Shown here: positions 1-64,000 of the stretch, in pieces
Layout of the letters: each line of letters starts with the position of its first letter
Position numbering within the stretch: position 1 is the stretch's first letter
Origin: Clostridiales bacterium
Lineage (GTDB): Bacteria > Bacillota > Clostridia > Christensenellales > UBA1242
Length of the DNA: 64,000 nt
NCBI GenBank assembly: GCA_003524095.1
Contig: DOEE01000003.1
Span: 89,171-153,170, forward strand
Reading direction: 5' to 3'
Notes under the pieces: generated by a model
Seen by the model: only the letters and a program-made list of their open reading frames with translations
Databases searched by the model: none
Told to the model about the DNA's origin: nothing
Made by a program: the position numbers and the translations under genes

Positions 1-804
1 TTGGTTTACAAAGAAATCGTAATAATCGCTTAATGTCTTTTGGGTTGATGTGATTTTGGCATTTAATTTTGCTATTTCGTCCGATCCTTTAGGAAGCAAT
101 GCAATTGCATCTTTCCATTGTTTGATATAACTGTTTATTTCTGCTTCTTTCTTCAAATATTCAGCGTTTAGTTCATCATATTTTGCATAAAAACTAGCCA
201 TGTTATCAGGAATAACTTTTGATACCAAATTTGCTATATTGTCATATTGAGTAAATAGTTCGTCCAAAGTTTTGGTGTCTACATCTGATGCTGTAGGTTT
301 AAGTCTTTTTACACTTTCTTTTAGTTCTTCTATTTGACTTTTTGCACCAGCAATTATTCCGTTTTCGTCAAAAAACTTGTTGACTTTGTTTACAACAGAT
401 TTACTCATTTCGGAGTAGTCTTGTTTTGAACCACTAAAAGTAATTGTAACAGTTGTGCCACTAGCCGTGATGTCAAGGCTGATTTTTCCCGCTTTGGTAG
501 TAATTTTAACAAAAAGTTCGGCAGCATCTTCGGCTGTAAGTCCTATAAATTCACCATTTAATTCTAGTGCTTTGCCGTCATTATTGAGTGCTACAACTCT
601 CATAACTTTGTCGTTTCCGTTTAGAACAAATTGTACACTAGGATTTGTCTCACAAGTCATTATGCTTGTTGCGGTTTTTTCTCTTAGTTCGTATTCTTTC
701 TTTCTATTGGCATTTGCAACTATTAGGCATATTGCAGTAACTATTAATGCAACAGCGACTACTGCGCTTGTTATTATTGTAATTAATTTTGCTTTTTTTG
801 TCAT
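1..804 (-). CDS. hypothetical membrane-anchored protein (start inside window, 3' end runs off the left edge)
   Basis: The minus-strand frame is open across all 268 codons (checked triplet by triplet). ATG at 804-802 is preceded by a GGAG SD (ctcaaaGGAGattaatATG). An N-terminal hydrophobic helix reads LITIITSAVVAVALIVTAICLIV. It is absent from the ORF track because there is no stop in the window. Confidence 0.7.
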   Translation of the reverse strand, partial: MTKKAKLITIITSAVVAVALIVTAICLIVANANRKKEYELREKTATSIMTCETNPSVQFVLNGNDKVMRVVALNNDGKALELNGEFIGLTAEDAAELFVKITTKAGKISLDITASGTTVTITFSGSKQDYSEMSKSVVNKVNKFFDENGIIAGAKSQIEELKESVKRLKPTASDVDTKTLDELFTQYDNIANLVSKVIPDNMASFYAKYDELNAEYLKKEAEINSYIKQWKDAIALLPKGSDEIAKLNAKITSTQKTLSDYYDFFVNQ

Positions 805-961
805 ATTAATCTCCTTTGAGATGATATTTCACAATTTCATTTTAGCAATTGAATATGATTTAGTCAAATAATTTCTTCAAATTATTTTGGCAATATTTAA
901 TTAAATGTCTAAAACTAATTTAAATTAAAACCATACATTTATTTTATATAAATAAATTCGT

Positions 962-990
962 TTGACTTTGATGTAAGTATTTATTAAAAT
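962..990 (+). promoter_or_regulatory. candidate sigma-A promoter (TTGACT-17-TAAAAT)
   Basis: The hexamers and 17-nt spacer were read directly. It lies about 200 nt upstream of the 1193 start, so the gene assignment is uncertain. Confidence 0.3.
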
Positions 991-1192
991 AAAATATACT
1001 TAAAAAATTTATGTGATATTAAATCTTGCTGAAGTTTGATGTCTGTTAGACTGAATTTTCAAACATACTTAGGGCAAATTTTTGAGTGTCATGTAGATAA
1101 AACAAAATGCTTTTGAGAATAATAAAGTAAAAAGGCCACCAAAGTTGGTCAAAGTCTTAAAAGTTCGACAAAGTTAGTTGAGTAGGTGAAAG

Positions 1193-3586
1193 ATGAAATT
1201 TTGGAAAAATTTTGTGATATGTATGGTGGCTATTGTTTCGTGTATATTATTTAGTGCATGCAACTGTAGTCGAACCCAAGTAGAAGTATCCAAAGATTTG
1301 GATGGCGATGGAATAATTTCGGAGTGGGAAACAATTTTTGAAAAAACCGATGTGCCAAATAGAATAATCACTAGTGGAAATATAGTTGAAATTTCTAGTT
1401 TTGATGAACTCAAATCCATTAATGAAAAAACGGGCGAAACCAATACATATGTTTTAACAAAAAATATTGATTGTGGTGGCGAAAGTGTTTGTATAGACCT
1501 TGGCAAATCTTCGCTTTATGGAAATAACAAAGTTATCAAAAACTTCAAGTTTTCGGATTATAAGTACTATGTTGGAAGTGGCGAAGACAAACAAGAAGTA
1601 GAAACAAGTGTTAAGGGTTTGTTTGTAAATGGTGTCAAAGTTTTTGATTTGAGACTATTTGTTGGTTTTCAGGAAATTGAAGTCAAAACCCAAAATACAT
1701 ATACTACAATTAGCCCTCTTGTAAATGTTCAAAATATTGAAAACATGACCATCAAAGGTAAACTCAAAATAAATAGAGTTGAAAGCGATGCCCGAAGTCT
1801 CAATGGACTAGATGTGTCTTTGTGTGTAGCAACACTTAATCATGTCAAAGATGCTTTGTCTAATGGTTCTAATATGTTTGATATTTTGGCTGTTAATACG
1901 AGTGTAAACAAAGTTGAAACCATAGGAAAAATTGAATACTCCCAAGCAGATACTCTTACAACTTTGAAAGTTGGAAGTATAATGCCGAATGTTAATTTGG
2001 GAAGTATAGTTTGTGATACAAAATCTAGTGTAGATATTATTGCACTTGGTCAAAGCGAGTTTGTCGGTGGAATAGTTGGTGCCAATAGTGATTTGGTTTC
2101 AACGAGTACATATACAGGAAATATTACCACAAGTTTTGATGCTTCCTTACAAGCCGAAATTGGTGGAATTGCTGGAAGAAATAATTCAAGTGGTGAAATT
2201 AAGAATTGTATAACAAGTGGCAAGATTAACTTTTCATCAGATACTCAAACACAAAGTAGAATTGGATTGTTTGTTGGTGGGGTAGTTGGTGTAAATTATG
2301 GCATACTAGACTATATTGATAGCAATACGATTATTAATTTCAAAGATGCCCCAAATTTGATTATTGGCGGAGTGTGTGGTCAAAGTTTAAATGGAATTTT
2401 TTCTAACATAATAAACAGGTCCCAAATTACACTTGAAAATTGTTCTAACTTGGAAATTTCTGAACTCTGCGGAAAATCTCAATACGGACATTTTGAACAT
2501 ATAGTTGATAGTCCCAAAATAAAAGTAGACAATTCAAACAATTCATCAAGCATTAGGCTTGGACTGCTTACAATGTTTGAAGACACAAGCATAAGTGAAG
2601 GCTATAATGCCATATATTCACCAACTTTCGCTGGAATTTTGCTTAATGGAAATATTGAAATAAATCAAAAATCTGGTGCAACTTTTAATTATAACTTGGG
2701 TCTTAGAAATACATATGAATATGATGATGTAAATGATGACGGCGAAATAACTGGCAAGAAAACTAGACTTCCAGACCAATTCTACAAACTATTTAGACTA
2801 GAATCATATTCCTTAAAGAAAAATATCATAAACAATGGAAACACGCTTCCGGAAAGTCTAACTTTGACTTATGCCAAAGATTCAAGCAATCAACCAATTA
2901 TTTCTAGAAAGGCAACAAGTTCGCTAAATGTTACAACTTTTGTAGATAACTTAGGATTTAGATATGGACTTAATCATAACGAAATAGATTTAAGCGAAAT
3001 AGACTTGGCTAAGATTAAATTTACACTTTCTCAAAATGTTTGGAAATCAAAATTCTTTGAACAAAAGAATTACAACGGCGAACTAGCTTATTATGACAAA
3101 TATATCAACGGTCCTTGTACTTTTGATGAAAAGACAGACGAAATGTATAGTTTGTTAAATGATTTAATTTTGTCTAACACAACAAGTCTTTATACACCAC
3201 TCAAATTCTCATATGCCTTCTTAAGTTCAATCAACTCAGCTTCTGTAATTGAACCAGATAGTATCCAAGAAGGAGACACTACTACAAGCACTGTTATGAC
3301 CCCATATGATTTGATGCTTAACTTTGGTCAAAATATTTGTTTACTCGCAAGCAAAGTGGCGGGAATTAAGGATAATAATAGTCTTGAATTGCTTGACGAC
3401 AACAAAAAACAAGTATCAGATGCAGACAAAAATAACATTGATGTCAAATATATTCATTTCAGAATTTATGATGTAAATCATGATTACGACTTTATGTTTA
3501 ATGTAAGTCAAAGTTATCAGATGGCAAAGAGTGCACAGGGGAATTTTGGTGATTCGATTGTGTACTTCCAATACAAAAGAAGTTAA
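1193..3586 (+). CDS. large surface lipoprotein with GLUG-type repeats
   Basis: Signal peptide with lipobox LFSAC (Cys23). Recurrent motifs GGIVGAN, IGGIAGRN, VGGVVGVN and IGGVCGQS resemble the GLUG motif. SD aGGTGAaag lies upstream. Confidence 0.6.
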   Translation: MKFWKNFVICMVAIVSCILFSACNCSRTQVEVSKDLDGDGIISEWETIFEKTDVPNRIITSGNIVEISSFDELKSINEKTGETNTYVLTKNIDCGGESVCIDLGKSSLYGNNKVIKNFKFSDYKYYVGSGEDKQEVETSVKGLFVNGVKVFDLRLFVGFQEIEVKTQNTYTTISPLVNVQNIENMTIKGKLKINRVESDARSLNGLDVSLCVATLNHVKDALSNGSNMFDILAVNTSVNKVETIGKIEYSQADTLTTLKVGSIMPNVNLGSIVCDTKSSVDIIALGQSEFVGGIVGANSDLVSTSTYTGNITTSFDASLQAEIGGIAGRNNSSGEIKNCITSGKINFSSDTQTQSRIGLFVGGVVGVNYGILDYIDSNTIINFKDAPNLIIGGVCGQSLNGIFSNIINRSQITLENCSNLEISELCGKSQYGHFEHIVDSPKIKVDNSNNSSSIRLGLLTMFEDTSISEGYNAIYSPTFAGILLNGNIEINQKSGATFNYNLGLRNTYEYDDVNDDGEITGKKTRLPDQFYKLFRLESYSLKKNIINNGNTLPESLTLTYAKDSSNQPIISRKATSSLNVTTFVDNLGFRYGLNHNEIDLSEIDLAKIKFTLSQNVWKSKFFEQKNYNGELAYYDKYINGPCTFDEKTDEMYSLLNDLILSNTTSLYTPLKFSYAFLSSINSASVIEPDSIQEGDTTTSTVMTPYDLMLNFGQNICLLASKVAGIKDNNSLELLDDNKKQVSDADKNNIDVKYIHFRIYDVNHDYDFMFNVSQSYQMAKSAQGNFGDSIVYFQYKRS

Positions 3587-3656
3587 ATAAACTATAGGCA
3601 AATATAATTGACACTTTGATTATGTTTGCCTATTTTTAAAATTTAAGGAGAAACAA

Positions 3657-4766
3657 ATGGCAAAAGCAAAAAGTTTTTGGAAAATTTTACTCAAAGTAAT
3701 TGCAATAATACTCGCCTTTTTGATACTGGTAGTTGGGACATATTTTGCATATGTTTGTATTCAATACAATCGAATTGAAGATAACCAAAAAATAGATGTT
3801 GTGGGAAACAAAGAAAGTGTTGTTAGGCTAGATACTGAGTACTCGATAACAACATATAATATTGGATTTGGGGCGTATTCACAAGACTTTTCGTTTTTTA
3901 TGGATTCTGGGGAAACTTTGGATGGCCAAAAACTTCAAGGCACAGGAAGTGTTGCCAAGTCCAAAGATACAGTAATCTTTAATACAAATGGTGCAATAGA
4001 TACCATTAAGAGTGTAAATCCAGACTTTGCCTTTTTTCAAGAAGTAGATGTCAAGGCGGACAGAAGCCACAAAGTGAATCAGTATCAAGAGATTCAAAAG
4101 AATTTTGAAGATTATTCGAGTTCAATTTCAATTAATTTTCATAGCGCATATCTATTTTATCCATTAACTTCGCCACATGGCAAGACCGATGCTGGAATTA
4201 CAACTCTTTCAAAGTATAATATTACCAGTGCTACACGTCGAAGTTTGCCAGTAGACGAGAGTTTTCCGACCAAGTTCTTTGACCTAGATAGATGCTTTCA
4301 AGTGACTAGACTACCTATTCAAGAAAGTTCCAAAGAATTAGTGTTAATTAATATCCACTTAAGTGCTTATGACGAAGGTGGAAAGGTTAGAGCTAGACAA
4401 CTAGAAATGCTTAATGGCGTTTTGAATGAAGAAAAGCAACTAGGCAATTATGTTATAGTTGGTGGAGATTTTAATCACGACATAGCAGGTTCAATTGGAA
4501 CATGGGAGACAAACAGAAAACAACCCGAGTGGGTGTTTGTTCTAAATAGCGATAATTTGGCAGACGGCTTTAGATTTGTAAGTTCCAAAAATGCTCCAAC
4601 GTGTAGGTCGACAGATACAGCTTATATTAAGGGCGAAAGTTATACGGTTGTTTTGGACGGATTTATTTGTTCAGATAATATCACCGACATTAATATTTCA
4701 AACATAGATACAGATTTTATGTATTCCGACCACAATCCAGCCAAGATGACATTTAAACTTGTGTAA
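3657..4766 (+). CDS. endonuclease/exonuclease/phosphatase (EEP) family protein, membrane anchored
   Basis: N-terminal TM helix. EEP signatures FFQEVD, INIHLSAY, GGDFNHD and SDHNP. SD AAGGAGAAAC lies upstream. Confidence 0.8.
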   Translation: MAKAKSFWKILLKVIAIILAFLILVVGTYFAYVCIQYNRIEDNQKIDVVGNKESVVRLDTEYSITTYNIGFGAYSQDFSFFMDSGETLDGQKLQGTGSVAKSKDTVIFNTNGAIDTIKSVNPDFAFFQEVDVKADRSHKVNQYQEIQKNFEDYSSSISINFHSAYLFYPLTSPHGKTDAGITTLSKYNITSATRRSLPVDESFPTKFFDLDRCFQVTRLPIQESSKELVLINIHLSAYDEGGKVRARQLEMLNGVLNEEKQLGNYVIVGGDFNHDIAGSIGTWETNRKQPEWVFVLNSDNLADGFRFVSSKNAPTCRSTDTAYIKGESYTVVLDGFICSDNITDINISNIDTDFMYSDHNPAKMTFKLV

Positions 4767-4786
4767 TTGGCGTTTTTAGACAGAAT

Positions 4787-4817
4787 GAATAATTCTGTCT
4801 ATTTTTTAACTCTTTTC
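4787..4817 (+). terminator. rho-independent terminator
   Basis: 10-bp perfect stem TAGACAGAAT/ATTCTGTCTA, 5-nt loop, then TTTTTT. Confidence 0.8.
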
Positions 4818-4890
4818 AAAATGCAAAAAATGTCTATTTAAGGAATTTTTTTGAAAATTAAAAGTTTTTGATTAATTTCAAAATTTTTGT

Positions 4891-4919
4891 TTGACATGAG
4901 ATTAAAATTAATTTAATAT
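4891..4919 (+). promoter_or_regulatory. candidate promoter TTGACA-17-TAATAT
   Basis: Hexamers and spacer were counted directly. It lies 30 nt upstream of the 4950 start. Confidence 0.5.
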
Positions 4920-4949
4920 AATAGTATCAAACAAAAAAAGGAGAATGTT

Positions 4950-5516
4950 ATGGCAAAAAGAAAATCTAAAAAACAAAATACCACAAGATTAGTTGTTTCA
5001 ATAATTGTTATTGCTTTAGCAGTACTTACAATTTGTACACTATTTATGCCAGTATTTAAGGCATTTACAGTAGCAACCAAGGCTGATTTGTGGGTAGCAA
5101 AAGGAACAGACGTATTCTCAGCTGCATTTGCTGGAGAACTATCTAGCGATATGACTGCAGGTACAACTGCACTTTATGGTCTAAAGGCTGCGGAAGATAC
5201 TGCATTTGTTGCAACAGTAGGATACTGGGCTTACATGCTTACTGTGTTTGTAAGTGCTGGAGTTTTGGTGTTTGCAGTTCTTGATTTATTGGGACTTAGA
5301 TTTAAACTTGTAAATATGATTTTGGGAATTGCACTAGCTGTGCTTGCCCTTGTTACTTTTATATTTGCTCTAATCATTGCTTCAAAACTAACTAGTGTTA
5401 CTACAGTTTTGGGTAGCGAAGTTGGAACTAGAACAATTGCTAGAGTTGGCATGTATTTGGGCTGTATCGGTGCATTGCTTGCAGGTGGTGCAACTGTTTA
5501 TCAAGCAAAAAACTAA
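4950..5516 (+). CDS. hypothetical integral membrane protein
   Basis: SD AAGGAGAA lies upstream. The N-terminus is basic and is followed by about 4 hydrophobic helices. No recognisable catalytic motif. Confidence 0.6.
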   Translation: MAKRKSKKQNTTRLVVSIIVIALAVLTICTLFMPVFKAFTVATKADLWVAKGTDVFSAAFAGELSSDMTAGTTALYGLKAAEDTAFVATVGYWAYMLTVFVSAGVLVFAVLDLLGLRFKLVNMILGIALAVLALVTFIFALIIASKLTSVTTVLGSEVGTRTIARVGMYLGCIGALLAGGATVYQAKN

Positions 5517-5524
5517 TTCTACAC

Positions 5525-5558
5525 AAAAAAGCAATCTCATTTGAGATTGTTTTTTTTT
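5525..5558. terminator. bidirectional terminator between convergent genes
   Basis: Stem CAATCTCA/TGAGATTG is flanked by an A-run on the left and T9 on the right. Confidence 0.7.
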
Positions 5559-5585
5559 GTTGTCTTCAAAAAGTATTATTTGACA

Positions 5586-6131
5586 CTACAAATTAGGATT
5601 ACAGCCACAATAATTTTGGCGATAAATTCCATATTTTTTGGAGTTTTGAATGGATAATAGATATCCATTATTTTTTTTGAAATTGCTTTCTAAATACTCA
5701 ATATCATATTTTTTGCCAACACTTAGTCCAATTGTATTGATTATTTCAAAATTTTTGTGCGGGCTAACTGTGAGAGTAGTTGCAAAAATATCAAAACCAT
5801 TATCTTTTGCATACTTTCCAGCATAATCTAGTCTTAATGAAAAACAAATTTTGCATCTATTTCCGCCTTCTTTTTCGTCTTCCATGCCTTTGATTTTTGT
5901 GCTAAACTCGTCGTGAGTGTAGGGAATTGCGACTATAGATATATTAGTGTTATTTTCCAAATTGACTTTTGAAATATAATCTTTGAGAGCATCAAGTCTC
6001 TTGTTGTATTCTTGAAGAGTGTCTATATTGGGGTTATAAAAAAGCAGGGTTATATCATAGTCGTTTAGTTGCCAAAGCACACCGCTTGTGCAAGGTGCAC
6101 AACAACTATGCAGAAGGAGTTTCTTTTTCAT
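5586..6131 (-). CDS. queH: epoxyqueuosine reductase QueH (DUF208)
   Basis: Motifs LLHSCCAPC, FYNPNI, CKIC and YRQNYCGC match the QueH Cys pattern. 181 aa. Confidence 0.85.
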   Translation of the reverse strand: MKKKLLLHSCCAPCTSGVLWQLNDYDITLLFYNPNIDTLQEYNKRLDALKDYISKVNLENNTNISIVAIPYTHDEFSTKIKGMEDEKEGGNRCKICFSLRLDYAGKYAKDNGFDIFATTLTVSPHKNFEIINTIGLSVGKKYDIEYLESNFKKNNGYLLSIQNSKKYGIYRQNYCGCNPNL

Positions 6132-6714
6132 TTTTGACTCCTTTTTTAAGTTCGCTATAACAATTGTAGCACATAGCCTTGTAAGTTTCGTCTCCGCCTA
6201 TCATTACTTCATCGCCGTCTAGTGTTAAATTTCCATTTACAAATCTAGCATTAACGGTTGCTTTTTTGCCACATTCACAAACCGCTTTGATTTCCATAAG
6301 ACTTTCGGCAATCTCCACAAGTCTCTTTGAGCCTTCAAACAACTCAGTTTTGAAGTTGGTAAGCAGGCCATAACAAAGAACGGGTATGTGTCTTGACACT
6401 TCCTTTAGTTCGTTTATTTGTTCAGTTGTACAAAAGTTTGCTTCGTCGACAATTACTACCGACTTAGGCTTAAATTGATTGTGCGAAAAAACAAACTTGT
6501 ACAGGTTTTCGTTTCTATCAAAAGCAAAACATTCACTTTCTAGCCCAATTCTTGAACGAACGACGATTTTTTGGTTGGTTTTGTCACGAGTATCTATGCT
6601 GGGTTTAATCAAAAGCACATCAAATCCTACTTGTTCATAATTGAATTTGCACATTAATGCTTGGGCGCTTTTGCTACTTCCCATTACACCATACTTAAAG
6701 TATAATTTTGACAT
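6106..6714 (-). CDS. tdk: thymidine kinase
   Basis: P-loop GVMGSSKS, VDEANF, and C-terminal zinc-ribbon cysteines CECG...CYNCY. 202 aa. The 3' end overlaps queH by 26 nt. Confidence 0.9.
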   Translation of the reverse strand: MSKLYFKYGVMGSSKSAQALMCKFNYEQVGFDVLLIKPSIDTRDKTNQKIVVRSRIGLESECFAFDRNENLYKFVFSHNQFKPKSVVIVDEANFCTTEQINELKEVSRHIPVLCYGLLTNFKTELFEGSKRLVEIAESLMEIKAVCECGKKATVNARFVNGNLTLDGDEVMIGGDETYKAMCYNCYSELKKGVKNEKETPSA

Positions 6715-6869
6715 ACTTTTTCTCCCTATTTGTTTTTTTAATTTTAGTAAATTTTGAAAGATTAGTCAAATTAATTTAAATTTAAAAAACACTTATTAAA
6801 AATTTGTGTTATCTATGTTTTTTTGTTAAAATATCTAAAATATGATAGGATTTTAAAGATTTTAAACAT

Positions 6870-7973
6870 ATGAAAAAGATAATATTTTTATTTTTGCTGA
6901 CACTATTTTGTTTGTGCGGATTATCTTCAAACCAAAATCTAGTGTACGCGAGTGACAAACTTATTATTACTTTTGATTTTAATTATGAAAGTATTGATAA
7001 GGCTTTATATAATACACTTCAAAACAAGCAAAGTATTGTGCAAAAAGAATATTTGTTTAACGAGCAAATTGAGTTTCCTAATGTCGATCCAGACCTAAAT
7101 GATTTTTATCAATATTACTGGACTTTAAATGGTCAAAAAGTTAATGAACTTTCTCAAGTTGCAAGTAGTAATGTTACTTACAAACTCAAAACCAGTCCAA
7201 GAAAATACACCATCTACTATGTTCTTTCGGACAAAGAACAAACCGAAACGTTAAATTACAAAGAAACCGAAACTTATTCTATTGAAAACGAGGTTCACTT
7301 TTATATACCCCAAAGACCAAATTATTATTTTATTGATTGGTACTTGACAAGGACTCTAACTGAAGGTCAAGCCAAAATGCAAACAACCAAGTTTGATAGG
7401 GGCGATATAATTTTGTATCCAAAGTGGATACCTATAGAATTTGAAATAAACTACCACACCGATGCCGAAAATCTATATAACTTGCCTAGTTATAATGTTG
7501 AAACCCAAACTTTTGAACTTCAACCTATTTCCAAGCATGGTTACATTTTTAAAGGGTGGTTTTATGATGAAAAATATTCCGTCCCAGCCACAAGAATAGC
7601 CAAAGGAACAGTTGGACAAATAAACCTTTATCCAAAATGGGATTTGCAAAAATATGTGGTTACATATATTTTGCCCGATGGTAGCACCGAAAAATATTTG
7701 GTTAAATATGGACAATCTGCAGACAAGCCCAATTTGAAATCTAACATGTTTAACATCTTGACATATAGTAAATCTACACAAAACATAACCGATGACACAA
7801 CTATTGTTATTAAGTATCACAATATCTGGTATGTATATGTGCTGGGTTTGACTTTGATAGTTGGGATAACATTAGGATTAATCTATTCTGCCAACAAACG
7901 AAAAAAGAAAATTCAAAATCTAAGAATGATTTATGCTTCAAAAAGACAAAATAAAAGAAGGTTATTTAAATAA
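6870..7973 (+). CDS. secreted, C-terminally anchored protein with Listeria-Bacteroides (Flg_new / InlB B-repeat) type repeats
   Basis: Signal peptide present. Repeats of the form Y.I.Y...G..F.GW (YFIDWY, GYIFKGWFYDEKY, YVVTYILPDG). C-terminal TM helix plus a basic tail. Confidence 0.6.
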   Translation: MKKIIFLFLLTLFCLCGLSSNQNLVYASDKLIITFDFNYESIDKALYNTLQNKQSIVQKEYLFNEQIEFPNVDPDLNDFYQYYWTLNGQKVNELSQVASSNVTYKLKTSPRKYTIYYVLSDKEQTETLNYKETETYSIENEVHFYIPQRPNYYFIDWYLTRTLTEGQAKMQTTKFDRGDIILYPKWIPIEFEINYHTDAENLYNLPSYNVETQTFELQPISKHGYIFKGWFYDEKYSVPATRIAKGTVGQINLYPKWDLQKYVVTYILPDGSTEKYLVKYGQSADKPNLKSNMFNILTYSKSTQNITDDTTIVIKYHNIWYVYVLGLTLIVGITLGLIYSANKRKKKIQNLRMIYASKRQNKRRLFK

Positions 7974-9370
7974 TGAAGGAAGAAAAAGAAGTCGGGGTAT
8001 TTAATAGTTACTCAGGCTATAACAAACTAAAAATAATTGGTATCTCAATTCTGATATTTTTGGTGGCATCGACACTGCTTTATATGTTTGTAAAATCGCT
8101 ATTTAAATATACGGTTACATACAACTTTAATGGCGGACAAATTTATAAACAAGAACTCAAATCTGATACTTATAGGTTTTTGCAAAAAGTTAATGAACCA
8201 AAGAAGGTCAAAAAAGAAGGATATTATATTGAGTATTGGAGTAAAGACGAAAATTTTAAATCAAGATTCAAATTTGGCAGTCGAATTTGGAATAGTTTCA
8301 CACTTAATGTAAAATGGGCTGATGGTGTTGCAGTAAGGCTTCATTTTGCCGAAGGCGAAGAAAATTCGGATATGCCACTTGACGACTTGAAAGGATACTA
8401 CGAACAATATGTCAAACCCGGCTCGAAATATTCCTTGCCACTTGTATTTAATACCAAGGAAGGTTCGCATTACGGTGAACAACTACTTTGGTATGATAAT
8501 CCAGAATGCACAGGAACACCTTTTGCCGAAAAAACCTATGAGTTAAACGAAAACATTGATATTTATGGTGCTTGGTTTGATACTGACTCAAGCAAGTTTG
8601 AAGTCGACGAAAATGGAGTTCTCAATAAATATTTGGGATATTGTAACAAAATAATTCTTCCAAATAATATTAAGAAAATCAAAGATATAGCGCCAGATAG
8701 GTTTAGAACGGGTGCAAGTGATGGAATTCATGATAGCGCAGGAATTTATCAAAGTGCATGGGCAAATGTAATTTCTGATGAAACTGGACTTTATGGGGGA
8801 CTTAGAATAGTATATATTAATAGCGAAATGGAAACGCTTGGCGATTGTGCATTCAGAGATTGCAAGGCACTTGAAAAACTTATTTTTTTAGGTGACAATA
8901 TTTCATCAATTGGAAAATATGCTTTTGCAAATTGTCAAAAAATTTCATATTTTGATTTGCCAACCAAGGTGACTGAGATTAAGGAAGGAACATTCCATAA
9001 TACTTTTGCAATAAACAAAAAAGTTGAAATGTATCTAGCAAATGTAACAACGATTTCTGATAATGCTTTTCAAAATTCGCATGTTGCCAAAATTACTTTG
9101 CCAAAAGTTACTTTTATTGGCAAGGGGGCATTTAAAGCCTGCAATTATTTGACAAATCTTACGATTTTAACTCCAAATACGGTAGTTATATCAAATTATG
9201 ATGGAACGAATGATAAACTTAATACTAATAGCATTTTCTATGGTGTAACTACAGACACATCAGTTGTGACGCACTTAAAAATTTATGTTCCACATAATCT
9301 AAAACCAAGTTACTTGACTAAGATTTATTGGAATATGTACAGTGATATAATTTATGAAAGTGAACAATAA
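7973..9370 (+). CDS. membrane-anchored Flg_new repeat plus BspA-type leucine-rich-repeat protein
   Basis: The start overlaps the upstream stop (TAATG). N-terminal TM helix. EGYYIEYWSKDENF repeat. The BspA/LRR_5 pattern is IGDCAFRDCKALEKLIF..ISSIGKYAFANCQKISYFDLP. Confidence 0.65.
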   Translation: MKEEKEVGVFNSYSGYNKLKIIGISILIFLVASTLLYMFVKSLFKYTVTYNFNGGQIYKQELKSDTYRFLQKVNEPKKVKKEGYYIEYWSKDENFKSRFKFGSRIWNSFTLNVKWADGVAVRLHFAEGEENSDMPLDDLKGYYEQYVKPGSKYSLPLVFNTKEGSHYGEQLLWYDNPECTGTPFAEKTYELNENIDIYGAWFDTDSSKFEVDENGVLNKYLGYCNKIILPNNIKKIKDIAPDRFRTGASDGIHDSAGIYQSAWANVISDETGLYGGLRIVYINSEMETLGDCAFRDCKALEKLIFLGDNISSIGKYAFANCQKISYFDLPTKVTEIKEGTFHNTFAINKKVEMYLANVTTISDNAFQNSHVAKITLPKVTFIGKGAFKACNYLTNLTILTPNTVVISNYDGTNDKLNTNSIFYGVTTDTSVVTHLKIYVPHNLKPSYLTKIYWNMYSDIIYESEQ

Positions 9371-9383
9371 TGGTTTGTTACTA

Positions 9384-9414
9384 GCAACAAGTTTTGTAAC
9401 TTGTTGCTTTTTTT
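9384..9414 (+). terminator. rho-independent terminator
   Basis: Stem GCAACAAGTT/AACTTGTTGC followed by T7. Confidence 0.8.
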
Positions 9415-9488
9415 GATTAAAATCTTTTTGTAAAAAAAACAAAATTTGCTAAACTAGATAAGTTAGTAAAATACTTTAGGAGTTACTT

Positions 9489-9974
9489 ATGTGTGAATGT
9501 AATAGACTTGGTACAGATAGCCAAGTCAAAGAATTTGAAAATGTGCTAGAAAAATACAAAGGCAGAAAGGATAACATTATGGTTGTTCTTCAAATGACAC
9601 AAAAGATATTTGGTTATATACCTGAAAAATCTGTGCCAAAAATTGCCGAAACTCTCAAAATGGCAGAGAGTGAAATTTATGGAATTATATCCTTTTATAG
9701 TTTCTTTACTCTTACCCCAAAGGCAAAATATAATATTGATGTGTGTCTCGGCACTGCATGTTTTGTCCTTGGTGCAAATGATGTTTTGGAAAGAATTCTA
9801 GGAAAACTCAAAGTTAGAGTTGGACAGATGACTCCGGATGGAAAATGGATAGTTACATCTTGTAGATGTTTGGGATGTTGTGGATTAGCACCAGCCATTA
9901 CCATTAATGGCGAAGTGTATGGAAAACTAAAACCCGAAGATGTGGATAGAATTTTGGATAGTTTTGCAGACTAA
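9489..9974 (+). CDS. hydC: NuoE-like [2Fe-2S] subunit of NADH-dependent [FeFe] hydrogenase
   Basis: Thioredoxin-like 2Fe-2S pattern C..GTAC...SCRCLGCCGLAP. It is the first gene of a tightly spaced three-gene operon. SD AGGAG lies upstream. Confidence 0.85.
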   Translation: MCECNRLGTDSQVKEFENVLEKYKGRKDNIMVVLQMTQKIFGYIPEKSVPKIAETLKMAESEIYGIISFYSFFTLTPKAKYNIDVCLGTACFVLGANDVLERILGKLKVRVGQMTPDGKWIVTSCRCLGCCGLAPAITINGEVYGKLKPEDVDRILDSFAD

Positions 9975-9983
9975 GGAGATAAC

Positions 9984-11846
9984 ATGGATTTTGAAAAATT
10001 AGAAGAATTAAAGAAAAAATATTTAGACGAAGTTAATTTTAGAAAAAACATTGAAGGTGCTAATGTAAGTTACAAATACGACATTATGGTTTGTGGCGGA
10101 ACAGGTTGTCGTAGTTGCAAAAGCAAACGTGTTCAAGAAAAATTGACCGAAGTAATTTCCAGAAAGGGTTTGAGCAAAGATATTGCGGTTCATGGAGTTG
10201 GGTGTTTTGGACTTTGTGTTAATGGTCCGATTGTGCTAATTTATCCACAAGATGCAATGTATGTCAAAGTTACAGTTGACGATGTTGAAGAAATTGTAAG
10301 TAGTCTCGAACAAGGTCAGTTGGTTACAAGACTACTTCCCGAAGACAATGGACAAAAAGTTTACAAAAAGAACGATTTGCAATTTTGCAAAAAACAAAAA
10401 TATATTGCAAGAAATAATGCTGAATATATGAGTCTTGATAATATCTTGGGAGATTATATTGCTCTTGATGGATATTTAGCATTATACAAAGTATTAACTT
10501 CAATGACTCAAGACGAAGTTATTAATTTAATCAAAGAAAGCGGACTTCGTGGTCGTGGTGGTGCAGGATTTTCAACCGGTCAGAAATGGGAGTTTACAAA
10601 AGTCAATGACGCTCCACAAAAATATGTAATTTGTAATGCTGACGAGGGTGACCCCGGTGCTTTTATGGATAGAAGCATAATAGAAAGTAACCCGCATGCA
10701 ATCGTCGAAGCAATGGCTATTGCTGGCTATGCAATTGGTGCAAGCAAAGGCTACGTTTATTTGCGTGCAGAATATCCACTGGCTGGCGAAAGACTACAAG
10801 ATGCAATAAATGAAGCAAGCCGAATGGGGCTTTTGGGGAAAAATATTTTTGGAACAAAATTTAATTTTGATTTGGAAATTAAATTTGGTTCGGGAGCATT
10901 TGTTTGTGGCGAGGAAACGGCACTTATGCACAGTATTGAAGGAATGCGTGGAGAGCCAACCTTAAAGCCACCATATCCAGCCGAAAAAGGATTGTATGGT
11001 TGTCCTACTGTAATAAATAACGTTGAGACTTTGGCTAATGTGGCACAAATTATCAATAATGGTGCTTCGTGGTTTAACTCAATAGGAACAAATGATAGCA
11101 AAGGTACCAAAGTTTTTGCTTTGACTGGAAAGATAAAAAATTCCGGACTCATTGAACTACCTATGGGAACAACAATAAGAGAAATCATCTATGATATTGG
11201 TGGTGGCATTCCTAATGACAAAAAGTTTAAAGCGGTTCAAATGGGTGGGCCAAGTGGTGGCTGTATTCCTGCTGAATATTTGGATACCCCAATCGATTAC
11301 AAGAGTCTTAGCGAACTAGGTTCAATGATGGGTAGTGGGGGAATGATTGTTGTCGACGAAGATAGTTGTATGGTTGATTTGGCAAAATTCTTCTTGCAAT
11401 TTACAGTTGATGAGAGTTGTGGAAAATGTACACCATGTAGAATTGGAAACAAACGAATTTTGGAAATCTTGACAAAAATTACCGAAGGCAAAGCGACAAT
11501 GGAAGACTTAGACAAACTCGAAGAACTTTGCAAATATGTCAAAGATGACTCGCTTTGTGGACTCGGACAAACCAGTCCAAATCCAGTTTTAAGCACTCTT
11601 AGATATTTTAGAGATGAATATATTGAACATATTCAAAATCATAAATGTAGAGCGGGAGTTTGTAAGGCTTTAACAAGTTATGTAATCACTGACAAGTGTA
11701 TAGGTTGTAGTGCTTGTAGCAGAGCATGTCCAGTTGGTGCAATATCTGGTGAAATCAAAAAGAAATTTAGTATCGACCAAAACAAATGTATTAAATGTGG
11801 TAAGTGCTATAATACTTGTAGATTCGGTGCTATTTCAAAGGAGTAA
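9984..11846 (+). CDS. hydB: NuoF-like flavin/FeS subunit of [FeFe] hydrogenase
   Basis: GLRGRGGAGFSTG (FMN/NADH site), ESCGKCTPCR, and a C-terminal 2x[4Fe-4S] ferredoxin motif CIGCSACSRACP..CIKCGKC. Confidence 0.9.
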   Translation: MDFEKLEELKKKYLDEVNFRKNIEGANVSYKYDIMVCGGTGCRSCKSKRVQEKLTEVISRKGLSKDIAVHGVGCFGLCVNGPIVLIYPQDAMYVKVTVDDVEEIVSSLEQGQLVTRLLPEDNGQKVYKKNDLQFCKKQKYIARNNAEYMSLDNILGDYIALDGYLALYKVLTSMTQDEVINLIKESGLRGRGGAGFSTGQKWEFTKVNDAPQKYVICNADEGDPGAFMDRSIIESNPHAIVEAMAIAGYAIGASKGYVYLRAEYPLAGERLQDAINEASRMGLLGKNIFGTKFNFDLEIKFGSGAFVCGEETALMHSIEGMRGEPTLKPPYPAEKGLYGCPTVINNVETLANVAQIINNGASWFNSIGTNDSKGTKVFALTGKIKNSGLIELPMGTTIREIIYDIGGGIPNDKKFKAVQMGGPSGGCIPAEYLDTPIDYKSLSELGSMMGSGGMIVVDEDSCMVDLAKFFLQFTVDESCGKCTPCRIGNKRILEILTKITEGKATMEDLDKLEELCKYVKDDSLCGLGQTSPNPVLSTLRYFRDEYIEHIQNHKCRAGVCKALTSYVITDKCIGCSACSRACPVGAISGEIKKKFSIDQNKCIKCGKCYNTCRFGAISKE

Positions 11847-11848
11847 AT

Positions 11849-13540
11849 ATGAAAGTAAATTTAACTATAGACGGCATTCCTGTTGTTGCTGATTCTAATG
11901 ATACAATTTTGGAAGTTGCCAAAAAAGTCAAAATAGATATTCCAACACTTTGTTTTCTCAAAAATATTAATGAGCCTGCTAGTTGTAGAATTTGCGTTGT
12001 TGAAATCGAGGGTCTCAAAAAACTTATGACGAGTTGTACTACCAAAGTTAGAGAAGGCATGGTTGTCAAGACAAATTCAAGTAGGGTAATAAACGCTAGA
12101 AAAAAAGTTATGGAATTGCTTCTTAGCAACCACAACAAAAACTGTCTTAATTGTCCAAAAAATCTTAAGTGTTACTTTCAGTCTCTTTGTGAAAAATTTA
12201 GTGTGGATACTGAAAGATATGCGGGTGAGACATCATCTAATACTATTGATGACTCAAATCATGCAATTGTTAGAGATGACAGTAAGTGTATACTTTGTGG
12301 CAAATGCATATCTGTTTGTGCCAAAAGACAGGGGTGTAGTGCAATAACTAAGATTAATCGTGGATTTGCAACTAAGATAGGAACGGCTTTCGATAGACCA
12401 TTGCAAGAGAGTCCTTGTGTAGGTTGTGGACAGTGTGTCTTGGTTTGTCCTACAGGCGCTCTTACTCAAAAAACTGAGATTCATGAAGTGCTAGATTTAC
12501 TAGACGAAAAAGATGTAATCAAAGTTGCTCAAGTAGCACCTGCAGTAAGGGTTGCAATTGGCGAAGAGTTCGGTGAAAAAATAGGTTCGTTTGCCGAAGG
12601 AAAAATGGTGTCGGCACTCAAAGCAATTGGTTTTGATTATGTCTTTGATGTTAATATGGGTGCGGACTTTACTGTTGTGGAAGAAGCAAACGAATTGATT
12701 GAAAAATTGACATCGGGCAAAGGTCTTCCTTTGTTTACGAGTTGTTGCCCAGCATGGTTTAATTATTGTGAAAAGTTTTATCCAGACTATGTCAAAAATT
12801 TGTCGACATCTAAATCTCCAAATGAAATGCTTGGAAGTTTGGTTAAGTACTTTTTTGAATCACAAGGCAAAAAAGTTAAAATTGTATCCATTATGCCTTG
12901 TACTGCCAAAAAGCGAGAAATCCTTGCAAGGGGAACAATAGACAAGAGTTTGACCACAAGAGAACTTGCACAATTAATTAGACTCAAGAGTATTAATTTT
13001 GAAAGACTCGATGATTCCAAGTTCGATGATCCATTTGGGGAGTATACTGGTGCAGGTCTTATATTTGGTGTAACTGGTGGTGTAACTGAAGCTGCCCTTA
13101 GATATGCAACGTACAAACTCACTGGCAAAAAACAAGATATAATCGAAAGTGTTAGATATAGCGATGGAGTTAAGGAAGTTACTGTTAATCTTGGCGACAA
13201 AAAATTAAATCTTGCAATTGTTCATGGACTCTCCAATGCTCCAAAGGTTATGGATGCACTTCAAAGTGGCGACAAAAAATATGACTTTGTAGAAGTTATG
13301 GCATGCCCAGGTGGTTGTGTTAATGGCGGTGGTCAGCCTTTTGTTGATTATAACTTACACGACGTTAATGAAGTTATACTCAAACGTAGTCAAAGCATTT
13401 ATAATGCTGATGGAAATATGAAGTTCAAAAGCACCGAAGACAACAAAGGTGTTAAGAAAATCTATAAAGATGTTTTGCATGATGACAAAGCACTTATTCA
13501 TGAACTTTTGCATTATGAACATGACAAAAATATTTATTAA
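11849..13540 (+). CDS. hydA: [FeFe] hydrogenase catalytic subunit
   Basis: N-terminal 2Fe-2S ferredoxin fold. H-cluster motifs TSCCPAW, MPCTAKK and ACPGGCVNGGGQP. Confidence 0.92.
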   Translation: MKVNLTIDGIPVVADSNDTILEVAKKVKIDIPTLCFLKNINEPASCRICVVEIEGLKKLMTSCTTKVREGMVVKTNSSRVINARKKVMELLLSNHNKNCLNCPKNLKCYFQSLCEKFSVDTERYAGETSSNTIDDSNHAIVRDDSKCILCGKCISVCAKRQGCSAITKINRGFATKIGTAFDRPLQESPCVGCGQCVLVCPTGALTQKTEIHEVLDLLDEKDVIKVAQVAPAVRVAIGEEFGEKIGSFAEGKMVSALKAIGFDYVFDVNMGADFTVVEEANELIEKLTSGKGLPLFTSCCPAWFNYCEKFYPDYVKNLSTSKSPNEMLGSLVKYFFESQGKKVKIVSIMPCTAKKREILARGTIDKSLTTRELAQLIRLKSINFERLDDSKFDDPFGEYTGAGLIFGVTGGVTEAALRYATYKLTGKKQDIIESVRYSDGVKEVTVNLGDKKLNLAIVHGLSNAPKVMDALQSGDKKYDFVEVMACPGGCVNGGGQPFVDYNLHDVNEVILKRSQSIYNADGNMKFKSTEDNKGVKKIYKDVLHDDKALIHELLHYEHDKNIY

Positions 13541-13558
13541 AAATATGGAGAGAAAATA

Positions 13559-13933
13559 ATGGAATTTTTTATATGTAAAAAATGCGGAAATATTTTGGCA
13601 TTTGCCGAAAACAAAGGCGAGAATGTATTTTGTTGCGAACAAAAATTAGAGAGAATTGTTCCAAATAGCACTGACGCATCTCAAGAAAAGCACTTGCCAG
13701 TATTTAGTCTTCACGATAATATTGTTGATGTAAGGGTTGGGAGTGTTGCTCATCCAATGCTTGTTGAACATAATATTTCGTGGGTAGCAATTGAAACCAA
13801 ACAAGGAAATCAACGAAAACTTTTGCCAATAGATGGTGAACCGTGTGTAAGTTTTGCACTCGTGCCGGGAGACGAAATCAAAACCATTTATGCATATTGT
13901 AATTTGCATGGATTATGGAAATTAGAAGTATAG
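13559..13933 (+). CDS. dfx: desulfoferrodoxin (superoxide reductase)
   Basis: N-terminal desulforedoxin site CKKCGN...CC. Centre II ligands appear in EKHLP, HPMLVEH and CNLHG. 124 aa. Confidence 0.88.
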   Translation: MEFFICKKCGNILAFAENKGENVFCCEQKLERIVPNSTDASQEKHLPVFSLHDNIVDVRVGSVAHPMLVEHNISWVAIETKQGNQRKLLPIDGEPCVSFALVPGDEIKTIYAYCNLHGLWKLEV

Positions 13934-13956
13934 AAAAAAATTAATTATTTGTAATA

Positions 13957-13990
13957 AAAAGTCAAAAGTTGTTAACAATCTTTGACTTTT
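13957..13990 (+). terminator. candidate terminator after dfx
   Basis: Stem AAAAGTCAAA/TTTGACTTTT with only a short T-run. Confidence 0.45.
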
Positions 13991-14030
13991 GTGCTAAAAT
14001 ATATTTGATAAAACATAAGGAGATGATATC

Positions 14031-14462
14031 ATGGCAGAAACAAAAAAGACAACAACCAAAAAGACCACTAAGCCAGCAACTACAAAATCATCAAAGACTA
14101 CAACTACAAAATCAACTAGTGCAAAGTCTACAACTTCGTCTACCACTCAAAAATCGACACAGTCGTCAAACAAAACTAGTAGACGTTCGGGCGGCATCAA
14201 AACTTGGGGACTAAACAAAATTAGTTTTTGGTGTATTGGTGCTATGGCAATATTCTACTTGATTGCAAGCATTCTTTCGCTTTGTGGGGTAACTTCCAAA
14301 GTTATTCCTGCTTTGCAAGGAATTGCAACAGCCTTGGCAATTTGTATTGTGGCATATGTCGCTTGGCGTTATGTAAAACCAAAACAAACTGTTTGGAAAG
14401 TGCTTTATTTTGTATTACTTTTAGTAGTTATTTTGGGCATTATTATTCCACTTGTGAAATAA
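14031..14462 (+). CDS. hypothetical membrane protein with a Thr/Ser/Lys-rich N-terminus
   Basis: SD AAGGAG lies upstream. A low-complexity TTKKTTKPATTKSSK region is followed by 3 predicted TM helices. Confidence 0.6.
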   Translation: MAETKKTTTKKTTKPATTKSSKTTTTKSTSAKSTTSSTTQKSTQSSNKTSRRSGGIKTWGLNKISFWCIGAMAIFYLIASILSLCGVTSKVIPALQGIATALAICIVAYVAWRYVKPKQTVWKVLYFVLLLVVILGIIIPLVK

Positions 14463-14470
14463 TACAATTA

Positions 14471-14514
14471 CTCCATATATGTTTGATTACTATCAAACGA
14501 TATGGAGTTTTTTT
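14471..14514 (+). terminator. rho-independent terminator
   Basis: Long interrupted hairpin CTCCATA...TATGGAG with inner stem GTTTGAT/ATCAAAC, then T7. Confidence 0.8.
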
Positions 14515-15115
14515 GTTGCATGCAAAGATAAATAATGAGATTTATTTGAACAATTCGAATACAGTGTATCATAAGAAAGCAGACAATATTTTCAAGTTGT
14601 AATTTCAAACTCAAGTCGTGTTTTTAAAAAATTTTGTGAGTCTGTTAATTTCTATTTCTTAAATTATACTGTGCGTTTTTGAAAAAAACAGTAAAAACAC
14701 GTATTGAAAATGAGTATAGTGAATTGAGTGCGGATAATCCTACAATTTAGCATTATATTCATTATATTGCATGGGTGTGGAATATGATTGATGTTTGGCT
14801 AAAATAAGTCATTATGCAAAAAATAAAACATATTGAAAATAACTTGGAACTATTCATACCTAATATTTTACACAAAACAAGCAAAATAAGTTGACAAGGA
14901 GTTGTTATGTTTGAGACAATTTTAGCAAGTAAGCAAGTCCTACATGTTGTAAATTTGCATCGGGGCGAATACAACAAGATTTTAATCTCGGTACATAGGT
15001 TTTATGTATAGTGATATGCTTTACTCTTATAACAAATAAAACTTTATGTTTTAGTCAATGAAAAATCCGTCCACAAAATCTCACCATAGAAAAAGTTAAG
15101 AGGAGGCAAGCCACA

Positions 15116-16174
15116 ATGAAAAAATGTTTTGAAAGAATTAACATGGTATTAATAATAATTACCATGGTTCTAGTTCTTACTATTTTTGGCAATACAGCAA
15201 TGAAAATACAAGGCTCTGCTAATGCTGGAAACAAAACAGTTGCAAATGCCCAAAGCGTCTTGTCTACAAATGAGACAAAAACGACGCAGATAGCACTTGG
15301 GGAATACATAAGCCTTGGGAGATATAATGACAAAAACATTGTTTGGAGATGCGTGAGTATTGACGAAAAAGGCTATCTTATGCTTGCCGATAACATACTA
15401 GATAATCTTCCATATGATGCTAAGACTAGCGATAATAGTCGTTCAAAATCTCATAGTCGCAATTACAAGCGTGATAAATACGGCTCTAACTATTGGAAAG
15501 ATAGTAATATGCGCTCATGGCTAAATTCTACTGCGACAACTGGTGAAGTAAAGTGGTTGTGTGGAAATCCGCCAAAAGCTGAGTATGTTGACGGTAATGC
15601 TTATGATGGAAAGGCCGGCTTTTTGAATGACTTTTCAAAAGACGAAATTGCAACTATGAAGACTGTTACTCAACGTTCACTTGTATCTCATCCGGAATAC
15701 AAACAAGGAATTTATGATGGTGACGGTCGTTCCGATTTAGAATTAAATTATGATATTCAAAATGTTGCTAGCAATTTTGAAAGTGCATACGGCGAAAATT
15801 CAACCGAAAAAGTCTTTCTTCTCGACGTTAAGCAAGTTAATGCTGTTTGGAAAAATTTTAATAGTTATTATATAGGAAGAAACGAACAAGGAATGGAATG
15901 GCCATATTGGCTTAGAACACCTGTATCCAATTGTAACCATGATATGCGTTACGTTCACAATAATGGAACTATAGGTAGAGAGTCTCCACTACGTGATTAT
16001 ATAGGAGTTAGACCTGCGTTTTATCTTGATACTGACTATTATGTGATAACATCAGGCAATGGAACTTCGTCCAATCCATATTTCGGCTCAGTTCCTGACA
16101 AGGTGGAGAGTGATTATACCGTTGCCGAGCCAGAAGATGACCCAAATCAGGAATGGGATATAAATATCGAATAA
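15116..16174 (+). CDS. DUF6273-like secreted domain protein; probably the N-terminal fragment of a disrupted larger gene
   Basis: Strong SD AGAGGAGG. Signal-anchor helix. YWLRTP-type motif recalled from DUF6273. It ends at TAA 16172-16174, and the same frame stays open into the next ORF. Confidence 0.6.
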   Translation: MKKCFERINMVLIIITMVLVLTIFGNTAMKIQGSANAGNKTVANAQSVLSTNETKTTQIALGEYISLGRYNDKNIVWRCVSIDEKGYLMLADNILDNLPYDAKTSDNSRSKSHSRNYKRDKYGSNYWKDSNMRSWLNSTATTGEVKWLCGNPPKAEYVDGNAYDGKAGFLNDFSKDEIATMKTVTQRSLVSHPEYKQGIYDGDGRSDLELNYDIQNVASNFESAYGENSTEKVFLLDVKQVNAVWKNFNSYYIGRNEQGMEWPYWLRTPVSNCNHDMRYVHNNGTIGRESPLRDYIGVRPAFYLDTDYYVITSGNGTSSNPYFGSVPDKVESDYTVAEPEDDPNQEWDINIE

Positions 16175-17294
16175 AAACTTGAGATTACCCTTGGCTCATA
16201 TTACTCAAACGACGGAAAATATACAAATCCGACAATTCCCGTATATACTATTCAAAAGACAAGAAGCGATACCGAGAATATGGTTATTGTGTTTTGTGGC
16301 GAAGGGTATACAAAAAGTCAGCAACAAAAGTATATAAACGACGTCAAAAAGGTTTGGAAGGGTGCTATGCAGTACGAGCCATATCGTAGTTATGCCGACC
16401 GCTTTAATGTTTATGCACTTTGCACGGCATCTGAGTCAAGTTTTGAAAATGGTGGTAGTACGTTTTTTGACGTAGTTGTAAGTGATAAGAATTCATCATT
16501 GATATCGACAAATATGGGAAATCCATGGAAAAATCATATGTTTGAAAGATGCATAGGCCCGAACTTTATCGAACAAATACACGACGCACATATTCCTAAC
16601 AACACCGAACCGGACGTATTCAAGTGGGACGACGACAAGCAATATCCTCCATTTTATTACGTTCATGATTATATCAACCAGTTTGCTTTACTCGTTAATA
16701 CTACCCGTAATTTTGGTGACGCATATACAAATCTTGCGTACGGCTTTCATTATTTCATAACACCGTCCGACAGCGACCGTGCTGAAAAGACTTTTACACA
16801 CGAACTCGGACACGGCTTGTTAGGTCTTGGCGATGAGTATATGTCAAGTACTACTCAGAAAACAGTTCTTACGTCATTAAACGTGGCGCACACTCACAAT
16901 CCCGAACAAGTAAAGTGGAAACAGTTTAGGTTTTAGGAAGACTTATACGTGTAATGCGCTAGGCTATGGCAATGCATACAACTCAAGTTTTGAGTGTCTT
17001 ATGCGTGATACAAATTACCCGTTATGCGAGGTTTGCAAGTTGCAAGGTTATAAGAGAATGTCTCAGCTTGTAAGCGGAAAAAGCCTTTATGTTGCCGACC
17101 TCGAAGTTAAGAAATATACAGGGCAATATTCAACATACTCAGAGTTTGAAGACACAACTTATACAGGATATTATAATTTTGCAAATTTAGTTGCAGGAAT
17201 GGGCGGATTTGCAATTTTTTGGTTTGCAGTAAAGAAAAAGACCTTCGTAGATTTGGGTGCTTCAATCAAAGCAATATTTACAAAAAAGAAATAA
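16175..17294 (+). pseudogene. M64 (IgA-peptidase-like) metallopeptidase, disrupted by an in-frame stop and one frameshift
   Basis: MVIVFCGEGYT and HELGHGLLGLGDEY are M64-type motifs. The frame is continuous with 15116-16174 across the TAA, with no other stop in 16175-16279. There is no SD before ATG 16280. A frame change near 16915-16940 joins ..VKWKQF to LGFRKTYTCNALGYG..CLMRD..PLCEVC (17001-17294 ORF), which ends in a hydrophobic anchor. Confidence 0.65.
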
Positions 17295-17436
17295 TATAAA
17301 CTAAATAAGACTTAATTTTAGCGCAAGGAAAAAATTTGTGTCATGTAATCAAATACGGGGCAAAACGGTATCTTTATTGTGTGTTTTTTCCATAATTTGC
17401 TACAATGCACATCGTCAAGAATTAGTACATGTCCAA

Positions 17437-18231
17437 CTATTCTACCATTAATGTTTCCATAAAGTCGGATTCGGAGAATAGATTAAACAAATTGTCTTCT
17501 TTGAGTTTTTCTATGCTTTTTTCGTTTAACAACAACTCATCAGATAGATTTATAAATTTGTTATTCCAAGGTTGAACTTCTTTGTCAATTAAACTTCTGC
17601 TATATATTTTTGGTTTTCCGAATTTAATCAAAAAACTATTCTCTTGTGCGTTATCATAACTTTCTTCAAGTTGCATGGTTCGTTTGTAAATACTAAGTGC
17701 ATGGTAGTTCCAAGTTTCATACGTAAAAAGCCTAAAATTCTTTTTGTGGTAAGATTTGGCTATATCCAAAATTTTGAGTAACATTTGAGTACCAATACCA
17801 TTATTTCTGTACCTTGCATCCACGCCAAACCAGTTTATCCATATGTCGTCAGGATATTCTTTTAATTCATACAAACCAATTATTCCCACAGGATAATTGT
17901 TAAGATAAACCAAAAAGTTTATTGGCAAAACTTTGTTTTTGTATCTATCCTTTGTTTCAAGTTCTTTTAGATAATCGCAATAGCCGACGTTATTCATTGC
18001 ATAAAAAATATTAAATTGCAATCTTGCAGCATCTATGACGTTTTTCTTGTTTATCTCGACATATTGTAGAGAGTATCTGTTGTTTTTGTTAACATGGTCT
18101 TTCAAAAATAAATTTTTGTTATCCCATGGAACAATTTCCTTTTGAAGCAAAGATAGTGAAAAAATAACTAGATTTCCGACAAGATATCCAATGTATTTTT
18201 CTTTGGTGTAGTACTCTTTGAACATCTGCAT
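17437..18231 (-). CDS. GNAT family N-acetyltransferase (start uncertain)
   Basis: Acetyl-CoA motif region VGIIGLYEL...WFGVDARYRNNGIGTQMLLKILDIAKS. The ORF-track start at 18420 overlaps the divergent lipoprotein gene. Internal ATGs at 18231 and 18225 were chosen although neither has a clear SD. Confidence 0.6.
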   Translation of the reverse strand: MQMFKEYYTKEKYIGYLVGNLVIFSLSLLQKEIVPWDNKNLFLKDHVNKNNRYSLQYVEINKKNVIDAARLQFNIFYAMNNVGYCDYLKELETKDRYKNKVLPINFLVYLNNYPVGIIGLYELKEYPDDIWINWFGVDARYRNNGIGTQMLLKILDIAKSYHKKNFRLFTYETWNYHALSIYKRTMQLEESYDNAQENSFLIKFGKPKIYSRSLIDKEVQPWNNKFINLSDELLLNEKSIEKLKEDNLFNLFSESDFMETLMVE

Positions 18232-18367
18232 TTTTGTATAAAATTTTGTGGCAACAAAATCATATTTGTCATCTGCAACAATAACACTTGGCGCAAAGGC
18301 TATTTTGGTTTTTAAGAAATAATAAAAAGCATAGATTGATAAATTATGGTTATATAAAGGTGAAAAT

Positions 18368-19009
18368 ATGAAAACAAAACACAAAATTTTTAGTTTAATA
18401 ATGGCTGTATTGCTAATCATTCCAGCAATGTTTTTCTTAACTGCTTGTGGTGATAATGGGAATAATCATTCGGGTGGAAATCTAAATTTGCATGATAGTT
18501 CCAAATGGTTTACAGAAACTGAGTTGTCTGCAGTTGGACTATCTAATTTAACAGCACCAACTGGTCTTAATGGAACAATCTCTTCTAGTAGTGATTCTGG
18601 GTTTAATGATGGTTACTCATTTTCGCAACCTTGCGACAATGTCGACCTATTGGAACAAAATGCAGAAATTTATTTAAACTATTTCAAAACCAACTATGAT
18701 GGATATTTTGGACATATTTCTGACAATCACGGTGTAGTGTATGGCGAATACGAAACATGGTATGTCTTGGAACAAAGTAACAATTTAAGTGATTATTTTG
18801 GTAATAATCCAAGTAAACTTTATAAATTTTACTATGTTACAAACCATGATACAGACGAACGAGGATACTTTGTTAGAAATTCGGTTTACACCCTTGAAAT
18901 TAGATATGAATTTAACGCATCAACGAACCAATATTTGTTTAAACTATTTATAGAAAAAGCAGATACATCACCTAATGGAATATTTTCATATTACTATAAA
19001 ATGAAATAA
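18368..19009 (+). CDS. hypothetical lipoprotein
   Basis: SD AAGGTGA. Signal peptide with lipobox FLTAC (Cys27). Confidence 0.65.
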   Translation: MKTKHKIFSLIMAVLLIIPAMFFLTACGDNGNNHSGGNLNLHDSSKWFTETELSAVGLSNLTAPTGLNGTISSSSDSGFNDGYSFSQPCDNVDLLEQNAEIYLNYFKTNYDGYFGHISDNHGVVYGEYETWYVLEQSNNLSDYFGNNPSKLYKFYYVTNHDTDERGYFVRNSVYTLEIRYEFNASTNQYLFKLFIEKADTSPNGIFSYYYKMK

Positions 19010-19041
19010 ATTTAATAAAATACAATTCAAATGTATATAAA

Positions 19042-19090
19042 ATGAGAGCAAGACTAACTCCGTAGAGTTAAATACCGCTCTCATTTTTTT
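19042..19090 (+). terminator. rho-independent terminator
   Basis: Outer stem ATGAGAGC/GCTCTCAT with inner stem AACTC/GAGTT, followed by T7. Confidence 0.75.
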
Positions 19091-19169
19091 GACTAAAACA
19101 ACATTATAAAAAAATTCAATAGAATTTTAGATATTATATATTCAAAAATTATTAGATTAAACTATGAGA

Positions 19170-19294
19170 GAACGGAGTGAACGGTAATTCTCGGGTGGCA
19201 GTTGAAAACTGACGAGTACCCGAGTACAAAGGGGTTCCCCTGGGTTCTAGCAAACAAAGTTTGCTAAGCAAGTAAAACTTGCAAAATTCCGTTC
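19170..19294. ncRNA. candidate structured small RNA / hairpin-module cluster (unknown class, strand unresolved)
   Basis: 7-bp closing helix GAACGGA (19170-76) / TCCGTTC (19288-94) encloses four helices. They are CTCGGGT/ACCCGAG (with inner CAGTT-gaa-AACTG), GGGG-tt-CCCC, TAGCAAAC-aaa-GTTTGCTA and GCAAGT-aaa-ACTTGC. No ORF. Confidence 0.3.
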
Positions 19295-19304
19295 AAGCAA
19301 AATA

Positions 19305-19330
19305 AAAAACAGCGGGTTTGGCGCTGTTTT
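19305..19330 (-). terminator. terminator of tRNA-Ser
   Basis: On the minus strand: AAAACAGCG-ccaaacc-CGCTGTTTT followed by TTATTTT, immediately 3' of the tRNA. Confidence 0.8.
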
Positions 19331-19334
19331 GGAT

Positions 19335-19422
19335 TGGCGCAGAGACCGGGATTTGAACCCGGGGTACGTTTCCGTACACAGCCGTTCCAAGACTGCACGA
19401 TCGACCACTCTGACATCTCTGC
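19335..19422 (-). tRNA. tRNA-Ser (anticodon GGA), class II, CCA encoded
   Basis: Hand-folded. The acceptor GCAGAGA/TCTCTGC is 7/7 paired, with G73 and CCA. The anticodon arm is CAGTC-TTGGAAC-GGCTG. The long variable arm is GTACG-gaaa-CGTAC and the T arm is CCGGG-TTCAAAT-CCCGG. The D stem is poorly paired (see findings). Confidence 0.8.
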
Positions 19423-19428
19423 ATATAA
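19405..19428. repeat. 24-nt direct repeat, copy A (tRNA-Ser nt 1-18 plus 6 nt of 5' flank)
   Basis: ccactctgacatctctgcatataa is identical to 19702-19725. Confidence 0.95.
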
Positions 19429-19474
19429 ATATTAAATTGGAAATAAGTTGATATTACATTTTGTAGGACGTGGT

Positions 19475-19701
19475 CGACGCCTAGCGTCGTTCCATAGTCC
19501 GTCAAGATAGCGGGGCATTGGCTAAAGCATACTATGCTTTACCTCCAAAGTCCGTCAGGTAAGCAGTGCATTGGCCGATACCCACTGGGTATCGCCTCCA
19601 AAGTCCGTCAAGATAGCGGGGCATTGGCTAATGTCCACTGGACATTACCTCCAAAGTCCGTCAAGTAAGCCCATCAGGGAACAATCCACAGGATTGTTCT
19701 T
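19475..19701. repeat. tandem array of hairpin modules with 53-nt period (units start 19498, 19551, 19604, 19657), preceded by a related hairpin at 19475-19489
   Basis: The linkers tccgtcaagatagcggggcattggc and cctccaaag are conserved. The 19-nt hairpins at 19523-41, 19576-94, 19629-47 and 19680-98 have unrelated but perfectly complementary 8-bp arms. Confidence 0.9.
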
Positions 19702-19725
19702 CCACTCTGACATCTCTGCATATAA
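19702..19725. repeat. 24-nt direct repeat, copy B (orphan duplicate of the tRNA-Ser 5' end)
   Basis: Exact match to 19405-19428. The sequences diverge immediately outside the repeat. Confidence 0.95.
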
Positions 19726-19747
19726 GGTTTTTATTTTTGTTATCTCT

Positions 19748-19809
19748 ATTATAATAATTTTTAAGTAAAAGGAAAAGGTGGTTATGTGCTACTTAAAAAT
19801 TATTATAAT
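19748..19809. repeat. perfect 20-bp inverted repeat with a 22-nt spacer
   Basis: ATTATAATAATTTTTAAGTA (19748-67) is the exact reverse complement of TACTTAAAAATTATTATAAT (19790-809). Confidence 0.9.
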
Positions 19810-19946
19810 TATTAGAAGATAATTGTGCAAGCTTTCAAAGAAGTTCGCTTAGATATTTTATAGTTTATTTGTATAAATGTCAAGTGTTTATTTTTATTTT
19901 GTTTGTTCATATTTTTATGTTAGAATTATAAATAAAGGAAATAAAA

Positions 19947-20780
19947 ATGAAAAGTATAATTGGTGCGGTGATTGGTGATGTCGTTGGGTCGACATACGAA
20001 GTGTTTGAATGGGAAGAAAAGCGGGTAGATTTGAAACATAGACTTGGCATTTTTGACAAAGGCGACAATCTTTTTGAAAGTGACTCAAGTTTTACAGATG
20101 ATAGTGTTTTGACTTGTGCGGTGGCAGATGCCATTTTAAAGGGCGTTGACTTTCAAATTAAATTGCGTGAGTTTGGATTAAAAGAAGAAAATCTTGGGCT
20201 AGACAAATATGGACGTAGCAAATTTGGATCTGGATTTTTAAACTGGCTTCATGGTGGTGCTAACAAAAGTTTGGGTAATGGCTGTGCTATGCGAGTATCT
20301 CCAATTGGTTATGCTTTTGACACGCTCAACGAAACTCTAAGGCAAGCGGAAATTTGTTGCAAGTGTACACATGATAATGTCGATACTATTAATATGACAA
20401 AGGCGGTTGCTGGCGCTATTTTTCTTGCAAGGAATAACAAAAGCAAAGATGAAATAAAAGAGTTTTGTTTGCATTATGTTCCGAGCCTTGATTTTGATTT
20501 GGGAGAACTTCAAAAAACTTATATGTTTGATGTCAAAGCAATTGGCTCTGTTCCGCAAGCAATATACTGTTTTTTAATCAGTAATGACTTTATGGAAACT
20601 CTCAAAAATAGTATTTCAATAGGCGGGGATAGCGATACGATTGCATGTATTGCTTGCTCAATTGCGGGAGCATATTACGGAGTACCTAACGACTTAATTG
20701 ACCGAGTTAAAAAATATATTCCGGGCGAGTATTTAAAAATTATTAATGATTTTGATAATAAATTCTGTATAGAAAAATAA
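19947..20780 (+). CDS. ADP-ribosylglycohydrolase family protein
   Basis: IGAVIGDVVGS..E, SFTDDSVL, GNGCAMRVSPIG and GGDSDTIACIACSIAGAYYG are the ARH/DraG-type metal-site motifs. SD AAAGGAAA. Confidence 0.85.
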   Translation: MKSIIGAVIGDVVGSTYEVFEWEEKRVDLKHRLGIFDKGDNLFESDSSFTDDSVLTCAVADAILKGVDFQIKLREFGLKEENLGLDKYGRSKFGSGFLNWLHGGANKSLGNGCAMRVSPIGYAFDTLNETLRQAEICCKCTHDNVDTINMTKAVAGAIFLARNNKSKDEIKEFCLHYVPSLDFDLGELQKTYMFDVKAIGSVPQAIYCFLISNDFMETLKNSISIGGDSDTIACIACSIAGAYYGVPNDLIDRVKKYIPGEYLKIINDFDNKFCIEK

Positions 20781-20844
20781 ATCGCATTTTGCTCGTATGG
20801 TTTTTTGAGTTGCAAGTATGTTATTTGCAAATTACAAAATGACT

Positions 20845-20905
20845 GTTGACAAGTAAAGACTATATGTTGACAAAAAGTATATACTTTGTGACAAGATTAT
20901 ATCTA
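20845..20905 (+). repeat. three direct repeats of about 21 bp (TGACAAR-N7-8-TATAT)
   Basis: gTTGACAAGtaaagacTATAT, gTTGACAAAaagTATATact and tGTGACAAGatTATATcta, spaced 21 and 22 bp apart, upstream of the 20956 gene. Confidence 0.6.
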
Positions 20906-20955
20906 TAACACAACATTAAACATTTTAAATAATTGTATTTTAAAAGGAGTGAAGA

Positions 20956-21987
20956 ATGCAAAAAGAATTAAAGATAAAAGGAAAATTGCTTGACGAAAAA
21001 GGACATTTGACTGAGTGTGGTTACGCCAAAAGTTTAATTAAAAATTATGATAGAAAGGATATTAAAGCGGGCAAACTCAGAATCAAAGAATGGGACTATT
21101 ATTTGATTTACAACGATGACTATGGTGTAGCGTTAACCATTGATGATAACTCATACATGGGACTCTATTCAATATCTTTTTTGGATTTCAAAAATGCAAC
21201 TGAGACTACAAAATCTCCAATGACATTTATGCCAAAGGGAAAGACTAATATGCCGTCTACTAGTGAAATCGGCGACGTGGCTGTAGAGAACAAAAACTAC
21301 AAATTTAGTTTTTTGAATGACGGAAAGACTAGAAAGTTGTTTGCCTATCTCAAAAATTTCAAAGACGGGAAAGATATAACCATAGAATTTAGTCTTACTG
21401 ATGAGCCAAAAGATAGCATGGTCATAATTACTCCGTTTAAAAATAAGCCAAAGCATTTTTATTATAACCAAAAAATTGTTGGACTCAAAGCCACTGGCAA
21501 AGTTGTACTTGGTGAAAAAGAAATAATTTTTGATAAAAACACCCGTGCAATTCTTGACTGGGGTAGAGGTGTTTGGACTTACAAAAACACTTGGTACTGG
21601 GGTGCTGGCTGTGGAGTTCAAAATGGACACGAAGTTGGTTTTAATATTGGCTACGGATTTGGAGATACAAGTAGGGCTTCCGAAAATATGTTTTTCTATG
21701 ACGGGGTTGCTCACAAACTAGATAAGGTAACTTTTGAGATTCCAAAAAAGAAAAATGGGAAAGAAGACTTTTTGTCATCGTGGAAGTTTACATCAAACGA
21801 TAAGCGATTTGAATTTGATTTTGAACCAATACTAGATAGACACGCAAATTCTAATGTTTTAATAATTTCAAGCAATCAACACCAAGTGTTTGGAAAGTTT
21901 AGCGGTTATGCGGTGCTAGATAATGGTGAAAAGGTTGTGTTAAAAGATTTTTTGGCATTCGCCGAAAAAGTTGTAAATAAATGGTAA
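20956..21987 (+). CDS. DUF2804-like protein
   Basis: SD AAGGAG. Size (343 aa) and KEWDYY / WGRGVWTYKNTWYW motifs match my recollection of DUF2804. No catalytic assignment is possible. Confidence 0.45.
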   Translation: MQKELKIKGKLLDEKGHLTECGYAKSLIKNYDRKDIKAGKLRIKEWDYYLIYNDDYGVALTIDDNSYMGLYSISFLDFKNATETTKSPMTFMPKGKTNMPSTSEIGDVAVENKNYKFSFLNDGKTRKLFAYLKNFKDGKDITIEFSLTDEPKDSMVIITPFKNKPKHFYYNQKIVGLKATGKVVLGEKEIIFDKNTRAILDWGRGVWTYKNTWYWGAGCGVQNGHEVGFNIGYGFGDTSRASENMFFYDGVAHKLDKVTFEIPKKKNGKEDFLSSWKFTSNDKRFEFDFEPILDRHANSNVLIISSNQHQVFGKFSGYAVLDNGEKVVLKDFLAFAEKVVNKW

Positions 21988-22037
21988 CAAAAAACTTTTG
22001 TATTCAATGCAATGTTGCAGATGAATACAAAAGTTTT

Positions 22038-23471
22038 TTAGTTTAGGTGTTCTTCAAGCAAATTAGATTTTAGTCTTGATAGTTGTGGTGACAAGTTAAT
22101 AATATATTTGTGTGGATTGCTTAGTCTCAGTGCTTCGTCCCAAAGTGTGTTAAGTTCGGCCTGAACCTTTTTTCTGGTTTCTTCAAGTGTTGGAAGTGGG
22201 AAAATTAACTTTCCATTTTCTATCATCTTAATTTTGATTTCTCTAACCGAATAATTGTCGATGACTTTGTTGGTCCAAGCATTGGTTGGATGCAAAAGAG
22301 TTATCTTGCCTTCTGGTTTTGGTTCGTCAAAGATTGAGATTATATCTGTTACAAATTTGCCACTTGTGTTGTCTACTAGTCTATAAATTTTTTTGAAATG
22401 CGGATTTGTTATTTTTTCTATGTTATCCGAAATTTTGATTTTTGGAATAATTTTTCCGTCTTTTTCGATTGCGACTAATTTGTATACTCCGCCAAATACT
22501 GGATTGCTTTTGGCGGTTATTAGATTTTCGCCAACCCCAAAACTATCTATTGGTGCATTTTGCAAAAGCAAACTCTCAATAATGTTTTCGTCCAAACTAT
22601 TTGAAACTACAATTTTTGTATTTTTAAGTCCCGCTTGGTCTAGCATTATTCTTGCTTTTTTGGATAAATATGCTAGGTCCCCACTATCTATTCTTATTCC
22701 TTTGAGTTCCTTGCCCATGGGTTTGAGTACTTCGTTATTAACTCTAATGGCATTTGGAATTCCGCTTTTTAGAGTATTGTATGTGTCGACAAGTAGGGTG
22801 CAGGCATCTGGAAAACTCTCAGCATAAGCCTTAAAAGATTCATATTCTGTGTCAAAACTCTGAACAAAACTATGTGCCATAGTGCCTAGTACAGGAACTC
22901 CATAATTTTTGCCAGTAATTGTGCATGCGGTTCCAACCGCTCCGGCAACATATGCATCTTTTGCTCCGTCGACAGCGGCCTCAAAACCTTGTGCTCTACG
23001 TGTGCCAAATTCCATAACTGCTCTGCCACGTGCCGACCTTACTATTCTATTTGCTTTGGTTGTAATAAGGCTCGAACGATTAAAGTATAAAAGCAATGCA
23101 GTTTCAATGAGTTGTGCTTCAAGTAGTCCCGATTTAATCGTAATAACCGGCTCGTTTGGGAAAACAATAGTTCCGTCTTCGACTGCCCACATGTCTCCCG
23201 TAAATCTAATTGATGTGAGTTTTTGTAAGTATTCTTTGGAAAATAAATTTAAACTTTCTAAATATTTAATATCGCTTGGTTCAAAGTGAAACTGAAGCAA
23301 GTATTCTACGCATTTGCTTATGCCGTTTGCAATCACAAAACTCCCGCCGTCTGGAACTTTTCTAAAAAATACATCAAAGTATGCGGTTTCGTTTTCAATA
23401 TGTTTATCAAAGTAGCCTTGACCCATTGTAAGTTCATAAAAATCCATTAGCAAGTTTTCAAATTTATCCAT
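22038..23471 (-). CDS. pncB: nicotinate phosphoribosyltransferase
   Basis: N-terminal DFYELTMGQGYF, then GTRRAQG, MAHSFVQSF and IRIDSGDL. 477 aa. Confidence 0.9.
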   Translation of the reverse strand: MDKFENLLMDFYELTMGQGYFDKHIENETAYFDVFFRKVPDGGSFVIANGISKCVEYLLQFHFEPSDIKYLESLNLFSKEYLQKLTSIRFTGDMWAVEDGTIVFPNEPVITIKSGLLEAQLIETALLLYFNRSSLITTKANRIVRSARGRAVMEFGTRRAQGFEAAVDGAKDAYVAGAVGTACTITGKNYGVPVLGTMAHSFVQSFDTEYESFKAYAESFPDACTLLVDTYNTLKSGIPNAIRVNNEVLKPMGKELKGIRIDSGDLAYLSKKARIMLDQAGLKNTKIVVSNSLDENIIESLLLQNAPIDSFGVGENLITAKSNPVFGGVYKLVAIEKDGKIIPKIKISDNIEKITNPHFKKIYRLVDNTSGKFVTDIISIFDEPKPEGKITLLHPTNAWTNKVIDNYSVREIKIKMIENGKLIFPLPTLEETRKKVQAELNTLWDEALRLSNPHKYIINLSPQLSRLKSNLLEEHLN

Positions 23472-23691
23472 ATTATCTTCCTTTTTTCTTATTTAAACAC
23501 TAATAAAAATGTTTGTCAATGAAATTAATATGTGTTTGACTATTGGCACATAAAATGTTAATATATATTTGTATATATATTAAAAATTTGATTTAATAAA
23601 TCAAAAAAATATTTTTGACTAAAAATTTCCAAAATAACTTAGTAGAGATAGTACTCAAAGTTTAGAAAAATTCCAAATCATGGAGAACAAA

Positions 23692-24444
23692 ATGACAAAT
23701 TCGGATGTTAAAAAGATTATTGACTTTATACAAGATTATTTTCAAAAAAACTCATGGGCAAAAGGTGTAGTTATTGGAATGAGTGGTGGAAAGGATAGTT
23801 TGGTTGTCGCCAAACTTTGTGTCGAAGCATTGGGAAAAGATAGAGTGCTTGGAGTAATTATGCCAAATGGTCACATGACTGACTTGAGTGATGCAATTGA
23901 TTCATGCAAACTTCTTGGAATTGACTATAATATTGTAGATATTTCAAAATCGTATAACGAGATTTTAAGTTCGGCAAAAACAGTGCTTGATGACAAACAT
24001 ATTCCTTTAAATTCAGTTACTTCAATAAACATCGCACCAAGGGTTAGAACTGCTACACTTTATGCAATTGGTGCTAGCATGGATTACTTGGTGGCGAACA
24101 CTTCTAATCTTAGCGAAGCCATGGTTGGATATACAACAAAGTGGGGAGATAATGTCGGGGATTTTGGTGTTATTGCTAACTTTACAAAAAGCGAAGTTTG
24201 TAAAATAGGACTTCTTTTGGGACTTCCTGAAAAACTAGTTTACAAAGTACCAAGTGACGGACTTTCTGGAAAATCCGACGAAGAAAAATTAGGATTTTCT
24301 TACAAAAATTTAGATGAGTTTATAAGACAAGGAAAGTTAAGTTCGGACCATGACAAAATCCTTAGAATGCACAAAAACTCCGAGCACAAAAGAATTGGCG
24401 TGGTTAAATACTCAAACAATTTGCCAAATCATTTTGAAAATTAA
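23692..24444 (+). CDS. nadE: ammonia-dependent NAD+ synthetase
   Basis: PP-loop GMSGGKDS and TTKWGDNVGDF. The ORF opens at 23680, but GGAG at 23682-85 is a good SD for ATG 23692. Confidence 0.88.
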   Translation: MTNSDVKKIIDFIQDYFQKNSWAKGVVIGMSGGKDSLVVAKLCVEALGKDRVLGVIMPNGHMTDLSDAIDSCKLLGIDYNIVDISKSYNEILSSAKTVLDDKHIPLNSVTSINIAPRVRTATLYAIGASMDYLVANTSNLSEAMVGYTTKWGDNVGDFGVIANFTKSEVCKIGLLLGLPEKLVYKVPSDGLSGKSDEEKLGFSYKNLDEFIRQGKLSSDHDKILRMHKNSEHKRIGVVKYSNNLPNHFEN

Positions 24445-24453
24445 GGAGTTTGC

Positions 24454-24933
24454 ATGGAAGAATATGAATATAGTTTTAATGTCCTAGATATCCAGCCATA
24501 TCTAAATTATTGTAAACAGAATGGATATATCCTAAAATCTATCAAAAAACAAAATCGAAAGGTTTATGAATGTGTAGAAAGTAGGAGTAAAATTGCTAGA
24601 ATTACAACCACTTGGGATGATATGGGAAATGCGGAAACTGTTTTGGACTTTAAGAATGTGACGAAAAATAAAGATGATTTGAAAGTATCTAACGAATCCC
24701 AAACTCTCAAAGTTACCGATGAAAATAGAGATGCAATTTTGTCTATTTTGGAAACATTAAATTTTAAGCAATCGGCAGATAATACTCGGACTAGATATGT
24801 TTATGTTTCTAATGACATCAAGTTTGAAATCGACGATTATTTAAGTCCAAACAAGCCCGTTGTTGCCCTGGAAGGAAAAAAGTCGATAGTGGACAAGGCT
24901 TATTTGGAAATTTGCAAACTTTTTAATAATTAA
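24454..24933 (+). CDS. hypothetical protein, possibly CYTH-like
   Basis: N-terminal EYEYSF resembles a degenerate CYTH ExExK motif, and C-terminal KFEIDDY...VALEG is also CYTH-like. The call is weak. Confidence 0.3.
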   Translation: MEEYEYSFNVLDIQPYLNYCKQNGYILKSIKKQNRKVYECVESRSKIARITTTWDDMGNAETVLDFKNVTKNKDDLKVSNESQTLKVTDENRDAILSILETLNFKQSADNTRTRYVYVSNDIKFEIDDYLSPNKPVVALEGKKSIVDKAYLEICKLFNN

Positions 24934-25005
24934 TTATTAAATTTGCAAATAAATTTGTTTAAAACGCACAATTTTGTTAATATATAAATTAGATAAGGAC
25001 AAAAA

Positions 25006-25710
25006 TTGAAAAATTACAATAATTTCAAAATCAATAAAGATAAATCTTTTGCAAAAGTTATTTGTAATTTTTTCGGCAATTTGTTTTTTACATATTGTGT
25101 AATCATTGCACTTGCACTAATACTATTTTCAAGTGTAACGATAGAGTGCGAAGTAAGAGGTTCATCAATGTATCCAACTCTAAACTCTGTGTCTCAAACC
25201 AAAAATGATATAGTATTTGTCAACCCTTACAACAAAGACTTAAATTATGGCGACATTGTTGTAGTTGGATTAGAAAATGAAAATATTATCAAAAGAGTTG
25301 TTGGACTTTCTGGCGACACTATTGATATTGTGTTTGACGAGTATGAATATAAATTAGAACGAAATGGAAAAATAATAGTGGAAAACTATATTAATTACAC
25401 TCAAAATCCGACTATTCCAAATGACCATAAGAATGGCATGCACAAGACATATGAAAACTTTCAAAATCTCAAAGAAAACAAACCCGAATTATTTGATAAT
25501 GGCAAACTTGTAGTTCCAGATAATTCAATATTTGTTCTTGGAGATAATAGGGCGGTCAGTCTTGATAGTTCGGTTTATGGCACTTTTGATATGAGTAAGT
25601 TTGTGGGCAAGGTCGAAAAGACTTTGTATGCAAGTGAGTCTGAGTTTAGTTTTTATTATTACTACATTTTGAATGGTGAATTTTTTGTAACACTATTTAG
25701 TTTGTTTTAA
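25006..25710 (+). CDS. lepB: signal peptidase I
   Basis: TM anchor. Catalytic-Ser box GSSMYPTL, the IIKRVVGLSGD box and GDNRAVSLDS. TTG start. Confidence 0.85.
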   Translation: MKNYNNFKINKDKSFAKVICNFFGNLFFTYCVIIALALILFSSVTIECEVRGSSMYPTLNSVSQTKNDIVFVNPYNKDLNYGDIVVVGLENENIIKRVVGLSGDTIDIVFDEYEYKLERNGKIIVENYINYTQNPTIPNDHKNGMHKTYENFQNLKENKPELFDNGKLVVPDNSIFVLGDNRAVSLDSSVYGTFDMSKFVGKVEKTLYASESEFSFYYYYILNGEFFVTLFSLF

Positions 25711-25725
25711 AGGTTGGGAGAAAAT

Positions 25726-27189
25726 ATGAAGAATTGGATTTGCAAAATAATGTTTGTTTTGATACTACTGGTTGGTGTTTTTTGTGTTCATGAAAACTCT
25801 TTGGTAGTAGACTCTACAAACACAAATCGCGTTTTGTTGGCACAAGAAGGCGAAGGTGGGGGAGAGACTGCAGAACCAGGTCAAACTGAGACCGAAAAAG
25901 AATTAATCAAACGTATTGATACAGATATCAAAGTCGGTTATCCTATTCAATCTACAACCGATATAACAGATACGAGACTATATAGCGCTTTGCTTAATGT
26001 TATCAAAAAATATGTGTTAGACAAGTATAATTACAACTATTCAACATTAGATACACTCTATAGCAAAATGTTTGTTGATATTGAAAGTATCGAAATCGTC
26101 GATTATGATATGTCATCACTCAAAGGACTAGATATTATTTACTTCAATAATCTTAAAACTCTTAAGATAGTTGGAAATAGTTTTGGAGATTTAACTACTG
26201 ACGAATACAAAGGTTTGTTTGAACGTATGCCACAACTAGAGACTTTGGATTTGTCTAACAATAATATTAATGCAATTAGTCTCAAAAATGCAACAAATGT
26301 AAAAAATTTAAATTTGAGTTCAAACAACTTATCTCAAATTGATTTGTCTAATCTAAAAAGTGCAGATTTGGATATTAATATTGCAAATAACAATTTTTCA
26401 AGCATCAAACAAATCGGACTTCCAACCAAAACCGACCTTATTAATTCAATTAAACTAAATATAATCATGAATAATATTACTGACTTGTCCGAAGAGTTTG
26501 TAAACTACTCAAAACTAACTTTGGATATAGGCTTGCAGGGAATTGTTGGAAAAACTCAAAAAGTTGTTCTTACAACAAGTGATACATTAACTTTTTATAA
26601 ACTTAACAAAGGCGGTGTTTATGCCAAGATTTATAAATCGGCAGTTAGAGACACTCTTGTAAGAACGATTAAAGATGATGTGGACTATACAGATAGCGAT
26701 AAGGTTGTGATTAATTTGCCGGTTGGTGAATATTATGTCGAATACTATTTGGGAGATAATGCAATTGATTATCAAAACGACAGAACTTATGGATACTTCC
26801 AAAAATATTATTTTCAAGTAATCCCAAATGTTTGTGACATTAAGTATGAATACAAAGGCAAAATTTATGATAATTTTACACGCAAAGTAACTGGCAAAGT
26901 CAAAGTGCTATTGTCATGTGAAGAGGGTGGTGAAATTTATTATAAAATAGGCAACGGGGAATGGATACAAGGCAATGAAATAATGTGTGACAGGGGTGGA
27001 GATTATAGCATTACAACCAAGGTTGTTATTGACAATATTTCAAGTGAAGAAAAGAGTATTTTAATCAAGACTTCGCTTAATCTAATCATTCCAGATATTT
27101 TGATGCTAATACTAATTTTGTTGTTTGCATTAACACTATTTTTGGTTGTTGTGCCATTGGTTAGCAAAAAATGGTTTAGAAAATCTTAA
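25726..27189 (+). CDS. leucine-rich-repeat surface protein (internalin-like) with C-terminal membrane anchor
   Basis: SD GGGAG before ATG 25726. Signal peptide. 22-residue LRRs LDLSNNNINAISLKNATNVKNLNLSSNNLSQIDLSNL. C-terminal TM plus basic tail. Confidence 0.7.
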   Translation: MKNWICKIMFVLILLVGVFCVHENSLVVDSTNTNRVLLAQEGEGGGETAEPGQTETEKELIKRIDTDIKVGYPIQSTTDITDTRLYSALLNVIKKYVLDKYNYNYSTLDTLYSKMFVDIESIEIVDYDMSSLKGLDIIYFNNLKTLKIVGNSFGDLTTDEYKGLFERMPQLETLDLSNNNINAISLKNATNVKNLNLSSNNLSQIDLSNLKSADLDINIANNNFSSIKQIGLPTKTDLINSIKLNIIMNNITDLSEEFVNYSKLTLDIGLQGIVGKTQKVVLTTSDTLTFYKLNKGGVYAKIYKSAVRDTLVRTIKDDVDYTDSDKVVINLPVGEYYVEYYLGDNAIDYQNDRTYGYFQKYYFQVIPNVCDIKYEYKGKIYDNFTRKVTGKVKVLLSCEEGGEIYYKIGNGEWIQGNEIMCDRGGDYSITTKVVIDNISSEEKSILIKTSLNLIIPDILMLILILLFALTLFLVVVPLVSKKWFRKS

Positions 27190-27277
27190 ATACTATTGAA
27201 ATAAAGTTTTGTTTTTGATAGAATTACTAGGCAAATGTTATAAATAAATTTAGCAAATAAACTTTTAAGGAAAAATT

Positions 27278-28376
27278 ATGATACTTAATGACCAAAAAGA
27301 AAGATTACAAAAAATCGTCGGCAATTTAAAAATAATTGCCGACTGTCTTTGACGAAGAAAAATTAGTAAAAGAGTTGAGTGAAAAAAAGGAAGAGAGTTT
27401 GAAACCCGAAGTGTATTCAAATCCAAGCCTTTGTGGGACACTCAACAAATCTATCAAAAAAATCGAGTTTGAATTAGAAAAACTTGCTTCGTCACGAAAA
27501 AAGATAAGTGATATATCTGACTATATAGATTTGACCGAAATGGAAGGCGACGAGAGTATGGTTTCGGATATTGATTCATCTATTGATTCACTTGAAAAAG
27601 AAATTAATGAGTTGTATCTTGAGACTTTGCTTTCGGGAGATTATGACTTAAATAATGCTTATGTCAAAATACATAGCGGTGCGGGCGGAACAGAGGCCTG
27701 TGACTGGGCGGGAATGCTTCAAAGAATGTATCAAATGTTCGCTGACAAAAATGGATTTAAGTGGTCGATAACTGACAAGATTGATGGCGATGGTGCGGGA
27801 GTCAAAAGTGTTACACTCAAAGTTGTTGGCGACAATGCTTATGGCTATCTAAAGAGTGAAATGGGTGTGCATAGACTAGTAAGAATTAGTCCTTTTGATG
27901 CTAACAAACGAAGACATACTAGTTTTGCATCTGTCGAAGTTATGCCCGAAATTAATCAAGATGTCGAAATCGAAATTCGTCCAGAAGATTTGAAGGTAGA
28001 CGTTTATCGTTCGGGTGGCGCTGGCGGTCAACACGTAAATACTACAGATAGTGCAGTTAGAATTACCCACTTGCCGACTGGCATAATTGTTGCTTGTCAA
28101 CAAGAACGTTCTCAACTAAAGAATAGAGAAATGGCTATGGAAATGCTTAAGTCTAAGTTGCTAGCATTAGAACTAGACAAAAAGATGCAAGAAAGCCTAG
28201 CACTCAAAGGTGATGCCAAAAAGATTGAATGGGGAAGTCAAATTAGAAGTTATGTATTTTGTCCTTACACCATGGTCAAAGACCATAGAACGAACTATGA
28301 AACAAGTGATGTTTATGGAGTTATGGACGGAAATATTAAAGAATTCATATTTGAGTTTTTGAAATTAATTAACTAA
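27278..28376 (+). CDS. prfB: peptide chain release factor 2, with programmed +1 frameshift at 27347-27353
   Basis: ORF0 runs from ATG 27278 ([24 protein letters not shown]) and ends at CTT TGA C. The +1 frame continues DEEKLVKEL... and contains SPF and GGQ ([18 protein letters not shown]). Confidence 0.92.
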
Positions 28377-28400
28377 AGAAAGTGCTTTAAGAAGGTAAAA

Positions 28401-29495
28401 ATGTACAAAGATATTGCAAAGGCAAAATTTAATAAACTATCGAAAGAGTATAAGTCAAGAGATATTCTGGTTTTGGGAATTGAAAGCAGTTGTGATGAAA
28501 CAAGTATTTCTATTGTCAAAAATGGCAGAGAGATTCTTTCTAACGTAGTTGCGACACAAATAGATATTCATGCTAGATTCGGTGGAGTTGTTCCCGAAGT
28601 TGCTAGTAGAAATCACTTGCTAGAGATTGATACTGTTCTCAAAAATGCTTTGGAACAAGCCGGCAAGACATTGCAAGACATTGATGCTATCGCTGTAACT
28701 TATGGCGCAGGACTGGTTGGGGCATTGATGGTTGGTGTTAACTATGCCAAAGCATTAGCTTTTTCTCTTGAAATTCCACTCATTGCAGTTAATCATATCA
28801 AAGGGCACATAAGTGCAAACTATTTGACAAACAAAGACCTACAACCACCTTTTGTGGCGCTTATTGTAAGTGGCGGACACACCGCACTTCTCAAAATCAA
28901 AGACTATGACAAATTTGATATGTTGGGCTCTACAACCGACGATGCTTTGGGGGAATGTTACGACAAGGTTGCAAAGTGTTTAGGTCTTGGCTATCCGGGT
29001 GGTGTCAAGATTGACAAAAGAGCCAAGGAAGGCAAAAATTCAATCAAGTTTATATCTCACGAAATTCTCCCTGGAACAAACGACTTTAGTTTTAGCGGTG
29101 TCAAAACTCAAATTATAAATTATGTTCACAAACTAAATCAAAATGGACAAGAAATTCCAGTAAACGATATTTGTGCATCTTTTCAAACTCAAGTAATTGA
29201 CGAAGTTGTCAAAAAGAGTATTAATGTGGCTCTCAAAGACAAAAGTAAGACCCTGGTTGTGGGTGGCGGAGTTTCGGCAAATTCATATTTGAGAGAAAAA
29301 CTCCAAGATGAAGCAAATTTGAGACATATTAAAGTATATTTTCCAAGCAATAGTTTGTCGGGAGACAATGGTGCAATGATTGCAAGTGAGGGTTATTTTC
29401 AGCTAATATCCGGCAAGGGGCTGGCAGGTTTGGATTTGACACCCGCTCCAAATATAAATCTTAAATGGGAAAGACGCAGAGAAAAAAACATTTAA
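28401..29495 (+). CDS. tsaD: tRNA N6-adenosine threonylcarbamoyltransferase
   Basis: LGIESSCDETS, HLEGH-like NHIKGH and VSGGHT. It has an N-terminal extension of about 22 aa relative to typical TsaD. Confidence 0.88.
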   Translation: MYKDIAKAKFNKLSKEYKSRDILVLGIESSCDETSISIVKNGREILSNVVATQIDIHARFGGVVPEVASRNHLLEIDTVLKNALEQAGKTLQDIDAIAVTYGAGLVGALMVGVNYAKALAFSLEIPLIAVNHIKGHISANYLTNKDLQPPFVALIVSGGHTALLKIKDYDKFDMLGSTTDDALGECYDKVAKCLGLGYPGGVKIDKRAKEGKNSIKFISHEILPGTNDFSFSGVKTQIINYVHKLNQNGQEIPVNDICASFQTQVIDEVVKKSINVALKDKSKTLVVGGGVSANSYLREKLQDEANLRHIKVYFPSNSLSGDNGAMIASEGYFQLISGKGLAGLDLTPAPNINLKWERRREKNI

Positions 29496-29550
29496 TTTTG
29501 AATAGTGATTTTAAATATAAAAGTCAATTGTAAGAAAAACTCAAATTAAA

Positions 29551-29586
29551 ATCAATTTCAAGTAAAAAATCAATTTCAAGTAAAAA
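29551..29586 (+). repeat. 18-nt tandem duplication (atcaatttcaagtaaaaa x2)
   Basis: Two exact adjacent copies in the tsaD/DegV intergenic region. Confidence 0.8.
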
Positions 29587-29599
29587 TAAAACGAAAACA

Positions 29600-29634
29600 A
29601 AAAAAAGATAAATCAAAAAATTTATCTTTTTTTT
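29600..29634. terminator. bidirectional terminator
   Basis: 9-bp stem AAGATAAAT/ATTTATCTT flanked by an A-run and T8, between convergent genes. Confidence 0.75.
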
Positions 29635-29743
29635 GTCAATTGTTATTTTGTAAAAAACAATATATCAAACATATTTATGTTAATTAAAAAATTTTGTATG
29701 GCTGAGTGCTTTAAATATTATATCGCATTAGTGCCAAACCAAA

Positions 29744-30580
29744 TTATTTATTTAAGAACAAAACACCTATGCAGTTTGGGCCACAGTGGCTAGAAATTGT
29801 GCCACCAGCAAGAGTATTGTGAATATATTTAAAGCCACGATTTTCTAGTTTTTCTGTTAGTATTTTTTCGGCTTCGGGCATTGGTGATGAGTGAGTAATG
29901 AATACATGCTCAAGAATTGGATTTGGATTGCTGTCTAACAAGTCATCAATATATTTATCAACTACTTTTGTCATATTTCCCATGTATTTTTTGCCAACAA
30001 TCATTCTGCCATCGGACAAAATAATTTGTGGTTTAATTTTGAGAATATTTGCTCCAAGTAATGCAAGAGCCGAACATCTTCCGCCTTTGTGTAGATAGTT
30101 TAGTCTTTCAAGTACAAAACTCGCTTCAACTTTTGGAGTTAGTGCTTGAAGGGTTTCAAATATTTCTTTGGCATCTTTGCCTTCGTCTATTAAATCCTTG
30201 CCTTTGATTGCAAGCAATGCAATTCCTGTTGACAAAGATTTGCTATCTACAACATAAACATTTTCCATTTCTTTGGCAACCATGCAGGCATTGTTGTATG
30301 CACTGCTAATAAGAGAACTCAAAGACACATGAACAATTGCATCATAATCTTTTTTGAGATTTTCAAAGTGAGTTTGGAATTGGTCAGGACTTACAGCCGA
30401 AGTTTTTGGAAGTTTTTTGGATTTGTCTACAAACTCAAAAATTTCCTTTGAAACTCCAAAATGGTCTTCAATGAGTTCGTCACCTAGATTTATAGTAAAT
30501 GGTGTAGTCTTAATATTGTATTTGTCAAGTAGTTCTTTTGGTAAATCAATTGTGCTTTCGGCAGATATAACTATTTTCAT
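29744..30580 (-). CDS. DegV family fatty-acid-binding protein
   Basis: Typical DegV start MKIVISAESTIDLP, with length and pattern (TSAVSP, GTGIALL) to match. Confidence 0.85.
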   Translation of the reverse strand: MKIVISAESTIDLPKELLDKYNIKTTPFTINLGDELIEDHFGVSKEIFEFVDKSKKLPKTSAVSPDQFQTHFENLKKDYDAIVHVSLSSLISSAYNNACMVAKEMENVYVVDSKSLSTGIALLAIKGKDLIDEGKDAKEIFETLQALTPKVEASFVLERLNYLHKGGRCSALALLGANILKIKPQIILSDGRMIVGKKYMGNMTKVVDKYIDDLLDSNPNPILEHVFITHSSPMPEAEKILTEKLENRGFKYIHNTLAGGTISSHCGPNCIGVLFLNK

Positions 30581-30764
30581 ATTTTTCTCCTAATTCTAAA
30601 ATTATTTTTTATATTTAATTTGTTTTTGTTAATTCAAAACGGAATCAAAAAGTTCTTTATTTTAATTCCTTAATTATTCTATTAAAAAAAATAAAAAAAT
30701 ACACCCTAATTAAACAAAATGCAATTCTACTCCTAAATTTGTCAATTCTACTGAAAAAAATGCA

Positions 30765-30783
30765 ACTCTCTTGACAAGAGAGT
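30765..30783. promoter_or_regulatory. 19-bp perfect palindrome ACTCTCTTG-A-CAAGAGAGT (candidate operator)
   Basis: It contains TTGACA and lies 65 nt upstream of the XRE gene. Two 10-nt direct repeats CAATTCTACT lie at 30722 and 30743, 21 bp apart. Confidence 0.45.
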
Positions 30784-30847
30784 GCTGTTATTTAGTTGTT
30801 AATCTTGTAATTTTGTGTTAAAATGGTTATGAAAATATAAAAGGGTA

Positions 30848-31432
30848 ATGATTATGACTAACGAAGATATTAAACATAATTTTTCGGAAAACTTAATTAA
30901 ACTTAGAAAAGCCAAAAATTTAACACAACTACAACTCGCCGAAAAGCTTAATTATTCGGACAAGGCAATTTCCAAATGGGAAGTGGGAAGCGTTCTTCCT
31001 GATGTTGAGACGCTACAACATATTGCCGAATTTTTTGTCATAACTGTTAATGATTTGATATATGCAAAAAAGAAAAATGTTCTCAAAGAATTTTACAAAA
31101 CACACTTGTTTATGACCCTTCTTGTAACTGTCAGCGTGTGGTTTGTGGCGACAATAATATTTTTTGTAATAGACAATGCAACTGCACTTTCTAGAACTTG
31201 GCTTACTTTTATTTACACTATCCCAGTTAATGCTATAGTTCTTACAATTTTCAGTGGGCTGTGGTTCAAAAAAATACATTTGTACTTATCCTTGACCGCG
31301 TTACTTTGGGGGATTATAGTTTGTATTTATCTCACTATCAACAATTACACTCTTTGGTTTATATTTGTAATTGGACTAATTGGTCAAGTGGTTTTGACTT
31401 GTGCAATGCCTTTCAAAAAACGAAATAAATAA
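30848..31432 (+). CDS. membrane-tethered XRE-family HTH regulator
   Basis: N-terminal HTH_3 (NLIKLRKAKNLTQLQLAEKLNYSDKAISKWE) followed by 4 TM helices. Paralog of 63179-63766. Confidence 0.8.
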   Translation: MIMTNEDIKHNFSENLIKLRKAKNLTQLQLAEKLNYSDKAISKWEVGSVLPDVETLQHIAEFFVITVNDLIYAKKKNVLKEFYKTHLFMTLLVTVSVWFVATIIFFVIDNATALSRTWLTFIYTIPVNAIVLTIFSGLWFKKIHLYLSLTALLWGIIVCIYLTINNYTLWFIFVIGLIGQVVLTCAMPFKKRNK

Positions 31433-31462
31433 AAAATTGGTTTTTGGAAAAATGGAGAAAAA

Positions 31463-32677
31463 ATGAAAATTTTAGAAACAAATGATTGGAAATATAAAAT
31501 TCCTTTTGATAATGTGACTTACAAAAATGTCAAAAGGTATAGCCTTATGCTTAATACTTACGAAAGAGAAATTATGAATAAACAAATTGATTTTTTCCGT
31601 AAGCATTTTTCTATCTTGCAGGTAATGGAACATTTTTCAAAACTCAAGACCAAATCGGACAAAGAGACTTTTATAAAGGCTGTTCTCAAAAGACAAAATA
31701 ATATTTACTTTCTTCCAAATACACTCAAAAGTTATATGCTTAAAAAGGCAAGAACGGAGTTTTCGGAGTACAAAGCTTTTTTTGAAATATTAATAAACAA
31801 AGCACTTAATCAAAAAAAGACTAACATAATAGTTCCATTATATAAATCGGTTCTCTTGGATTTTTATCCAAATGTAATTAGACTCATAAACAAATATCGA
31901 AAGCAAAAAGAAATTCCAACTAGCAAAAAAATGCTTAAACCCGAGGCTATAGAGTATTACGCTAGAGATTTAATTCATGAGTTGCAATTTGACTATAAGT
32001 TATCTCAAGTTTATGGAAGAAGTTCAATTAGACGTAGTGTTCCAATTTCGATTGTTGATGATTATGGCTATGGTGAATGGATAAGCAAAAACGTAACTTA
32101 TAATAACAATAGATTCTTTATTTATTCAAATCATCAAAGACTTACAGATGTTGAACTTAGGCATATGGTTTACTTTAATGTCTATCCGGGATATGCACAC
32201 TTTTATAATACCGTTGCTGATGATAAGACCAAAAATACTTGTTTTGACAACGGGGCTACACTAATTTTGAATGGCTGGGCGTTGTATGCTATGTGTCGTA
32301 ACAAAAATACAGCATATTCTCAAAACTTCTTGATTGAAGGCACGAATATTGCTCATATGTTGCTTAAATCTAATTTGGAAAAGGCATATGAAAGCGTCTA
32401 TGTATATTTACTTGGAAAATATCCAAAATCAAAGGCGATAGATTATATGCTAGACTACACTCAAAAACCGGGGCATTATTTGAGTTATGTTTTGGGAGAA
32501 CTATCAATTGAAACCGCTTTTTCAAAAGGCTTTGCCAGCACTCCAATTGAATTTTTGAATAATCTTAAGCAAATTAATATAGGCGATTATATTTGTTTGT
32601 ACTGTCCAAAGAAACAAAAGAAAATCGGAAAGAAAATAATTACTAGTAGAGTGGTGGATAAATTTTTTAAAGTATAA
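31463..32677 (+). CDS. hypothetical protein, remote DUF885-like
   Basis: YPGYAHFYN, NGWALYAM and YTQKPGHYLSYVLG resemble DUF885 blocks (HE..PGH, EGWA.Y, PGQA..Y..G), but the His/Glu positions are not conserved. Confidence 0.35.
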   Translation: MKILETNDWKYKIPFDNVTYKNVKRYSLMLNTYEREIMNKQIDFFRKHFSILQVMEHFSKLKTKSDKETFIKAVLKRQNNIYFLPNTLKSYMLKKARTEFSEYKAFFEILINKALNQKKTNIIVPLYKSVLLDFYPNVIRLINKYRKQKEIPTSKKMLKPEAIEYYARDLIHELQFDYKLSQVYGRSSIRRSVPISIVDDYGYGEWISKNVTYNNNRFFIYSNHQRLTDVELRHMVYFNVYPGYAHFYNTVADDKTKNTCFDNGATLILNGWALYAMCRNKNTAYSQNFLIEGTNIAHMLLKSNLEKAYESVYVYLLGKYPKSKAIDYMLDYTQKPGHYLSYVLGELSIETAFSKGFASTPIEFLNNLKQINIGDYICLYCPKKQKKIGKKIITSRVVDKFFKV

Positions 32678-32750
32678 CTAATGGATTTTAAACTTTTAAA
32701 TTAAAAGTTTGTGCATATTAGATAATTTAATAAGTTTTTAAATATTAAGT

Positions 32751-32808
32751 AAAAAATAATGAATTAAAAAGTAGATTTTTGTTACTTTTTCAATTCATTA
32801 TTTTTTTT
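32751..32808. terminator. long bidirectional terminator hairpin
   Basis: TAATGAATT/AATTCATTA plus AAAAGTA/TACTTTT stems, flanked by A6 and T8. Confidence 0.7.
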
Positions 32809-32836
32809 GTAAATACATTTTTATGTTTATTAAATT

Positions 32837-33646
32837 CTACAATTCTTTCGTGCTATCTATTTCAAAATTTTTGTCAAATTTTTGATAATTTCCATCAAGA
32901 TTACATGCAAAAACATAATTCTTACTAAATCTAATTTTGGGGTCATGTTTTTTAAGTATTGGTGCCCAGTTTTTGGTGAGGCCTTGTGGGGCATCGCATC
33001 CGCACAGTTTCAAAAAGTATGGTTTTTTTGCAACCGCACAACTAGCAACAATTGGTTCAATAGCAGAGCAGGGTTTGTTGCCTATAATCAAGTCATAATC
33101 GTTGACATTATCAAGTGGGTGGTTGAAGTATCTGTCTAGCGGGTTTATATTTAGGTTTTTTAGGGTTTCGTCAGATAATACAAATCTATCCATTGAAGTT
33201 AGATTATCAAAATCTTGCGCAAGGACTATCGAAGAATAAGGGACTCTTCCGCTTCCAACTTCCAAAATTTTTGGCTTGTTAGAACCTATATAATGTTCAA
33301 CAACTTTGACAAAGTCTTCTTGTTCTCGTCTATAATAATCCATAAATGAATTGTTAATAATGCCCAAATCGCATGCGAGTTTGTTGGCTGTGTTGAGTAG
33401 TGCTATTGAATCGTGTTTAGAAATATTTCCCGATGAATCTCTGTCTACTCCAATTGTAAAATATTCTATATTTTCTTTTACAAAATCTCTAAAGTCAAAT
33501 TTGTTATGTTCAAAAAACTCGCTGTACTTCGTAAATTCCAAACTCGTATAAACCTTAAAAAGATGTTCAATATCATACTTTCCATAAAAACCATAATCAT
33601 GGTCTTCGAGTTCTTTTTTTAGTGTTAAATAAGTTATTGTTTTCAT
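32837..33646 (-). CDS. hypothetical protein with Rossmann/SAM-MTase-like glycine motif
   Basis: KILEVGSGR resembles methyltransferase motif I. ATG 33646 (MKTITYL) is preferred over GTG 33661 because of the consensus promoter just upstream. Confidence 0.45.
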   Translation of the reverse strand: MKTITYLTLKKELEDHDYGFYGKYDIEHLFKVYTSLEFTKYSEFFEHNKFDFRDFVKENIEYFTIGVDRDSSGNISKHDSIALLNTANKLACDLGIINNSFMDYYRREQEDFVKVVEHYIGSNKPKILEVGSGRVPYSSIVLAQDFDNLTSMDRFVLSDETLKNLNINPLDRYFNHPLDNVNDYDLIIGNKPCSAIEPIVASCAVAKKPYFLKLCGCDAPQGLTKNWAPILKKHDPKIRFSKNYVFACNLDGNYQKFDKNFEIDSTKEL

Positions 33647-33671
33647 TTTCCCAATCCCCACGTCTTTTTAA

Positions 33672-33700
33672 ATTATACTCCAGCATTGGCCAAAAGTCAA
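33672..33700 (-). promoter_or_regulatory. consensus sigma-A promoter TTGACT-17-TATAAT
   Basis: Read on the minus strand: TTGACT tttggccaatgctggag TATAAT, about 25 nt upstream of ATG 33646. Confidence 0.7.
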
Positions 33701-33819
33701 TAGCCACCAATTGATATAACTCAAGAAAGATGAATAAAAAGTTTTTATAAAAAGATTGCTTATTTTGGAATTTTGACAAAAGCGACGACAACAAGCGGTT
33801 TTATGCTTATAAACAAAAG

Positions 33820-34038
33820 TTATCCACATTTGCACAACTAAATTTTTATAAATTTTTGCGTATATTTATTAAAAAGTGTATAATTTTTCATAAAAATGTA
33901 TAAAATCGGGTAAAAAGTAGCGAAGTTATCCACTTATCCACATAAAACATGTGATTTATGCACAGTGTTAGTTTGAAAAAGTTTCTAAAAGTGATGTAAA
34001 AAATGGCTAAATGTGGATAACTCAAAAAGTTATCCACA
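33820..34038. promoter_or_regulatory. DnaA-box cluster (6 boxes)
   Basis: TTATCCACA at 33820, 33934 and 34030. TTATCCACT at 33926. TTATGCACA at 33956. TGTGGATAA (reverse orientation) at 34012. AT-rich tracts lie in between. Confidence 0.8.
33856..33884 (+). promoter_or_regulatory. candidate promoter TTGCGT-17-(TG)TATAAT reading into the DnaA boxes
   Basis: An extended -10 (gTGtATAAT) was counted directly. No plausible ORF lies downstream before the antisense VanW 3' end. Confidence 0.4.
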
Positions 34039-34128
34039 TAAGAATTCAAAAAAATCGCATATAATCACGGTCTTAACATTGTTTTTGTAATGTATAAAAT
34101 TATGGTTATATGCAATATTTTTCAACTT

Positions 34129-35595
34129 TTATTCATAAACGATTCTGACGCCACTATCTATAGGTTCAATTCCTGCTGGCAAATCTTCGCACCCTTCAAT
34201 TACAACTCCACGTTGTGGGCTATAGATTTCGTGACGAATTAATGTTTCGTCTATCATTTTGTCACCCATATATCTTTGAAGATATGCTTTGGCAACATAT
34301 CCGTCTTTTGGATAACTTACCCTAAAGTACTCACCTTTGAATAATACTTTGCTTGTGTATTTTTTGTCGGTATCTAGGATAACTTTGTCGCCAGTTGATT
34401 TTAGTGTTTCAATGGTTTCGCTTCTTGTTTTGTAAGTGTAGTCGGGAGTGTGTGAGAAAATATCTACCGAAACACTATTTTTGTCCGAATAAGTTTTGAT
34501 ATAAATAGGATAATCAGAAGTGTTTGTAAACTTTAAATCGGCAGTATATTCAGCAACCATTGCATCAAGTCCGAGTGGAACATATTTAACAGGAAGGGTG
34601 TGCTTGTGAACTTCGTCAATTTGAACTCCGCTAAGTAGCAAAGCATTATATAATGTCGTGCTTGCCTGACAAATTCCACCGCCAATGCCTTCAGTAAACT
34701 CTCCGTTGTATATAATTGTTGCAGGCTTGTATCCATTTTGTGTGGTGTGTTCTCCAATTATTTCATTGAATGAAACGGATTGTTTTGGCGCTACGACAAA
34801 ACCATTAAATTTGGATAATGCGAGTTTTACGTTGTGTTTTCTGCCACCAGTGCTGTCTGCTACTTTGGTTGAAAATGTTGCTATTTTCTGTGTTAAACTA
34901 ATATTATATTCTTTGGTGGTTGTAGGAACTTCTTCTATATAGTCAAGAGTTACATTTATTTTGTTTGAAGTCAAAAATTGTTCGTTAATATCTCTATATA
35001 ATTTTTGTTTGTTGACGCGTTTGCCATTTTCGCTGTCGCTAATTTCAAATGGGTTTTGACTATCTGGCATAAATGTGATGACGCTTGAAATTGGGTCTTT
35101 TTCAACTTCGTCTAATATTTTTTCGATTTTTTCGTCCAGTCCTGTGAAGATATAATTGAAAGATACGTTTATCGAACCGCCCTTTTTGTTAAACTGAGAC
35201 AAAAAATCCAAGTCATTATCCAAGTTGTTTTTGAGTTCATTTTCGTCTTGACTTGCTTCCAAGATTGTATGAATATCTGAGTTTACTTTCAAGTCGTTTT
35301 TGTCAAAAGTCCAAGTTTTGTCACTCTCTCTATCTTTGATGGATAATTCAAAGTCCTCGGCTTTTTCTTGAAAGTTACTGAGCAAGACAACTTTGGCTTC
35401 GTCTTTTGACATGCCAGAAAGATTAAGCCCATTAATTACAGTTCCATTGTGCAAAGTCTTGTTGGTGTTCTTGTCTAAAATCAAAAATTGACCAATAATA
35501 ATGGCAGTTATTGCTAGTGTGCAAAGCGTAAGTACTGCCAAAACTTTATTGGTCTTTTGTTTTGATGTTTTTGTGGCAACCATTGTCTTTTTCAT
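34129..35595 (-). CDS. VanW family protein
   Basis: N-terminal TM helix. VanW core GGGICQASTTLYNA. SD GGGAG before ATG 35595 (the ORF-track TTG at 35607 is less likely). Confidence 0.85.
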   Translation of the reverse strand: MKKTMVATKTSKQKTNKVLAVLTLCTLAITAIIIGQFLILDKNTNKTLHNGTVINGLNLSGMSKDEAKVVLLSNFQEKAEDFELSIKDRESDKTWTFDKNDLKVNSDIHTILEASQDENELKNNLDNDLDFLSQFNKKGGSINVSFNYIFTGLDEKIEKILDEVEKDPISSVITFMPDSQNPFEISDSENGKRVNKQKLYRDINEQFLTSNKINVTLDYIEEVPTTTKEYNISLTQKIATFSTKVADSTGGRKHNVKLALSKFNGFVVAPKQSVSFNEIIGEHTTQNGYKPATIIYNGEFTEGIGGGICQASTTLYNALLLSGVQIDEVHKHTLPVKYVPLGLDAMVAEYTADLKFTNTSDYPIYIKTYSDKNSVSVDIFSHTPDYTYKTRSETIETLKSTGDKVILDTDKKYTSKVLFKGEYFRVSYPKDGYVAKAYLQRYMGDKMIDETLIRHEIYSPQRGVVIEGCEDLPAGIEPIDSGVRIVYE

Positions 35596-35705
35596 AATAA
35601 CTCCCAAAGTAAAATATAATTACCTTAGTTTGCCACTAAAACTATTTAAATATTCTAATAAATTTAGCCAAGTTGAGACTAGATTGACGAAATAAATTTC
35701 AAACC

Positions 35706-36737
35706 TTATCTTAGTTTGTACAAATATTTTCCGTTGAAATATGAGCCTTCTTCTTCTTCAACAATAACACAAGTTCTCTCTATATCGTTGTAGATTAAAT
35801 CATTGTAATTAATGTAACTTACAAGAGTGGAGTAAATAAGCATAAGTGTTTCTTGAATGTTTATATCCAAATAGAATAATCTTTCGGTGTAAGTTACAAT
35901 ATTTTTAATGCATTGTTCTTCGTTTAACTTAAGTGCTGTCTCAGTTCGGACATTATCATAAGGAATGTCTAGGCATAAACAATAGTCTTTGATAAGTTGC
36001 ATTATATCTATTGCAAGTCTATTGCTAAGATACTTTTTGGTCTCAACTTCACCCAAATCTTGAGCACGTTCTAGTTGACCTAATTTGCTTAGATATTCTT
36101 CACGTCGTAGTTTGTTTGTAAACATTTCCATTTGTTCCGTTTTTGCTTTGAGTTCAAATAAAATTGCACTTTTTCTTTCGCCAGCAGTAGGGGTAATAAT
36201 TTTGAAATCCTTGTTTTTCTTTTCCTTTAAAACATTAATTCCACGCAAAAATTTGCGTTCTCTAAAACTTATTTCACTTGGCGCATAAAAAGTAATAGGC
36301 GCACAGTTTGTAGCACCCATGAATGGGAAATTTTTGTTTGGTTTTAATTTTAAGTTCCAACAAACAAATGCTGACAAATTTATTCCGCTAGTTAGACAAA
36401 GAATAGTTGCATCATCATTATATTTTTCTATAATGTTCTCAATTGCGTCAATATTTCTTTGGAGAGCGTCCTTCCATTCTTCGCCCTCAACACTTCCAAC
36501 TTCATTAAATCTTTCTTCTTCAATAATTGGAACATTCAAAGTTCTGTTAATTATTTGAGCGGTCTTTTTGCAACGATAAAAATTTGATGTGTATATAGCA
36601 TCAATTTTTTGATTGGCAAGAATTTCTCCAACCAACTCTGCATCTTTGATTCCGTTCTCGGTTAAGTCGTCATCTTGGCTTCTTAATTTTTTTGGATTAA
36701 CGTCTCTTTGTGCGTGGTGACAATATATTATTTTCAT
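35706..36737 (-). CDS. histidine-phosphatase-superfamily-like protein with an uncharacterised C-terminal domain
   Basis: N-terminal IIYCHHAQRD aligns with the RHG motif region (Arg replaced by His), and DAIYTSNFYRCKKTA matches the family pattern. The start overlaps the cca stop (ATGA). Confidence 0.4.
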   Translation of the reverse strand: MKIIYCHHAQRDVNPKKLRSQDDDLTENGIKDAELVGEILANQKIDAIYTSNFYRCKKTAQIINRTLNVPIIEEERFNEVGSVEGEEWKDALQRNIDAIENIIEKYNDDATILCLTSGINLSAFVCWNLKLKPNKNFPFMGATNCAPITFYAPSEISFRERKFLRGINVLKEKKNKDFKIITPTAGERKSAILFELKAKTEQMEMFTNKLRREEYLSKLGQLERAQDLGEVETKKYLSNRLAIDIMQLIKDYCLCLDIPYDNVRTETALKLNEEQCIKNIVTYTERLFYLDINIQETLMLIYSTLVSYINYNDLIYNDIERTCVIVEEEEGSYFNGKYLYKLR

Positions 36738-38035
36738 TTCTTACTCCTTGAATTTTGACTCTTTGATATACTCAAAAAAGTCGAATTAATAGTTAATGCC
36801 AGTTCTAGTAAATCTTTGTATTCGTTTTTGACTTTCATCTCAATGACTTGATTAAATAATGTGCTTAGTATCTGTCCGACAAATTTCTTGTCTATACCCT
36901 TTTCTATCAATTGCTTGGCTGAAACCTTGAGTTCGTGTACACCAAGTGGTAGGTTTTTGGCACTAACTAGCATGGTATTGTTATTTAATCGTTCTTTTGC
37001 TTGTTTGCTTAAAAACAAGTAAATTACTTTTTTGTTTTCTTCAAGCAAACTCAAATAATTAATACTTGCATTTAGAGTATCTATGTCGTATTCAATGTTT
37101 TGATATATTTGATATAGTTTTTCGACAAGTCTAATTGTATCATTTGATTCCTTGATGCCATCTAGTCCTAGTAGCATATTTATAACAAATTTAAGTTGAT
37201 GAATTTTGAGATAATGCATTGAATAATTTTTGATTACTATCAAATAAAATGCTATTAGCCTTGTGTCACACGGTGTTTCATAAAATTTGAGAATATCTGA
37301 TTTGGGGATTTTCTTAATTGTGTGCATGCCGTGATTAAATATAAGTGGTAGTAATTTTAGTTTGTTTGTCATATCCCAGAATGTCGAATTAGGAATTCCA
37401 AACTTTGTGTCAGCGATTACAAGTTTTTTAATCTCAGAGAGTATTCTCTCTTTTGAAATTAACAGTAAGTTTTCTCTAAAGTGGAAAAGTCCTTTGAGTG
37501 TGTGTCTTTCCATTTTGAATCCAAGCATACTTGATATTCTAATTGTTCTTAGTATTCTTAGACCATCGTCTTTGAGTGTAATTTGTGGGGATTGACAAGT
37601 TCTTATAATATTGTTCTTTAAATCTTTTTCGCCATTTAGGGGGTCGACAATTTTTTTGTTAGCAATATCATAATAAATTGCATTTATGGTTAAGTCTCGA
37701 CGTTTTGCATCGGTTACAATGTCGTCAACAAAGGTGACACTCTTGGGAGTGTGTCCCGTGCCATAACTATCCACTCTAAATCTTGTGTACTCAAAAGTAT
37801 CACTTCCCTTAGAAATTTGCAAAGTCCCCAAGGTCTTGTTAATAACCTTGCAGACAAAGTTGTGCTTGTTACAAATTTCCAAAACCACTTCAATTGGTGC
37901 ATTGGACGAAATGTCTATATCTGTCGGATTAAAACCCAACAAACTATCACGAACAAAACCGCCAACGATATACAATTGGTAGTTTACTTTTTTGAAACTA
38001 TTACTAAGGCTTTCAAGATTTTTGGATATTTCCAT
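36734..38035 (-). CDS. cca: CCA-adding tRNA nucleotidyltransferase
   Basis: YIVGGFVRDSLLG..PTDIDI and RRDLTINA motifs of class II nucleotidyltransferases. Confidence 0.85.
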   Translation of the reverse strand: MEISKNLESLSNSFKKVNYQLYIVGGFVRDSLLGFNPTDIDISSNAPIEVVLEICNKHNFVCKVINKTLGTLQISKGSDTFEYTRFRVDSYGTGHTPKSVTFVDDIVTDAKRRDLTINAIYYDIANKKIVDPLNGEKDLKNNIIRTCQSPQITLKDDGLRILRTIRISSMLGFKMERHTLKGLFHFRENLLLISKERILSEIKKLVIADTKFGIPNSTFWDMTNKLKLLPLIFNHGMHTIKKIPKSDILKFYETPCDTRLIAFYLIVIKNYSMHYLKIHQLKFVINMLLGLDGIKESNDTIRLVEKLYQIYQNIEYDIDTLNASINYLSLLEENKKVIYLFLSKQAKERLNNNTMLVSAKNLPLGVHELKVSAKQLIEKGIDKKFVGQILSTLFNQVIEMKVKNEYKDLLELALTINSTFLSISKSQNSRSKK

Positions 38036-38233
38036 AAAAACATTATAGCATATCTTGTTTTTTTGACAAAACTAAAAAATATATTCTAATAGATTTTTAT
38101 TAAATAATTAATAAGTTTTTTGGTAATTATTTTAAAAATTATTGTTAAAACTGATTATAAATGTTATACTTTAGTTGTATATATAATTAATGTTGTAAAG
38201 AATTTAATTATTATTAAGGAAACAAAAATATTC

Positions 38234-39208
38234 ATGAAGAACAAAAAATTAACTTTGACATGTGGAATCATACTTGTAATTTGTGCATCACTTAGTATAG
38301 TGGGTGCATTTTCGGTTGTGACACAAACGGTGAATACTCTTTTGTGGACACCGATAGAAAGGGAAGGGTATAATACTTTTATTACATGGACAATTTTGGA
38401 AGCGGTTTATGCTTTGGTTATTAACATTGCTCAAGCAATCGTTTATATGATTTTTGGTGTTAAACTTATCAAAAATTCCAAGACTGAAAGTGACGCCACT
38501 CAAAACAAAACTAAAATTATAACACTTATTGTGCTTGTTGGTTGTAGTTTGATATTTGATTCAAATGCCGCTATGAAATTTATTTATGTTGCTTTGATTC
38601 CGCTTTTGTCTTGTGCTTTGGCTTATGAAACCAAAAACGTTCAAGTTTTGGAAGAAAAAGTTATATCACTTTATGGCACAAACAAAAATGGCAAAGACTT
38701 GGGTGGAGTGGATTTGGACGAATTTGGAAATGTGCGTCCGGGTTCCAAGGTTGCTGTAATGGAAGACGGCATGGTCGTTATTAAACAAGCAAGCGAACTT
38801 GGCAACGCAACTCAAAATAATTTGGCAGATGTAAAAGTTGGTAGCAATTCCCAAGAACAAGCAAAATTATCTATGCTTAATGAACTTAAAAATAACGGAA
38901 TAATATCAAGCGAAGAATATCAAAAATATTCAAATAGAATAAGTGGCGTTTCAAATGAAAATACTTCTTTGGAGACAAAAGCCGAACCTAGCCAAAATGA
39001 AACAAAAAACAATTTGGACGTAGCGACCAAAAAGACAGTTTCAAGAAAAAAGACAACAAAAGATAATGATACAAAAAACAAAAAAGAAACTACAAAAAAT
39101 GTGACCAAGAAAATACCAGTTAAGGATTTAACTGATTTGTCTGATTCAAACAAAAATAACAAAGCAAAAAAATCTCAAAATACAAATATTAACATGGATA
39201 AAGAGTGA
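38234..39208 (+). CDS. membrane protein with SHOCT-like domain and Lys/Thr-rich tail
   Basis: SD AAGGAAAC before ATG 38234 (the ORF track opens at 38120). About 4 TM helices. LSMLNELKNNGIISSEEYQKYSNRI matches the SHOCT pattern. Confidence 0.6.
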   Translation: MKNKKLTLTCGIILVICASLSIVGAFSVVTQTVNTLLWTPIEREGYNTFITWTILEAVYALVINIAQAIVYMIFGVKLIKNSKTESDATQNKTKIITLIVLVGCSLIFDSNAAMKFIYVALIPLLSCALAYETKNVQVLEEKVISLYGTNKNGKDLGGVDLDEFGNVRPGSKVAVMEDGMVVIKQASELGNATQNNLADVKVGSNSQEQAKLSMLNELKNNGIISSEEYQKYSNRISGVSNENTSLETKAEPSQNETKNNLDVATKKTVSRKKTTKDNDTKNKKETTKNVTKKIPVKDLTDLSDSNKNNKAKKSQNTNINMDKE

Positions 39209-39684
39209 AAAATATGAAAGCGAAAAAAACATTATTTACAACATCGGGAATACTCAAAATTGTTCTAGGCGCAGGGGTTGTGTTGATTTTTGGGTTGATT
39301 CTTGCTTTGAGCGGAATTCTCAAAGCATCGTTTTTGGAAAATTACTCACTAATTGAACAATTGGTTAATGAATTAGTTATACAAGACCCATCTTATGCGT
39401 ATCTTCAAACCCTAGACAAAGTTGAAGTGATTAACTATGTCATGAAACCCGTTATGATCTTGTCGGGTGTACTACTAGTGATTGGAATTTCAACAATTGT
39501 ATTTGGAATTTTTAATATTATTTTTAACAAGACTTATGATGAGATGTTGAGATACAAAAAAACCAACAAATTTTTGTTTGTAATTTTTGAATTTTTGTTC
39601 TCATTGGGACTTGTAACTAGTATTCTATCTACTATTGGAGTATTTCTAAGGGAAAAAGATGAAAAGGAGCCAAAAAATGATTAA
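39205..39684 (+). CDS. hypothetical 4-TM membrane protein
   Basis: GTG overlaps the upstream stop (GTGA). ATG 39214 is an alternative start. Confidence 0.55.
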   Translation: MKNMKAKKTLFTTSGILKIVLGAGVVLIFGLILALSGILKASFLENYSLIEQLVNELVIQDPSYAYLQTLDKVEVINYVMKPVMILSGVLLVIGISTIVFGIFNIIFNKTYDEMLRYKKTNKFLFVIFEFLFSLGLVTSILSTIGVFLREKDEKEPKND

Positions 39685-40045
39685 GGGTGCAAATGGCAAA
39701 AGATTTAATTACTTTATGAGCGCATTTTTAAGATTATTTTGTTTTGTGGCACTACTGATTGCATATATTGTTGTCAAAATTTGTGTTAAACCTAGTATTG
39801 AATGGCTTAATTTACTTTTGATACTTTTGAGTATTGGCGGGTTGCTATCGGGATTGTTTAACTTAATGCTTTGTGGATTTACTGCCACTGCTTACAAAAC
39901 AAACTTAACTATTCAAATTGTCTGTCTAATATTTACCATTCTCACTGGTGGATTTTTTGCAACAACATTTACTTCGGTTGCACTTGCTACAAAAATTCCA
40001 GATGAAGAAGTTGAAAACGAAAAAATTTTTAAAATAAAAAAATAA
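39677..40045 (+). CDS. hypothetical membrane protein
   Basis: SD AAGGAG 8 nt before ATG 39677. 3-4 TM helices. Confidence 0.55.
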   Translation: MIKGANGKRFNYFMSAFLRLFCFVALLIAYIVVKICVKPSIEWLNLLLILLSIGGLLSGLFNLMLCGFTATAYKTNLTIQIVCLIFTILTGGFFATTFTSVALATKIPDEEVENEKIFKIKK

Positions 40046-40066
40046 CTGATTAAAAGGACTAAAAAA

Positions 40067-40612
40067 ATGTCAAAAAAACGAAATCGCAATATCTTGCTTA
40101 CTATAACCTTTGTGCTAACTATAATTCAAATACTAATGTTTGTTTTTTCGGGATTTGTAGTTGCATACAACTTATTTGGATTTGTAGATTATTATAATCA
40201 AATTATGAGTTCTATACTAGGAACTTATGATTTGAATATGTATCTAACTTCATATTATATCGAACTTGTGCTTTCTGCAATTGTTTGTATATACTCTGCA
40301 ATATTTTATTTTAAGGGAATTAAATATAGAGTAAAAAACAAAGAGTATGGCAAAATGGTTTTGATTTATGCGATTATTCAATTCTTATTCTCAGCGTATA
40401 TTCCAGCAATATTTGGAATTATTACTGGTGCTTTGATGATAAACAAAAAACCAGCAACAATTCTAAATAAATCACAAGAGCAATCATTTCTTTCGGATTA
40501 CAAATTAACTGCCATGAGTGAAGCGGTTGCTAGACTCAAACAATTGCGTGAAAGCGGGGCAATTTCCGAAGAAGAATATTATGCTAACCTTAACAAAATT
40601 TTGGAAGGATAA
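40067..40612 (+). CDS. membrane protein with C-terminal SHOCT domain
   Basis: SD AAAGGA. 4 TM helices. The C-terminus reads AVARLKQLRESGAISEEEYYANLNKIL. Confidence 0.6.
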   Translation: MSKKRNRNILLTITFVLTIIQILMFVFSGFVVAYNLFGFVDYYNQIMSSILGTYDLNMYLTSYYIELVLSAIVCIYSAIFYFKGIKYRVKNKEYGKMVLIYAIIQFLFSAYIPAIFGIITGALMINKKPATILNKSQEQSFLSDYKLTAMSEAVARLKQLRESGAISEEEYYANLNKILEG

Positions 40613-40627
40613 AATATCGGGGGATTA

Positions 40628-41641
40628 ATGGAAAAATGTAAAAAATGTGGGGCGAATTTAAGATTTGACCCAAATAATGGTAACTTGATTTGTGACAAAT
40701 GCGGAAATCTAGTTTCAATCAAAAAAGAAAAAAATTATACTCTGCATGATTTCGATATGAATTCTATTACAAAAGAAGAAAGTATCAACCCCAAAAATTT
40801 TGGATTTCATTGTCCAAATTGTGGAGCATCGTTTAGCGGAAATACTTATGCTATTTCGGATATATGTGAATATTGTGGCGGACACTTGGTGGCGGATTTG
40901 GGTCAAAATGTAGAACCTGACGGGTGTATTCCTTTTGCTTTTGATATTGCACAAGCAAAACAAAGGTTCAAAAAGGGACTTAGCAACAAATGGTTCTTGC
41001 CAAATAAGTTCAAAAAAGAACCCCCAGAAAACAGTATTGAAAGCGTCTATATTCCAGCATATCTTTGTAATACTAGCACCGTAAGTAGTTATTCGGGAAG
41101 AATTTATAATACAGATACGGATAAGGATGGCAAAACACAATATCACTACAAAAACATTTCAGGAACAGAAGCGGTCAATACAGATAACATGATGGTTGAA
41201 TGTAGTAGTAAGTTGACGCAAGCAACTCTTGACCAAATTAAACCTTATGTTCCAGAAGGAATATTTAAATACAAAAAAGATTTTTTGTTAGGTTACACTG
41301 TGGAATATTTTGACAAGAATCTAGAAAATTGCAAGGCATTATTCAAAGAAATTACTTATCAAAATATAAGAAGAAATATTTTGTGGCACTATAATTATGA
41401 CGGGGTGGATTATTTGAATATCAACACTCAATATGTCAAAAGCACTTATGCAAAGGTGATTTTGCCAGCATATTGTGTTAACTATACATACAAAAACAAA
41501 AAATATTCAACATTTATGAATGGACAAACTGGAAAAGTCGGCGGAAATGTTCCTAGGTCGGGAGCAAAAATTGCAACTTTCGTAACGGGAATACTTGTGG
41601 CAATTGGTATAATTGCTTATCTAATTTGCAAATTTGTTTAA
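40628..41641 (+). CDS. double zinc-ribbon protein with C-terminal membrane anchor
   Basis: CKKCG..(17)..CDKCG and CPNCG..(15)..CEYCGG. A conserved-looking YKNKKYSTFMNGQTGKVGGNVP block. Terminal TM helix. Confidence 0.6.
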   Translation: MEKCKKCGANLRFDPNNGNLICDKCGNLVSIKKEKNYTLHDFDMNSITKEESINPKNFGFHCPNCGASFSGNTYAISDICEYCGGHLVADLGQNVEPDGCIPFAFDIAQAKQRFKKGLSNKWFLPNKFKKEPPENSIESVYIPAYLCNTSTVSSYSGRIYNTDTDKDGKTQYHYKNISGTEAVNTDNMMVECSSKLTQATLDQIKPYVPEGIFKYKKDFLLGYTVEYFDKNLENCKALFKEITYQNIRRNILWHYNYDGVDYLNINTQYVKSTYAKVILPAYCVNYTYKNKKYSTFMNGQTGKVGGNVPRSGAKIATFVTGILVAIGIIAYLICKFV

Positions 41642-41652
41642 AAGGAAAAAGT

Positions 41653-42987
41653 ATGGATAATATTATTAAAAACATAAAGAAGTACAATATGTTAAGAGTG
41701 GGCGATAGAGTTGCTGTTGCTTGTTCGGGTGGAAAGGATAGTATGTGTTTACTTAACTTTTTGTGGACACACAAAGATGAACTTGGAATAACGGTGTGTG
41801 CTGTTAATGTTGACCATGATATTAGAGAAAATAGTGCTAATGATAGCAAGTTTGTCATAAACTATTGCGAAAAAAATAATATCAAAATTTATTCGTTTAA
41901 GGTTAATGCCAAAAAGTTTTCTGAAGACAAAAAACTAACACTTGAACAAGGTGCAAGAGAATGCAGATACAGAGTGTTCAAAAGTCTTATTCAAAAAAAC
42001 TTAGTTGACAAAATCGCACTTGCACATCATATGCAAGACCAAGCCGAAACAATACTTTTGAATATATTTAGGGGAACTGGCACTCATGGTGCTAGCGGAA
42101 TGGATTATGTGCGAGATGACATTTATCTAAGACCAATGCTAGATACTTCAAAATCTGCTATTAGTGCTTATATTGAGAGCAACGACATTCCTTATGTCGA
42201 AGACGAAACAAATGAAAATAATGAATATAATAGAAACTATATTCGCAATCAAATAATGCCACTTATTAGAAATCGTTGGCAAAATGCGGATAGCGCAATT
42301 GTTAGTTTTGGAAATAATTGTAGGGAAGACGATAATTATATCGAAAGTACAATTAGCGATGATGCAATTATAACCGAAGACGGAATTGCAAGAATTTATA
42401 TCAACTACTTTATCAATCCAACACCTTATACATTTAGATTAATTTTGAGAGCCTTAAAGTCTATTAATTTGAATACTAATATCGAAAAAAAGCATTTAAA
42501 GATGATATGTAACATGGCGCTTGAAAGCGAAAATGGAACAAAGATTAGTCTGCCAAATGGTCTAACTGTTATCAAAGAATACAACTTTGTAACATTTACA
42601 AATCGAAATATCAAGCCTTCTAGCAAAGTATATCCATTTACAAAAGGAAAACTTGATGTTTCTAACTTTGGACTTATTGAAACAAGTACTATCAAAAAAT
42701 TCAAAGTCGGCGAATATACACATCTAATAGATGCAACAAAACTTCCAAAAGATGCAATTTGGAGATTTAGAAAGGAAGGAGATGTCTTTGAAAAATTCGG
42801 TGGCGGAACAAATTCTCTAAGCGACTATCTAATAGACAAAAAGATTCCTTTGAGACTAAGAAATTTAACTCCAGTTTTGGCTAGTGGAAATGAAGTTTTG
42901 ATTATTGCGGGTGTTGAAATTTCCGACAAAGTCAAAGTGGATAAGTCCACCAAAACTGCATATGGAATAAACGTTGTAAGATTTTAA
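41653..42987 (+). CDS. tilS: tRNA(Ile)-lysidine synthetase
   Basis: PP-loop VACSGGKDS and HHMQDQAET. C-terminal substrate domain WRFRKEGDVF...DKKIP. SD AAAGGAAAAAG before ATG 41653. Confidence 0.88.
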   Translation: MDNIIKNIKKYNMLRVGDRVAVACSGGKDSMCLLNFLWTHKDELGITVCAVNVDHDIRENSANDSKFVINYCEKNNIKIYSFKVNAKKFSEDKKLTLEQGARECRYRVFKSLIQKNLVDKIALAHHMQDQAETILLNIFRGTGTHGASGMDYVRDDIYLRPMLDTSKSAISAYIESNDIPYVEDETNENNEYNRNYIRNQIMPLIRNRWQNADSAIVSFGNNCREDDNYIESTISDDAIITEDGIARIYINYFINPTPYTFRLILRALKSINLNTNIEKKHLKMICNMALESENGTKISLPNGLTVIKEYNFVTFTNRNIKPSSKVYPFTKGKLDVSNFGLIETSTIKKFKVGEYTHLIDATKLPKDAIWRFRKEGDVFEKFGGGTNSLSDYLIDKKIPLRLRNLTPVLASGNEVLIIAGVEISDKVKVDKSTKTAYGINVVRF

Positions 42988-43021
42988 AAAAGTGAGAAAA
43001 GGCAAAAACTTTTAAAAGTAT

Positions 43022-43057
43022 AAAAAAGATAAATCAAAATTTGGTTTATCTTTTTTT
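43022..43057 (+). terminator. rho-independent terminator
   Basis: Stem AAGATAAA/TTTATCTT followed by T7. Confidence 0.7.
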
Positions 43058-43117
43058 ATTTTGATATTGTAATGTGGGCTGAGTTGTGTTATCATTATAT
43101 CAGTCAAGGAGAAAGTT

Positions 43118-43642
43118 ATGAAAACATATTATACACTAAAAGATATTCAAACTTTGTTATTACAAAAATATCCAAATTTAAAGTGGAATTACGAAATATA
43201 TGAAAGCAGAACGGGTGAAAAAATACAAGCATCTATTGAAAATTTTACAGAAAATTTGAAAGACACATTAAAATTGGCTTGTACATACAAGGATAATGAA
43301 TATCCTTTGGATGTTTCAGTTTCGGATTTTTCATTTTTGGTTTTTGAAGATGAGTCAAATATTATGGATAGTGGTTCAACTACAAAATTAAGAAATAATT
43401 TTACAAATGATTGGACATCTCTACTTCTTGAAGAGTATGGCTGTGATTATGCAAAAAATCTTGTTAATTTTTGTGAAAAACGTAAAGAGAAAATCAACAA
43501 TAATGCAATGCAAGAAATAACTACATATGTAGAAAAAATTAAAGCAAGGGCAGAACTAGAATCTCTCCCTTATGAAAAACTTATTCAAAAAGCAAAGAAT
43601 GTTTTTCAGTCTTCGGATTTTATGGAAGAAAAACAATCTTAA
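43118..43642 (+). CDS. hypothetical cytosolic protein
   Basis: SD AAGGAGAAAG. No recognisable motif and no TM helix. Confidence 0.5.
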   Translation: MKTYYTLKDIQTLLLQKYPNLKWNYEIYESRTGEKIQASIENFTENLKDTLKLACTYKDNEYPLDVSVSDFSFLVFEDESNIMDSGSTTKLRNNFTNDWTSLLLEEYGCDYAKNLVNFCEKRKEKINNNAMQEITTYVEKIKARAELESLPYEKLIQKAKNVFQSSDFMEEKQS

Positions 43643-43755
43643 ATTTTATATTTGAAAGTGTTACTAAGGCTATGCTATGAATAAAATTTGGGTATTGACT
43701 TTTTGGGGAACATATATTAAAATGTAAATATATTAAAACTTTAGGGGTGCACGAT

Positions 43756-44139
43756 ATGGGAGAAAAAATTGAAAATAATATAGACCATGAAATTTATCAA
43801 AAATCACGTAGGCTTTTGAATAGTTTTGATAAGGATTATTTGGATAGAATTAGAACGGGGAATACTATTACTTATGGCGAATCTCAACAAGCAAAATATT
43901 ATCGTGAACTTGTTGAAAAATATTCTTCTATCCCACATGATGCCAGAAAATTATACTGTCAAGCATTAATGCTTTCTAGTGAACTTAAAAATCCAAAGGA
44001 CTCTACAAAAAGACAGCATAGAGAATGGACTATTGCTCCGCATGTTATTGCAAATTGCGATTGTATTGTTGGTTACACTATGCACAGAGAAAATGAGATT
44101 CCAATGCAAATAATTAAACACGATGATTTTGAGAAATAA
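43756..44139 (+). CDS. hypothetical cytosolic protein
   Basis: AGGGG SD 8 nt before ATG 43756 (the ORF track starts at GTG 43747). No recognisable motif. Confidence 0.5.
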   Translation: MGEKIENNIDHEIYQKSRRLLNSFDKDYLDRIRTGNTITYGESQQAKYYRELVEKYSSIPHDARKLYCQALMLSSELKNPKDSTKRQHREWTIAPHVIANCDCIVGYTMHRENEIPMQIIKHDDFEK

Positions 44140-44160
44140 ATAATTTAAATTTAGCAAATT

Positions 44161-44192
44161 AAAAAAAATGACCTAATTTAGGTCATTTTTTG
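44161..44192. terminator. bidirectional terminator
   Basis: A8-ATGACCTAA/TTAGGTCAT-T6 between convergent genes. Confidence 0.8.
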
Positions 44193-44255
44193 TATGTCAA
44201 CTAAACAAAAAGTTTTCAAAAGTGTTTTTTATATTGGACATTTGGGACTTAAAAT

Positions 44256-45629
44256 TTAGTTAAACTCAATTCTACTAGCAATATAACTTTCTAGTTCGTC
44301 GATATTTAATCTAATTTGTTCCATGGTGTCTCTATCTCTAATTGTAACTGTATTGTCTTCCAAAGTATCAAAGTCAATAGTTACTGAGAAAGGAACACCA
44401 ATCTCATCTTGTCTACGATAACGTTTGCCAATAGAACCCGATTCGTCATAGATACACATGAATTTTTTGGAAAGGTTATTGTATATTTCACAGGCTTTTT
44501 CGCTTAGATTTTTTTGAAGTGGCAAAACTGCTACTTTGTAAGGTGCAAGAGCAGGGTGAAGTTTGAGAACAACTCTTGTGTCTCCACCTTCCAAGGTTTC
44601 TTCGTTGTATGCTTCGGTCAAAACAGCGAGCATTAGTCTATCTGCACCAATTGAATATTCAATAACATTTGGAATGTATTTTTCGTTGGTGATAGGGTCA
44701 AGATAAAGCATGGATTTTCCGCTAAATTCTTGGTGTCTAGTCAAGTCATGCGTTGACCTATGATGTACACCATTAAGTTCACTCCAGCCCATAGGGAATA
44801 GATAGAAAATATCACAAGCGGCTTTAGCATAAAATGCTAATTTTTCGTGGTCGTGGAATTTAAGATGTTCGGGTGCAAAGCCCAAATCTGTCAAAAATTT
44901 CATCGCTCTTTGTTTGTAGTCTTCATAAAATTCAAAACTATCTGATTCTTTGCAAAATCTTTGTAATTCCATTTGTTCAAATTCAATAGTTCTAAATATA
45001 AAATTTCCCGGTGTTACTTCGTTTCGGAAAGATTTTCCAATTTGTGCAATTGCAAAAGGCACTTTGGCTCTCATGCTACGTTGAATATTAAGAAAGTTTA
45101 CATATTCGCCTTGGCAGGTTTCTGGTCTTAGATAAACGACGTCTTTTTCGCCTTCCAAAGTTCCACGACTTGTCTCAAACATAAGTTTAAATTGTCTAAT
45201 TGGTGTCCAATCAAAATTGCCACAATGTGGGCATTTAACTTTGTTTGTGTTTATGTATTCTTCCATTTGTTCGTTTGTCATTGCTTCGGCTGAAACTGTG
45301 CCTTTGGAGTGTTCTTCAATAAGATTATCTGCTCTAAATCTTTGCTTACAAGCCTTACAATCCATTTTTGGGTCACTAAAGTTTTGAGTGTGACCAGATG
45401 CTTCCCAAACTCTAGGATTCATAAGAATTGCTGCATCAACACCATAAGTTGATTTGTCTTCTTGAACAAATCTCTTCCACCAAGCACGTTTTAGATTGTT
45501 TTTGATTTCAACACCAACTGGACCATAGTCCCAAGTGTTTCCCATTCCGCCATAAATCTCACTTCCTTGAAAAATTATACCCCTGTTTTTGCAAAGGTTT
45601 ACAATTTTGTCCATTGTTACTTTTGTCAT
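44256..45629 (-). CDS. glyQS: glycine--tRNA ligase (alpha2 homodimeric type)
   Basis: N-terminal IVNLCKNRGIIFQGSEIYGG, then LRPETCQG and FRNE class II motifs. 457 aa. Confidence 0.92.
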   Translation of the reverse strand: MTKVTMDKIVNLCKNRGIIFQGSEIYGGMGNTWDYGPVGVEIKNNLKRAWWKRFVQEDKSTYGVDAAILMNPRVWEASGHTQNFSDPKMDCKACKQRFRADNLIEEHSKGTVSAEAMTNEQMEEYINTNKVKCPHCGNFDWTPIRQFKLMFETSRGTLEGEKDVVYLRPETCQGEYVNFLNIQRSMRAKVPFAIAQIGKSFRNEVTPGNFIFRTIEFEQMELQRFCKESDSFEFYEDYKQRAMKFLTDLGFAPEHLKFHDHEKLAFYAKAACDIFYLFPMGWSELNGVHHRSTHDLTRHQEFSGKSMLYLDPITNEKYIPNVIEYSIGADRLMLAVLTEAYNEETLEGGDTRVVLKLHPALAPYKVAVLPLQKNLSEKACEIYNNLSKKFMCIYDESGSIGKRYRRQDEIGVPFSVTIDFDTLEDNTVTIRDRDTMEQIRLNIDELESYIASRIEFN

Positions 45630-45660
45630 AATGTTCTCCTTAAAATTATTTTTATTTTAC

Positions 45661-45888
45661 AAAAAAATCCCTAAAACCAAAATACAACTTCATAAATATA
45701 TTTACGAAAAAAAGTTTGGTTTTTAGGGACGATATTTGACCGCGGTTCCACCCTAATTGATTAAAAATCCATCTTACTAGTTTTTGACAAGAACTTTTTT
45801 TGAAACTTGGATATTCATTTTAAATATCTTTCCTTGCAAGTCGCCACTTTGCTCAAATCGGAATTTTAGTTTTGGGATATGTAAAACT
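45661..45888 (-). promoter_or_regulatory. T-box riboswitch leader (glycine type) with terminator/antiterminator
   Basis: The minus strand carries the T-box sequence AATTAGGGTGGAACCGCGG (45740-45758). The terminator is CCCTAAAAACCAAA...TTTGGTTTTAGGG plus T7 (45661-45729), directly upstream of glyQS. Confidence 0.88.
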
Positions 45889-45894
45889 AGCCAA

Positions 45895-45923
45895 AGTATA
45901 ACACCAAACAACTTTTTTTGCAA
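45895..45923 (-). promoter_or_regulatory. promoter TTGCAA-17-TATACT of the glyQS leader
   Basis: Hexamers and the 17-nt spacer were counted on the minus strand. Confidence 0.6.
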
Positions 45924-46153
45924 GGCTTTTTGAAAGTTTAACAAAAAATTATTTGGCTATTTTACAAAAGTCATTATTTTATTTGAAATTTAAAACTAAT
46001 TATGTTAATATATTGTAATGTAGAAGGGATACTTTCTTTGAACATTAAACTTCAAGAACCGCCACCATTTTTTTGATTTCTCAAAATTTGTGTGGCAGTT
46101 ATAATTTGAAATTAGGTTTTTTAAAAAAACTATTAAATATAAAAGGAAAATCA

Positions 46154-48811
46154 ATGAGTAACACAAAAGGAAAAAAATCTAGGACAAAAAAGTCTTTGGC
46201 TAAGTCGAAAGCAAAAAATTCCTTGCCTAAAACTGACAAAAAAGACACAGAAAATATAGCCAAAAAGACAGTGCAAGAAGAAAAGCAAAATATTTTGCTT
46301 GATGCCGAAGCAATTGTAGATGATTCTCAAGAAATAACATCGCACGAAGAGAACGAGCACAAAAGCAAAAAAGAAGTGGTTATCAAAGCTCCTAGGATAA
46401 TTCCTAAGGAAGAAGAAAAGAAGCCAAAATCCAAAAAGAAAAAAGACAAGGCTATTGAAATCGAAAGATATAATCCACAAGTTAAAACCGGTCTTAGTTA
46501 TGACCAAGTACTCAAAAGACAGGAAGAAAAACTTGTCAATGTAGTTGAGTCAAAAAATACAAAGACTTATAGGGCAATAATTTTTGGAAACTTGTTTTCG
46601 TTCTTTAACTTGCTTTGTTTGCTTGTCGCTGTTGCACTAATTTCGGTTGGGGCTTGGGGCGACTGCCTATTTATGTTTATCGTGCTTGCAAATACTCTTA
46701 TTGGCATGATTCAAGAAATCAAGGCAAAAAAGACAATAGAAAAAATCAGTCTTGTTTCGTCACCGACAGCAACAGTCATAAGAGACAAGATGGAAAGCAA
46801 AATTCCAGTAAGCGAACTTGTGCTTGATGATATAATGATTTTGCAAACTGGCAAGCAAATTTGTGCCGATAGTATAGTTTTGGAAGGAACTGTCGAAGTC
46901 AATGAAAGTTTGCTTACGGGTGAAAGTGTTGCTGTCAAAAAGACCAAGGGCGACATACTATATAGCGGAAGCTTTGTTGTTGGTGGAAAGTGTTATGCCA
47001 AGGTTGACAAAGTTGGAAACGATACATATACAGCCAAACTTGCTGCTCAAGCAAAACAATACAAAAAGCCAAAAAGCGAACTTATGGGGACTTTGAATAC
47101 GATTATTACAATAATTGGTATTATAATTATCCCACTATCAATTTTGATGTTCAAAAATAACTATGATTTGCTTGGAAGCGATAATTCAACTGCCGAAATT
47201 ATTCGAAGAACAGCGGGTTCAATGATTGGAATGATTCCTGCTGGCATGTTCTTGCTTACTTCGATGGCTTTGGCAGTAGGTGTTATTAAACTAGCAAAAA
47301 AGCGAACTTTGGTTCAAGATTTGTATTCTATTGAAATGCTTGCAAGGGCAGATGTGTTGTGCCTAGACAAAACAGGCACAATAACTGACGGAACCATGAA
47401 AGTAAACAACGTAATTCAAATCAAAACCGACATGAAACATACTCTTGACCATTTAATTGGCTCAATGCTTACCGCTTTGGATGATAACAACCAAACTAGT
47501 AGAGCACTTATTACTCACTTTGGATATTCCAAAGACATGACCGCATCACATGTTTTGCCATTCAATTCAACACGAAAAATGAGTGGAGTAACATTTACAA
47601 ATGGCGAAACATATGTGTTTGGAGCACCTGAATATGTTTTGAAGACAAAAAATGCCCAAGTGGATAACTTGGTCAAAACTTATGCTAGCAAAGGTTTCAG
47701 AGTCTTGTTATTTGCTCAATGCGATGGAACTTTGAAAGATGACAAAATTCCGCCAAAGAGAGAGCCGGTGGCAATAGTTGTAATTGAAGACCATATTAGA
47801 GAAGATGCGATGGAAACTATTGCATGGTTCAAGGAAAATGGTGTAGATATTAAGATTATATCTGGAGATAACCCAATTACAGTTAGCGAAGTTAGTCGTC
47901 GTGTAGGTGTGGAAAATGCAGATAGATACATAAGTCTTGAAGGGCTTAGTCAACAACAAGTTATAGATGCTGCGGACAACTATACAATATTTGGACGTGT
48001 TAGTCCCGAGCAAAAATGTATACTAGTCAAAGCACTCAAAGCCAAAGGCCACAAGGTTGCTATGACTGGTGATGGTGTCAACGATATTTTGGCACTCAAG
48101 GAAGCCGATTGTAGTGTTGCAATGGCGAGTGGTTCGGAAGCGACTAGACTTGTTAGTAACTTAGTACTATTGGATAGCAACTTTTCGTCAATGCCATCGG
48201 TGGTTGCCGAAGGTAGGCGTGTTATTAACAATATTCAAAAGTCATCATCGCTATTCTTGATGAAAACTATTTATACAATATTGCTATCAATTTTCTACAT
48301 AATCATTGGTCAGTTGTATCCATTTACAACAAGACAGGTATTATTGCTTGAAACCTTAGTTATTGGTGTGCCTTCGTTCTTCCTTGCATTACAACCGAAC
48401 AACGAAAAAATCAAGGGTAAGTTCTTGTCCAATTTGTTGTCAAAATCTTTGCCGGGGGCTTTAATATTATTTATTAATGTTATTGCTTGTTACTTATTTG
48501 ATTTGGCGCTAGGAACAGATGGACAGTTCCAAACAATGGCATCTTTGTCTATTACATTTGTAGGACTTCTTGTACTATTTAGACTATGTAAGCCATTTGA
48601 TGTATTTAGAGGAATTATGTTTGCGTGCATGGTTACTTTGTGTGTAGCAATACTTTCTGTTAAGTCTTGGGCAAGTTTCTTTGAATATGTTCCACTAAAC
48701 TTAACTAATATTTTATTTATAATTTGTGTTGTGCTAGTTTCATATCCAGTTTATGATGGAATTGTTAAAGGACTTGACAAATTAATTTATGGCAATGCAA
48801 AAAAACAGTAA
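46154..48811 (+). CDS. cation-translocating P-type ATPase (HAD-IC) with Lys-rich N-terminal extension
   Basis: DKTGTITDG phosphorylation site, MTGDGVNDILALKEAD hinge and TGES. SD AAGGAAAA before ATG 46154. The first ~140 aa are a low-complexity K/E-rich region. Confidence 0.88.
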   Translation: MSNTKGKKSRTKKSLAKSKAKNSLPKTDKKDTENIAKKTVQEEKQNILLDAEAIVDDSQEITSHEENEHKSKKEVVIKAPRIIPKEEEKKPKSKKKKDKAIEIERYNPQVKTGLSYDQVLKRQEEKLVNVVESKNTKTYRAIIFGNLFSFFNLLCLLVAVALISVGAWGDCLFMFIVLANTLIGMIQEIKAKKTIEKISLVSSPTATVIRDKMESKIPVSELVLDDIMILQTGKQICADSIVLEGTVEVNESLLTGESVAVKKTKGDILYSGSFVVGGKCYAKVDKVGNDTYTAKLAAQAKQYKKPKSELMGTLNTIITIIGIIIIPLSILMFKNNYDLLGSDNSTAEIIRRTAGSMIGMIPAGMFLLTSMALAVGVIKLAKKRTLVQDLYSIEMLARADVLCLDKTGTITDGTMKVNNVIQIKTDMKHTLDHLIGSMLTALDDNNQTSRALITHFGYSKDMTASHVLPFNSTRKMSGVTFTNGETYVFGAPEYVLKTKNAQVDNLVKTYASKGFRVLLFAQCDGTLKDDKIPPKREPVAIVVIEDHIREDAMETIAWFKENGVDIKIISGDNPITVSEVSRRVGVENADRYISLEGLSQQQVIDAADNYTIFGRVSPEQKCILVKALKAKGHKVAMTGDGVNDILALKEADCSVAMASGSEATRLVSNLVLLDSNFSSMPSVVAEGRRVINNIQKSSSLFLMKTIYTILLSIFYIIIGQLYPFTTRQVLLLETLVIGVPSFFLALQPNNEKIKGKFLSNLLSKSLPGALILFINVIACYLFDLALGTDGQFQTMASLSITFVGLLVLFRLCKPFDVFRGIMFACMVTLCVAILSVKSWASFFEYVPLNLTNILFIICVVLVSYPVYDGIVKGLDKLIYGNAKKQ

Positions 48812-48821
48812 GGAAATTTAA

Positions 48822-49739
48822 ATGAACAAATACATATCAGTTGATGCTATTGAAAAAAAACAAGAAAGAGATTTAAACAAATTCGTTTTTGATACCGAGA
48901 GTAGATATAGGGGGCAGTTATTTACACTTGCAAACAAAATTTTGACGAAAAACAATGTTAAAATAGTCTTGCTTTGTGGACCTAGTTGTGCAGGAAAAAC
49001 AACAACTGCCAAACTTTTGAAACAAATACTTGAATTAAAGGGACGTGTTGTAGATGTTATATCCATGGACGATTTCTTTATTGATTTAGACAAACGAAAA
49101 CCACTTCCTAACGGAAAACCAGATTTTGATAGTCCAGACATACTCGATTATGAACTTATGAAAGAGTGCTTTTCAAAATACTTCGGTGGCGAAGATGTTA
49201 AGTTTCCAGAATACGACTTCAAACAAAGCAAGTCAATCCATGATGCCAAGCCTTACAAATACAAATTTAATTCGATTGTAATTTTTGAAGGAATACACGT
49301 TTTGAATCCTAGAGTTCTCAAGAGTTTGGGAACATCAAATTATTTCAAAATTTATGTGAGTCCACTTCAGTCTTTCAAAAATGACAAATTCCAATTGTCG
49401 TCCAAAAATTTAAGACTTCTCAGAAGATGTATAAGAGATATTGATAGACGTAACACTATGCCCAAGAAAACTTGCGAAATTTGGCCGGAAGTAACGGCTG
49501 TCGAAGAGCAATTTATTGAGCCATATAGAACCAAAGTGGATTATTTTGTAGATACAATGCACGAATATGAACTCTGTGTCTACAAGTCCGAAGTGGAAAG
49601 ATTTGTAAGAGAAGATAGGGTTAAGATTGACGATATTCCTTTCTATAGTCTATTCAAAAATCTTACACCAATATCCAAAGATATTATTCCAGATACCTCA
49701 CTTATGTGGGAATTTGTAACCAAGGATAAAGACAAGTAA
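48822..49739 (+). CDS. uridine-kinase/PRK-family P-loop kinase-like protein
   Basis: P-loop LLCGPSCAGKTTTAKLL, ISMDDFF and FEGIHVLNP. Confidence 0.55.
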   Translation: MNKYISVDAIEKKQERDLNKFVFDTESRYRGQLFTLANKILTKNNVKIVLLCGPSCAGKTTTAKLLKQILELKGRVVDVISMDDFFIDLDKRKPLPNGKPDFDSPDILDYELMKECFSKYFGGEDVKFPEYDFKQSKSIHDAKPYKYKFNSIVIFEGIHVLNPRVLKSLGTSNYFKIYVSPLQSFKNDKFQLSSKNLRLLRRCIRDIDRRNTMPKKTCEIWPEVTAVEEQFIEPYRTKVDYFVDTMHEYELCVYKSEVERFVREDRVKIDDIPFYSLFKNLTPISKDIIPDTSLMWEFVTKDKDK

Positions 49740-49838
49740 ATTAGAAAGATGTTTGCTTTTGCAGACGTCTTTTGTTTTTTATAATCATTTAGTCCGCATT
49801 TTCCAAAAATATCCATTATATAATTTGTCTAATTTCCC

Positions 49839-49867
49839 TTTACAAAATGTAAGCCCAGTGCTATACT
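49839..49867 (+). promoter_or_regulatory. promoter TTTACA-17-TATACT
   Basis: Counted directly. It lies immediately upstream of the LexA box. Confidence 0.6.
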
Positions 49868-49872
49868 TTTAT

Positions 49873-49886
49873 AGAACAAATGTTCT
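49873..49886 (+). promoter_or_regulatory. LexA (SOS / Cheo) box AGAACAAATGTTCT
   Basis: Perfect GAAC-N4-GTTC palindrome 5 nt downstream of the -10, about 100 nt upstream of the Y-family polymerase start. Confidence 0.75.
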
Positions 49887-49985
49887 ACTATGTCAAAACA
49901 TATCGGTATAACCATATACTTTTTTGAAAATATACTGATTTGGCGATTTTGGGTGTATCTAAGTAAATGGAAAGGAAGAGAATTT

Positions 49986-51236
49986 ATGGGAAGATTTATA
50001 CTCCATAGTGACCTTAATAATTTTTATGCAAGTGTTGAGAGTTTGTACAATCCTAGTGTTCGAAACAAGGCGGTTGTTGTGGTTGGAGATGAAGAAAAAA
50101 GACATGGAATAGTTCTTGCCAAAAATTATATAGCCAAAGCATACAATATTAAGACGGGAGATACTGTTTGGGAGGCTCGACAAAAGTGCAAGGGCGAACT
50201 TGTGTGCTTGCCTGCAAGATTTGAACTGTATCTTTACATAAGCAAATTAGTCAAGGATATTTATAGAGAGTATTCAGATAGGGTCGAGAGTTTTGGAATT
50301 GATGAGGCATGGATAGATATATCTCATTTGGCTCAAGACTTTGACCAAGCCGAAAAGATTGCTAACAACATAAGGGCTAGGATAATTGCCGAAATAGGGC
50401 TAACTGTGAGCATAGGTGTTAGTTTTAATAAGGTCTTTGCCAAACTTGGAAGCGATATAAAAAAACCGAATGCAGTTACAACCATAACACCCCAAAATTA
50501 CAAAGATTTAATTTGGGGGTTGCCAGCAAGTGACCTTTTGTATGTTGGAAGAGCAACGACCAAAAAATTTGAAAAAGCAGGAATAAGAACTATTGGCGAC
50601 TTGGCTGTGGCGGACAAAAAATATCTAAAAATTACACTTGGCAAAATGGGACAGGTCTTGTATGATTTTGCAAACGGACTAGATAATACCGAAGTGACAA
50701 GCATATTCAAGACTGAAAAAATCAAATCGTTTGGAAATAGTACAACTTGCCCAATCGACTTGAGTACAAACGAGCAAGTCAAGAGTGTAATATATTTGCT
50801 AGCAGAAAGCGTTGCCGAAAGAATGAAGAAAAAAGATGCATATGCTAGTTGTGTGTGTCTTTGGGTCAAGGATACCAACTTGCAGTCGTTTGAAAGACAA
50901 ATCGCACTTAATAATCCGACAAACGTGTCACTAGATATTGCCCAGCATGCTTATAGACTTTTTTTGGAACATTACGATTGGAGTTTGGATGTTAGAGCGT
51001 TGGGTGTAAGAGTTACAAATTTGTGCGAGGGTAAGATTCAAGAGGATATTTTTCATATAGGACAAAATTTGGAAAAACAACAAAAGTTGGAAAATACTAT
51101 AGAGAATTTAAGGTCAAGATTTGGGTATAATATTATAAGACGAGCAAATATTTTGGAAAATGAAAATTTGGCAACATTAAACCCTACAACTGAGACACAT
51201 ATAATACATCCGGTGGGATTTTTTAAGCCTATATAA
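49986..51236 (+). CDS. Y-family (translesion) DNA polymerase, UmuC/YqjW-like
   Basis: ILHSDLNNFYASVE, SIDEAWIDIS-like GIDEAWIDIS and SIGVSFNKVFAKLGSD. SD GGAAAGGAAGAG before ATG 49986 (the ORF track opens at 49890). Confidence 0.88.
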   Translation: MGRFILHSDLNNFYASVESLYNPSVRNKAVVVVGDEEKRHGIVLAKNYIAKAYNIKTGDTVWEARQKCKGELVCLPARFELYLYISKLVKDIYREYSDRVESFGIDEAWIDISHLAQDFDQAEKIANNIRARIIAEIGLTVSIGVSFNKVFAKLGSDIKKPNAVTTITPQNYKDLIWGLPASDLLYVGRATTKKFEKAGIRTIGDLAVADKKYLKITLGKMGQVLYDFANGLDNTEVTSIFKTEKIKSFGNSTTCPIDLSTNEQVKSVIYLLAESVAERMKKKDAYASCVCLWVKDTNLQSFERQIALNNPTNVSLDIAQHAYRLFLEHYDWSLDVRALGVRVTNLCEGKIQEDIFHIGQNLEKQQKLENTIENLRSRFGYNIIRRANILENENLATLNPTTETHIIHPVGFFKPI

Positions 51237-51262
51237 AATACTTGGGAAAGCGGGTGGAAGAC

Positions 51263-51493
51263 ATGAACAAAAAATACGTCAAAGTAACTGTCGAAATTGA
51301 CGAAAACGGAAAGAAAAAGCCATTGACAATTGACTTCGACGGAAAAATATTTAATATAGACAAGGTGCTTGATTGTAGACCTGCAGTATCAATGAAGGTA
51401 GGCGGACTAGGGGATAGATATACGGTGAGAATTTGTAGGCATGAGACATACTTGTTTAACGAGAGAAACAAGTGGTTTGTTGAAGAAAAATAA
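51263..51493 (+). CDS. small hypothetical protein co-transcribed with the Y-family polymerase
   Basis: SD GGTGGA 5 nt before ATG 51263. 76 aa. 26-nt gap after the polymerase stop. Confidence 0.5.
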   Translation: MNKKYVKVTVEIDENGKKKPLTIDFDGKIFNIDKVLDCRPAVSMKVGGLGDRYTVRICRHETYLFNERNKWFVEEK

Positions 51494-51535
51494 AATTATA
51501 TGTATAATATCCAAAATAATGTGTAAACTAAAAAT

Positions 51536-51602
51536 AAGATAAGGATATAACCTTATCTTCTAGCGAGAAATCAAGGGCAAGGATGTTTGTATCCTTGCCC
51601 TT
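51536..51602. terminator. pair of hairpins between convergent genes
   Basis: AAGATAAGG/CCTTATCTT (9 bp) and AAGGGCAAGGAT/ATCCTTGCCCTT (12 bp). A U-run follows on the minus strand after the first hairpin. Confidence 0.65.
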
Positions 51603-51625
51603 TCTCGTGTTATATGATTTTCAAA

Positions 51626-53110
51626 TTATTTGATTTCTACAATCTTGACTTTCCCGTTAATCCATGATTCAAATATACCACGCATGTTGCATTTTGCACC
51701 TTTGCTAAATGACTCAATCAGTGTGTCGGGAGTAGCAATTTTAAACTTGTTATCTTCAAAGTATGTTTGCAAACATTTAATAAATTTTTCTTTGCCCAGT
51801 ACATCTTTTAGGCTATCAAACATAAGCATGCCTTTGACATATGAAATGTATACATATTCACTTTCGTTGTTGTATTCATTAAGACGTCTATTCATTGATG
51901 TATCTACTTTTCCAAATACTTTGGTGTAAACGTCAACAAAAGTCACATAACTATTTGTTGTGTTTTTGATTAACTCTTTGGTGTTTACATTATAGTTTGG
52001 ATTTTCGTCATAAAACAAAACAGTTGAATATTCAGTTAGTCCTTCATCAAGCCAGCCATAATGATACTCGTTGTTTCCGATTATTCCATACCACCATTGA
52101 TGAGCTATTTCATGAACAATTACATTAATATAATCGCTTTGAACATCAACCATGTCGGATATTAGTACAAGATTTGGATATTCCATTCCGCCATGGACAA
52201 AGTCCGATTCGACCACGTTTAAAACTTTGTATGGATATGTTCCAAATAGTCTATTAAATGTAATTACTGCGTCAACTGATGTTCTAATAGCTTCGTTGGG
52301 ATATTGGTTTTTATAGTAATAGTAATTGACAGTAGTGTCGCCAGCCTTGTCAGAAACTACGTTGAATTTGTCAGAAAGTACTATTGCAAAATCTCTTATT
52401 GTAAGTGCATTAATTGTGTATGTATTTATGTTTTCGTTTGACTCTTGTGATGTTAGATTTCCGGACGATGCCATAACTAAATTATTTGGTGCATGCAAAG
52501 TAATACTATAATTTGCAACGTCTGAATAGAATGGGTCACCATTGTAGTGATAACTATCTATTACAAATTCGCCGTCTTCATACATGCAAGCAATTGGATA
52601 AAAATTGGCAATATTAATTGTATCATCTCCATATCCAAAGCGATGATTAATATTCGGAATAACAACTGTGTATTCAAAGTAAATGCTAGTGGTTTCATTT
52701 GGGCGTAAAGGTTTGTCTAATTTGACATTTGCAATATCTTCGTCATTGCCGATAATTTCAATTTCACTATCGCTACCATTAACTTGTTGTTTTGAAATAT
52801 TTAGGCTTCCATAACTCGAGCCATATTCATAACACTTTTTGTAATTAAGAGTACTAACAACACTCGACTTTGCACCCAGTCTAAAACTTTGTGGATACAA
52901 GTGAAACATTATGTTATCAAGAGTAGTGTCGGTATTGTTTTTGTAATCAACAGTTTGTTTGCATGTTAGTGTGTGGTCGTCATTATATGTTATGTCTATT
53001 GTGTATGAAGATAGATTTTTGGAAGCATTAAGCACTTCGTCACTTTTGCAACCAGCAAACAAAAATAAAACTGGAAGCAATAGCACAAGTATATATCTTT
53101 TTAGTTTCAT
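51626..53110 (-). CDS. M1 family metallopeptidase lipoprotein
   Basis: Lipobox LFAGC. Zinc site HEIAHQWWYG...WLDEGLTEY. GMEYP (GxMEN-like) motif. Confidence 0.85.
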   Translation of the reverse strand: MKLKRYILVLLLPVLFLFAGCKSDEVLNASKNLSSYTIDITYNDDHTLTCKQTVDYKNNTDTTLDNIMFHLYPQSFRLGAKSSVVSTLNYKKCYEYGSSYGSLNISKQQVNGSDSEIEIIGNDEDIANVKLDKPLRPNETTSIYFEYTVVIPNINHRFGYGDDTINIANFYPIACMYEDGEFVIDSYHYNGDPFYSDVANYSITLHAPNNLVMASSGNLTSQESNENINTYTINALTIRDFAIVLSDKFNVVSDKAGDTTVNYYYYKNQYPNEAIRTSVDAVITFNRLFGTYPYKVLNVVESDFVHGGMEYPNLVLISDMVDVQSDYINVIVHEIAHQWWYGIIGNNEYHYGWLDEGLTEYSTVLFYDENPNYNVNTKELIKNTTNSYVTFVDVYTKVFGKVDTSMNRRLNEYNNESEYVYISYVKGMLMFDSLKDVLGKEKFIKCLQTYFEDNKFKIATPDTLIESFSKGAKCNMRGIFESWINGKVKIVEIK

Positions 53111-53294
53111 AAAGTTCCCCTTTTTGAATTTGTAATTTTCGAATTTACTAAAATATTTATATTAATCCGCTTGTCCGTTTATGCAAAAAAAGTAATAATT
53201 GGGTTTTGGATAACCAAGTGCCATTATCTTTATACTAAGATTGAATATACAAAAATATTTAACAAAATTATTCAAAATATGTTAAAATAATTTT

Positions 53295-54215
53295 GTGGAA
53301 AGATATAATCACTTAAATATGTATTTAAAAAAACGATTTGGAAAACGAACACTCAAAATTTGTGTGGACGGAAATTTTACTTGTCCTAATAGAGATGGGA
53401 CAAAAGGGATAGGTGGTTGTATATTTTGCGGAAGCAGTGGTTCGGGCGAAAATATCAAAGGCAAATGTGAAGATACTCTTGACTCTATCAAAAATCAAGT
53501 AAATTTATTTTTGAATAGTTATAGGGGTTTGAGAGCGGAGCAGTTTATTATATACTTTCAATCTTTTAGTGGGACATATGATTCTATAGAAAATCTAAAG
53601 AAAAAATATGACATGGCACTAAGCCAAAGTCCCAAAATTATAGGCTTGGAAGTTGCGACCAGACCAGATTTGATTGATGACGATGTGTCTAAACTACTTG
53701 CTTCTTACAAAAGTAAGTATTATGTTTGTGTTGAACTAGGTCTTCAAACTACTAATTTAGAAATTGCAGATAAAATTAATAGATGTTATTCAAATGAAGA
53801 TTTTGCGCGTGCTTGCAAGATTTTAAAGAGTTATGGTATTGATGTTGTGGCACATATAATGGTTGGTCTAAATGAGAGTGATGATGATTTAATCAGTACC
53901 GTTAAATTTATAAATAATCTAGGTGTAAATGGTGTCAAGATTCATAATACTTATGTATTGAAAGATACTAAACTTGGACAGATGTACTTAAGTGGAGAGT
54001 ATAAACCTTTGACACAAAGTGCATATGAACTCGCGGTTTGCAAGATTATAAGAAGTCTTAGACCCGACATTATAATACACAGAATTACTGGCGACCCGCC
54101 AAAAGACATGTGTCTAGCACCAGAGTGGGCTATGCACAAAAAGTTGATTTTAAACGGAATAACAAAAAGATTAAATGATTTGGATATTTATCAAGGAGAT
54201 AATTACAAAGGTTAG
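53295..54215 (+). CDS. TIGR01212-type radical SAM protein
   Basis: CPNRDGTKGIGGCIFC cluster motif near the N-terminus. GTG start is inferred because conserved residues precede the first ATG. Confidence 0.75.
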   Translation: MERYNHLNMYLKKRFGKRTLKICVDGNFTCPNRDGTKGIGGCIFCGSSGSGENIKGKCEDTLDSIKNQVNLFLNSYRGLRAEQFIIYFQSFSGTYDSIENLKKKYDMALSQSPKIIGLEVATRPDLIDDDVSKLLASYKSKYYVCVELGLQTTNLEIADKINRCYSNEDFARACKILKSYGIDVVAHIMVGLNESDDDLISTVKFINNLGVNGVKIHNTYVLKDTKLGQMYLSGEYKPLTQSAYELAVCKIIRSLRPDIIIHRITGDPPKDMCLAPEWAMHKKLILNGITKRLNDLDIYQGDNYKG

Positions 54216-54223
54216 GTGAATTT

Positions 54224-55129
54224 ATGAAAAAAATTGTAATAGTAGGATGTGGAAACGTTGGTATGAGTTATGCTTATGCAATGGTTGTAAATGGTGTGGC
54301 CATTGATGAACTTGTGCTAATAGATATTAACAAAGAAAAAGCCGAAGGCGAAGCCAGTGATTTGAGTCATGCAATGTCCTATGCACCCAAGAATTTCAAA
54401 GTTTTTGCTGGAGATTACTCAGACTGTGCAGATGCAACAATAGTTTGTATTTGTGCAGGAAGAAACCAAAATGTAGGAGAGACAAGAACCGATTTAATTA
54501 ACAAAAACAAAGATGTATTTCAAAGCGTTGTATCTGAAGTTGGAAAATCTGGGTTTAATGGCATTTATTTGGTTGCAACAAATCCTTTGGACATAATGAC
54601 GGATATAACTTTTAGGCTTTCGGGATTTCCTTCAAGTAGGGTAATTGGTAGTGGAACCACCCTTGACTCGGCTAGACTTAGATATTTGGTGGGACAAAAA
54701 TTAAATATTAGTCCAAAGAGTATTCATGGCTATGTAATTGGGGAGCATGGAGATAGTGAGTTTATTCCTTGGAATAATGTAATGATTGGATTAGAAAAAG
54801 CCGAAAAGTTTTTGACAAAAGAACAGATGAGTGAAATTCAAAACGAAGTTTGTAGTAGTGCCTATAATATCATTAAGAAAAAAGGCAATACCAGTTATGG
54901 AATAGGAATGTCTCTTCTCAAAATTACAAATGCAATTTTGGATAATCAAAATGCAATAATCTCAGTGTCGGCATACAATAAAGTTAACGATTGTTATTTT
55001 TCAATCCCTTCAATTGTAAATAAATCGGGTGTTAGTCGTACTTTGTATATAACTCTTACTCCCGAAGATGAAAAATACTTGCTAAAATCAATTCAAAAAA
55101 TCAAGTCGGACAAACAAAACTTACTCTAA
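54224..55129 (+). CDS. ldh: L-lactate dehydrogenase
   Basis: IVGCGNVGMSYAY NAD fold, GSGTTLDSARLR and GEHGDSEF. Confidence 0.85.
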   Translation: MKKIVIVGCGNVGMSYAYAMVVNGVAIDELVLIDINKEKAEGEASDLSHAMSYAPKNFKVFAGDYSDCADATIVCICAGRNQNVGETRTDLINKNKDVFQSVVSEVGKSGFNGIYLVATNPLDIMTDITFRLSGFPSSRVIGSGTTLDSARLRYLVGQKLNISPKSIHGYVIGEHGDSEFIPWNNVMIGLEKAEKFLTKEQMSEIQNEVCSSAYNIIKKKGNTSYGIGMSLLKITNAILDNQNAIISVSAYNKVNDCYFSIPSIVNKSGVSRTLYITLTPEDEKYLLKSIQKIKSDKQNLL

Positions 55130-55153
55130 AAGCCGGAATTTTCTGGCTTTTTT
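55129..55153 (+). terminator. rho-independent terminator
   Basis: Stem AGCCGGA/TCTGGCT (one G-U pair) followed by T6. Confidence 0.7.
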
Positions 55154-55269
55154 CTTTTTAAATTTGGATTATAAAAGTCAAAACATATTGGTTTTTTCAT
55201 ATATATTACAAATAATTATTTAATATATTTAAATAATTGATTGAAAAAATTATTGTTTTGGGGTAAAAT

Positions 55270-56184
55270 ATGAAAGTACATAATTTAAATTTGACAAAAC
55301 TTAAAAAACGACTAAAGTCGAGTGAAGTTTTTGAAAATTATAATCTGAAAAATATGACAACCTTTAGGGTTGGTGGCAAAGCCAAGTATTTTTTGAAACT
55401 TTGCACAATTGAAGATTTTGTCAAGGCTATGCTTTATTTGCAAGATATACATGCAAAAATATTTGTACTAGGCAACGGAAGTAATATTGTCTTTTCGGAC
55501 AATGGATACGACGGAGTTGTAATTAAATTATGTGGAGACTTTGAGAGAATTCAAGAGACACACGATGATATACAAGTCGGTGCTGGAGTGATGATTTCAA
55601 GTGTTATTAGTTATGCTTGTGAACATGGACTTGGTGGAATAGAAAAAGCCATTGGAGTTCCAGCAAGTATGGGTGGTGCAACTTGTATGAATTTGGGTTG
55701 TTTTGGATTTGAAATGTCTAATATAATATCTTTTGTAGTGGCTTATGATTTAACAAAACAAAAAATTATATATTTGAATAATTCGGATTGTGAGTTTGGC
55801 TATCGCAAAAGCATATTTTCAAACAAAAATTATATAATTTTGAGAATTGGGCTAAAACTGACGCCTTGCAAAAAAGATGTCATAAAAAACACCATGCTAG
55901 AAACTCTCAAAAAAAGAAACACCACCCAGCCAAAAGGGTTTTCGGCAGGTTGCGTTTTCAAACGAGTAGATGGCATAGTTGTATCCAAATTATTAGACGA
56001 GATGGGTGCAAAAGGAATGTCCAAAGGAAACGCACAGGTATCCCAAAAGCATGCTAATTTTATATTAAATTTAGGCAATGCAAAAAGCACTGAAATATTT
56101 GAGTTAATCGAAGAATTAAAACAAAAATTTTTTGAAAAGTACAAAATTAAATTGGATTGTGAAATCGAATTTGTAGGAGAATAA
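55270..56184 (+). CDS. murB: UDP-N-acetylenolpyruvoylglucosamine reductase
   Basis: TTFRVGGKAKYF, LGNGSNI and GAGC/SAGCVFK motifs of type II MurB. Confidence 0.88.
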   Translation: MKVHNLNLTKLKKRLKSSEVFENYNLKNMTTFRVGGKAKYFLKLCTIEDFVKAMLYLQDIHAKIFVLGNGSNIVFSDNGYDGVVIKLCGDFERIQETHDDIQVGAGVMISSVISYACEHGLGGIEKAIGVPASMGGATCMNLGCFGFEMSNIISFVVAYDLTKQKIIYLNNSDCEFGYRKSIFSNKNYIILRIGLKLTPCKKDVIKNTMLETLKKRNTTQPKGFSAGCVFKRVDGIVVSKLLDEMGAKGMSKGNAQVSQKHANFILNLGNAKSTEIFELIEELKQKFFEKYKIKLDCEIEFVGE

Positions 56185-56185
56185 A

Positions 56186-56917
56186 ATGAATTTAATTGGT
56201 GATTTTCATACTCACACGACTTATACGCATGGGACAAGCACTATCGAAGAAAACGTGCGACAAGCAGAGAATTTGGGGCTTAAGTATATTGCCATAACCG
56301 AACACTCATATAATTCAATTTATCACATTAAACACGGTGATTTGGATAAAATGCGTCAAGACATTGATGACATCAAAAACAAATATAAACCCAAAATTTT
56401 GCTTGGAATCGAAGCGAATTTGATTTCAAGAAATGGAGATTTGGATATTTCAGATAGCGAACTAATTGGCCTTGATTTGGTGATTTTGGGCTTTCACAAA
56501 ATGACAAAGGTTAAGTTGAAAGAATGGTTTAAGTTTGTACTTCCAAATATTATTAGAAAAAAGCCCACCAAAAAACAGATTGAAACTAATACTGAGGCTT
56601 ACTTAAATGCAATTGAAAAACACCGAATTAGTATAATTGCTCATTTAAATTATGCCGGATGTTATGTTGATTGCGAAAAAATTGCCAAGGCGTGTGCCGA
56701 AAAAGGAATATATATAGAACTTAATGGGAAACGCATTAATTTTTCAAAAGAAGATATTGAAAAAATGCTTAAAACAGATGTTAAGTTTATAATTAATAGC
56801 GATGCTCACAAAGTTGAAAATGTAGGAAAAAACCATAGAGCATTTAATCTAATTGAAAAATACAAAATTCCACTAGATAGAGTGGTTAATTTAAATCAAG
56901 TACCTAACTTTAATTAA
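56186..56917 (+). CDS. PHP-domain phosphoesterase
   Basis: DFHTHTTYTHG, ITEHS and NSDAH metal-ligand motifs. Confidence 0.75.
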   Translation: MNLIGDFHTHTTYTHGTSTIEENVRQAENLGLKYIAITEHSYNSIYHIKHGDLDKMRQDIDDIKNKYKPKILLGIEANLISRNGDLDISDSELIGLDLVILGFHKMTKVKLKEWFKFVLPNIIRKKPTKKQIETNTEAYLNAIEKHRISIIAHLNYAGCYVDCEKIAKACAEKGIYIELNGKRINFSKEDIEKMLKTDVKFIINSDAHKVENVGKNHRAFNLIEKYKIPLDRVVNLNQVPNFN

Positions 56918-56926
56918 GGAGAAATT

Positions 56927-57919
56927 ATGTCTTTTGCAACCAAAGCAAAGTTGGAAGTTTTGAAAGAAAATATCGAAAATGATTGTTGTTCGATAGCTTT
57001 TTTGAGTGCAATTATTAAGTGTTCGGGAGAACTCAGTATTTCGTCTAATCATCAAATTAAAGTTGAAATATTCACTGAAATTCCCGAACTTTTTGACAAA
57101 ATAAAACACATAATTGAACAGTACTACGGCAAAGTTTGTGAAATGTCTATGATGGAAAATACAAATATCTCAAGGTCGAGTAGATACAAAATAACTTTGC
57201 CTTATGATATAACAGACCAATTACTCAAGGATTTGGGAATTATGTCAATTGACCAAGACGGAATGCTTGCTATCGAAAATGGAATTGCAGATTTTTTGAT
57301 TATGGACGATTGTTGCAAACGCAGTTATGTCAAAGGTGCTTTTGTGGCATGTGCTACTAGCAATATTGTAATCAAAAATTATAATAACGATAGGGGTAGC
57401 GGTTATCACTTGGAGTTTGTATTCAATTTTGACAAAATTGCCGAAGACTTTTTGAAACTCCTTAGTAATTTTGACATAACTGCCAAAATAACAACTCGAA
57501 AAAATTCGCCTATTGTATATATCAAAGAATATCAATTAATATGTGATACCCTTGCACTCGTTGGAGCAAACAAAGCAGTACTTGATTTGCAAAATGAAGC
57601 GGCAATTAGAGAACTTAGAAACAATGTTAATAGACAAAATAATTGCCTTAATGCAAATTTAAACAAAACTGTTCAAGCCTCAGTTAAACAATTAAATGCG
57701 ATTAAGAATATCCAAGATAATATGGGGCTGGAGAGTTTGAGTGAAAATCTTATGGAACTAGCATTGCTAAGACTTGCAAATCCAGAAGCGACATTGGAGG
57801 AGTTAAGACAATTATCCACACAGAAACTAACAAAAAGTGGTGTCAATCATAGGTTTGCAAAAATAATTGAAATTTCAGATAATATTACCAAAAACAAATT
57901 TAAAATTACTACACTCTAA
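56927..57919 (+). CDS. whiA: DNA-binding protein WhiA
   Basis: LAGLIDADG-like N-domain pattern, YVKGAFVACA, and a C-terminal HTH (LTKSGVNHRFAKI). Confidence 0.85.
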   Translation: MSFATKAKLEVLKENIENDCCSIAFLSAIIKCSGELSISSNHQIKVEIFTEIPELFDKIKHIIEQYYGKVCEMSMMENTNISRSSRYKITLPYDITDQLLKDLGIMSIDQDGMLAIENGIADFLIMDDCCKRSYVKGAFVACATSNIVIKNYNNDRGSGYHLEFVFNFDKIAEDFLKLLSNFDITAKITTRKNSPIVYIKEYQLICDTLALVGANKAVLDLQNEAAIRELRNNVNRQNNCLNANLNKTVQASVKQLNAIKNIQDNMGLESLSENLMELALLRLANPEATLEELRQLSTQKLTKSGVNHRFAKIIEISDNITKNKFKITTL

Positions 57920-57932
57920 AAAGGATAAATTA

Positions 57933-60900
57933 ATGGGAAATTTTGTACACTTGCATGTTCATACTGAATATAGTTTGCTTGATGGTGCGGCGAGAATTGA
58001 CAAGGTTGTCAAGGTTGCCAAAGAGATGGGCATGCCGGCTCTAGCAATAACCGACCATGGCAATATGTACGGAGCGGTCGCATTTTTTGATGCATGTGTT
58101 GCACAAGGCATCAAACCTATTTTTGGTTGCGAATTTTATACTTGTGATGACTTGCATGTCAAGTCGGGAAAAATCAAACTAAATCACTTGGTGCTACTTG
58201 CCAAAAACGAAGTAGGCTATCATAATCTATGCAAATTAAACTCAATTGCTTTTGACCAAGGATTTTATTATAAACCACGTATTGACAGAAACACTCTCAA
58301 AAAATATAGCGAAGGTTTGGTTTGTTTGAGTGCATGTTTAGCGGGCGAAATTCCACAAGCAATTTTGAATAGACAATATGATGAAGCCGAAAATATAGTT
58401 AAGTGGTTCAAAGATGTTTTTAAAGATGACTTTTATTTGGAACTCCAAAATCACAAACTCGAAGAACAAATCGAAGTAAATTCTAGACTTAGAGAATATG
58501 CCAAAAAGTACAACATAAAAACTGTTGCTACAAATGACGTGCATTATATTTATAGAGAGGACTCAGTAACGCAAGATGTTCTTATGTGCGTACAAATGAG
58601 TAAGACTATTGATGACCCAGATAGAATGAAGTTTCCAAATGATGAGTTTTATCTAAAAAGTCCCGAAGAAATGGCGGAAGCATTTCCAAATGATGCTGAT
58701 GCTTTGGAAACTACTTTGGAGATTGCGGACAAGTGTAACTTTGAGTTGGTTTATGGCCATTACATGTATCCAAAATATGTGCCGGTCACTGGTCAAGACC
58801 CAAAAGATTACTTTAGAGATTTGATAGAAGCGGGACTTAAGAAAAAATACAAACAAGAAACACCCGAAATTAGAGAAAGAATTGAATATGAGTTGGGGGT
58901 TATTTCCAAACTCGGATATGTTGAATATTATTTGATTGTTTGGGATTATATTAATGCTGCTAGAGAGAGGGGAATTTCAGTAGGTCCTGGTCGTGGAAGT
59001 GGCGTTGGAAGTATTATTGCTTATCTTATTGGAATAACCGACGTAGACCCTATTAAATATGGACTATTCTTTGAAAGATTTTTGAACCCAGAAAGAGTAT
59101 CTGCGCCCGACTTTGATATTGACTTTGAAGATAGTAGAAGAGCCGAAGTCTTTGAGTATGTTAAGGACAAATATGGCGTAGATAGAGTAGTTAAGATTAT
59201 AACCTTTGGAACGATGGCGGCAAAAAACGCAATTAAAGACGTAGGAAGAGTTTTGAAAGTTCCATATAGCGAACTCGACCAAGTAACCAAAGCCATTCCG
59301 AATACGATTAAACGTCCTAATATAATCGCCAAAGTTTTTGGTATAAACAAAAAACCAGATGCGCCTGATGAAAGTGTGCCAGAACTTGTTGAAATGTATA
59401 ATTCTAATGACGACATCAAAAAAGTTGTGGATATTGCATACAAACTTGAAGATAGCCCAAGACAGACAGGAATACACGCTTGTGGGGTTATTATTGGTGG
59501 GGATATTTTGGATAAACATATTCCACTTGCCAAAAACGGCGACATTTTGACCAGTCAATATGTAGGCGGTGAACTTGAACACTTGGGGCTTCTCAAAATG
59601 GACTTTTTGGGACTTAGAAACTTGTCAGATATTAAGATGGCAATTGAATTAATTAAACAAAATTATGGCGTAAGCATAAATTTTGATGAAATGGAGTATG
59701 ATGACCCCGAAGTTTACAAGATGATTTCAACCGGAAATACCATGGCAGTATTTCAACTTGAATCGGGCGGTTTCCAAAAGTTTATGAGAGAACTTCAGCC
59801 GACCTGTCTTGAAGATATTATAGCGGGAGTGTCGCTATATAGACCGGGTCCAATGGATAGTATTCCTACTTTTGTAAAAAATAAACATAATCCTGCAGGA
59901 ATACAATATGTAAGCCCACTTCTTAAGCCAATTTTGGAAGTAACTTATGGCTGTATTGTTTATCAAGAACAGGTTATGAAAATTGTTCAAGTCTTGGCAG
60001 GCTATACACTCGGAAGAGCGGATAGTGTGCGTAAGATGATGGGTAAGAAAAAACTAAAAGACCTAAAACTTGAAAGAGAAGTTTTCCTTCATGGCTGTGA
60101 ACCTCAAAATGGCAAAGCGGGAGTTGAAGGAGCGGTTAAACGTGGACTTGACGAAGGAGTTGCCAATAAACTTTGGGACGAAATGGAGAAGTTTGGTTCG
60201 TACGCCTTCAACAAATCCCATGCGGCAGCATATGCCCATGTTACTTATCAAACAGCGTATCTTAAATGCCATTACGAAGCAGAATTTTTGACAGCGGTGC
60301 TTAATAACCGTATTACAAACTCGGATGAAATCAAAAATTATATTAGTTTTGCTAGAGAAGAAAATATCCAAGTATTGCCACCAGATATTAATCTTTCGGA
60401 TACTTACTTTACAGTCAAGGATAACAAAATTAGATTTGGTCTTGCCGCACTTAAAAATGTTGGTGTCAATGTAGTTGACCAAATTATTAATGAGAGAAAG
60501 TTGAATGGTAATTACAAAGATTTGAATGACTTTATTAATAGATTAGATACCGCACTACTTAACAAACGTTGTGTTGAAAGTATGATTTTGTCGGGTGCTT
60601 TTGATTGCTTTGGAGTTAAACGTAGTCAAATGATGCGTGTTTATCCTCAAATTATCGAAAAAGTTGTGTCTGATAGAAAGAGACAAGCAACAGGACAATT
60701 TAGTATGTTTGGCGATGTTCTCAAAGATGATGCAATAAATATTATTGCCATGCCAAATATTCCCGAATATGATGACCAAACAAAACTAAAACTCGAAAAA
60801 GAAGTTGTGGGAATTTATATCTCGGGACATCCTCTTGCAAACTACGTAGATATATTTAAATCATTTAACTTTAATGGCGGAATGTTGCAAGTCAATGACG

Positions 60901-61484
60901 AATCGGCTGATGATGACGATGAACAAGATGACGAAAATAAATATGACGGATTAACTGACGGCATGGATGTTTTGTGCGGTGGTCTGATTTCCGAAATGAA
61001 AAAAGTTTATAGCAAAAAAGACGGGTCTGAAATGGCTATACTCAAAATCGAAGATATGTATGGTTCGTTTGATGCAATGCTGTTTGGAAGAACTTATACA
61101 AATCACAAATCACTTATTGAAATAGACAAAATTGTCAAAATCAAAGGAAAACTCACAATTAATGATAGGGGTGTTTGTGTAAGAGTAGACAATCTAAGTG
61201 AAATTCAAAATCCAGTCGATGCAAAAGTCAAAGAAGAAAACTTGGATAAACAAGTTGAAGACAAACGTGAACCAACTCTCTATCTTATGTACGACTTGAC
61301 CGACAAAAAATTGGCAGATGACATATATGACCTGCTAAAAAACTATCCGGGAGATAGTCCAGTCATTGTTAAATGTAGCAAACAACACCAAGCCTTTAAA
61401 CTTAAGACTACTGTTAATCCAAAGGGTTTTCTTATAAACGAACTTCATGCTTATATCGATGATGATTATATAAAAGTTATTTAA
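57933..61484 (+). CDS. dnaE: DNA polymerase III alpha subunit
   Basis: PHP start FVHLHVHTEYSLLDGA, then PDFDIDF and GLLKMDFLGLRNL. ATG 57933 is preferred over the ORF-track start at 57867, which overlaps whiA. Confidence 0.92.
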   Translation: MGNFVHLHVHTEYSLLDGAARIDKVVKVAKEMGMPALAITDHGNMYGAVAFFDACVAQGIKPIFGCEFYTCDDLHVKSGKIKLNHLVLLAKNEVGYHNLCKLNSIAFDQGFYYKPRIDRNTLKKYSEGLVCLSACLAGEIPQAILNRQYDEAENIVKWFKDVFKDDFYLELQNHKLEEQIEVNSRLREYAKKYNIKTVATNDVHYIYREDSVTQDVLMCVQMSKTIDDPDRMKFPNDEFYLKSPEEMAEAFPNDADALETTLEIADKCNFELVYGHYMYPKYVPVTGQDPKDYFRDLIEAGLKKKYKQETPEIRERIEYELGVISKLGYVEYYLIVWDYINAARERGISVGPGRGSGVGSIIAYLIGITDVDPIKYGLFFERFLNPERVSAPDFDIDFEDSRRAEVFEYVKDKYGVDRVVKIITFGTMAAKNAIKDVGRVLKVPYSELDQVTKAIPNTIKRPNIIAKVFGINKKPDAPDESVPELVEMYNSNDDIKKVVDIAYKLEDSPRQTGIHACGVIIGGDILDKHIPLAKNGDILTSQYVGGELEHLGLLKMDFLGLRNLSDIKMAIELIKQNYGVSINFDEMEYDDPEVYKMISTGNTMAVFQLESGGFQKFMRELQPTCLEDIIAGVSLYRPGPMDSIPTFVKNKHNPAGIQYVSPLLKPILEVTYGCIVYQEQVMKIVQVLAGYTLGRADSVRKMMGKKKLKDLKLEREVFLHGCEPQNGKAGVEGAVKRGLDEGVANKLWDEMEKFGSYAFNKSHAAAYAHVTYQTAYLKCHYEAEFLTAVLNNRITNSDEIKNYISFAREENIQVLPPDINLSDTYFTVKDNKIRFGLAALKNVGVNVVDQIINERKLNGNYKDLNDFINRLDTALLNKRCVESMILSGAFDCFGVKRSQMMRVYPQIIEKVVSDRKRQATGQFSMFGDVLKDDAINIIAMPNIPEYDDQTKLKLEKEVVGIYISGHPLANYVDIFKSFNFNGGMLQVNDESADDDDEQDDENKYDGLTDGMDVLCGGLISEMKKVYSKKDGSEMAILKIEDMYGSFDAMLFGRTYTNHKSLIEIDKIVKIKGKLTINDRGVCVRVDNLSEIQNPVDAKVKEENLDKQVEDKREPTLYLMYDLTDKKLADDIYDLLKNYPGDSPVIVKCSKQHQAFKLKTTVNPKGFLINELHAYIDDDYIKVI

Positions 61485-61537
61485 TTTGGTTGTAAAAAAT
61501 ATATTTATTGTGTAAAATTAACAAAAAGGAATTGATT

Positions 61538-62512
61538 ATGAAAAGAATTGCAGTTTTGTGTAGCGGTGGAGATAGCCAAGGAATGAATGCTTGTATCAAG
61601 GCAATAGTTGATACTTGTTTTGCAAATAACTTAACAGTGCTTGGCATTAATAGGGGTTTTCAAGGACTTATTGAAAATGATGTAAGGGAACTGGGTCTAC
61701 TTGATGTCGCTAATATTGAGACCATTGCAGGAAGTATTATCAAGACTAGTCGTAGTGCTGATTTTATGACCGAAAAAGGTTTTAAACAAGCGATAGAAAA
61801 TATCAAACTTAATCAGATTGAGGGTCTTGTTGTACTTGGTGGAAACGGTTCGTTTAGGGGCTGTAGAGATTTGGTTAATGCGGGCATTAATGTTATTGGA
61901 ATTCCGGGAACTATTGACAACGACTTATATTATACCGAAAGGTCTTTGGGCTTTGATACGGCGGTTCAAAATGCAGTAAATATGGTCACACAAGTCAAAC
62001 AATCAATGTATGCAAATTCTCGTGCATCGGTATTTAAGTGCATGGGTAGAAAATGTGGAGATATAGCATTACATACAGCAGTTTCAGTCGAAGCAGATAG
62101 TTTGGCTGTTGCCGAAATAGATTATTCAATTGAACAAATAATAAGCGATGTCAAAAACGCAATAAGTCATGGAGTTACAGCACCAGTTGTTGTAATTAGC
62201 GAAGGATGTAGTCTTGAAATGAATGATATTGTCAATGCCATTGAAGAACAAACTGGATTTGTAACGAGGGGAATGGAAATAGGCTACATTCAGCGTGGTG
62301 GTCAACCTACTTATTATGATAGAATGTTGGGAGTTCGTTGGGGAGTTCTTGCTGTTCAACTTTTGATGCAGGATATGACAAATTTGGCAGTTGGGGTCAA
62401 GAACGACAAAATATTCTATACACCACTTGTTGAAGTAGAACATGTTTTGCAAGAATTTAGAGTGGATATGCTAAACGACCTAAGAACTTTGCACGCATTG
62501 CCTAAGTTATAA
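61538..62512 (+). CDS. pfkA: ATP-dependent 6-phosphofructokinase
   Basis: MKRIAVLCSGGDSQGMNA, GIPGTIDND and MGR motifs. SD AAGGAA before ATG 61538. Confidence 0.9.
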   Translation: MKRIAVLCSGGDSQGMNACIKAIVDTCFANNLTVLGINRGFQGLIENDVRELGLLDVANIETIAGSIIKTSRSADFMTEKGFKQAIENIKLNQIEGLVVLGGNGSFRGCRDLVNAGINVIGIPGTIDNDLYYTERSLGFDTAVQNAVNMVTQVKQSMYANSRASVFKCMGRKCGDIALHTAVSVEADSLAVAEIDYSIEQIISDVKNAISHGVTAPVVVISEGCSLEMNDIVNAIEEQTGFVTRGMEIGYIQRGGQPTYYDRMLGVRWGVLAVQLLMQDMTNLAVGVKNDKIFYTPLVEVEHVLQEFRVDMLNDLRTLHALPKL

Positions 62513-62580
62513 GCGATTTTGTTTGTTAAACAAATATTTGTATGTTAAAATAATTAAAATAAAACTAAAGCGAGAAAAAA

Positions 62581-63111
62581 ATGGTAGAAATTTTAAAGTA
62601 TAACGATGATGATTTGAAAGATAACGAAATTGACCAAGTTGTAACAAGAGTCAAAGCATTTATAGTTTCAAGCAAAAATAACATGCTTATCGGCAAAGAC
62701 GAAGAAGGCTATCAACTACTTGGTGGATATGTCGAAGACAACGAAGACTACAAACAAGCATTGGCTAGACATATATACTCAGAAACTGGCATAGTTTTGG
62801 ATGTTAAGGATAAAATTGAGCCTTTCTTTGAAGTTAGATATTACAATCGTGACTACAAAGGTTCTGGCATTAATAGACTTAGTGATATGATATATTTTTT
62901 GGTTAATACCGACAAACTTCCTAATTACAAAAAATTAAAATTATCCGAAAAAGAACTAGCCGAAAAAATGCCTTTGGAAGTAATTCGCCGTAGTATTTTT
63001 CACAAAACACTCAATGAGTATATTGCGAGTGAACAAAATCCGTTAATTCAAGTAAAGACCAAAGAAATCTTGCTTGCGTTTGAAAAGATGAAAGAGATTT
63101 ATAAGTTTTAA
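62581..63111 (+). CDS. NUDIX-fold protein with degenerate Nudix box
   Basis: GYVEDNEDYKQALARHIYSETGI fits GX5EX7R..U..E.GU, but the REUxEE glutamates read RHIYSE. Confidence 0.55.
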   Translation: MVEILKYNDDDLKDNEIDQVVTRVKAFIVSSKNNMLIGKDEEGYQLLGGYVEDNEDYKQALARHIYSETGIVLDVKDKIEPFFEVRYYNRDYKGSGINRLSDMIYFLVNTDKLPNYKKLKLSEKELAEKMPLEVIRRSIFHKTLNEYIASEQNPLIQVKTKEILLAFEKMKEIYKF

Positions 63112-63113
63112 AT

Positions 63114-63172
63114 AAAAAAAGAGTATCTAAGTTTTTCAAATAATTTTGAAAACATCAAATACTCTTTTTTTT
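63114..63172. terminator. bidirectional terminator hairpin
   Basis: AAAGAGTAT...ATACTCTTT outer stem with inner TTTCAAA/TTTGAAA, flanked by A7 and T8. Confidence 0.7.
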
Positions 63173-63178
63173 ATTAAA

Positions 63179-63766
63179 CTATTTTTTGTAATCTTTTGGT
63201 TTTAGAAATGTCCAAATGCAAAGTGCAACTTGAATAGGTACGCCAATCACGAATAATAACCACATATTGTATTTGAGAAGTTGTAAATACAAACAAGCAA
63301 GAACGGACCATTGAAATACTGACAGAATTACAAACTTCCAAATATATCTTCCCCAGTACTCATTAAATGGATAAAGCACCAAACAAGATACAGGAACAGC
63401 CCAAATAAATACTTGCCAAAGATTAACATTAAATATCACTTTGCCGTATACAAAAGTAATAGTTGCAATCAACCAAACTAAGGACATAAAAAGTAGTATT
63501 ATCGCAAGTTTGTTTCGCAAAGTTCTTTTGTCTTGAGCAATGCTTACACCTTCGGCATTGTCTTCGATAAGTGACGACAGAGGAACATCGAAATACTTGG
63601 CGATTTGGTCAAGAGTTTCAATTGATGGCGTAACTTCGGCTCTCTCCCAGCGAGAAATTGCATTGTCTGAATAATTTAATTTGCTTGCAAGTTCGTTTTG
63701 GGTTAGTTTATTTTTCTTTCGAAGTTTAATTAAGTTGTTTGCTATAACTTTGTTAATTTCGCTCAT
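63179..63766 (-). CDS. membrane-tethered XRE-family HTH regulator (paralog of 30848-31432)
   Basis: NLIKLRKKNKLTQNELASKLNYSDNAISRWE HTH followed by 4 TM helices. It shares blocks with the other copy (VW..ATI.F, W.LFVIG...QV.L). Confidence 0.8.
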   Translation of the reverse strand: MSEINKVIANNLIKLRKKNKLTQNELASKLNYSDNAISRWERAEVTPSIETLDQIAKYFDVPLSSLIEDNAEGVSIAQDKRTLRNKLAIILLFMSLVWLIATITFVYGKVIFNVNLWQVFIWAVPVSCLVLYPFNEYWGRYIWKFVILSVFQWSVLACLYLQLLKYNMWLLFVIGVPIQVALCIWTFLKPKDYKK

Positions 63767-63836
63767 AATATCCTTTATCTAAAAAATATTCTAACATAAG
63801 TATATAACAAATATTTTTTTTAAACAACCAAAATGC

Positions 63837-64000
63837 TACTTTTTGTGACAATCACAATCATCTTTGCATGTGCAATCTTTGTCTTCACCCGATGTGCAGT
63901 CACACTCTTTTTCTTTTTCATCTTCGTGCGTACTGCTGTCTAGAGCATTATCCTTGGCACTTTCGGTATTTGCTTTTGCCAAAACTCTGTCTTGTTCTTT
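63837..64000 (-). CDS. 3' end of a hypothetical protein with an acidic, Cys-rich tail (5' part outside the window)
   Basis: The minus-strand frame is open to the window edge. The C-terminus reads ...HEDEKEKECDCTSGEDKDCTCKDDCDCHKK, with stop TAG at 63839-63837. Confidence 0.45.

Follow-up and report, generated by a model that had tools for sequence, protein, structure and literature searches.

A possible modular, tRNA-derived 5′ leader of tRNA-Ser(GGA) in uncultured gut Clostridia

What does a tandem array of sequence-variable hairpins do directly upstream of a tRNA gene, and how did it come to be there? In the window, by which we mean the whole 64-kb stretch of DNA analysed here, the array at 19475-19700 consists of a terminal hairpin and four 53-nt units, and is bounded by a 24-nt repeat containing nt 1-18 of tRNA-Ser(GGA) (Table 1). 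A sequence-only reading of this DNA had described a 53-nt array of hairpins capped by an exact 24-nt copy of the tRNA start, and both descriptions were borne out. TRF gives a 53-nt period over 19491-19670, and a repeat search of the window recovers three 74-nt copies spaced exactly 53 nt apart as well as an exact 24-nt direct repeat (19405-19428 and 19702-19725, 100% identical), with the hairpins as described. Each hairpin is flanked by UGG and CCA, with UUGG/CCAA at its base, and the terminal hairpin overlaps with its 3′ arm a short antisense copy of the tRNA D-loop region, here called the anti-D element. Some details needed correction. The first three of the supposed four 8-bp hairpins are of that length, but the fourth has 9 bp (GAACAATCC/GGATTGTTC, 19679-19699); likewise, a 34-nt linker is conserved as claimed, but the linkers are not near-invariant throughout, the one at 19648-19678 being of different make-up with two 13-nt sub-repeats. 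A diverged linker copy suspected on the other side of the tRNA (19287-19322) gave no nhmmer hit at E<=10 and has no counterpart 3′ of the tRNA in locus L031, so that its supposed role in forming the terminator is unsupported; the terminator-like hairpin itself is present (Table 1).

Table 1. Features of the tRNA-Ser(GGA) locus in the window, ordered by position
Feature	Position	Strand	Basis or remark
Terminator-like hairpin and T run, 3′ of the tRNA	19306-19330	minus	terminator scan
Complete tRNA-Ser(GGA) with encoded CCA	19335-19422	minus	ARAGORN and Rfam (RF00005, 39.3 bits)
AT-rich spacer between array and tRNA	19423-19469	minus	fast-evolving; no convincing promoter
Anti-D element, UCGACCAC on the tRNA strand	19470-19477	minus	exact reverse complement of tRNA nt 15-22
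Terminal hairpin, CGACGC UAG GCGUCG	19475-19489	minus	sequence reading
Last linker, 3′ end UAUGGAA instead of UUUGGAGG	19490-19522	minus	pattern and profile search
Hairpin D, 8 bp, 3-nt loop	19523-19541	minus	sequence reading
Variant 34-nt linker	19542-19575	minus	sequence and profile search
Hairpin C, 8 bp, 3-nt loop	19576-19594	minus	sequence reading
Conserved 34-nt linker, GCCAAUGCCCCGCUAUCUUGACGGACUUUGGAGG on the tRNA strand	19595-19628	minus	pattern and profile search
Hairpin B, 8 bp, 3-nt loop	19629-19647	minus	sequence reading
A-type linker: two 13-nt sub-repeats and UUUGGAGG	19648-19678	minus	tRNA strand CCUGAUGGGC UUA CUUGACGGAC UUUGGAGG
Hairpin A, 9 bp, 3-nt loop	19679-19699	minus	tRNA strand GAACAAUCC UGU GGAUUGUUC; directly after the distal copy
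Distal partial tRNA copy	19702-19725	minus	nt 1-18 = 19719->19702; 6-nt 5′ flank = 19720-19725
Perfect 20-bp AT-rich inverted repeat, 22-nt loop	19748-19809	unassigned	between promoter and distal copy
Sigma-70-type promoter, TTGACA-17-TAAAAT	19855-19883	minus	promoter scan; predicted start ~19848

The array is one non-dispersed locus per genome. We recovered 12 strain-level loci from the window's species group and six from more distant Clostridia, and the same architecture was found at every tRNA-Ser(GGA) locus recovered. Thirteen loci were reached independently of the array sequence, L014-L023 via the ARH protein and L045, L046 and L048 via signal peptidase homologues. The array is present in all of them, as it is in L055-L057, which were reached via a gene neighbouring it. 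Crossing-over at the duplicated tRNA 5′ end would remove the array while preserving the gene, but no array-less allele occurs among the 13 array-independent loci; the reciprocal duplication, a whole module in tandem, was seen twice (L018, L037). Seven lineages share the layout of distal copy, hairpin, modules, terminal hairpin with CCAC, and a spacer of ~43-56 nt. The repeat-bounded segment is non-coding and measures 147-297 nt in single-module loci. A synteny search via homologues of a 213-aa neighbour led to other tRNAs (Arg, Met) or to none and to no array, and in three further signal-peptidase look-ups the tRNA was absent.

Searches for further copies, suggested by the sequence-only reading, returned a single tRNA-linked locus in the window and no dispersed copies in a pattern scan of 185,579 species genomes. 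The latter found one stretch in each of two Clostridia genomes; its other seven matches were unrelated, mostly GC-rich sequence. A metagenome pattern scan added one true locus (L037) and four chance matches. The 34-nt linker was found nowhere else in the window (pattern search with <=3 mismatches; nhmmer linker profile), and across 485 kb of DNA the linker profile matched only tRNA-Ser loci and unrelated, pattern-selected ones. Distant blastn produced no match to the array in phage and plasmid collections, and two viral-contig pattern scans yielded coding repeats only, or nothing. REP/BIME and BOX elements also combine palindromic units and conserved linkers in tandem at variable copy number, but they occur as tens to hundreds of dispersed copies per genome, whereas this array occurs once and always at tRNA-Ser(GGA). 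The earlier suggestion of a BOX-like repeat was therefore abandoned together with REP/BIME and MITE-type elements, all of which require many dispersed copies (none among the 185,579 genomes or with the linker profile). Within ~5 kb, the window ORFs encode DUF6273, M64 peptidase, GNAT, ARH, DUF2804, NAPRTase and NadE domains besides unknowns (Pfam). Next to the array on the plus-strand side comes ARH or, in most strains, a three-gene insert, and no protein gene is consistently adjacent across lineages according to Pfam scans and precomputed gene tables.

Promoter predictions suggest on which strand the array would be read. Within 18900-20000, the promoter in Table 1 scores best, at 11/12. The tool scan covered five lineages, and in each the top sigma-70-type site (10-11/12, with TTGACA as -35) precedes the distal copy on the tRNA strand, with equivalent TTGACA promoters in L048, L046, L045 and L031; in L055-L057 we read TTGACA-17-TAAAAT at the same place by eye and count these as two more lineages, giving seven. 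Scans found no promoter directly before the tRNA proper in the five scanned lineages, no promoter-like site on the tRNA strand of the spacer 19423-19469 in the window, and no convincing one on the plus strand, where only 9/12 matches occur, the chance level for such AT-rich DNA. Because the sole strong promoter sits upstream of the distal tRNA copy, the array is probably part of a 5′ leader transcribed with the tRNA; from the consensus hexamers, and only from these, we infer transcription and processing. Of the hypotheses in the sequence-only reading, a structured leader co-transcribed with the tRNA fits best, given that the only strong promoter is predicted ahead of the distal copy in each of the seven lineages. 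The window shows a rising cumulative GC skew and has most of its long ORFs on the plus strand, which makes a head-on orientation of the tRNA relative to replication probable.

The linkers carry a sub-repeat, C(Y)UGAYGGRC, which recurs in all lineages and is repeated 2-8 times per leader. In L055 and L056, three sub-repeats stand in tandem, and a 3-nt AAU after each of the first two creates a 13-nt period. The modules resemble tRNA nt 8-18; judged by this resemblance, they are derived from the tRNA's own 5′ third and the sub-repeat is a diverged copy of nt ~8-18. Their consensus GACGGAC differs from the local tRNA identically in all lineages. The duplicated segment at the distal end consists of tRNA nt 1-18 and a variable upstream leader of 18-58 nt. 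In other lineages the distal copy matches the local version of the tRNA, except in L056 (three mismatches, at nt 6, 8 and 9) and L014 (shifted junction). Between the window and L031, unit B with a linker is 83% identical, the tRNA 75% and the spacer ~55%, the last being typical of spacer identity between lineages; the comparison with L028 gives 96% for the unit and 71% for the spacer.

Across the hairpins, 134 of 140 stem pairs are Watson-Crick and none is G.U, the six exceptions being non-wobble mismatches. All nine stem pairs change on both sides across lineages, and the covariation score of 0.70 compares with 0.28 in shuffles (0/500 reach 0.70) and <=0.15 for slid partners, so the arm covariation that had been proposed as a check was found in homologous loci. 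Orthologues of hairpin A (L048, L046, L056) differ on both sides at four pairs, a relative of hairpin B in L031/L045 shows one U-A to C-G double change, and the hairpin C variant CGACACCC/GGGUGUCG of L015 and L028 is compensatory. The sole polymorphic intermediate is a chimeric hairpin C with one mismatch (L016, L018, L037), the mismatch being C.A in the tRNA-strand reading and G.U in that of the plus strand. One L046 hairpin has decayed. Each strain has 1-5 variable hairpins, drawn from a small, reshuffled repertoire (A, B, C, D and the terminal hairpin). The claim that arms share no sequence between units yet stay paired holds for the pairing, which double changes preserve, but the arms are not hypervariable; they belong to a repertoire shared among strains. 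Selection on structure, to which the sequence-only reading attributed this pattern, is in keeping with the maintained complementarity, but a total absence of wobble pairs is not what RNA-level selection usually leaves in a helix. The lack of G.U in 140 pairs fits palindrome correction at the DNA level at least as well, and RNA-structure selection is therefore not the sole reading. A role of the 8-mer arms as guides was dropped, exact matches elsewhere in the window being few and scattered, with no second full hairpin.

Taken together with CCAC, the 3′ arm of the last hairpin is reverse-complementary to the D-loop region of the local tRNA, with which it covaries. At all eight loci tested, the longest perfect leader-tRNA complement (8-13 nt) falls at exactly this place. 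The 10-nt and 13-nt complements were reached in none of 1000 shuffles, and the 8-nt ones individually only have p of about 0.05. The element tracks the tRNA next to it: UCGACCAC pairs with GUGGUCGA, and UAAACCAC with GUGGUUUA. Moreover, in L046 and L048 the terminal hairpin has a 5′ arm that duplicates the D-arm of the local tRNA (CGAUC, CGAAC). Leader-tRNA duplexes are predicted at -14 to -26 kcal/mol and exceed the terminal hairpins (-6 to -15) in stability, the duplex energies being intermolecular RNAduplex values that exclude the loop-closure penalty. In minimum-free-energy folding, an acceptor stem made with the distal copy is favoured by 3-12 kcal/mol, but this preference is almost unchanged by an in-silico mutation of CCAC in the anti-D element. 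We therefore discounted the constrained-folding test as support for a switch, for which the thermodynamic support is weak. The antisense copy of the D-loop region and the origin of the modules in the tRNA 5′ third are features beyond those in the sequence-only reading.

Does the array belong to a known kind of element? The absence of a known-family assignment was confirmed: at gathering thresholds the array matches no Rfam family, searches at E<=10 over 19000-19950 returned only tRNA above its gathering threshold with all others far below theirs, and six related loci at E<=0.05 gave only tRNA and a sub-threshold match inside it. The closest analogue, as a kind and not as a homologous family, is the set of 178-bp repeats of E. 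coli tyrT with RttR. In E. coli K-12, our repeat search finds copies 178 nt apart, the last overlapping the tyrV 3′ end, with rttR annotated inside. The tyrT-tyrV/RttR repeats (Rfam RtT, RF00391) likewise stand in tandem against a tRNA gene, with a partial copy of a tRNA end in each unit, and the array too consists of contiguous repeats with partial tRNA copies (distal nt 1-18, modules ~nt 8-18). The tyrT repeats are reportedly co-transcribed with the tRNA and released by tRNA processing; to our knowledge, their function is still obscure. They differ from the array in lying downstream and copying the tRNA 3′ end rather than upstream with the 5′ end, in a unit of 178 nt instead of 53 nt with 13-nt sub-repeats, in lacking both variable perfect hairpins and an antisense tRNA copy, and in coming from an unrelated taxon with no sequence or Rfam match to the array. 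The 3′ external transcribed spacer of E. coli leuZ is a sponge for small RNAs. It resembles what we propose here in being an RNA cut from a tRNA primary transcript by tRNA-processing enzymes that could act after release, but it is short, non-repetitive, located 3′ of the tRNA and pairs with known small RNAs, whereas the array is a 5′ repeat array.

Other classes were rejected on structural grounds. CRISPR arrays alternate conserved repeats of 21-48 nt with unique, non-self-complementary spacers of similar length, whereas the variable 19-nt segments here are hairpins from a strain-shared repertoire (six mismatched of 140 pairs), and no cas genes occur among window ORFs within ~5 kb (Pfam). ToxI-like type III antitoxins are near-identical tandem repeats of ~34-45 nt immediately upstream of a ToxN/AbiQ-family toxin gene; here the tRNA-strand neighbour is the tRNA, and ARH or the three-gene insert on the other side gives no ToxN/AbiQ Pfam match. 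Integron attC sites and CALINs carry R″/R′ core sites (RYYYAAC ... GTTRRRY) at the bases of imperfect hairpins with ORF cassettes between them, whereas the hairpin bases read UUGG/CCAA without GTTRRRY and the units are separated by 11-34-nt linkers without ORFs, in a 53-nt period that is not a multiple of three. A K-turn or box C/D reading of paired UGA motifs fits some linkers only, by eye, and is not conserved. Hairpins with GCCA as tRNA minihelices or RNase P substrates were also set aside, since pairing with the upstream UGG accounts for the CCA just as well, and the residues at -1 and +1 are not those of a typical RNase P site. A literature search found nothing relevant on tRNA-leader repeats or on rtT/tyrT. 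The array is a previously undescribed tRNA leader architecture.

Our best explanation, held tentatively, is that the array is a modular, tRNA-derived repeat that makes up most of the tRNA-Ser(GGA) 5′ leader in a clade of uncultured gut Clostridia. With the same reserve, we suggest that this recombination-prone, structured leader acts in cis on the folding or maturation of the tRNA. Transcription would start at the strong promoter 19883-19855 and run through the copy of nt 1-18, 1-5 variable hairpins with C(Y)UGAYGGRC linkers, the terminal hairpin and the AT-rich spacer into the complete tRNA and its terminator. RNase P would cut at the true 5′ end of the tRNA and free the leader. The anti-D element might alternate between its own 5′ arm and tRNA nt 13/15-20/25, and because the leader would hold this element as well as a decoy of the tRNA 5′ end, it could guide, delay or partition pre-tRNA folding and 5′ maturation. 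Number and order of units may shift by slipped or unequal recombination between similar linkers or between the two tRNA 5′ copies. Quite unlikely, in our view, is a two-state precursor, which would be either leader plus tRNA or a tRNA-Ser with a modular D-loop insertion of 150-300 nt, the balance between them being regulated. With the end of the repeat placed exactly at G18, the same DNA can be read both ways. In the fold with the insertion, the acceptor strand would come from the distal copy, the proximal 5′ third being held by the anti-D element. RNase P cleavage at the distal site would then produce a large tRNA-like RNA, its acceptor, anticodon, variable and T arms all intact, that may have a function of its own.

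An origin without function is somewhat unlikely by our estimate, yet it accounts for much of the evidence. The array would then be a neutral or near-neutral by-product of DNA mechanics at a highly transcribed, apparently head-on tRNA gene, where fragments of the tRNA 5′ end are duplicated, in direct as well as inverted orientation, through slippage, unequal crossing-over and template switching. Perfect arms would be maintained by templated repair within each palindrome, and the leader would be tolerated since RNase P removes it. The missing G.U pairs and the strictly double-sided changes agree with this, as do the resemblance of modules and terminal hairpin to direct and inverted copies of tRNA nt 8-25, the variation of copy number and order between strains (with chimeric hairpins, shifted junctions and whole-module duplication), the 13-nt period in L055/L056, the decayed hairpin in L046 and the probable head-on orientation (GC skew, plus-strand ORFs). 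Against it, distant lineages differ less in the linker than in the tRNA, and far less than in the adjacent spacer, GACGGAC departs from the local tRNA alike in all lineages and so is not simply re-copied, none of the 13 array-independent loci has lost the array though a simple crossover would delete it, and the layout is kept across seven lineages. It is unlikely that the leader acts instead in trans after RNase P release, as a multivalent RNA displaying C(Y)UGAYGGRC and UGG motifs between insulating hairpins and titrating a protein or RNA, with the tRNA as a 3′ processing signal. A conserved single-stranded motif present 2-8 times per leader, hairpins that differ from one another as if to fold locally without cross-pairing, copy number that varies between strains and the precedents of RttR, an RNA from a tRNA transcript annotated within the 178-bp repeats by tyrV, and of the leuZ spacer would all suit such a role. 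On the other hand, no protein gene is consistently adjacent across lineages, and the antisense copy of the local tRNA D-loop region is left unexplained. The Shine-Dalgarno (SD) or GGA sponge of the sequence-only reading is weak and was dropped in both its CsrA-type and anti-SD forms, since GGA and GGAGG are not conserved across lineages (L045 has GGG).

The remaining alternatives locate the function on the other strand or in foreign elements. A functional plus strand, giving either an RNA antisense to the leader of the pre-tRNA and to the 5′ end of the tRNA, or single-stranded DNA hairpins extruded on the lagging-strand template, is improbable. The plus strand does fold better (z of -4.9 vs -2.0 for the tRNA strand), G.U occurs there, against A.C on the other strand, in the helices GGGC/GUCC and GUGG/CCAU, the chimeric hairpin C is wobble-paired only there, and all-Watson-Crick stems are a requirement of DNA hairpins. 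Its promoter matches are nevertheless at chance level, the strong conserved promoter faces the opposite way, and the extended GGGC/GUCC helix is limited to the window's species group and broken by one linker variant in the window itself. Integrating elements at tRNA genes normally replace the 3′ part. That the array is the remnant or miniature of an integrative element or other insertion, with the tRNA repeats as attL/attR or target-site duplication, is highly improbable, although direct repeats of a tRNA segment bound the array, the tandem double module (L018, L037) resembles tandem accretion and the sub-repeats are readable as arm-type binding sites. What is duplicated is the tRNA 5′ end with 18-58 nt of upstream leader, no integrase or recombinase was found among the neighbours (Pfam and precomputed gene tables; L031 neighbours in part), the content between the repeats is tRNA-derived and homologous across lineages, and phage and plasmid collections or viral contigs gave no match. 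Both a tRNA-bounded integrated element and the site-specific recombination remnant considered in the sequence-only reading were rejected because the 5′ and not the 3′ part of the tRNA is duplicated, no integrase lies nearby and the layout is conserved. Least credible is a guide-RNA array of the CRISPR or TIGR stem-loop type. According to PMC12045711 and bioRxiv 10.64898/2026.09.09.750476, stem-loop TIGR arrays contain variable, consistently palindromic sequences and repeats that begin with UG and end with CCA, and PMC12045711 describes a TIGR-Tas unit with two variable 8-12-nt spacers, each lying between a box C (CCA) and a box D (UG). The likeness (PMC12045711) lies in tandem units, sequence-variable but always-paired palindromes and short UG/CCA flanks, each hairpin here standing between UGG and CCA. 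However, what varies here is the pair of arms of a single tight hairpin (3-nt loop) instead of two independent 8-12-nt spacers, the stretches from CCA to UGG are conserved rather than variable, and the array is tied to one tRNA gene. Neither Nop/Tas nor Cas proteins were found among the neighbours by Pfam scans and precomputed gene tables, and specifically no Nop domain among the scanned neighbours (window, L015, L048 and, in part, L031) or in the gene tables (L045-L048, L055-L057).

If the leader is functional, it would represent a new build of tRNA gene in which a strain-variable array of the gene's own 5′ end parts the promoter from the tRNA, and the decoy 5′ end and antisense D-loop copy would make regulated folding and maturation of a bacterial tRNA directly testable. 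The two-state reading, if true, would imply a bacterial tRNA maturation switch or a new class of tRNA-like RNA. Even as a by-product, the locus would offer natural palindromes that remain perfectly paired through double changes without wobble intermediates, a warning that 'compensatory' substitutions in DNA palindromes are no proof of RNA-level selection. Further, partial tRNA repeats are not always marks of integrated mobile elements, and a variable-number repeat locus of this kind could be useful to tell apart strains of an uncultured human-gut Clostridia species.

Two smaller observations concern the flanks of the array. The three-gene insert at the start of ARH was set aside as the same kind of duplication, as only ~25-30 nt of ribosome-binding-site region are shared. 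The 20-bp inverted repeat at 19748-19809 also occurs in L028 and L037 and is specific to the window's species group.

The array upstream of tRNA-Ser(GGA) is real and conserved, occurs at a single locus and is tied to this tRNA gene; it is neither a chance occurrence nor a dispersed repeat nor any known RNA family. Its linker had no other occurrence in the 64-kb window (pattern search and nhmmer), Rfam gave no match at gathering thresholds, and at permissive thresholds the tRNA alone passed its gathering score, both in the window and in six related loci. Distant blastn found no match to the array in phage or plasmid collections, and pattern scans of viral contigs gave no find. A scan with a 21-nt degenerate linker pattern of one genome per species (185,579 species) matched nine stretches, of which two were real (L028 and L031, each a single locus in uncultured Clostridia), and the same kind of scan in JGI metagenomes added one further locus, L037. 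Counting only loci reached without array sequence, the array was present at 13 of 13 tRNA-Ser(GGA) loci.

A repeat search of the window placed three 74-nt copies at a spacing of exactly 53 nt upstream of the tRNA. The sequence-only reading had described the array accurately, save for three corrections: the fourth hairpin, given as 8 bp with the common linker, has 9 bp and a linker of a different type; the arms are not hypervariable but drawn from a small repertoire; and the supposed diverged linker copy at 19287-19322 does not match the linker profile.

Features of the tRNA-Ser(GGA) locus in the window
Feature	Position	Strand or placement	Details
Distal copy of tRNA nt 1-18	19719-19702	first in order on tRNA strand	
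Hairpin A	19699-19679	second on tRNA strand, after distal copy	9 bp
A-type linker		tRNA strand, directly after hairpin A	
Hairpins B, C, D			8 bp each, AGU loop; 34-nt linker GCCAAUGCCCCGCUAUCUUGACGGACUUUGGAGG between them
Terminal hairpin (T)		tRNA strand, after hairpin D	CGACGC-UAG-GCGUCG, then ACCAC
AT-rich spacer		between terminal hairpin/ACCAC and tRNA	47 nt
tRNA-Ser(GGA)	19335-19422	minus	Rfam tRNA match, 39.3 bits
Terminator-like hairpin	19306-19330	3' of tRNA-Ser(GGA)	
53-nt period	19491-19670	upstream of tRNA	TRF
Exact 24-nt direct repeat	19405-19428 / 19702-19725		repeat search

The element belongs to the tRNA-linked tandem repeats and has an unusual palindromic, tRNA-derived design. 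The linker is composed of ~13-nt sub-repeats, C(Y)UGAYGGRC, of which L055/L056 carry three in tandem, with AAU after the first two giving a 13-nt period. UGACGGAC-UUUGG-ARG parallels tRNA nt 8-18 (UGUCGGAG-UGG in L046 and L048), a likeness judged by eye, and the junction GAGUUGGAGG in L014 records recombination between tRNA copy and linker. At the terminal hairpin, the 5' arm is a copy of the local D-arm (CGAUC in L046, CGAAC in L048), and the 3' arm plus CCAC(UC), the anti-D element, matches local tRNA nt 13/15-20/25 exactly in reverse complement. This complement reaches 13 nt in L046, with 10 nt in L048 and 9 nt in L057, and is 8 nt long in the five other loci (window, L028, L031, L045, L056); it is the longest between leader and tRNA in every case, and changes in step with the tRNA (UCGACCAC pairs with GUGGUCGA, UAAACCAC with GUGGUUUA). 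The distal copy likewise tracks the local tRNA version, except in L056, where it has three mismatches.

Among contigs from human-gut metagenomes and MAGs with an identical neighbouring ADP-ribosylglycohydrolase (L014-L023), every one carried the tRNA and the array. Hairpin order was A-B-C-D-T in the window, L017 and L021, B-C-D-T in L014, C'-A-B-T in L015, C*-D-T in L016, A-B-T in L019, L022 and L023, A-D-T in L020, C'-B-T in L028, and A-B-C*-D-T followed by a second tRNA 5' copy and A-T in L018 and L037 (C', variant and C*, chimeric one-mismatch forms of C). The locus is thus a recombination-prone variable-number repeat of few module types. L018 and L037 (ULTU01039344.1; L037 1100-1800) hold the tRNA 5' end three times and two complete tandem modules, as a duplication by unequal crossing-over between copies would be expected to leave. 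More distant Clostridia loci (L031, L045, L046, L048, L055/L056, L057), reached through homologues of an array-neighbouring signal peptidase and HipA-like gene, all had the same layout with different flanking genes, spacers and even tRNA (identity to the window 95% in L048, 75% in L031).

In an alignment of 14 distinct units, two-sided changes occurred at all nine stem pairs and one-sided changes at none; the covariation score was 0.70, whereas shuffles gave 0.28 (0 of 500 reached 0.70) and slid partners no more than 0.15. In the orthologous hairpin A alone, four pairs had changed from lineage to lineage. The 140 pairs of 19 distinct hairpins comprised 134 Watson-Crick pairs, six non-wobble mismatches and no G.U, so that covariation proves pairing pressure and not the level at which it acts.

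In the window and in four further lineages, the best promoter-like site sits upstream of the distal copy, on the tRNA strand (score 10-11 of 12, -35 hexamer always TTGACA), with no comparable site between array and tRNA in these five; L055-L057 have TTGACA-17-TAAAAT at the equivalent place (by eye). In L046 and L057 a mere ~10 nt separate the predicted start from the distal copy, a distance like that of an ordinary tRNA gene. Given these consensus matches, the array would most simply be the 5' leader of the pre-tRNA.

We tentatively prefer a cis-acting structured leader, in which the decoy and anti-D elements might touch the tRNA 5' third transiently while the pre-tRNA folds and is matured by RNase P. 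Predicted duplexes between anti-D and the tRNA 5' third reach -14 to -26 kcal/mol (intermolecular RNAduplex, ignoring the cost of closing a ~55-nt loop), and the terminal hairpins -6 to -15 kcal/mol. Whole-precursor MFE folds, which include neither tertiary structure nor kinetics, were run for five lineages and favoured an acceptor stem formed with the distal copy, by 3-12 kcal/mol. Given these omissions, and because in-silico mutation of CCAC within anti-D barely altered the preference, the folding results are weak. A multivalent leader RNA that is released and acts in trans is rather unlikely; a structure of the plus strand, as RNA or as single-stranded DNA, is improbable, the folding z of -4.9 on the plus strand versus -2.0 on the tRNA strand speaking for it.

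The complete lack of wobble pairs is unusual in an RNA helix and fits the templated correction of DNA quasi-palindromes; it is possible, if on the unlikely side, that slippage and template switching gave rise to the array as a by-product, at a tRNA gene that is probably head-on to replication. Identity between the window and L031 is 83% for unit B plus linker, 75% for the tRNA and ~55% for the spacer; between the window and L028 it is 96% for the unit and 71% for the spacer. The module consensus departs from each local tRNA identically in all lineages, hence simple re-copying of the tRNA does not account for the modules. Crossing-over at the two tRNA 5' copies would remove the array and leave the tRNA gene intact; of the two reciprocal products, the loci showed the duplication alone (L018, L037). 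Together, unit identity, shared consensus and absence of deletion favour a function without proving it. An integration scar is very improbable and a guide-RNA array slightly more so; CRISPR, ToxI, attC, REP/BOX and att-remnants each want a defining feature at the array. Like TIGR stem-loop arrays (PMC12045711; bioRxiv 10.64898/2026.09.09.750476), the array has palindromes of variable sequence between UG and CCA; the Tas protein that defines those systems did not appear among the neighbouring genes scanned, and the dual spacers are missing here. The closest analogue is E. coli tyrT-tyrV, whose tandem repeats of 178 bp overlap the 3' end of the tRNA and include rttR, an annotated small RNA; it is of the same kind but differs in position, polarity, unit structure and taxon, with no homology.

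One decayed hairpin in L046 (tRNA strand AAAUCUCC UGU GGACUAUU; plus strand ~148-166) has three adjacent same-base mismatches, A.A, U.U and C.C; compared with the intact L057 version, the middle of its 3' arm reads as the plain complement (CUA, not GAU), which looks like a strand-switch error. Between promoter and distal copy, the window (19748-19809) has an AT-rich inverted repeat whose 20-bp arms pair perfectly around a 22-nt loop, kept in L028 and L037 and missing from the distant lineages. Downstream of the tRNA terminator lies a structured region that distant lineages share (window 19166-19300, L031 ~6720-6860, L028 ~4640-4800), with no Rfam match. It reads CUCGGG-UGG-CAGUU GAAA ACUG-ACGAGUA-CCCGAG on the window plus strand and GUCGGG-UGG-CAC GAA GUG-ACGGGGU-CCCGAC in L031, so its outer stem covaries; next come GGUUC(N)A and a pair of perfect hairpins of different sequence in every lineage.

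On the promoter side, distant lineages carry a weakly HipA_C-like gene (364-369 aa) and an overlapping 108-110-aa gene on the strand opposite to the tRNA (L045 427-1844, L046 1416-2848, L048 1424-2853, L055-L057), separated from the array by a DUF2804 gene in L046 and L055-L057 and with no counterpart beside the arrays of L031 and the window. The window locus adjoins a cluster related to NAD / ADP-ribose metabolism (19947-24444: ADP-ribosylglycohydrolase, DUF2804, nicotinate phosphoribosyltransferase, NAD synthase). In eight of ten strain-level loci (L014-L016, L018-L020, L022, L023; 708-2847), a 2.25-kb insert of three genes (175 aa, His_Phos_1 phosphatase, 347 aa) directly precedes the ADP-ribosylglycohydrolase gene; the window (19911-19963) is without it, and the insert junctions share only ~25-30 nt of the ribosome-binding-site region. 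The window tRNA D-stem sets A12 opposite C23 (G12-C23 in L046 and L048), and its Rfam tRNA score is 39 bits versus 47 in L048 and 54 in L031/L045.

Follow-up and report, generated by a model that had tools for sequence, protein, structure and literature searches.

A module of six DnaA boxes, located at 33820–34038 of the 64-kb window (the whole stretch of DNA that was analyzed, which comes from an uncultured member of the Clostridia of the human gut), is common, from its first box to its last, to 11 distinct lineages of uncultured gut Clostridia. Because non-origin DnaA-box clusters are already known, what is new here is a geometry that is fixed to the base pair, an AT-rich array enclosed by the boxes, a constant place after vanW, and a lineage-specific occurrence. 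The block as a whole is under purifying selection and lies away from the replication origin. We suggest, with about even confidence, that it is a stand-alone DnaA oligomerization platform that regulates DnaA in trans, like the DBCs of Bacillus or datA of Escherichia coli.

Results

The window holds one dense cluster of DnaA boxes

A re-scan of the sequence recovered all six boxes that the first-pass annotation had placed at 33820–34038, four of them perfect and two with one mismatch. The plus strand has perfect copies of TTATCCACA at 33820, 33934, and 34030, and the minus strand has one at 34012; the one-mismatch boxes are TTATCCACT at 33926, which overlaps the next box at an offset of 8 bp, and TTATGCACA at 33956. 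The window contains 6 perfect boxes compared with 0.87 expected from dinucleotide-preserving shuffles, of which 0 of 100 reached 6, and four of the six fall inside 220 bp. With up to one mismatch allowed, the richest 250-bp stretch holds 6 boxes, all at 33820–34038. A comparable density in many intergenic regions, which the annotation had said would make the cluster unremarkable, is absent within the window, where no other 250-bp stretch has more than 2 boxes. The AT-rich tract reported among the boxes was likewise borne out, with 14.5% GC at 33840–33915. Judged by the oriC box criterion of at least three DnaA boxes with a mean spacing of less than 100 bp (PMC7561715), the cluster is dense enough for an origin, having six boxes with at most one mismatch in 219 bp; as a dense, intergenic cluster of consensus boxes outside oriC, it is also of the DBC type.

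The left anchor of the module is box 1 (33820–33828, plus strand), a perfect TTATCCACA that is also perfect in 10 of the 11 family members and reads TTATCCACT in locus L032. Offset from it by 8 bp is box 1' (33828–33836, plus strand), a weak box, ATTTGCACA, that matches 6 of the 8 specified positions. A conserved AT-rich spacer (33837–33925), enclosing weak reverse-oriented boxes, repeats, and a dyad, separates these from boxes 2 and 3, a tandem pair composed of TTATCCAC and TTATCCACA (33926–33942, plus strand), again at an 8-bp offset. Box 4 (TTATGCACA; 33956–33964, plus strand) is TTATCCACA in more distant members and is followed by the motif GTTTGAAAAAGTTTCTAAAA (33971–33990, plus strand), which is conserved in the family alignment and TTTCGAwAA-like in other members. 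Box 5 (34012–34020, minus strand), a perfect inverted box, stands head-to-head with box 6 and forms an inverted repeat with it, and box 6 (34030–34038, plus strand), a perfect TTATCCACA, is the right anchor and faces the stop codon of vanW. Measured from box 3, box 1' lies at 106 bp, box 4 at 22 bp (past box 3), and box 6 at 96 bp, and box 4 and box 6 are 74 bp apart. Because all of these spacings are near multiples of 10.5 bp, the strong sites would lie roughly on one face of the helix.

The geometry of the module is conserved across 11 lineages

Loci L004–L007 were fetched via the 269-aa protein encoded beside the module (protein identity of 88, 59, 47, and 33%, respectively), and loci L011, L013, L016, L017, L022, L025, and L032, together with the close copies L020 and L029, came from a DNA pattern scan of metagenomes. 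All fetched family loci carry the module. The tandem pair is invariant across the family apart from one base in L006, a result to be read in the light of the pair having been part of the search pattern of the metagenome scan; the window and L004–L007 were found independently of that pattern. When the window was aligned with L004–L007, no gap occurred from box 1 through box 6, and the mean pairwise identity over this block was 0.7–0.96 per 20 columns compared with 0.3–0.5 in the intergenic DNA that flanks it. The spacer columns, also gapless, have a mean pairwise identity of 0.85–0.91 per 20 columns, and the CACA of box 1' is invariant in this alignment.

Across the 11 lineages, the boxes keep fixed positions relative to the tandem pair: −105, +1, +9, +31, and +105. 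Box 1 is at −105 in nine members and at −95 in L017 and L032, and box 6 is at +105 in 9 of the 11, with 0–2 mismatches. At the place of box 1' (−97), the forward site has 5–7 of 8 matches across the eight members profiled. Box 5 (+87) is strong only in the window's own clade, the matches of the reverse site being 8, 8, 8, 7, 5, 1, 7, and 7 of 8. In L017 and L032, the most divergent members, the spacer is shorter by a net 10 bp, with alignment gaps at differing spots. Because 10 bp is about one helical turn, the helical phase is kept in these two loci.

Compared with the window copy, the element has an identity that ranges from 0.83 in L005 down to 0.55 in L032, matching that of vanW first codon positions (0.85 to 0.54) and well above that of vanW third positions, which are effectively saturated (0.52 to 0.35); the immediate flanks have an identity to the window copy of 0.14–0.67. 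A profile search gave exactly one element in each locus, and a second copy was thereby discounted. A plasmid, phage, or E. coli relative was ruled out in the three collections searched because blastn against plasmids, phages, and 5,426 E. coli genomes returned no match to the element.

The vanW-like gene is the only constant neighbor of the module

The cluster occupies a 467-bp gap between two minus-strand genes. On the box 6 side lies the VanW-like gene (34129–35607, minus strand; Pfam PG_binding_4 and VanW domains), the last gene of a block that consists of a cca-type nucleotidyltransferase, a histidine phosphatase, and vanW. In all members whose flanking sequence is long enough to tell, tblastn places the module immediately past the 3' end of vanW, box 6 being the box closest to the stop codon; VanW identities across members are 41–82%, and vanW is the sole constant neighbor. 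The gene on the other side (32837–33646, minus strand) lies outside the module and is variable. In the window and L004–L006, it encodes the 269-aa protein, which has no sequence match in Pfam, NCBIfam, or the PDB and has 15 homologs among 5.8 billion proteins. In the predicted structure of this protein (pLDDT 91.9), the C-terminal half adopts a class I SAM-methyltransferase fold, which fits the label "Rossmann-like" given to the gene in the first-pass annotation. An SDR gene takes its place in L011, L013, and L016, and the neighbor is convergent in L007 (a 189-aa gene) and L032 (a membrane phosphatase-like gene); in these last two loci, the module is intact though no promoter faces it. The cluster is thus kept where the 269-aa gene is replaced, in L007, L011, L013, L016, and L032. 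Because the neighbor varies and can be convergent, the module is not simply the promoter of the adjacent gene.

Two promoters had been proposed in this region, and they fared differently. The promoter-like TTGACT-17-TATAAT of the 269-aa gene (33672–33700, minus strand) was recovered by our scan at 33700–33672, matching at 11 of 12 positions. The site is 120 bp away from box 1, beyond the edge of the conserved block, and in the alignment only the close relatives L004 and L005 share it. The plus-strand promoter at 33856–33884 was not listed by the scan because its −35 hexamer, TTGCGT, matches at only 3 of 6 positions. We rejected this candidate, the hexamers of which vary among relatives (the −10 reads TATAAT, CATATT, AATATT, TATAAA, or CATAAA). 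A DnaA-regulated promoter of the dnaA or sda type would be expected to be overlapped or adjoined by the boxes and to keep its association with the regulated gene, whereas here the nearest promoter is 120 bp away and the downstream gene varies. Hence, of the two roles originally offered, a titration or regulatory cluster is the likelier, and that of a DnaA-controlled promoter for the adjacent gene is weakened by the replacement of the neighbor.

The same observations bear on the broader possibility that the module is a cis-acting transcriptional element at which bound DnaA sets local transcription according to replication status, be it by blocking or terminating transcription at the end of the vanW operon, by regulating the next promoter from upstream, or by driving an antisense transcript into vanW. 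Inspection of the alignment revealed no conserved hexamers for a right-edge promoter reading antisense into vanW, nor are there any within the block, and the box positions overlap no promoter. Moreover, the element stays unchanged although the downstream gene differs by lineage and, in L007 and L032, is either missing or convergent, and the distance from box 1 to the next start codon varies. A cis-acting role would nevertheless fit a module that always follows vanW at its 3' end, box 6 being toward the stop, and a co-directional gene with its own promoter is found within 130–350 bp in most lineages. A scan between the vanW stop and box 6 also found no canonical intrinsic terminator, and several B. 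subtilis DBCs are sites at which DnaA regulates transcription (PMC3245932). We consider a cis-acting role unlikely, although it is the main rival of the platform acting in trans.

The AT-rich spacer resembles an array of weak DnaA sites

The weak reverse-oriented boxes of the spacer are at 33843, 33857, 33875, and 33895, and their places are conserved. The spacer also contains three ATGnATAwww repeats, with the G at 33860, 33878, and 33898, and an imperfect 26-nt dyad with arms at 33844–33869 and 33880–33905. The repeats are the reverse complement of the box core TATnCA, and their variable base coincides with the degenerate position 5 of TTATNCACA. Reverse 9-mers that match at least 6 of the 8 positions of TTATNCACA number 7 in the spacer of the window compared with 1.34 in shuffles, and such enrichment was detected at P < 0.02 in 9 of the 11 members, as measured against mononucleotide shuffles and among family members that are statistically non-independent. 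Further, some of these sites are good boxes in distant members (TTATGCACA, TTATTCACA, or TTATACACA at about −40 in L013, L017, and L032). Because the weak reverse boxes are both enriched and conserved in place, the AT-rich tract resembles an array of weak DnaA sites with strong anchors on either side, an arrangement that follows the same logic as E. coli oriC. Conservation extends to the bases between the weak sites, which the array reading leaves unexplained. No exceptional helical instability of the 76-bp tract was found: the least stable 60-mer of the spacer ranks 349th of 63,940, similar to other intergenic DNA.

The invariance of the bases between boxes, together with the 26-nt dyad and the three ATGnATA repeats, raises the possibility that the main function of the module is exerted by another DNA-binding protein (a nucleoid-associated protein, a Spo0A-like protein, or a segregation factor) at the spacer and the 33971–33990 motif. 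Such an arrangement would have parallels in E. coli, in which datA and DARS2 depend on sites for IHF and/or Fis next to the boxes. We regard it as very doubtful here, given that the strongest and most conserved features of the module are canonical DnaA boxes and that the repeats themselves resemble degenerate DnaA boxes.

The module has origin-type parts but is not an origin

The view that the cluster is not the active chromosomal origin was confirmed. GC skew is +0.113 to the left and +0.113 to the right of the cluster (30 kb each), its sign does not change across the cluster, and cumulative skew climbs monotonically over the window. As had been noted, genes are mainly on the plus strand, with 44 kb of coding sequence compared with 12 kb on the minus strand. 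In none of the ten loci examined does the skew change sign from one side to the other; it is positive in the window's clade and negative in L016, L025, and L032. The vanW-element block therefore occurs in either orientation relative to replication, which speaks against a function that depends on the direction of the fork and, in every lineage, against an origin. A low-stringency DnaA probe gave no match in the window or in any family locus. Because the same probe strongly detected dnaA beside a box cluster in the control loci L014/L021/L024 and L027, the negative result is meaningful. In agreement with it, a Pfam scan of the 30 larger ORFs of the window returned neither DnaA nor DnaN, and the earlier claim that no dnaA is nearby stands. 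With an unswitched skew and no dnaA nearby, the module is not oriC and lies away from the replication origin.

We also considered a latent, accessory, or relic origin that is able to unwind and that fires conditionally or did so formerly, in the manner of Pseudomonas oriCII. Box 1 and box 1', followed by three variable bases and then by AT-rich DNA, resemble the Firmicute unwinding module, and their 8-bp offset may be like that of B. subtilis boxes #6 and #7. In the Firmicute module, boxes #6/#7 are accompanied by a short GC cluster, by DnaA-trios, and by AT-rich DNA (PMC8287927, PMC6669920, and PMC7561715), and the rule for a basal unwinding system (BUS) calls for a box with up to 2 mismatches that is followed, after no more than 16 bp, by three or more DnaA-trios, 3'-NAN-5', with the consensus 3'-GAT-5' (PMC8287927 and PMC7561715). 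A loose BUS pattern was found in 10 of the 11 members, yet 39–64% of shuffled spacers (∼50% overall) passed as well, and a canonical 3'-[G/A]A[T/A]-5' trio run was found in 1 of 11. The box-to-trio orientation used was that of the B. subtilis sequence. The loose rule is thus non-discriminating.

The core formed by the tandem pair, 13 nt, and a third box recurs directly upstream of dnaA in the unrelated contigs L014/L021/L024 and L027, indicating that this layout is used by DnaA at real origins. With the incC/oriC2 regions of Firmicutes that carry a BUS, the module shares a strong and a weaker box, a short variable spacer, AT-rich DNA, and distant phased boxes, and in B. subtilis incC, distal boxes act via helically phased loops (PMC6669920). 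Unlike those regions, the module is off the skew switch in every lineage and not beside dnaA or dnaN, lacks canonical trios in 10 of 11 members, and has its AT-rich DNA between boxes rather than beside them; many intergenic stretches are as unstable as its spacer. We therefore conclude that the element has origin-type parts but fails the defining tests of an origin, and a latent origin appears to us very improbable. An active oriC displaced from dnaA, for which the dense boxes with AT-rich DNA and the separation of oriC from dnaA in some bacteria, e.g. E. coli (PMC8287927), could be cited, is hardly credible in view of the equal skew on both sides, the mainly plus-strand genes, and the inversion of the element relative to skew between clades.

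The block is non-coding and gives no sign of a structured RNA

In the block aligned from the window and L004–L007, variable columns are distributed 27/30/30 over the three phases. Because this distribution has no 3-base periodicity, the block is non-coding, and a hidden small ORF was rejected on the same grounds, including the 53-aa ORF at 33888–34049 (minus strand) that runs over the boxes. For a structured RNA, the RNAalifold covariation term was unfavorable (+3.68), and the paired columns were either invariant or broken. A scan of Rfam at gathering thresholds was empty. Below threshold, rliA (RF01464) matched 34011–34204 (plus strand) with 30.2 bits (E = 4e-4 in a 700-base search) compared with a gathering threshold of 50. 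This match includes an exact AT-rich 16-mer, is driven by boxes 5 and 6 read as a hairpin, and extends into the vanW coding sequence. It did not recur in the orthologous loci L005, L006, L007, L013, and L016, and rliA is specific to Listeria monocytogenes (PMC1807966); we take the match to be due to chance. A small RNA of the rliA type or a small protein, to which the 30.2-bit match and the 53-aa ORF would point, is accordingly an explanation to which we give next to no credence.

Discussion

The platform proposed at the outset would work as follows. Boxes 1, 3, 4, and 6, with their partners 1', 2, and 5, would serve as high-affinity and roughly helically phased DnaA anchors, between which the weak reverse boxes of the AT-rich spacer would fill cooperatively, resulting in a DnaA oligomer or looped complex ∼220 bp long. 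Such a complex may sequester DnaA or modulate its activity in trans, so that, once the locus has been replicated, less free DnaA would be available for oriC, a role that has been demonstrated for the non-origin clusters of B. subtilis and for datA. The binding of DnaA is predicted here from matches to the consensus, and we likewise infer that the oligomer forms and that initiation is affected. Transcription nearby might be influenced in addition, for instance if the complex stops read-through past the end of the vanW operon or adjusts the promoter that comes next, but this would fall outside the conserved function.

A pure titration sink would require boxes alone. The near-invariant bases between boxes (e.g. 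TTATAAATTTTTATG) and the 33971–33990 motif point to an extra constraint, for instance a second protein, a requirement for unwinding, or a defined DNA shape. Nor does a role in trans explain why the module is so strictly linked to the 3' end of vanW.

A more far-reaching proposal is that the module is a fixed-geometry DNA regulator of DnaA, the first in Firmicutes, and either a counterpart of datA/DARS or a dormant second origin. The anchors would then load DnaA onto the weak array and the AT-rich DNA, thereby changing the activity or the nucleotide state of the initiator instead of only titrating it. If true, this would account for the conservation of every base of the spacer, but we judge it quite unlikely.

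The proposed oligomerization platform has its closest precedents in B. subtilis and E. coli. In B. subtilis, six non-origin DBCs bind DnaA stably, and their joint deletion leads to early initiation (PMC3245932), and Firmicutes are thought to regulate DnaA mainly via cooperative binding (PMC4447404). Like the module, the DBCs are dense, intergenic clusters of consensus boxes in a Firmicute and outside oriC, and the window likewise carries tsaD (gcp), 4.3 kb from the cluster. They differ from the module in having no sequence homology or shared neighbor gene with it, and a geometry fixed over the whole block, spacer included, was not found described for Bacillus DBCs in the literature searched. 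The DBCs generally lie around oriC, five of the six being origin-proximal, a comparison that for the module covers the 64 kb of the window; the contigs of loci L001 and L002 reach about 300 kb farther in the direction of the origin.

The E. coli elements datA (reportedly described in a 1998 paper by Kitagawa), DARS1, and DARS2 are likewise non-origin box modules with a defined number, orientation, and spacing of boxes. They change the amount of active DnaA in trans, datA through hydrolysis of DnaA-ATP and DARS through release of ADP. Their box layout differs from that of the module, and, as the search of the 5,426 E. coli genomes revealed, there is no blastn similarity. Pseudomonas aeruginosa oriCII, like the module, is an origin-like box cluster that is not the active origin. 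It lies upstream of gidA, and DnaA regulates the neighboring genes there (PMC13438810). Whereas oriCII precedes the promoter that it regulates, the module follows the 3' end of a gene and can sit between convergent genes. Searches of the literature found no comparable DNA element for the control of DnaA in Clostridia.

As the module also illustrates, a locus with dense boxes and AT-rich DNA can look like an origin without being one, which is of consequence when origins are predicted automatically in metagenome-assembled genomes. Control of DnaA by chromosomal elements has been well worked out only in E. coli (datA and DARS) and partly in B. subtilis (DBCs). The hosts of the module are uncultured, and what goes beyond its anatomy is inferred. 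Overall, because it is conserved at the level of first codon positions, with fixed boxes and only net 10-bp changes, the module offers a precise template for DnaA oligomers outside the origin in these gut Clostridia, one that specifies which boxes may anchor the oligomer, which weak sites may fill, and what role the AT-rich core may have.

Box layout shared with dnaA-upstream regions

The TCCACTTATCCACA-N13-TTATNCACA core of the module was also found immediately upstream of dnaA in unrelated metagenomic contigs that served as control loci for the DnaA probe (at 5044-5079 in L014 and 270-305 in L027, and also in L021 and L024). Because the core occupies this position in unrelated contigs, a tandem pair of boxes offset by 8 bp, followed by a third box 22 bp further on, is a layout that recurs at real dnaA-upstream regions.

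Elements around boxes 4 to 6 of the module

Between box 4 (33956) and box 5 (34012, minus strand) of the conserved non-coding module lies the motif GTTTGAAAAAGTTTCTAAAA (33971-33990), which is conserved across the family and in its distant members reads TTTCGAAAA- or TTCGAT-like. This motif may bear a loose likeness to a reversed Spo0A '0A box' (TGTCGAA). Further, box 6 (34030) is abutted by an AT-rich inverted repeat (arms 34038-34067 and 34103-34132, each of 30 nt, 80% complementary), which spans the stop codon of the VanW-like gene (34129-35607, minus strand) and is kept in close relatives only. For the vanW operon, this repeat could serve as a terminator-like hairpin, though a weak one.

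Genes beside the module

The family of the 269-aa protein encoded at 32837-33646 (minus strand) is very small, with 15 proteins at E<=1e-3, and neither Pfam nor NCBIfam has a model for it. For the 269-aa protein, AlphaFold predicts with high confidence (pLDDT 91.9) an N-terminal helical domain followed by a C-terminal class I SAM-methyltransferase fold; the motifs invariant in the family include LEVGSGxxPYSS and KPCSAI, and three cysteines (C193, C215 and C217) are likewise invariant. The 404-aa ORF at 31463-32677 (plus strand) had no match in Pfam or NCBIfam and is conserved, with 78% identity, beside an HTH gene in the related module-bearing locus L005.

Other DnaA boxes in the window

One of the two perfect TTATCCACA boxes elsewhere in the window (57812-57820) lies within the 3' end of the ORF at 56927-57919, ∼55 bp ahead of the earliest possible start of the dnaE ORF (57867) and ∼120 bp before the dnaE ATG (57934). 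A lone DnaA box so close ahead of the gene for the replicative polymerase may have a regulatory role, or it may have arisen by chance. A perfect box at 10241-10249 and a TTATGCACA box at 10924-10932 both fall within the gene for a NuoF-like subunit (9984-11846), which adjoins an [FeFe]-hydrogenase gene (11849-13540); these boxes are isolated and are probably chance occurrences.

Wider context of the locus

Two independent assemblies carrying the same locus, L001 (ERZ918885 k127_55442) and L002 (ERZ28572343 scaffold_1), both stop ∼300.5 kb past it, on the side that the replication fork comes from. Their common end point is suggestive of a repeat present at that place in both, which may be an rRNA operon; because both contigs extend this far, there is origin-ward sequence of 300 kb or more for whole-contig skew analysis.

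Within the window, ARAGORN placed a tRNA-Ser (GGA) at 19335-19422, whereas scanning all of the window with Rfam at gathering thresholds gave zero matches. In the related loci L006 and L007, tRNAs were detected by the same Rfam tool in 'evalue' mode, and the conflict is a discrepancy between tools with no evident biological explanation. Listeria-Bacteroides repeats and BspA-type leucine-rich repeats, which are typical of gut-associated Firmicutes, occur in several predicted surface proteins encoded at 6870-9370 and 25714-27189.
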